Source of the DNA: a virus
Virus genome (UHGV): UHGV-0120264
DNA length: 12,149 nucleotides
Reading direction: 5' to 3' (one strand)
Below, piece after piece: positions 1 to 12,149 of this stretch; positions within the stretch are counted from its first letter, which is position 1, and the number at the start of each line of letters is the position of its first letter. The translations under genes were made by a program, and so were the position numbers. The notes beneath the pieces are model-generated. The model was not told the DNA's origin. It saw nothing but the letters and a program-made list of their open reading frames with translations, and did not search any database.

Positions 1-24
1 TGTGTACCAAATTGTGTACCAATT
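1..24. repeat. Tandem 12-bp direct repeat (TGTGTACCAAAT / TGTGTACCAATT) just upstream of the integrase start; possible integrase arm-type binding sites or att-proximal sequence
   Basis: Two adjacent 12-mers differing at one base, read directly at positions 1-12 and 13-24. The functional assignment is inference from the position next to int. Confidence 0.4.
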
Positions 25-49
25 TTGACGATGACGAACAGGTATTAGG

Positions 50-1258
50 ATGGCACTCAACGATACAAAGCTGCGACGTATATCCGGAAAAGCATATGAG
101 GGACCTGAGGAGATAGCTGACGGAGGCGGACTTTCTGTCAGGATCAGCCCGAAGGGACTTATCACCTTTCAATACCGCTATCGTTTCAATGGAAAACCCG
201 CCAGGTTAAAGCTCGGAACGTACGGGAAGATGTCGCTTAAGGAAGCTCGCGATGCATTGGAAGAGTGTAAAGGGTGGTTGGAGAAGGGTAAAGACCCAGC
301 CATGCAAAGGAAGAAAGCCAAAGATATTGCATCAAGTTCCCCAAGCATCAGTACCCTAGTTGACGAGTGGTTTGATACTCCTTCAGTAAAAGAGATGGTG
401 AAGTACGAATACTGGAAGCGGATGCTGAAACTTCACATCACCGACAATTACGGTAAGCTGATTGCAGATGAAATGAGTCCTGTAGAGTGGGAGCAAATAT
501 TCATTCGCATAACAAAAGGTGGGTCACCCGTACAGGCGGGAAATGTACTGGTGAAGATGAAGCAAGTGATCCGCTATGCGTTACGCAGAAAACGCATAAC
601 ATCAAATGCACTGATGCTTCTTGAGATTAATGATATCGGCAGTAGACCTAATAATGGCGAACGTTTTCTTAACGATGTTGAGATAGGCGCATTCTGGAAT
701 GCCATCGACAAAACGAAAATGTCGTGGCAAAACAAAATGTTTATTCGAATTGTTGCGTTAACTGGTTGTCGTGGTGTTGAATTGCGGTTGGCTAAGAAGA
801 CTGATTTTGATCTGAAGTCTAGAGAATGGACTATACCGAAAGAGAACTCAAAAACGCGTAAGCGATTTGTTCGCGGTATTTCAAAACTCGCAGCAGATTA
901 TTTGCAGCAGGTATTTGATCTATACCCTGATCTGTCAATCGTATTTCCTCCGGCTAAGTTACAGGAAAATCGCCCAATGTCTGCCAGCACCCTAATTTCT
1001 ATTGCAGAACAGGTAGAAGATGTTATGGGGGGCGAGCACTGGTCATTGCACGATCTGCGCAGAACGTGCAAAACAAAAATGGCTGAACTTGGAGTAGCAC
1101 CTCATGTTTCGGAGAAAATTCTCGGGCATAAGCTCACGGGGATGCTGGCTGTTTATGACCAGTATGACTACATCCCCGAGCAGCAGGACGCAGCAGAATT
1201 ATGGGCTAAGAAAATTCAAGAGTGTTCGGAAATCAATCCTTTATCTTTGCAAAACTGA
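50..1258 (+). CDS. int: Tyrosine site-specific integrase, P4/CP4-57-like, with N-terminal arm-binding domain (DUF4102-type)
   Basis: 402-aa ORF. The N-terminus (LNDTKLRR...DGGGLSVRISPKGLITFQYRYRFNGK...LGTYGKMSLKEARD) matches the DUF4102 arm-binding signature as I recall it. The C-terminus carries the tyrosine recombinase catalytic pattern (HDLRRT...LGHK...VYDQYDY). Confidence 0.9.
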   Translation: MALNDTKLRRISGKAYEGPEEIADGGGLSVRISPKGLITFQYRYRFNGKPARLKLGTYGKMSLKEARDALEECKGWLEKGKDPAMQRKKAKDIASSSPSISTLVDEWFDTPSVKEMVKYEYWKRMLKLHITDNYGKLIADEMSPVEWEQIFIRITKGGSPVQAGNVLVKMKQVIRYALRRKRITSNALMLLEINDIGSRPNNGERFLNDVEIGAFWNAIDKTKMSWQNKMFIRIVALTGCRGVELRLAKKTDFDLKSREWTIPKENSKTRKRFVRGISKLAADYLQQVFDLYPDLSIVFPPAKLQENRPMSASTLISIAEQVEDVMGGEHWSLHDLRRTCKTKMAELGVAPHVSEKILGHKLTGMLAVYDQYDYIPEQQDAAELWAKKIQECSEINPLSLQN

Positions 1259-1446
1259 ATAACTTCCTTGTAGCGAAAGAGGGCGCCGCCTTTCGGTGGG
1301 TGGATTTCTTCCACTTCCCGAGGGAATGGTGTCCCTGATTGCTCCCACTGTTTACGCTTCCGGTAAAAAGTAGTTCTGGAGATACCACCAAGCATCTCCT
1401 GAACACGCTCGCGGTTTATTAGAATCGGCTGAATATTGATTGTCAT
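1216..1446 (-). CDS. xis: Excisionase / AlpA-family DNA-binding protein (Xis-like)
   Basis: 76-aa ORF convergent with int, overlapping its 3' end by about 43 bp. The RERVQEMLGGISRTTFYRKRKQ segment looks like the helix-turn-helix of AlpA/Xis-type proteins. GGAG lies 11 nt upstream of the ATG at 1446. Confidence 0.7.
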   Translation of the reverse strand: MTINIQPILINRERVQEMLGGISRTTFYRKRKQWEQSGTPFPREVEEIHPPKGGALFRYKEVIQFCKDKGLISEHS

Positions 1447-1567
1447 TTGTATGGTTTCTCCATAAAGAAATAAACCGTTCAGTGGCGGTTATTGTCGGTT
1501 GCGGTAGATCTGGCGATCTTGAGAAACTGTCAGGCCTCATCGAGTGTGAGGCTGTATGATTCCATAG

Positions 1568-1912
1568 TTAGTCCTTGCGTAGTTCTCTGATTCTTCTGTA
1601 AGTCTCTGGTGCTTTGTTTCCGTGTATCTTCATTTCAGACTTCAACAGAGCAACGAGAGAATCCCATTCGTTGAGGATGCCTTTGAATGCCGGAACGCGC
1701 TTTGCAACCTTGTCGAATGAATCTCTGATTTCTGGAATCTGCTCAACAAGTGCAACGCATCGTCGGAAATCGGCTGCGTCATGTGGAGCGCCGAAGTGAT
1801 GACCATAGATATTCTTTTTCAGTCCACATGCGATTGAGGCAAGAGTTGCGCTACTGATGCCGACATCGCCAGTCGTTTGCCATTTCAAAATCTTCATAGC
1901 CAAATCTGACAT
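1568..1912 (-). CDS. Hypothetical early-region protein (114 aa from the second Met), function unknown
   Basis: The ORF track starts at 1939, but that ATG lies inside the upstream terminator hairpin. The ATG at 1910-1912 is preceded by GGAG with 7-nt spacing, so I place the start there (MSDLAMKILKW...). I do not recognise a family. Confidence 0.6.
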   Translation of the reverse strand: MSDLAMKILKWQTTGDVGISSATLASIACGLKKNIYGHHFGAPHDAADFRRCVALVEQIPEIRDSFDKVAKRVPAFKGILNEWDSLVALLKSEMKIHGNKAPETYRRIRELRKD

Positions 1913-1925
1913 TTCTTGTCTCCAA

Positions 1926-1946
1926 TAAAAAACCGCCATCAGGCGG
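1926..1946 (-). terminator. Rho-independent terminator (minus strand) after the Zn-ribbon gene
   Basis: On the minus strand: CCGCC-TGAT-GGCGG hairpin (plus 1933-1946) followed immediately by TTTTTTATT (plus 1924-1932). Confidence 0.65.
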
Positions 1947-2012
1947 CTTAGTGTTCTTTCAGTTCTTCAATTCGAATATTGGTTACATTGTTTTCATATA
2001 TGAATAAATAAT

Positions 2013-2192
2013 TTAGCTTTTTTCGTTGCTTCCGCGTTCTTTATTATTTTTACTAAACTCGTTTTTACCGCGCATTCCAAATGCGTCTTTAGAGTTGTTG
2101 TATCCGCAATCACTGCACACATAATCTCCAGACCATCCACGCCTTGTTTTTTCTTTTGCAATATTTCCAGAACCGCATTTTGGACAAGACAT
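2013..2192 (-). CDS. Small zinc-ribbon protein (two CxxC pairs), function unknown
   Basis: 59 aa from the ATG at 2190-2192, which has GGAGG 7 nt upstream; the track's 2225 start is TTG without an RBS. Motifs CPKCGSGN and CSDCGY form a zinc ribbon. The overlapping 1994..2233 ORF in another frame is rejected. Confidence 0.6.
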   Translation of the reverse strand: MSCPKCGSGNIAKEKTRRGWSGDYVCSDCGYNNSKDAFGMRGKNEFSKNNKERGSNEKS

Positions 2193-2245
2193 ATCACTAC
2201 CTCCAAAGCATGAGTGAGATGACAACGTAACATTGATTGGAAATT

Positions 2246-2259
2246 AACAATATATTGTT
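2246..2259. promoter_or_regulatory. Perfect 14-bp palindrome AACAATATATTGTT in the intergenic region between the DUF551-like and Zn-ribbon genes; candidate protein-binding site
   Basis: Perfect dyad symmetry read directly. It is AT-rich, so a protein operator seems more likely than a stable RNA hairpin. Function is inference. Confidence 0.3.
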
Positions 2260-2288
2260 GATGTAAAAGATATGTATAAGATTCGCTA

Positions 2289-2504
2289 TCAGAGCGGCGG
2301 TTCTGGTAGCGGCATCCAGTGGGTTACATTGCGGCTCTGCGTTTCGAAGAACTCCTCACCATTGCGGACAACATCAAAAAACTCACCGTCTCGATATTGC
2401 GCATAAAGAACGAATGCGCCATCACATAAAATAATTACGTGCTGACCATCATCTGGCATTCGCTCACTACAGCTTATCCAACCATCCGGAGTTACCGGAT
2501 ACAC
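2289..2504 (-). CDS. DUF551-family phage protein, possibly 5'-truncated
   Basis: The C-terminal 63 residues (WISCSERMPDDGQHVIIL...VTHWMPLPEPPL) match the DUF551 signature as I recall it. The N-terminal 60 residues of the track ORF are antisense to the Rz fragment and are treated as artefact. The only nearby start is a GTG at 2502-2504 with no RBS. Confidence 0.5.
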   Translation of the reverse strand: MYPVTPDGWISCSERMPDDGQHVIILCDGAFVLYAQYRDGEFFDVVRNGEEFFETQSRNVTHWMPLPEPPL

Positions 2505-2690
2505 AAAGGAGCTTGCTGATGCTAACGCGACTATCGAAAGCCTCCGTGCTGATGTTTCTGCTGGGCGTAAGCGCCTGCAAGTCGCCGCCACCTGTGCAAA
2601 GTCAACGACCGGAGCCAGCAGCATGGGCGATGGAGAAAGCCCAAGACTTACAGCAGATGCTGAACTCAATTATTACCGTCTCAGAAGTGG
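2500..2690 (+). pseudogene. Rz: Rz-like i-spanin gene fragment (C-terminal part only; no start, no TM domain)
   Basis: Frame-1 translation [62 protein letters not shown] aligns with lambda Rz from its YTKELADA motif onward. The frame only opens at 2446 and the preceding residues do not resemble Rz; similarity is lost after about 2686. Confidence 0.75.
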
Positions 2691-2755
2691 AATCGACAGG
2701 ATACCCGCGCAATTGGTCCATCTACTGGTCTGTCTGGATGGGATTTTGTTTCTGA
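2513..2755 (+). pseudogene. Rz1: Rz1-like o-spanin lipoprotein gene embedded in the Rz fragment; native stop lost at a junction, giving a chimeric 80-aa ORF
   Basis: MLMLTRLSKASVLMFLLGVSAC has a signal peptide and lipobox, followed by a proline-rich stretch and NSIITVSE, comparable to lambda Rz1 (PPPPP...LNGIISPSE). It sits in the +1 frame relative to Rz as in lambda. The ORF runs about 20 codons past the expected end. Confidence 0.6.
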
Positions 2756-3410
2756 TGCAGAGCGCCTGATGTTCTCCCGTGAGCTAAACCGCGATATGGG
2801 CATCAGTTACTTCCTGAACCCAGACGATTACCGCAAAGCAGGCCGCAATCTGGTAGATGGTGACATCTTCGGTCGCGTTCCTGAAGAAGCGTATCGCAAC
2901 GGTACTATTCAGCGTCAGATTGCTGGCTTTGATGAAATTCTTCGTTCACCGAAACTTCCGGCAGTTACCAAGTCAACCGCTACTGGTGTAACTGTTTCTG
3001 GTGCGCAGAAGTTTAAGCCGCAGGCATACACCCTTGATACCGATGGTAACAAAGAGAACGTCGACAACCGTGTTGCAACGGTGACCGTATCCTCCGCCAC
3101 CGGATTTAAGCGCGGCGACAAAATAAGCTTCACTGGTGTGAAGTTCCTGTCTCAGATGGCGAAGAATGTGCTGACTGATGACGCGACTTTCTCAATCACC
3201 CGTGTGATCGATAGTACTCACATCGAAATCACGCCGAAGCCGATTGCGCTGGATGACGCGTCACTGACAAAAGAAGAGAAGGCTTACGCTAACGTAAACA
3301 CCTCTCTTGCTGATACCACTCCGGTAAACGTTCTGAACGTGGCAACAACCACCGCTAACGTGTTCTGGGCTGATGACTCAATCCGTCTGCTATCTCAGCC
3401 GATCCCGGTA
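2703..3410 (+). pseudogene. Internal fragment of a P22-type major coat protein gene (roughly residues 130-365 of a 430-aa coat); lacks N- and C-terminal parts
   Basis: Frame-0 translation (...[26 protein letters not shown]...[18 protein letters not shown]...[18 protein letters not shown]) aligns with P22 gp5 as I remember it. The frame opens at 2664 after a stop, and similarity ends at SQPIP, right at the RBS of the next gene. Confidence 0.75.
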
Positions 3411-3421
3411 AGGGGTAATCA

Positions 3422-4786
3422 ATGGCTACTTGGCAACAGGGTATTAATTCTGGTGGTTTTCTGGCTGGCATCGGTACGCAAAATGAGAATGCGCCAAAGG
3501 CAAGCGACATTAACGCAACGCTTGGTCTGATCCGCGAAAACAATGAACTGGCTCGCTCAGGTGCAAATAACGTTGGTCTGACCGCGTTACGTGGTCTGGC
3601 TGGAGTTGCTGATATTTACAATCAGGAACAGCAACAGAAAGCGATTAGTGCGTTCAATAAGGTTCACGCTGATGCATGGGCTTCTGGTGATCCATCGGGA
3701 CTATTTAAGTTTGCCCAGGAAAATCCAGCGTTTGTTGCACAGGCACAACAGGCGTTTTCCGGTCTTAATGAGCAGCAACGCAACGATATGGGCGATTTAG
3801 CCATGAGGGCTAACGTCGCTCTTTCTCAGGGACCGGAAGCCTACAGTAAATTCATTACTGACAACAAGGACAGGTTAAATCGCGTGGGCGCGAATGCTGA
3901 CTGGATGATTCAGACAGGTATTCAGAATCCAGAGCAGCTATCACACATGCTGACTACTATGTCTCTCGGTGCACTTGGGCCAGAAAAGGCGTTTGCTGTT
4001 CAGGACAAGATGGCTGGTCGTGAGATTGACCGAGGCAGACTGGCAGAGACAATCCGCAGCAATCAGGCTGGCGAGGCGCTAACAGCGCGTGGTCAGAATA
4101 TCACGATGCGCGGTCAGGATTTATCGATGCAGAGAGCATCAATGAAAGGGTCGGTTGGGAATAATGAGCGTACAGTTCAGTTAGCAGATGGCAGAACTGT
4201 AACGGTAGGCGGGAAGCTTCACGGCGCTGGGGCTAATGCGTTCTACGAAGGTATCGACAACGAGGGGAATATGGTTCGCGTCCCTGCTGGCTCTATTGCC
4301 GCTCCGGCTACATCGGCAGCAAGCGCGCAGAATTACGCAATGAAGAAAGATCTTGATGCAATTTCTGGTGCATCAATTGACGATCTTGGCTTCATGACTG
4401 GCATTACAGGCTCTTCAGGTTCTCCTGCTCTTGGTGCAGATATTCGTAGCCGTGCATCTGGTGGTGATCAGAGGAAACTATACAACGCTGCACAGCGAAT
4501 CCAAGGAAAGATGCAGAATCAGGGCATTGCAGCAGCCAGAGACATGGGGGCATCCGGTATCAACACCGTTGCAGAAGCAAAGATGTATTTTCAAGGTATG
4601 CCACAGGTTGATTTCTCAAGCCCTGAAGCACTGCAACAATCAATGCGCGACATTCAGCAATATACCGACAATTACAACCAGCAATATAACGTTAATGTTG
4701 GTAAATCTCAGCGGCAGCAATCTCAACCTACACAGGTATCACAGCCAGCAGCCAGCAGTAATTTTTCTTCACTATGGGGTGATTAA
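3422..4786 (+). CDS. Putative ejection (DNA-injection) protein, gp20-like by synteny
   Basis: 454-aa ORF with AAGGGG RBS about 7 nt upstream. Gln/Ala/Gly-rich and low-complexity, sitting between the coat and tailspike genes where P22-like phages encode gp7-gp20-gp16. Assignment rests on synteny and composition, not on recognised sequence identity. Confidence 0.5.
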
Positions 4787-6945
4787 TGGCTAAAGCATGG
4801 AAAGATGTTATCGCCTCTCCACAGTATCAGGCGTTAACTGAAGAACAGAAAGCACAGGCTCAAGCGCAATATTTTGATGAGGTTGTTGCCCCTAAGGCTG
4901 GTGACAAATGGGCTGAAGCAAGAGATCAGTTTTATGCAGCATACCCTCCGCCTCAGCAGCAGAAAGAAGAACCATCATTGATGCAACAAGCTGGCGATTG
5001 GCTCACAGGTGGTCAAAGTGCAGGGCAAATTGCAGAGCAGGCTGGTCGTGGTCTGGTAAACATACCATTTGACGTATTGCAGGGTGGCGCAAGTCTGATT
5101 AATGCAATCAGCCAGGGGCTTGGTGGCCCCAAGGTTTTGGATGATGTTTATCGCCCTGTCGATCGACCTACAGACCCTTACGCGCAAGCCGGTGAAACAA
5201 TTGGTGGGTATCTCCTGCCAATTGGCACAGCGGCAAAAGTTGCTGGAGCGCCAGCAAAGCTCGCTGGAGATATCGGTTCCGCAGGAAACATGATTGCAGG
5301 TTCTCTTGCTGATGCTGCAAATCAGGAGGGCGACTTTGCACAAAATGCTGCCATTAACGGTGGTATCAATATTGGTGCTCAAGGCGTTCTTTCAGGTGTC
5401 GGGCGCGTTATTGCTCCAAGGGTTTCACAGGCTCTTGGTGGTGCAGCACTGAATTCTGCTAATGATGTTTCCAGGATGGCAAAGTCAGGTGCTGGGCGTC
5501 AGTCAATTGCCAGTCAGGCCGCTAATGTGTCCGAAGATGTAGCAAAAGCGGCTGAGTCTGCTGGAATTGATATAAACGCATTAACACCAGGAATGCGATC
5601 TGGAAGTCGTGGAATTGCACAAGCCGAAGGCGCATTGGCATCAACACCAGGAATTGTTCAGGACGCCCATCAGGCAGCATTTAACGAAATATCATCAAAG
5701 TTAAGTCGAAACCTTGATGAATTTGGGGCCGCATCTGGAACGGCATCAGAAAAAAGTGCGGCTATAAAACAAAGGATTCTTCAAAATCTTGATCAGATGA
5801 AGGATGCCGAGCGCGCGGCATGGGATGACGTGCGGTCAACAATGCCAAATCAAAAAGCAAGAATGCTAAATGGTAATGCCGTTATTCAGGCAGAGCGATC
5901 TGCCGGCATACCGCTTACTCCTGAAATGAAACAGTTTGTTCAGGCAAACAATCAAGGTGGAGTAACATTTGATGGCATGAAAGCATGGAGAGCGAAATTT
6001 GCTGATGCGGAGCAAAAATATAAGCGTAGCGGAGAGGCAAATGCGGCAAGGAGAGCAGGGGAAATACGCCGGGCAATTACTGATGATATGCGCACAATGG
6101 CGGAAAACGGCGGATTTCTTGATGACTGGCAAAAAGCTAATGATCTGTCTAAAGCGAGGTTATCAGCACAAGAGAGTGCAGAGTCTGTTTTCGGACGTGA
6201 TTTGGCAACAGATGCACTGATTACGAATGGAGTAAAATCCCTTCAATCATCGTCAGCTAAAGGTCTTAATGGTCCTGCTGGGTTCCATTCTATGATCCGC
6301 GCGCTGCCAGAATCAGAGCGTGTTCCTGCTATATCATCAATGTTGCAAGATGCTATCTCGCATGGTGTACGTGGTGGCAAAGCTGATGCAGCAGGAATTA
6401 ACCATATCGCAGAGATACTCACTCCACAAAATGTAAAAGCCATTAGCCGATATTCCTCAGAACTTGGAAGAATTGCTGATGCATATGGCACTCTTGCAAG
6501 AGCAGCAGTGAAACCTCAGCAGTATATTGAAAGAACAGGGAGAACTGCCAATGTACTACGCGATCTGGATGCCGGTTTATCCAACGTCACATCAACAGTG
6601 TTAAATGCAATTGCCAACTCAACATCAGGTGCCATTGTTGGTGGAGCAGGAGGGGGCATTGCAGGCGCTGCCGCAGGTGCTTTAGTTGGCGCCGGGTTAA
6701 AAGGCGCTGTATCTAAAATTGCCACCACGCGTAGCGGTCGATATGCGATAGAGAAAGCAGTTCAGGAAGCCACGAAAGCAGTAAGAGCTGGCGGAAGTAA
6801 AGAAGCATTAGCGGCGGCGGAACGCAGATTTATGGCAAATAAAGCCGCCGTAAAAGCAATACGTGATGCAGTTGGAAACGAAGAGTTCAATCGCTTAGCG
6901 AGGGCTGGCATTGTAGCGTCGCTAAGCGGAATAGCACAGGAGTAA
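4786..6945 (+). CDS. Putative ejection (DNA-injection) protein, gp16-like by synteny
   Basis: 719-aa ORF whose ATG overlaps the upstream stop (TAATG), suggesting translational coupling. Low-complexity, with a Gly/Ala-rich hydrophobic segment near the C-terminus. Assignment by synteny and size. Confidence 0.5.
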
Positions 6946-7269
6946 TTAATCATCCATGGATGGATTGAGCTTATCTCGTGTTGATGTGGCGATTTGCCCT
7001 ACATTCCTAAGCCAAGATTTCAAATCCTTGATATTGTCATTGATTTCATGAATATCTTCTTTTTTTAGTCTGTTAATATTATTCTCAATAATTTCAATGG
7101 ATTGCTCAATATCAGATATAGTGAATGATAGTTTGTTCTTCTCATCTTTTATTGAGTTTTTAAGTGCTTCGTTCTCAGTCTTGAGGTCAGATATCTTTTG
7201 TTTTAAAGATGCCAGTTGGTACTGAACCACAATGAGTGCGATAGCTATCACGATAACTGTTGTATACAC
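6946..7269 (-). CDS. Small membrane-anchored coiled-coil protein (N-terminal TM helix plus heptad-like coiled coil); accessory gene of unknown function
   Basis: 107 aa from a GTG start with a strong AAGGAGG RBS 5 nt upstream (minus strand). The N-terminus YTTVIVIAIALIVVQY is hydrophobic and the rest is K/E/N/I-rich. The region is visibly AT-rich compared with neighbours. Confidence 0.6.
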   Translation of the reverse strand: MYTTVIVIAIALIVVQYQLASLKQKISDLKTENEALKNSIKDEKNKLSFTISDIEQSIEIIENNINRLKKEDIHEINDNIKDLKSWLRNVGQIATSTRDKLNPSMDD

Positions 7270-7387
7270 ACCAACCTCCTTAGTTTTGAGCAGGATACCA
7301 TGAAAAAAGTAAACATCTTTTGCCTACTTCACATTTGAATGATTTGTCATTAGGATGTTTCCGTTTTTTTTAAATATGGAAATTGAT

Positions 7388-7807
7388 ATGAAGAGGATTA
7401 TTAGCGTCGTTGCTGGCGTTATCATGTTATCTGGGTGCGCAACTATTGTTGGTGATGAAACGCAACTTGTGCAAGTGAACAGCAATCCTTCTGGCGCGAG
7501 CTTTAAGGTAAAAGATGAGTCAGGTGTGATTGTTGCGCAAGGTAAGACCCCACAAGGTGTAACGCTCGCCAAGTCAGATGGTAGCTATTTTGGCAAAAAG
7601 AGCTACCAGATCACTATGGAGAAGGATGGGTATGAACCAGTTACCCTGCCAATCAAAGCCAATGCTAATGGTTGGTATATTGGTGGGAACCTTGTGTTTG
7701 GTGGGTTAATTGGTTGGCTTGCTGTAGATCCATTTAATGGTGGAATGTATACCTTGAAGCCAAAAGAGGCAAATGCATCACTTATACCGTCCACAAAGCA
7801 AGACTAA
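7388..7807 (+). CDS. Putative lipoprotein (139 aa) with a C-terminal glycine-rich hydrophobic segment
   Basis: MKRIISVVAGVIMLSGC is a signal peptide with lipobox. The C-terminal WYIGGNLVFGGLIGWLAV is glycine-zipper-like. I take the ATG at 7388 rather than the track's 7355 because the signal peptide begins there. Divergent from the 6946..7269 gene. Confidence 0.65.
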   Translation: MKRIISVVAGVIMLSGCATIVGDETQLVQVNSNPSGASFKVKDESGVIVAQGKTPQGVTLAKSDGSYFGKKSYQITMEKDGYEPVTLPIKANANGWYIGGNLVFGGLIGWLAVDPFNGGMYTLKPKEANASLIPSTKQD

Positions 7808-7814
7808 TAAATGG

Positions 7815-7840
7815 AACCCACCATCAGGTGGGTTTTTTGT
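7815..7840. terminator. Bidirectional rho-independent terminator between the convergent lipoprotein and mnt genes
   Basis: AACCCACC-ATCA-GGTGGGTT hairpin followed by TTTTTTG on the plus strand, with an A-rich tract on the other side. The mnt stop codon lies in the loop. Confidence 0.7.
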
Positions 7841-8075
7841 ACAAATCTTTCAGCGTATCAAACACCATCTTCTTAACAAGTTCGGACTGCTCATCAGCGA
7901 TTCGTTCCGCATCGTCTCGATAGCCTGAAATTTTGGATGGCTTTGATACAGCATCAGTCACTATCTGAACTAATTCTGAATTAAGAGAGCGGCAATTGGA
8001 TTTGGCTCGCTGTTTTAGTTTTTCCTTTAATTCGTAAGGTAGCCGCAGATTAAATTGCGGGTCATCTCTTCCCAT
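7824..8075 (-). CDS. mnt: Mnt-like ribbon-helix-helix repressor (P22 immI-type)
   Basis: 83-aa product MGRDDPQFNLRLPYELKEKLKQRAKSNCRSLNSELVQIVTDAVSKPSKISGYRDDAERIADEQSELVKKMVFDTLKDLYKKPT is near-colinear with P22 Mnt as I recall it. GAGG lies 8 nt upstream of the ATG. Confidence 0.85.
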   Translation of the reverse strand: MGRDDPQFNLRLPYELKEKLKQRAKSNCRSLNSELVQIVTDAVSKPSKISGYRDDAERIADEQSELVKKMVFDTLKDLYKKPT

Positions 8076-8138
8076 TCTTGATGCCTCGCTTTTGTGAGTG
8101 GATCGGCATCTTATTATCTGCTGGTTGCATCCTCAATA

Positions 8139-8153
8139 AGACCACTGTGGTCT
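8139..8153. promoter_or_regulatory. Candidate Mnt operator: perfect 15-bp palindrome AGACCACTGTGGTCT, with a second CACTGTGG core at 8176-8183
   Basis: Perfect odd-centred palindrome read directly, 64-78 bp upstream of the mnt start. It resembles the P22 Omnt palindrome (AGGTCCACGGTGGACCT) in form and partly in sequence. Confidence 0.55.
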
Positions 8154-8221
8154 CTTTGTTTGATTAATAATGCATCACTGTGGCAATGCTGCAGCGATTC
8201 CTTTTATCTGGAGCAGATTAA

Positions 8222-12149: not shown

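Follow-up and report, generated by a model that had tools for sequence, protein, structure and literature searches.

Scars of three probable internal deletions in a defective P22-like prophage of Escherichia coli

Within about 1 kb of the virus genome UHGV-0120264 (positions 2446 to 3425 of the 12,149-nucleotide stretch analyzed here, referred to as the window), an early-left gene, a piece of the Rz/Rz1 lysis genes, a piece of the coat gene, and the phage ejection genes follow directly upon one another. This raises the question of how such segments came to be neighbors, and whether they are truly joined in nature. We conclude with high confidence that the window is a cryptic (defective) prophage of the P22-like (Lederbergvirus) type and that the 2446-3425 region carries the scars of three internal deletions, here called J1, J2, and J3.

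The P22-like identity of the element is indicated by DNA and protein homology as well as gene order in BLAST comparisons with HK620, Sf101, Louie, and the E4 prophage, and the Pfam domains P22_CoatProtein, Inj_translocase, Phage_P22_gp16, Repressor_Mnt, and Head_binding were found in it. With the intact P22-like phages HK620, Sf101, Sf6, CUS-3, and Louie, the window shares the order int-xis-ea...Rz/Rz1...coat...7-20-16-immI-tailspike-O-antigen modification, and its pieces are 88 to 99% identical to these phages at the DNA level, but about 27 kb of their gene order is absent. The list of open reading frames (ORFs) includes no repressor/cro, replication, Q, holin, endolysin, terminase, portal, or scaffold gene and none of genes 4, 10, 26, 14, and 7. 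Genes indispensable for lytic growth are therefore missing, with coat and Rz present as fragments only, and the remnant is incapable of replication, cell lysis, and head building. This bears out the preliminary description of this DNA, which had listed replication, lysis, and head genes as lost; by ORF list and Pfam, they are absent or fragmentary. A 163-kb scaffold in ENA and RefSeq genomes place the prophage on the E. coli chromosome between espL1/yniD and thrS, with the integrase at one end.

A full-length sibling prophage of roughly 40 kb occupies the same chromosomal site in E. coli E4, with host flanks that are 99.97% identical. The junctions were mapped by BLAST against this prophage, followed by base-by-base three-way alignments for the exact overlaps. 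Window positions 1 to 2501 correspond to E4 positions 6868 to 9368 (99.8% identity), 2495 to 2711 to 24568 to 24784 (Rz/Rz1; 97.2%), 2697 to 3411 to 32091 to 32805 (coat; 99.6%), and 3409 to 5211 to 37103 to 38905 (the gene 7 stop codon, gene 20, and the start of gene 16). The segments are colinear with E4, each oriented as it is there, and no bases are inserted between them. Removing 15,206, 7,321, and 4,300 bp from E4 reproduces window positions 2470 to 3500 with 7 mismatches and 0 indels; the summed loss is about 26.8 kb, and these sizes are estimates because E4 is a mosaic relative rather than the immediate ancestor (identity in Rz is only 97.2%, and there are differences in gene 16 and the immI region). 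Head-completion and needle genes are among those removed. Two islands survive between the deletions, one of Rz/Rz1 (206 bp) and one of coat (712 bp). The preliminary description had placed the three junctions at 2480-2500, 2686-2705, and 3408-3412 and had held that the joined segments lie many kilobases apart in an intact genome; the mapped positions agree with these ranges, and the spacings in E4 are 15.2, 7.3, and 4.3 kb. It had also reasoned that full-length coat and Rz genes in relatives would speak against its reading. Such genes do exist, for example, in E4, and they favor deletion instead.

At J1 (positions 2498 to 2501; 31-mer GGAGTTACCGGATACACAAAGGAGCTTGCTG), the DUF551 gene is joined to Rz at a GATA microhomology, and three-way alignments and reconstruction indicate a loss of 15,206 bp relative to E4, comprising the rest of the early-left operon, the immunity region, replication genes, nin, Q, holin, endolysin, and the 5' end of Rz. 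The homology of the window to EC24, TUM10008, and E4 stops at 2499 to 2501, and the overlap is only GA if EC24 is taken as the left parent. The junction falls within the 3' arm of a small hairpin in the DNA (upper stem, 2484 to 2500, ATCCGG-AGTTA-CCGGAT; ΔG, -8.3 kcal/mol; z, -4.4). Of the DUF551 (eaA-like) gene, the 3' part remains on the minus strand (2289 to 2501). Its domain is complete (Pfam DUF551, 1 to 67 of 68, at residues 63 to 125 of the ORF at 2292 to 2669), its native N-terminal part is deleted, and the open frame continues to 2669 through antisense Rz. The abutment of a minus-strand DUF551-like gene and Rz/Rz1 had been noted previously and was confirmed here, with additional support from longer contigs located through the Rz1 fusion protein described below. 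Exact-protein searches with the DUF551/antisense-Rz fusion ORF, using either of two alternative starts, returned zero matches on record. An 18-mer scan for DUF551 in species-representative genomes gave mostly chance matches, and the ten enterobacterial matches served solely to establish how the gene naturally continues.

J2 (positions 2700 to 2703; 31-mer GAATCGACAGGATACCCGCGCAATTGGTCCA) joins Rz to an internal segment of coat, as had been proposed, at an exact GATA within an imperfect homology of 13 of 15 bases spanning 2697 to 2711. According to the alignments and the reconstruction, 7,321 bp was lost here, containing rha and the terminase, portal, and scaffold genes together with the flanking 3' end of Rz and 5' end of coat. 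The Rz (i-spanin) fragment at 2498 to 2703 on the plus strand is 99.1% identical to Rz of phage Sf101 and matches Pfam Phage_lysis (Rz) at 40 to 115 of 126. The preliminary description located this fragment correctly but took it for the 3' two-thirds of the gene; it is an internal 47% (nucleotides 179 to 384 of 438), without the N-terminal membrane anchor and without the last 18 codons. The Rz1 (o-spanin lipoprotein) ORF at 2519 to 2755 on the plus strand has kept all 61 native codons, as seen from the window and E4 translations, and matches Pfam Rz1 over 1 to 41 of 41. However, its stop codon TAA has become TAC through J2, so that the ORF reads on through 17 out-of-frame coat codons. With Rz partial and anchorless and the Rz1 stop lost, the pair is not predicted to form a functional two-component spanin.

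At J3 (positions 3409 to 3411; 31-mer CAGCCGATCCCGGTAAGGGGTAATCAATGGC), coat is joined to the region upstream of gene 20 at a TAA microhomology that is the stop codon of gene 7, with 4,300 bp lost according to the same alignments and reconstruction (the 3' end of coat and genes 4, 10, 26, 14, and 7). The P22-type major capsid (coat) fragment at 2700 to 3411 on the plus strand consists of nucleotides 397 to 1108 of 1296, is 99.6% identical to the E4 coat gene, and thus falls short of full-length P22 gp5 (about 430 amino acids). Its ORF (2769 to 3530) is readable and enters gene 20 out of frame, and Pfam P22_CoatProtein covers 155 to 368 of 423, counted from an internal ATG. J3 preserves the ribosome-binding site (AAGGGG, 3410 to 3415) and the coding sequence of gene 20, which fits the earlier remark that the coat segment stops at the ribosome-binding site of a gp20-like gene, at 3408 to 3412. 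The native gene 7-gene 20 spacer and gene 20 occupy 3412 to 4786 on the plus strand; gene 20 is intact (454 amino acids; ATG at 3422; Pfam Inj_translocase) and equal in length in the window and E4. A scan of positions 2280 to 3420, upstream of gene 20, gave promoter-like matches at chance level only. The fragments at the junctions are probably nonfunctional, given an anchorless Rz, a coat without both ends, and no promoter-like site.

The three joins could in principle be assembly chimeras in which repeats shared with other lambdoid prophages were collapsed, and chimerism was the objection that the preliminary description had raised against itself. Rz and DUF551 sequences are indeed multicopy in E. 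coli genomes, and two short Logan contigs both end at window position 2653. However, the same chimeric ORFs in the identical arrangement are present in six or more independent assemblies, which come from different projects and were made with different assemblers: scaffold_42 of ENA ERZ28585241, a 163-kb scaffold that is 100% identical over the 12,149 bp; the NCBI isolate assembly GCA_029947585.1, with the same junctions; and the Logan assemblies SRR36245397, ERR1622471, SRR34895725, and SRR23999432, also with the same junctions. The exact 78-amino-acid Rz1-fusion product was found on 9 contigs from independent assemblies, and the exact 253-amino-acid coat-fragment product was found in two Logan assemblies. 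An exact 28-mer across J2 had no matches in GTDB species-representative genomes or JGI metagenomes, and carriers were found instead by exact-protein look-ups of the chimeric ORFs. We therefore consider an assembly artefact to be next to impossible.

Siblings at the same chromosomal site (EC24, TUM10008, and ERR1622471) carry differing deletions. In TUM10008, an IS1 interrupts int, neither gp20 nor gp16 is present, and a 145-bp terminase island remains; in EC24, gp20 is truncated, and a 314-bp island of gene 26 remains. Both have other microhomology junctions. The ERR1622471 lineage has a 769-bp deletion internal to gene 16, which truncates gp16, and one further lineage (L010) has a 1-nucleotide deletion. 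The remnant is passed on vertically, and its decay is ongoing in sublineages. Over the 10,928 bases that EC24 and the window share, there is 1 difference, and yet EC24 has none of J1 to J3, which indicates that the deletions are recent and were fast relative to substitutions. A "spread" BLAST sample taken to obtain more junctions yielded complete prophages at 2 of the 3 fetched loci, and at the third, ET670, usable parent sequence was missing on one side of each junction.

Microhomology, which the preliminary description had suggested looking for, was found at all three junctions (GATA, GATA, and TAA). Each has 3 to 4 identical bases at both parental sites (13 of 15 at J2), of which a single copy is retained, and the colinearity with the parent and the loss of the interval are those of microhomology deletions. 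The parental segments abut directly, with no insertion sequence (IS) element, transposon end, att-type site, or repeat family at J1 to J3. Microhomology-mediated illegitimate recombination is most likely the mechanism. Each deletion would have joined two sites sharing 3 to 4 bases by a RecA-independent short-homology route, either during replication, by slippage or a switch of template, or by end joining guided by microhomology once a break had formed; we infer this enzymatic route, like the order and number of deletion events, from the sequences. Deletions in lacI, as reportedly described by Albertini in 1982 and by Glickman and Ripley in 1984, arise between short repeats, often adjoining palindromes. 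Similar to such deletions, J1 to J3 keep one 3- to 4-nucleotide repeat copy and lose the interval, with J2 in a 13/15 homology and J1 in a hairpin arm; at 4 to 15 kb, however, they are far longer than typical slippage events.

It is conceivable, if rather doubtful, that J1 and J2, and perhaps also J3, go back to a single complex event during replication (MMBIR/FoSTeS-like). The nascent strand, having stalled or broken, would then have jumped forward to a new template two or three times via 3- to 4-nucleotide microhomologies, and the 206 bp of Rz and the 712 bp of coat would have been copied between these jumps. Such an event would account for colinear, same-orientation segments with 3- to 4-nucleotide microhomology at every junction and for retained islands that are very short compared with the deleted spans, as are those of TUM10008 and EC24, although short islands are also expected from stepwise decay after enough deletions. 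None of J1, J2, and J3 occurs in 5,426 complete E. coli genomes, so that no one- or two-junction intermediate exists there, and three separate steps are therefore not demonstrated; together with EC24, whose flanks are essentially identical and which has none of the three junctions, this agrees with a single event. Unsampled intermediates are, however, weak evidence, and single extra deletions are seen singly in sublineages, as in the gene 16 deletion above (L011).

A further observation concerns where breakpoints fall in independent remnants, in which TA-containing microhomologies and reused hairpin-associated breakpoints are the remaining lead. In four remnants, 9 of the 12 junctions mapped have a microhomology containing TA, against an expectation of 0.8. 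Two unrelated remnants, which occupy different chromosomal sites, have their left breakpoint at one and the same base of the hairpin in the DUF551 gene, and the same base (within 2 nucleotides) at a hairpin in the exonuclease gene is the breakpoint in two siblings that kept opposite sides. Islands of very small size between large deletions are likewise a recurrent feature. Inverted repeats were not generally enriched at the 18 parental breakpoints (mean best stem of 2.4 versus 2.5 at random), and stems of at least 6 bp were found only at the two reused sites. We consider it unlikely that deletion formation in P22-like prophages is directed by sequence or structure rather than random. If it were, prophages would have a dedicated, fast route of inactivation, based either on replication that stalls at hairpins and then switches template serially or on a nuclease or topoisomerase with a preference for TA.

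Does the retained gene set reflect a function? At the left end of the remnant, the integrase gene (50 to 1258, plus strand; 402 amino acids) is full length and identical to the gene annotated in the RefSeq genomes of EC24 and E4 (Pfam Arm-DNA-bind_3 and Phage_integrase, from the identical gene in L009). Gene 16, encoding an ejection protein (4786 to 6945, plus strand; 719 amino acids; PF26808), is intact in the window and 97.7% identical to that of phage Louie. According to ORF list, annotation, and Pfam, the right-end block (7824 to 12123, mixed strands) contains an Arc/Mnt repressor (7824 to 8075, minus strand), the tailspike (about 8501 to 11233, plus strand), and a hexapeptide acyltransferase (11389 to 12123, minus strand). 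The preliminary description was right in calling int, mnt, tailspike, and acetyltransferase intact, but of the ejection genes only two of three are left, gene 7 being reduced to its stop codon. It had further proposed that a selected subset of functions was kept. The siblings do not support this: only the right-hand Arc/Mnt, tailspike, and acyltransferase block and the ea genes on the left are shared by every one of them, and with IS1 in int and gp20 and gp16 truncated or absent, the retention of int and the ejection genes does not look selected. Selection may act on the acyltransferase-tailspike end.

A stronger version of this idea, in which the remnant is a streamlined, functional mobile element (a phage satellite or domesticated module) with int, gp20, gp16, tailspike, and acyltransferase under selection and the junctions as adaptive fusions, strikes us as very improbable. 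It would draw on the full length of Int, gp20, gp16, Mnt, tailspike, and acyltransferase in the window, on a right-end block present in every sibling, and on the E. coli O104:H4 remnant, which likewise kept tailspike and acetylase. However, there is no replication module, small terminase/pac region, or capsid-redirecting gene, no promoter-like signal precedes gene 20, the fused ORFs are out of frame, and Int (split in TUM10008), gp20 (absent in TUM10008 and truncated in EC24), and gp16 (absent in TUM10008 and truncated in ERR1622471) are dispensed with among siblings. Membership among phage satellites or PICIs was rejected specifically, since the ORFs and Pfam matches include no replication/primase, packaging, or capsid-redirecting genes and the pac-bearing small terminase gene is deleted.

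The junctions are ordinary prophage decay, and this kind of feature is already known. A general model of prophage decay by deletion is attributed, in PMC6379469, to Lawrence, Bobay, and Casjens. In the 2011 outbreak strain of E. coli O104:H4, a P22-like remnant kept tailspike and acetylase, and strain 55989 has the prophage in complete form at that locus (Scholl et al. 2012, PMC3303846). Both that remnant and the window lost much of their content by deletion, retain the tailspike intact and, a short distance downstream of it, a gene for an O-antigen acyl/acetyltransferase, and have a close relative with a full-length prophage at the same locus. They differ in chromosomal site and in the tailspike (659 amino acids versus 910 here), and whereas the O104:H4 junctions are not base-mapped in PMC3303846, the window has three junctions in 1 kb with Rz/Rz1 and coat islands. 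The cryptic or "grounded" lambdoid prophages of E. coli K-12 (DLP12, Rac, Qin, and e14) likewise lost lytic functions via deletions and IS elements, are inherited vertically, and vary among close strains. In contrast to these, the window is very young, with 1 substitution in 10.9 kb relative to a sibling with a different deletion set, and a near-isogenic full-length copy exists, so that every scar can be assigned to parent sequences.

For annotation, the DUF551/antisense-Rz ORF, Rz1 with its 17 additional amino acids, and the coat-fragment ORF merit pseudogene flags. Furthermore, the family at the thrS site comprises one full-length copy and no fewer than four near-identical copies that have decayed in different ways, a small natural time series that could be used to gauge the rate of deletion versus substitution and the reuse of breakpoints. 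Taken together, this is a base-resolved case of a temperate phage disarmed in its host, with about 27 kb of lethal and structural genes gone in three cuts and the genes of the host-surface end kept.

Window positions 2470-3500 (1,031 nt) can be rebuilt by three simple deletions, with 7 mismatches and no indels, from the full-length prophage of approximately 40 kb that E. coli E4 carries at the exact same chromosomal site and whose integrase, tailspike, and acyltransferase are the same. This supports the core reading of the preliminary description, namely, that the region consists of deletion junctions between P22-like segments, and the coordinates proposed there were borne out by an E4 BLAST map, by the base-by-base three-way alignments with which the junctions were placed, and by Pfam, which confirmed each piece around them. 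The alignments also revealed the short shared bases that a microhomology check called for: GATA at J1 (2498-2501; 15,206 bp deleted relative to E4), GATA at J2 (2700-2703; 7,321 bp deleted), where it lies within 13/15 identity over 2697-2711, and TAA at J3 (3409-3411; 4,300 bp deleted). The Rz piece is internal (nucleotides 179-384 of 438) and not the 3' two-thirds of the gene, as had been thought, and the embedded Rz1 gene is complete. J2 hits the Rz1 stop codon, changing TAA to TAC, and the ORF at 2519-2755 gains 17 codons of out-of-frame coat sequence. The coat piece had been described as ending at the ribosome-binding site of gene 20; this site and the spacer are indeed native and are retained with the gene 20 coding sequence, but J3 itself lies at the gene 7 stop codon, and the rest of gene 7 is lost.

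According to the ORF list and BLAST searches against phage genomes, the window starts at its left end with the integrase gene (50-1258). Minus-strand genes come next, an excisionase-like one and small ea genes, and then a DUF551 gene of which only the 3' part is left. The Rz/Rz1 and coat pieces are followed by genes 20 and 16, a small immI-type region that includes an Arc/Mnt repressor, and the genes for a 910-amino-acid tailspike and a hexapeptide acyltransferase. P22-like (Lederbergvirus) phages, among them HK620, Sf101, and Louie, typically have all these features. Aligned to the E4 locus (L006), window 1-2501 (left end through DUF551) corresponds to 6868-9368 (99.8% identity), 2495-2711 (Rz/Rz1) to 24568-24784 (97.2%; 99.1% to Sf101), 2697-3411 (coat) to 32091-32805 (99.6%), 3409-5211 (gene 7 stop codon, gene 20, and start of gene 16) to 37103-38905 (98.2%), and 8175-12149 (tailspike and acyltransferase end) to 43103-47077 (99.2%). 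The remaining part, 5212-8174, which contains the 3' part of gene 16, a 107-amino-acid minus-strand ORF, a 150-amino-acid putative lipoprotein (weak PEGA match), and Arc/Mnt, is nonhomologous to E4 or merely 68 to 72% identical, and gene 16 of the window shares 97.7% identity with that of phage Louie. Given this divergence, the E4 prophage is a mosaic relative rather than the direct ancestor. The same element is flanked by espL1/yniD and thrS in RefSeq E. coli genomes, and the host flanks of E4, of the sibling remnants in strains EC24 and TUM10008, and of the window's own contig are 99.97 to 99.98% identical. Outside the window, the prophage has an imperfect direct repeat on both sides, about 110 bp long and with 88% identity (L006 6628-6736 and 47263-47372); because the right copy sits just upstream of thrS, the att sites are probably in the leader region of thrS, with the window ending short of both.

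None of the three junctions is present in a complete RefSeq E. coli genome, and the exact J2 28-mer was not found in species-representative genomes or JGI metagenomes. Exact-product look-ups of the chimeric ORFs, however, located the coat-fragment ORF in Logan SRR34895725 and SRR23999432, whose contigs span both J2 and J3 (99.85% and 100% identity), and the Rz1-fusion ORF in nine contigs. ENA ERZ28585241 scaffold_42 (163 kb) is 100% identical across the whole window, as is NCBI GCA_029947585.1 as far as its contig end. Since the same chimeric ORFs and junctions recur in ENA, NCBI, and Logan assemblies, J1-J3 are genuine features of a circulating lineage, which answers the concern about assembly chimerism. 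Logan SRR36245397 has one indel relative to the window, a 1-nt deletion near 7059 that shortens the 107-amino-acid ORF, and Logan ERR1622471 (L011) carries J1-J3 together with a further 769-bp deletion in gene 16 at a CTAA microhomology (L011 4194-4197, window 6149-6152/6918-6921). Decay is thus ongoing in the J1-J3 sublineages.

EC24 differs from the window by 1 base in 10,928 shared and has none of J1-J3; its DUF551 gene is complete, and it also retains ssb, a Rad52-type annealase gene, a 314-bp gene 26 island, and a 5'-truncated gene 20. In TUM10008, int is interrupted by an IS1, and a 145-bp terminase island, the scaffold gene, and the 5' 80% of the coat gene remain, with no gene 20 or 16. 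The insertion, an IS1A with a 9-bp target duplication, occupies L002 6869-7637 in this strain; the TUM10008 remnant is no longer excisable. In ERR1622471, gene 16 is truncated. With int, gene 20, and gene 16 lost or broken in siblings, int and the ejection genes are dispensable, and only the left ea genes and the right Arc/Mnt-tailspike-acyltransferase block are common to all thrS-site remnants. The suggestion that a selected subset of functions was kept is therefore unsupported, with three siblings at the same site speaking mostly against it. No promoter-like site was detected within window 2280-3420, and as the native late promoter has been deleted from the window, expression of genes 20 and 16 seems doubtful.

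The two parental sites of each junction share a short sequence, of which one copy is kept, and no inserted bases, IS, or att-like elements were found at J1-J3. The junctions carry the signature of short-homology illegitimate recombination, and the deletions may have arisen by replication slippage, template switching, or microhomology-guided end joining. A single coupled multi-switch event would fit the colinear orientation of the segments and the very short stretches left between deletions (206 and 712 bp in the window, 145 and 314 bp in siblings), as it would the lack of any intermediate with part of J1-J3 among 5,426 complete E. coli genomes. Stepwise acquisition of single deletions also happens, as seen in the later deletion in ERR1622471. 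Approximately 3 large deletions per lineage fall within about 1 substitution per 11 kb (EC24 versus the window); given this near identity outside the deleted parts, decay of the thrS-site prophage is fast.

We mapped 12 junctions in four remnants, those of the window, EC24, TUM10008/ERR1622471, and E. coli A2 (NZ_CP160188.1), the last being an unrelated P22-like remnant that adjoins csc/dsdA genes. TA is contained in nine of the microhomologies (GATA, GATA, TAA, TA, TAT, TA, CTAA, TA, and TA), four of these nine having GATA as the left parent, and is missing from the other three (AA, GAAC, and AT). For pairs of positions drawn at random from the E4 prophage, TA is shared by chance in 3.6%, 7.5%, and 11.4% of cases at 2-, 3-, and 4-nt overlap, giving 0.8 expected versus 9 observed junctions (P ~2.5e-9), a value to be read with a post hoc criterion, proxy parents, and perhaps nonindependent events within one remnant. 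Breakpoints are also re-used. The left breakpoint of J1 (...ACCGGATA; window 2484-2501) is the same DUF551 base as in A2 (L013 9031-9053), which joins it to another position, near the Rz start, by an independent DUF551-to-Rz deletion. A DNA hairpin (dG -8.3 kcal/mol, z -4.4) has this base in its 3' arm. Ten natural DUF551 genes share a conserved block before they diverge, and since the base lies 7 to 8 nt within that block, it is not the natural mosaic boundary. In the 3'-5' exonuclease gene (L006 11640-11663), the EC24 (L001 8957) and TUM10008 (L002 10915) breakpoints are no more than 2 nt apart (E4 11643 and 11645), with opposite sides kept, inside an inverted repeat/hairpin with an 8-bp stem, CGGTATTC-gggtcaaa-GAATACCG. 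Inverted repeats were not enriched over all 18 parental breakpoints, and the hot-spot and TA lead, as yet unexplained, is suggestive rather than established.

In A2, a 1,066-amino-acid ORF annotated as terminase large subunit (L013 11715-14912) is a terminase/portal/gene 26 chimera made by two deletions with AT and TA microhomologies. A third P22-like remnant occupies the sbcB site in E. coli ET670 (NZ_CP100930.1; L014 7500-12800), with partial genes 10 and 7 and a tailspike gene containing IS3 and IS1; there, an early-left gene with an ASCH domain directly adjoins the endolysin gene's 3' end, and thus, the immunity-replication-holin interval has again been deleted.

The right end of the window (8348-12123) encodes a tailspike with a head-binding N terminus and a C terminus with a weak Peptidase_S74 match, and the convergent hexapeptide-repeat acyltransferase gene lies about 370 bp from thrS. 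Similar to the right-hand block of the thrS-site remnants, a remnant in the O104:H4 outbreak strain has kept a P22-like tailspike and a downstream acetylase, with strain 55989 carrying the complete prophage (PMC3303846). Tests of the window element for a satellite, a functional spanin pair, and a functional coat gene were all negative. Taken together, the window is a well-resolved new case of a well-known kind, a defective lambdoid/P22-like prophage decaying by deletion (PMC6379469; PMC3303846).

What the first reader, a model, noticed from the sequence alone, without database searches (positions are those of the whole stretch)
6946..7807. Divergent two-gene envelope module (TM coiled-coil protein and lipoprotein) in the sieA position
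Between the gp16-like gene and mnt, where P22 carries sieA, there is a divergently transcribed pair: a 107-aa N-terminally anchored coiled-coil protein with a strong RBS, and a 139-aa lipoprotein with a glycine-zipper-like C-terminus. The segment 6946-7350 is conspicuously AT-rich, and the pair ends in a clean bidirectional terminator. An inner-membrane coiled-coil protein plus an outer-membrane lipoprotein echoes spanin or exclusion systems, but the divergent orientation and lipoprotein size do not fit a canonical spanin. I read it as a candidate superinfection-exclusion or envelope-defence module.
Basis: partly seen in the sequence, partly recalled or inferred. Interest (0 to 1): 0.6.

Follow-up and report, generated by a model that had tools for sequence, protein, structure and literature searches.

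The report
Two independent prophage envelope-protein add-on genes
Two small envelope-protein genes sit back to back in the known variable region of a decayed P22-like prophage; they are phage ε34 genes 14 and 15, they move independently rather than as a pair, and the first one sits behind the same start signals as the known phage-exclusion gene sieA.

Summary
ORF 6946-7269(-) is a 107-aa membrane-anchored single-helix protein. ORF 7388-7807(+) is a 139-aa lipoprotein. Both are under purifying selection and are 99-100% identical to Salmonella phage ε34 gp14 (an HkcB homologue) and gp15. Both were published in 2008 as genes of unknown function in the hypervariable "ant moron" between gene 16 and the tailspike gene.

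The "two-gene module" reading is not supported. Only 1 of 7 sequenced phages that carry either gene has both. Only 10 of 5426 complete E. coli genomes have the pair, against 72 with hkcB and 123 with the lipoprotein gene. The lipoprotein pairs with five unrelated left-hand genes. Its homologues also occur singly in tail-gene moron slots of unrelated siphophage prophages and in ordinary chromosomal sites.

New here: the ~50 nt upstream of hkcB, including the Shine-Dalgarno sequence and the GTG start, is 96% identical to the leader of P22 sieA. In 75 viral contigs this leader precedes 11 unrelated families. All have an early hydrophobic segment, and only SieA has a known function. The lipoprotein cassette replaced hkcC and left a 12-codon stub.

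Best reading: two separate morons. HkcB is a plausible SieA-like exclusion protein. The lipoprotein is a captured bacterial PEGA-fold, probably outer-membrane, lipoprotein of unknown role. No function has been tested.

The parts
6946..7269 (-). hkcB (ε34 gene 14 homologue). A 107-aa protein with an N-terminal transmembrane segment (residues 2-17) followed by one long helix and a conserved C-terminal motif, SWLxNVGQIATSTRDKLNPSMDD. Its stop codon abuts the gene 16 stop codon with 0 nt between them.
   Evidence: ORF and translation. phrog_5962 E 1.4e-58. 99% identical to ε34 gp14, 97% to CUS-3 HkcB, 56% to HK620 HkcB. Alignments A2/A3. AF2 single helix 2-101. dN/dS 0.13-0.3. 0-nt spacer to gene 16 in 19/19 loci.
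7266..7316 (-). Conserved sieA-type leader. It holds the GTG start (7269-7267), SD AAGGAGG (7281-7275) and a candidate extended -10, TGgTATCCT (7300-7292). It is shared with P22 sieA, HK620 hkcB, SEN22 hkcB and an unannotated 62-aa ORF in E. coli YY76-1. Homology to those loci stops at the start codon.
   Evidence: blastn: 96% identity to the P22 region just upstream of sieA. Alignment A4. 75 IMG/VR contigs carry the exact 36-nt leader followed by 11 unrelated ORF families. The extended -10 is my reading of the sequence and is not a tool call.
7300..7338 (+). A 12-codon remnant of hkcC (MKKVNIFCLLHI*). This is the scar left when the lipoprotein cassette replaced hkcC.
   Evidence: HK620 and P22 hkcC start MKKVNIGNVP... 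at the same place relative to the leader. The same 12-codon remnant precedes the lipoprotein in all 27 lipoprotein-bearing loci that share the leader.
7328..7356 (+). Promoter-like site, TTCACA-17-TAGGAT, upstream of the lipoprotein gene. It is a consensus match only.
   Evidence: 9 of 12 matches; the number of sites is not above shuffle expectation. The Gally and 720R6 cassette homology begins at 7343, so only the -10 part travels with the gene.
7388..7807 (+). Lipoprotein gene (ε34 gene 15 homologue), 139 aa. Signal peptide residues 1-16, lipobox LSGC, Cys17, Ala at +2. A PEGA/transthyretin-like β-sandwich spans residues ~25-95 (7460-7672). A hyper-conserved C-terminal motif, NGWYIGGNxxFGGLIGWLxVDPFNGGMYTLxP, spans residues 94-125 (7667-7762).
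7814..7840 (.). Hairpin terminator (tMNT) shared by the rightward lipoprotein gene and leftward mnt. It overlaps the 3' end of mnt.
   Evidence: Annotated as a Rho-independent terminator in ε34. Matches HK620 'tMNT' at 92.5%.
7824..8075 (-). mnt repressor gene. Context: right-hand boundary of the variable interval.
   Evidence: Pfam Arc 4e-21 and Repressor_Mnt 2e-18.
4786..6945 (+). gp16-type DNA-transfer (ejection) protein gene of the HK620/CUS-3/ε34 lineage. Context: left-hand boundary, always abutted by hkcB.
   Evidence: phrog_770 E 3.5e-230. Cross-tabulation of gp16 C-terminal type against slot-1 family.

Best explanation
These are two independent single-gene morons lying back to back in a two-slot hub of the "ant moron" of a degraded P22-like (Lederbergvirus) prophage. 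They are not a two-component system.

Slot 1 (leftward, tail to tail with gene 16) holds hkcB.
- It is a small bitopic inner-membrane protein: an N-terminal anchor plus a ~85-residue helix.
- It sits behind the very same leader, Shine-Dalgarno sequence and GTG start that drive sieA in P22.
- I infer that it is expressed from the prophage like sieA.
- I infer that it acts at the inner membrane on incoming P22-like phages, as a functional alternative to SieA. The likeliest action is interference with the gp16/gp20/gp7 DNA-delivery conduit of the HK620/CUS-3/ε34 gp16 lineage, to which it is strictly linked.

Slot 2 (rightward) originally held hkcC.
- Here hkcC was replaced, leaving a 12-codon stub, by a cassette encoding a 122-aa mature lipoprotein.
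- The lipoprotein has a PEGA/transthyretin-like β-sandwich and an invariant glycine-rich C-terminal segment.
- It probably goes to the outer membrane (Ala at +2).
- It belongs to a large bacterial lipoprotein family that temperate phages have captured repeatedly. It acts alone, as a lysogenic-conversion factor at the outer membrane.
- My best guess is that it masks or alters an envelope component used by phages. A host-fitness role is nearly as likely.

What is shown and what is inferred:
- Shown: gene identity, independence of the two genes, the shared leader, cassette exchange, fold, and purifying selection.
- Inferred: expression in lysogens, topology, localisation, and any exclusion activity.
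For: Identity
- 98.8% nt identity over 1 kb to ε34 genes 14-16. The region is described as an 'ant moron' of unknown function in PMC2629481.

Independence of the two genes
- Sequenced phages: HkcB is in ε34, CUS-3, SEN22, HK620 and 611R6. The lipoprotein is in ε34, Gally and 720R6. Only ε34 has both.
- E. coli complete genomes: the pair is in 10, hkcB (this type) in 72, and the lipoprotein in 123, out of 5426.
- In 76 loci sharing the leader, the lipoprotein sits opposite 5 different slot-1 families. HK620-type HkcB is never opposite it (0 of 7).
- A Salmonella locus has HkcB at 60% identity but the lipoprotein at ~98%.
- A Leclercia HkcB faces an unrelated lipoprotein.

The lipoprotein occurs alone elsewhere
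- Between the tail chaperone and tape-measure genes in HK97-like E. coli prophages. This is the slot of the HK97 gp15 moron.
- In the same slot in Proteus.
- Between gpI and gpJ in Pseudescherichia.
- Near Q and the antirepressor in Actinobacillus.
- In non-prophage sites in Kosakonia and Zoogloea.
- The siphophage copy shows the GC dip typical of morons.

Link to SieA
- The P22 sieA slot and strand are the same.
- The leader is 96% identical, with homology ending at the GTG.
- There are 11 families behind the leader, all with an early hydrophobic segment. Only SieA is annotated.
- SieA is an experimentally proven inner-membrane exclusion protein that targets gp16/gp20 (PMC10883804).
- HkcB is found only with one gp16 C-terminal lineage, always with a 0-nt spacer.

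Persistence and selection
- Both ORFs are intact in a prophage whose coat gene is truncated.
- Both are under purifying selection.

Outer-membrane link
- Ala at +2.
- One family member is fused to an OmpA-type β-barrel.
Against: - No experiment on either protein exists in the searched literature.
- Neither protein matches any PADLOC defence model meaningfully.
- HkcB has no sequence or architectural similarity to SieA: one TM against three.
- Position-based inference is weak, because this interval also holds non-envelope genes (hkcC, and two CUS-3 genes of unknown function).
- In the leader-defined IMG/VR set, ε34-type HkcB is with the lipoprotein in 12 of 13 loci. This could hint at co-selection, although physical linkage and clonal sampling explain it as well.
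- The lipoprotein family has ordinary chromosomal members, so its native role may have nothing to do with phages.
- HkcB topology rests only on the positive-inside rule.
- The hkcB promoter is only my reading of the sequence.
Confidence: 0.6

Rival explanations
1. An obligate two-component envelope module. An inner-membrane coiled-coil protein and an outer-membrane lipoprotein contact each other across the periplasm and together exclude phage or defend the envelope.
For: The two genes are adjacent and divergent and share a 118-bp control region. In the leader-defined viral contigs, ε34-type HkcB is next to the lipoprotein in 12 of 13 loci. A ~85-residue helix could span much of the periplasm if it faced outward.
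Against: - Each gene is common without the other: CUS-3, SEN22 and HK620 on one side, Gally, 720R6 and YY76-1 on the other; 10 against 72 and 123 E. coli genomes.
- The lipoprotein pairs with 5 unrelated slot-1 proteins.
- The lipoprotein stands alone in siphophage prophages and in chromosomes.
- Allele combinations are shuffled.
- HkcB's uncharged N-tail and conserved K23/K25 after the TM predict an N-out/C-in topology, which puts the helix in the cytoplasm (inference).
Confidence: 0.07
2. The lipoprotein is a host-fitness or virulence conversion factor (for example serum or stress resistance, adhesion, or outer-membrane homeostasis) with no anti-phage role. HkcB may likewise serve the host or the prophage's own regulation.
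For: - The family is large and mostly bacterial (5136 cluster representatives), with chromosomal non-prophage members.
- The mature protein is under extreme purifying selection (dN/dS 0.02-0.06 with dS up to 0.34). This fits a conserved host partner rather than an arms race.
- There is no PADLOC match.
- Lambdoid morons such as bor and lom are of this kind (established knowledge).
Against: It has been captured repeatedly into slots that hold known exclusion genes in the type phages: the P22 sieA region and the HK97 gp15 slot. There is no similarity to the Bor, Lom or TraT families in Pfam or PHROGs.
Confidence: 0.3
3. The leftward transcription unit works mainly at the RNA level. Because hkcB abuts gene 16 with no terminator, its transcript reads antisense into the 3' end of gene 16. 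It would exclude closely related phages in the way the BTP1 asRNA STnc6030 does.
For: STnc6030 of the P22-like prophage BTP1 is antisense to the 3' end of the gene-16 homologue and gives self-specific exclusion (PMC7067206). Here there is a 0-nt spacer, and no convincing minus-strand terminator before a weak candidate at ~6735-6721. HkcB is strictly linked to one gp16 lineage.
Against: The ORF is clearly selected as a protein: dN/dS 0.13-0.3, a conserved TM and C-terminal motif, and a constant 107-109 aa length at 53% identity. For P22 sieA the protein is necessary and sufficient with only 22 bp of downstream DNA. An RNA role would therefore be additional at most.
Confidence: 0.08
4. A non-canonical spanin (Rz/Rz1-like) pair that takes part in lysis.
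For: Weak PHROG matches of HkcB to Rz-like spanins (E 1e-3 to 4e-2). The composition is an inner-membrane coiled coil plus a lipoprotein.
Against: - The matches sit among dozens of equally weak coiled-coil hits, such as SMC, Rad50 and BicD.
- The genes are divergent.
- They lie far from any lysis cassette.
- The lipoprotein is a 122-aa β-sandwich, not a short proline-rich o-spanin.
- ε34 has its own Rz/Rz1 (PMC2629481).
- Either gene is dispensable in related functional phages.
Confidence: 0.01

Closest known systems
Salmonella phage ε34 genes 14 and 15 (Villafane et al. 2008, PMC2629481)
   Same: The same two genes in the same arrangement. 98.8% nt identity over gene 16 end-14-15-mnt. gp15 is 100% and gp14 is 99% identical in protein.
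   Different: Here they sit in a decayed E. coli prophage that lacks arc/ant and most head genes. In ε34 they are annotated only as conserved hypothetical proteins.
HkcB of coliphages HK620 and CUS-3
   Same: The same family (phrog_5962), the same position abutting gene 16, and the same leader in HK620.
   Different: HK620 HkcB is 56% identical and faces hkcC, not the lipoprotein. CUS-3 hkcB has a different upstream region and lies at the end of a leftward gene string. No function is known for any of them.
P22 SieA (inner-membrane superinfection-exclusion protein; Leavitt et al. 2024, PMC10883804)
   Same: The same slot, the same strand, and 96% identity across the ~50-nt leader with its SD and GTG start. 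Both are small membrane proteins next to gene 16.
   Different: There is no sequence similarity (phrog_7745 against phrog_5962). SieA has three predicted TM segments and 164 aa, whereas HkcB has one TM plus a long helix. SieA travels with the P22-type gp16 C-terminus and HkcB with the HK620/CUS-3 type. Exclusion is proven for SieA and untested for HkcB.
HK97 gp15 moron (superinfection exclusion; Cumby et al. 2012, cited in PMC10883804)
   Same: A homologue of the lipoprotein (69% identical) occupies exactly the gp15 slot, between the tail-assembly chaperone and the tape-measure gene, in HK97-like E. coli prophages.
   Different: HK97 gp15 is a 62-aa protein unrelated in sequence to the lipoprotein. 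The similarity is positional only.
Exclusion lipoproteins Cor (φ80/N15) and Llp (T5), which block FhuA
   Same: Phage-encoded lipoproteins expressed to change the outer membrane. They are the mechanistic model for what the lipoprotein might do.
PEGA domain (Pfam PF08308) / transthyretin-like β-sandwich proteins
   Different: The sequence score is below Pfam's gathering threshold (17.6 against 20.8 bits). The defining feature of this family is the invariant C-terminal NGWYIGGN...VDPFNGGMY segment, which Pfam does not model.

Membership tests
Moron (independently expressed insert in a phage operon, sensu Juhala/Hendrix) | Present in some and absent from other otherwise syntenic relatives | tested here: met
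Moron (independently expressed insert in a phage operon, sensu Juhala/Hendrix) | Base composition differs from the flanking operon | tested here: met
   hkcB plus the spacer is 33.8% GC against 48.6% for gene 16. The siphophage copy is 38-46% GC against 55-61% in its flanks. The lipoprotein CDS in this window (44.5%) is not deviant.
Moron (independently expressed insert in a phage operon, sensu Juhala/Hendrix) | Own promoter and terminator | tested here: inconclusive
   The terminator hairpin is present but is the shared mnt terminator. The promoters are a consensus match and an extended -10 that I read in the leader. There is no transcript data.
SieA superinfection-exclusion family | Sequence homology to SieA types A-C / phrog_7745 | tested here: not met
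   HkcB hits phrog_5962 only, while SieA hits phrog_7745. There is no detectable similarity.
SieA superinfection-exclusion family | Location between the gene 16 and gene 9 homologues of a P22-like prophage, leftward, behind the sieA leader | tested here: met
SieA superinfection-exclusion family | Polytopic inner-membrane protein (three predicted TM segments) | tested here: not met
   HkcB has a single hydrophobic segment (residues 2-17) and then a continuous helix.
SieA superinfection-exclusion family | Blocks DNA injection by P22-like phages | not testable with these tools
   Needs plating, K+ efflux and DNA-entry assays.
Two-component spanin (Rz/Rz1) | Genes co-oriented (embedded, overlapped or adjacent) within the lysis cassette | tested here: not met
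   The genes are divergent and lie between gene 16 and mnt. ε34 has separate Rz/Rz1 genes.
Two-component spanin (Rz/Rz1) | o-spanin is a short, proline-rich outer-membrane lipoprotein | tested here: not met
   The mature protein is 122 aa with a confident β-sandwich domain.
Two-component spanin (Rz/Rz1) | i-spanin is type II (N-in, periplasmic coiled coil) | tested here: inconclusive
   There is no basic residue before the TM, and conserved K23/K25 follow it in all homologues. This favours N-out/C-in by the positive-inside rule. No topology predictor or experiment was available.
Bacterial lipoprotein (Lgt/LspA substrate) | Signal peptide with lipobox [LVI][ASTG][GA]C | tested here: met
   LSG-C17 is invariant across 38 homologues. 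A Pfam LPAM_1 hit occurs in 2 members.
Bacterial lipoprotein (Lgt/LspA substrate) | Outer-membrane sorting (no Asp at +2, E. coli rule) | tested here: met
   The +2 residue is Ala, invariant. Actual localisation is untested.
PEGA domain (PF08308) | Score at or above Pfam's gathering threshold | tested here: not met
   17.6 bits against 20.8. Only 4 of 38 family members match at E<=0.01.
PEGA domain (PF08308) | Transthyretin-like / carboxypeptidase-regulatory β-sandwich fold | tested here: met
Glycine-zipper membrane motifs (Pfam Gly-zipper families) | Match to a Gly-zipper model or a (G/A/S)xxxGxxxG run | tested here: not met
   No Pfam hit at E<=1 other than PEGA. There is only one GxxxG (G105-G109). 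KD hydropathy stays below 1.4 over 19 residues.
Cor / Llp receptor-blocking exclusion lipoproteins | Homology to the Cor or Llp families | tested here: not met
   Matches are to the signal peptide only.
Known anti-phage defence systems (PADLOC-DB 2.0) | Significant match to a defence-protein model | tested here: not met
   The lipoprotein has no hit at E<=1. HkcB has only coiled-coil noise, E>=6e-4.

The most novel reading that the evidence does not exclude
The interval after gene 16 of P22-like phages would be a dedicated exchange hub for superinfection-exclusion genes. A conserved ~50-nt expression head (promoter element, SD and GTG) drives interchangeable envelope-protein cassettes that are swapped precisely at the start codon. 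SieA is the one characterised example. HkcB and about nine other families (phrog_8100, 2651, 7294, 21338, 21022, 19844, 10450 and others) would be new, mechanistically distinct blockers of the podophage DNA-delivery conduit, each matched to particular ejection-protein lineages. The back-to-back slot would carry a new outer-membrane-level exclusion lipoprotein, recruited from a large bacterial family of unknown function.
Probability: 0.25. Interest if true: 0.7.

Novelty: new member of a known kind. Interest (0 to 1): 0.4.

Why it matters
The genes themselves are already catalogued as hypotheticals in a known variable region, so the finding as stated is not a discovery.

What has value is the sharpened, testable hypothesis. 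hkcB and at least nine other unannotated small envelope proteins sit behind the same leader and start codon as sieA. If they exclude phages, this would multiply the known ways in which prophages block DNA delivery by short-tailed phages. It would also give genetic handles on the poorly understood gp7/gp20/gp16 trans-envelope conduit.

The lipoprotein belongs to a bacterial family with more than 5000 clusters and no known function. Temperate phages of several types have captured it repeatedly. A phenotype in the phage setting would be a first clue to the role of the whole family.

Tried and rejected
- **Spanin reading.** Rejected on orientation, location, lipoprotein size and fold, and because the Rz-like PHROG hits are coiled-coil noise.
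- **Known defence systems.** PADLOC gave nothing meaningful.
- **Cor-like exclusion lipoprotein.** The matches cover the signal peptide only.
- **Glycine zipper.** No Pfam support.
- **Solved-structure relatives by sequence.** Only a marginal CnaB-type hit, E 0.035.
- **Extra domains in long family members.** Only one informative case, an OmpA-barrel fusion.
- **Plasmids.** The family is rare there and is not linked to conjugation.
- **Rfam.** No RNA family in the window.
- **Repeats in 6800-8400.** Nothing relevant.
- **Literature.** Accession numbers, hkcB, hkcC and PEGA-lipoprotein-prophage searches found no functional study beyond the ε34 genome paper.
- **Interaction test.** An AlphaFold-Multimer test of HkcB with the lipoprotein could not be run, because the tool takes one chain.
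- **Promoters in siphophage copies.** The two-hexamer scan found no plus-strand promoter for the lipoprotein in those contexts.
Full report
**1. What is in the window**

The window matches an E. coli chromosome. The 1-kb region around the finding is 100% identical to strain EC24. The EC24 annotation places it in a P22-like prophage next to thrS.

The prophage is a remnant. It has an integrase (50-1258), a few early genes, and only a fragment of the coat gene (2769-3530, matching positions 157-327 of a 385-position major-head profile). After that come gp20- and gp16-type ejection genes, the two ORFs in question, mnt, a tailspike gene and an acyltransferase gene. There are no terminase or portal genes, and no arc or ant.

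**2. Check of the observation**

- ORF A (6946-7269, minus strand) has 107 codons. It starts at a GTG preceded by AAGGAGG with a 5-nt spacing.
- ORF B (7388-7807, plus strand) has 139 codons and the lipobox LSG-C17.
- The segment 6946-7350 is 33.8% GC, against 44.1% for the window and 48.6% for gene 16.
- A hairpin at 7814-7835 folds at -15.4 kcal/mol with a U-tract on the plus strand. On the minus strand it folds at -14.0 kcal/mol with a weaker tail.
- Neither ORF is a chance ORF. They match phrog_5962 (E 1e-58) and phrog_6823 (E 2e-86).
- Pairwise dN/dS is 0.13-0.3 for ORF A. It is 0.02-0.06 for ORF B, even where dS reaches 0.34.
- P22 carries sieA on the same strand immediately after gene 16.

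Two refinements follow. The terminator is the known mnt terminator: it is annotated in ε34, it is 92.5% identical to 'tMNT' of HK620, and it overlaps the end of mnt. "Glycine-zipper-like" is a loose description, since no Pfam glycine-zipper model matches.

**3. Identity**

The 1-kb region is 98.8% identical to Salmonella phage ε34, covering genes 13 (end), 14, 15 and 16 (mnt). The lipoprotein is 100% identical and ORF A is 99% identical to ε34 gp15 and gp14.

The ε34 genome paper calls the interval between genes 16 and 9 the "ant moron". It notes ten types in sixteen genomes. It lists genes 14 and 15 as of unknown function. [quoted passage not shown] I found no later functional work.

**4. The two proteins**

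*HkcB.* It has a hydrophobic segment at residues 2-17, then a single continuous predicted helix to residue 101 (pLDDT 80). It ends in a highly conserved tail, SWLxNVGQIATSTRDKLNPSMDD.

- Only 21 clusters were found among 5.8 billion proteins, all of them enterobacterial.
- All weak family hits (Rz-like spanins, DivIC/FtsL, SMC, Rad50, JetC and others) are generic coiled-coil matches far below the family cutoffs.
- The N-tail has no basic residue in any homologue, and K23/K25 after the segment are conserved. By the positive-inside rule this favours N-out/C-in, which puts the helix in the cytoplasm, as in ZipA or YhcB. The comparison is from my own knowledge and the topology is an inference.

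*The lipoprotein.* It has an invariant lipobox and Ala at +2, which is the outer-membrane sorting signal under the E. coli rule. Residues ~25-95 form a confidently predicted β-sandwich (pLDDT >90). The C-terminal segment NGWYIGGNxxFGGLIGWLxVDPFNGGMYTLxP is almost invariant but is modelled with low confidence.

- The Pfam PEGA score is below threshold.
- The family is large: 5136 representatives at E<=1e-3 among 1.84 billion 50%-identity cluster representatives. It reaches Betaproteobacteria, Acinetobacter and Pseudomonas.
- One member is fused to an OmpA-type β-barrel.

**5. The two genes are not a unit**

- *Sequenced phages.* HkcB occurs in ε34, CUS-3, SEN22, HK620 and 611R6. The lipoprotein occurs in ε34, Gally and 720R6. 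Only ε34 has both.
- *Complete E. coli genomes (5426).* This hkcB type is in 72 genomes, with 83 more showing diverged, partial (3'-end) hkcB matches. The lipoprotein gene is in 123. The adjacent pair is in 10.
- *Shuffled alleles.* A Salmonella locus combines a 60%-identical HkcB with a ~98%-identical lipoprotein.
- *Other partners.* A Leclercia HkcB (53% identical) faces an unrelated lipoprotein. In Gally the lipoprotein faces yet another unrelated lipoprotein. In YY76-1 the lipoprotein is the only annotated gene in the interval.
- *The lipoprotein alone in other phage types.* Homologues 69-77% identical sit singly inside tail-gene clusters of unrelated siphophage prophages.
  - Between the tail-assembly chaperone and the tape-measure gene in HK97-like E. 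coli prophages. This copy is indexed in 710 blocks of the contig collection, so it is common. In HK97 that slot holds the gp15 moron.
  - In the same slot in Proteus.
  - Between gpI and gpJ in Pseudescherichia.
  - The E. coli copy shows a GC dip to 38-46% within 55-61% flanks.
- *Further contexts.* An Actinobacillus copy lies between the Q antiterminator and an antirepressor. Kosakonia and Zoogloea copies lie in ordinary chromosomal neighbourhoods.

So the lipoprotein is a bacterial gene family that temperate phages have captured several times as a stand-alone moron.

**6. The architecture of the locus, which is the new part**

blastn of the window against the related loci shows distinct mosaic boundaries.

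- The hkcB block ends at ~7285-7303 (CUS-3, SEN22).
- The lipoprotein block begins at 7343 (Gally, 720R6).
- Window 7266-7316 is 96% identical to the P22 sequence immediately upstream of sieA.

The alignment shows one leader, ATGTT(T/A)ACTTTTTTCATGGTATCCTGCxCAAAACTAAGGAGGTTGGTGTG. It sits in front of ε34-type hkcB, HK620-type hkcB, P22 sieA and an unannotated 62-aa two-TM ORF in YY76-1. Similarity ends at the GTG.

On the opposite strand the leader contains the ATG of hkcC. P22 and HK620 have a full 121-aa hkcC there. The window has only 12 codons (7300-7338) before the lipoprotein cassette begins. The divergent layout is therefore inherited from the sieA/hkcC layout of P22. It is not a property of this pair.

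I also read a possible extended -10 (TGgTATCCT, 7300-7292) about 22 nt upstream of the GTG. This is my inference only.

**7. Census of the leader**

An exact search for the 36-nt leader in IMG/VR returned 75 contigs. Adding the window gives 76 loci. The ORF that starts at the GTG falls into 11 unrelated families.

| Slot-1 family | Loci |
|---|---|
| ε34-type HkcB | 13 |
| HK620-type HkcB | 7 |
| Another TM + coiled-coil protein of 109 aa | 8 |
| SieA | 10 |
| 129-aa protein with a signal peptide | 14 |
| 75-aa polytopic protein | 9 |
| 62-aa two-TM protein | 6 |
| 149-aa type-II protein | 3 |
| Three rarer families | 2 each |

Every family has an N-terminal or early hydrophobic segment. Each family with a PHROG match falls in its own PHROG, the 149-aa family matches none, and only SieA carries an annotation.

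On the divergent side, 44 loci have full hkcC. Twenty-seven have the 12-codon stub plus the lipoprotein. These 27 lie opposite five different slot-1 families: HkcB-ε34 12, TMcc-109 5, SP-129 5, 2TM-62 3 and TM-75 2. Five loci have something else. HK620-type HkcB is never opposite the lipoprotein. The identical stub in all 27 indicates a single replacement of hkcC, followed by reshuffling through the shared leader.

Clustering the C-terminal 150 residues of the convergent gp16 gave two results.

- HkcB of both types occurs only with the HK620/CUS-3/ε34 gp16 lineage (19 of 19), always with a 0-nt spacer.
- The P22-type gp16 end is found with five different slot-1 families, including SieA.

**8. 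How it most likely works**

*Shown:* two separately mobile genes under purifying selection, kept intact in a decaying prophage, with hkcB behind the sieA leader.

*Inferred for HkcB:* it is made in the lysogen like SieA. [quoted passage not shown] I therefore propose that HkcB is a membrane-anchored protein that interferes with DNA delivery by related podophages. I put this at about 35%.

*Inferred for the lipoprotein:* it is lipidated, sorted to the outer membrane and acts alone. Either it alters or masks an envelope component used by phages (about 25-30%), or it serves as a host-fitness factor (about 30%). Its near-invariance argues for a conserved host partner.

*A possible extra layer:* leftward transcripts must run antisense into the gene 16 3' end, because there is no spacer or terminator. 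This recalls the exclusion RNA STnc6030 of BTP1 (PMC7067206).

**9. Comparison with known systems, and novelty**

The locus is not a spanin, not a SieA homologue, not a Cor/Llp homologue and not in PADLOC (see the membership table). It is a member of the known class of prophage morons in the known ant-moron region, and the genes are already in databases as hypotheticals. That is why I file it as a new member of a known kind and not as a new kind.

What I could not find described in the searchable literature is twofold: the start-codon-precise sharing of the sieA leader by many unrelated envelope-protein cassettes, and the recurrent capture of the PEGA-type lipoprotein into moron slots of different phage types. 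The library I could search is incomplete, so specialists may already know of this.

**10. Verdict**

- Observation: confirmed.
- Interpretation: partly supported. The slot and the envelope location are right. The "module" reading is wrong. The function is untested.
- Interest: moderate, 0.4. The finding is ordinary as stated, but it yields a clean and cheap experimental test for a set of candidate exclusion proteins.

Noticed in passing
window 7266-7316; loci L031-L105: A ~50-nt leader (SD plus GTG start) shared with P22 sieA precedes 11 unrelated small envelope-protein families in 75 IMG/VR contigs, with homology breaking exactly at the start codon. Only SieA has a known function. The others are phrog_8100, 2651, 7294, 21338, 21022, 19844, 10450 and one family with no PHROG.
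   Followed up: yes
window 7300-7338 (+): A 12-codon remnant of hkcC (MKKVNIFCLLHI*), left where the lipoprotein cassette replaced hkcC. The identical stub is present in all 27 lipoprotein-bearing loci that share the leader.
   Followed up: yes
L030 3315-3503 (-) (E. coli YY76-1, NZ_CP040927): An unannotated 62-aa ORF with two hydrophobic segments (phrog_21338) sits behind the sieA-type leader, in what RefSeq shows as a 324-bp gap between gene 16 and the lipoprotein gene.
   Followed up: partly
window 6945/6946; L019, L021, L022, L031-L105: hkcB always abuts gene 16 stop to stop with 0 nt between. It is found only with the HK620/CUS-3/ε34-type gp16 C-terminus (19/19). The P22-type gp16 end carries five different slot-1 families. 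Whether this is physical linkage or functional matching is unresolved.
   Followed up: partly
window 6700-6946 (-): No convincing minus-strand terminator follows hkcB, so its transcript should read antisense into the 3' end of gene 16. This is reminiscent of the exclusion asRNA STnc6030 of the P22-like prophage BTP1 (PMC7067206).
   Followed up: partly
window 2769-3530 and the whole window: The prophage is a remnant. Only a fragment of the coat gene survives (profile positions 157-327 of 385) and it runs into the gp20 gene. There are no terminase, portal, arc or ant genes. From the coordinate offsets, strain EC24 appears to carry about 1.5 kb more between the integrase gene and gene 16 than this window does. 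I did not check this by alignment.
   Followed up: partly
window 8348-8500: The mechanical tailspike ORF starts at a TTG at 8348, but profile matches begin at residue 52 and RefSeq starts the gene at the equivalent of 8501. The 150 nt upstream lie within the most AT-rich stretch of the window (27-29% GC at 8200-8500). That stretch has an imperfect 21-nt direct repeat at 8233-8253 and 8291-8311.
   Followed up: no
L005, L007, L008 ~10260-11430: The HK97-like E. coli prophages that carry the lipoprotein homologue before the tape-measure gene also carry a porin gene (Porin_1/Porin_4) inserted between the gpM-like and gpL-like tail genes. This is a second envelope moron in the same tail cluster.
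   Followed up: no
protein P0165 (365 aa): One relative of the lipoprotein is fused at its C-terminus to an OmpA-like transmembrane β-barrel (PF01389, E 2e-15). This supports outer-membrane association for the family.
   Followed up: no
L003 2391-2906 (-) (phage Gally); L021 3514-3918 (-) (Leclercia): Two further unrelated lipoproteins (171 aa and 134 aa) occupy the same gene 16-mnt interval in other P22-like genomes. This interval is rich in lipoproteins and small membrane proteins in general.
   Followed up: partly
L002 3393-4396 (-) (CUS-3 ECRS218_0008/0007): In CUS-3, hkcB is preceded in the same orientation by two overlapping genes of unknown function (139 and 199 aa) and two mnt-like genes. 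There hkcB looks like the last gene of a leftward operon and lacks the sieA-type leader.
   Followed up: no
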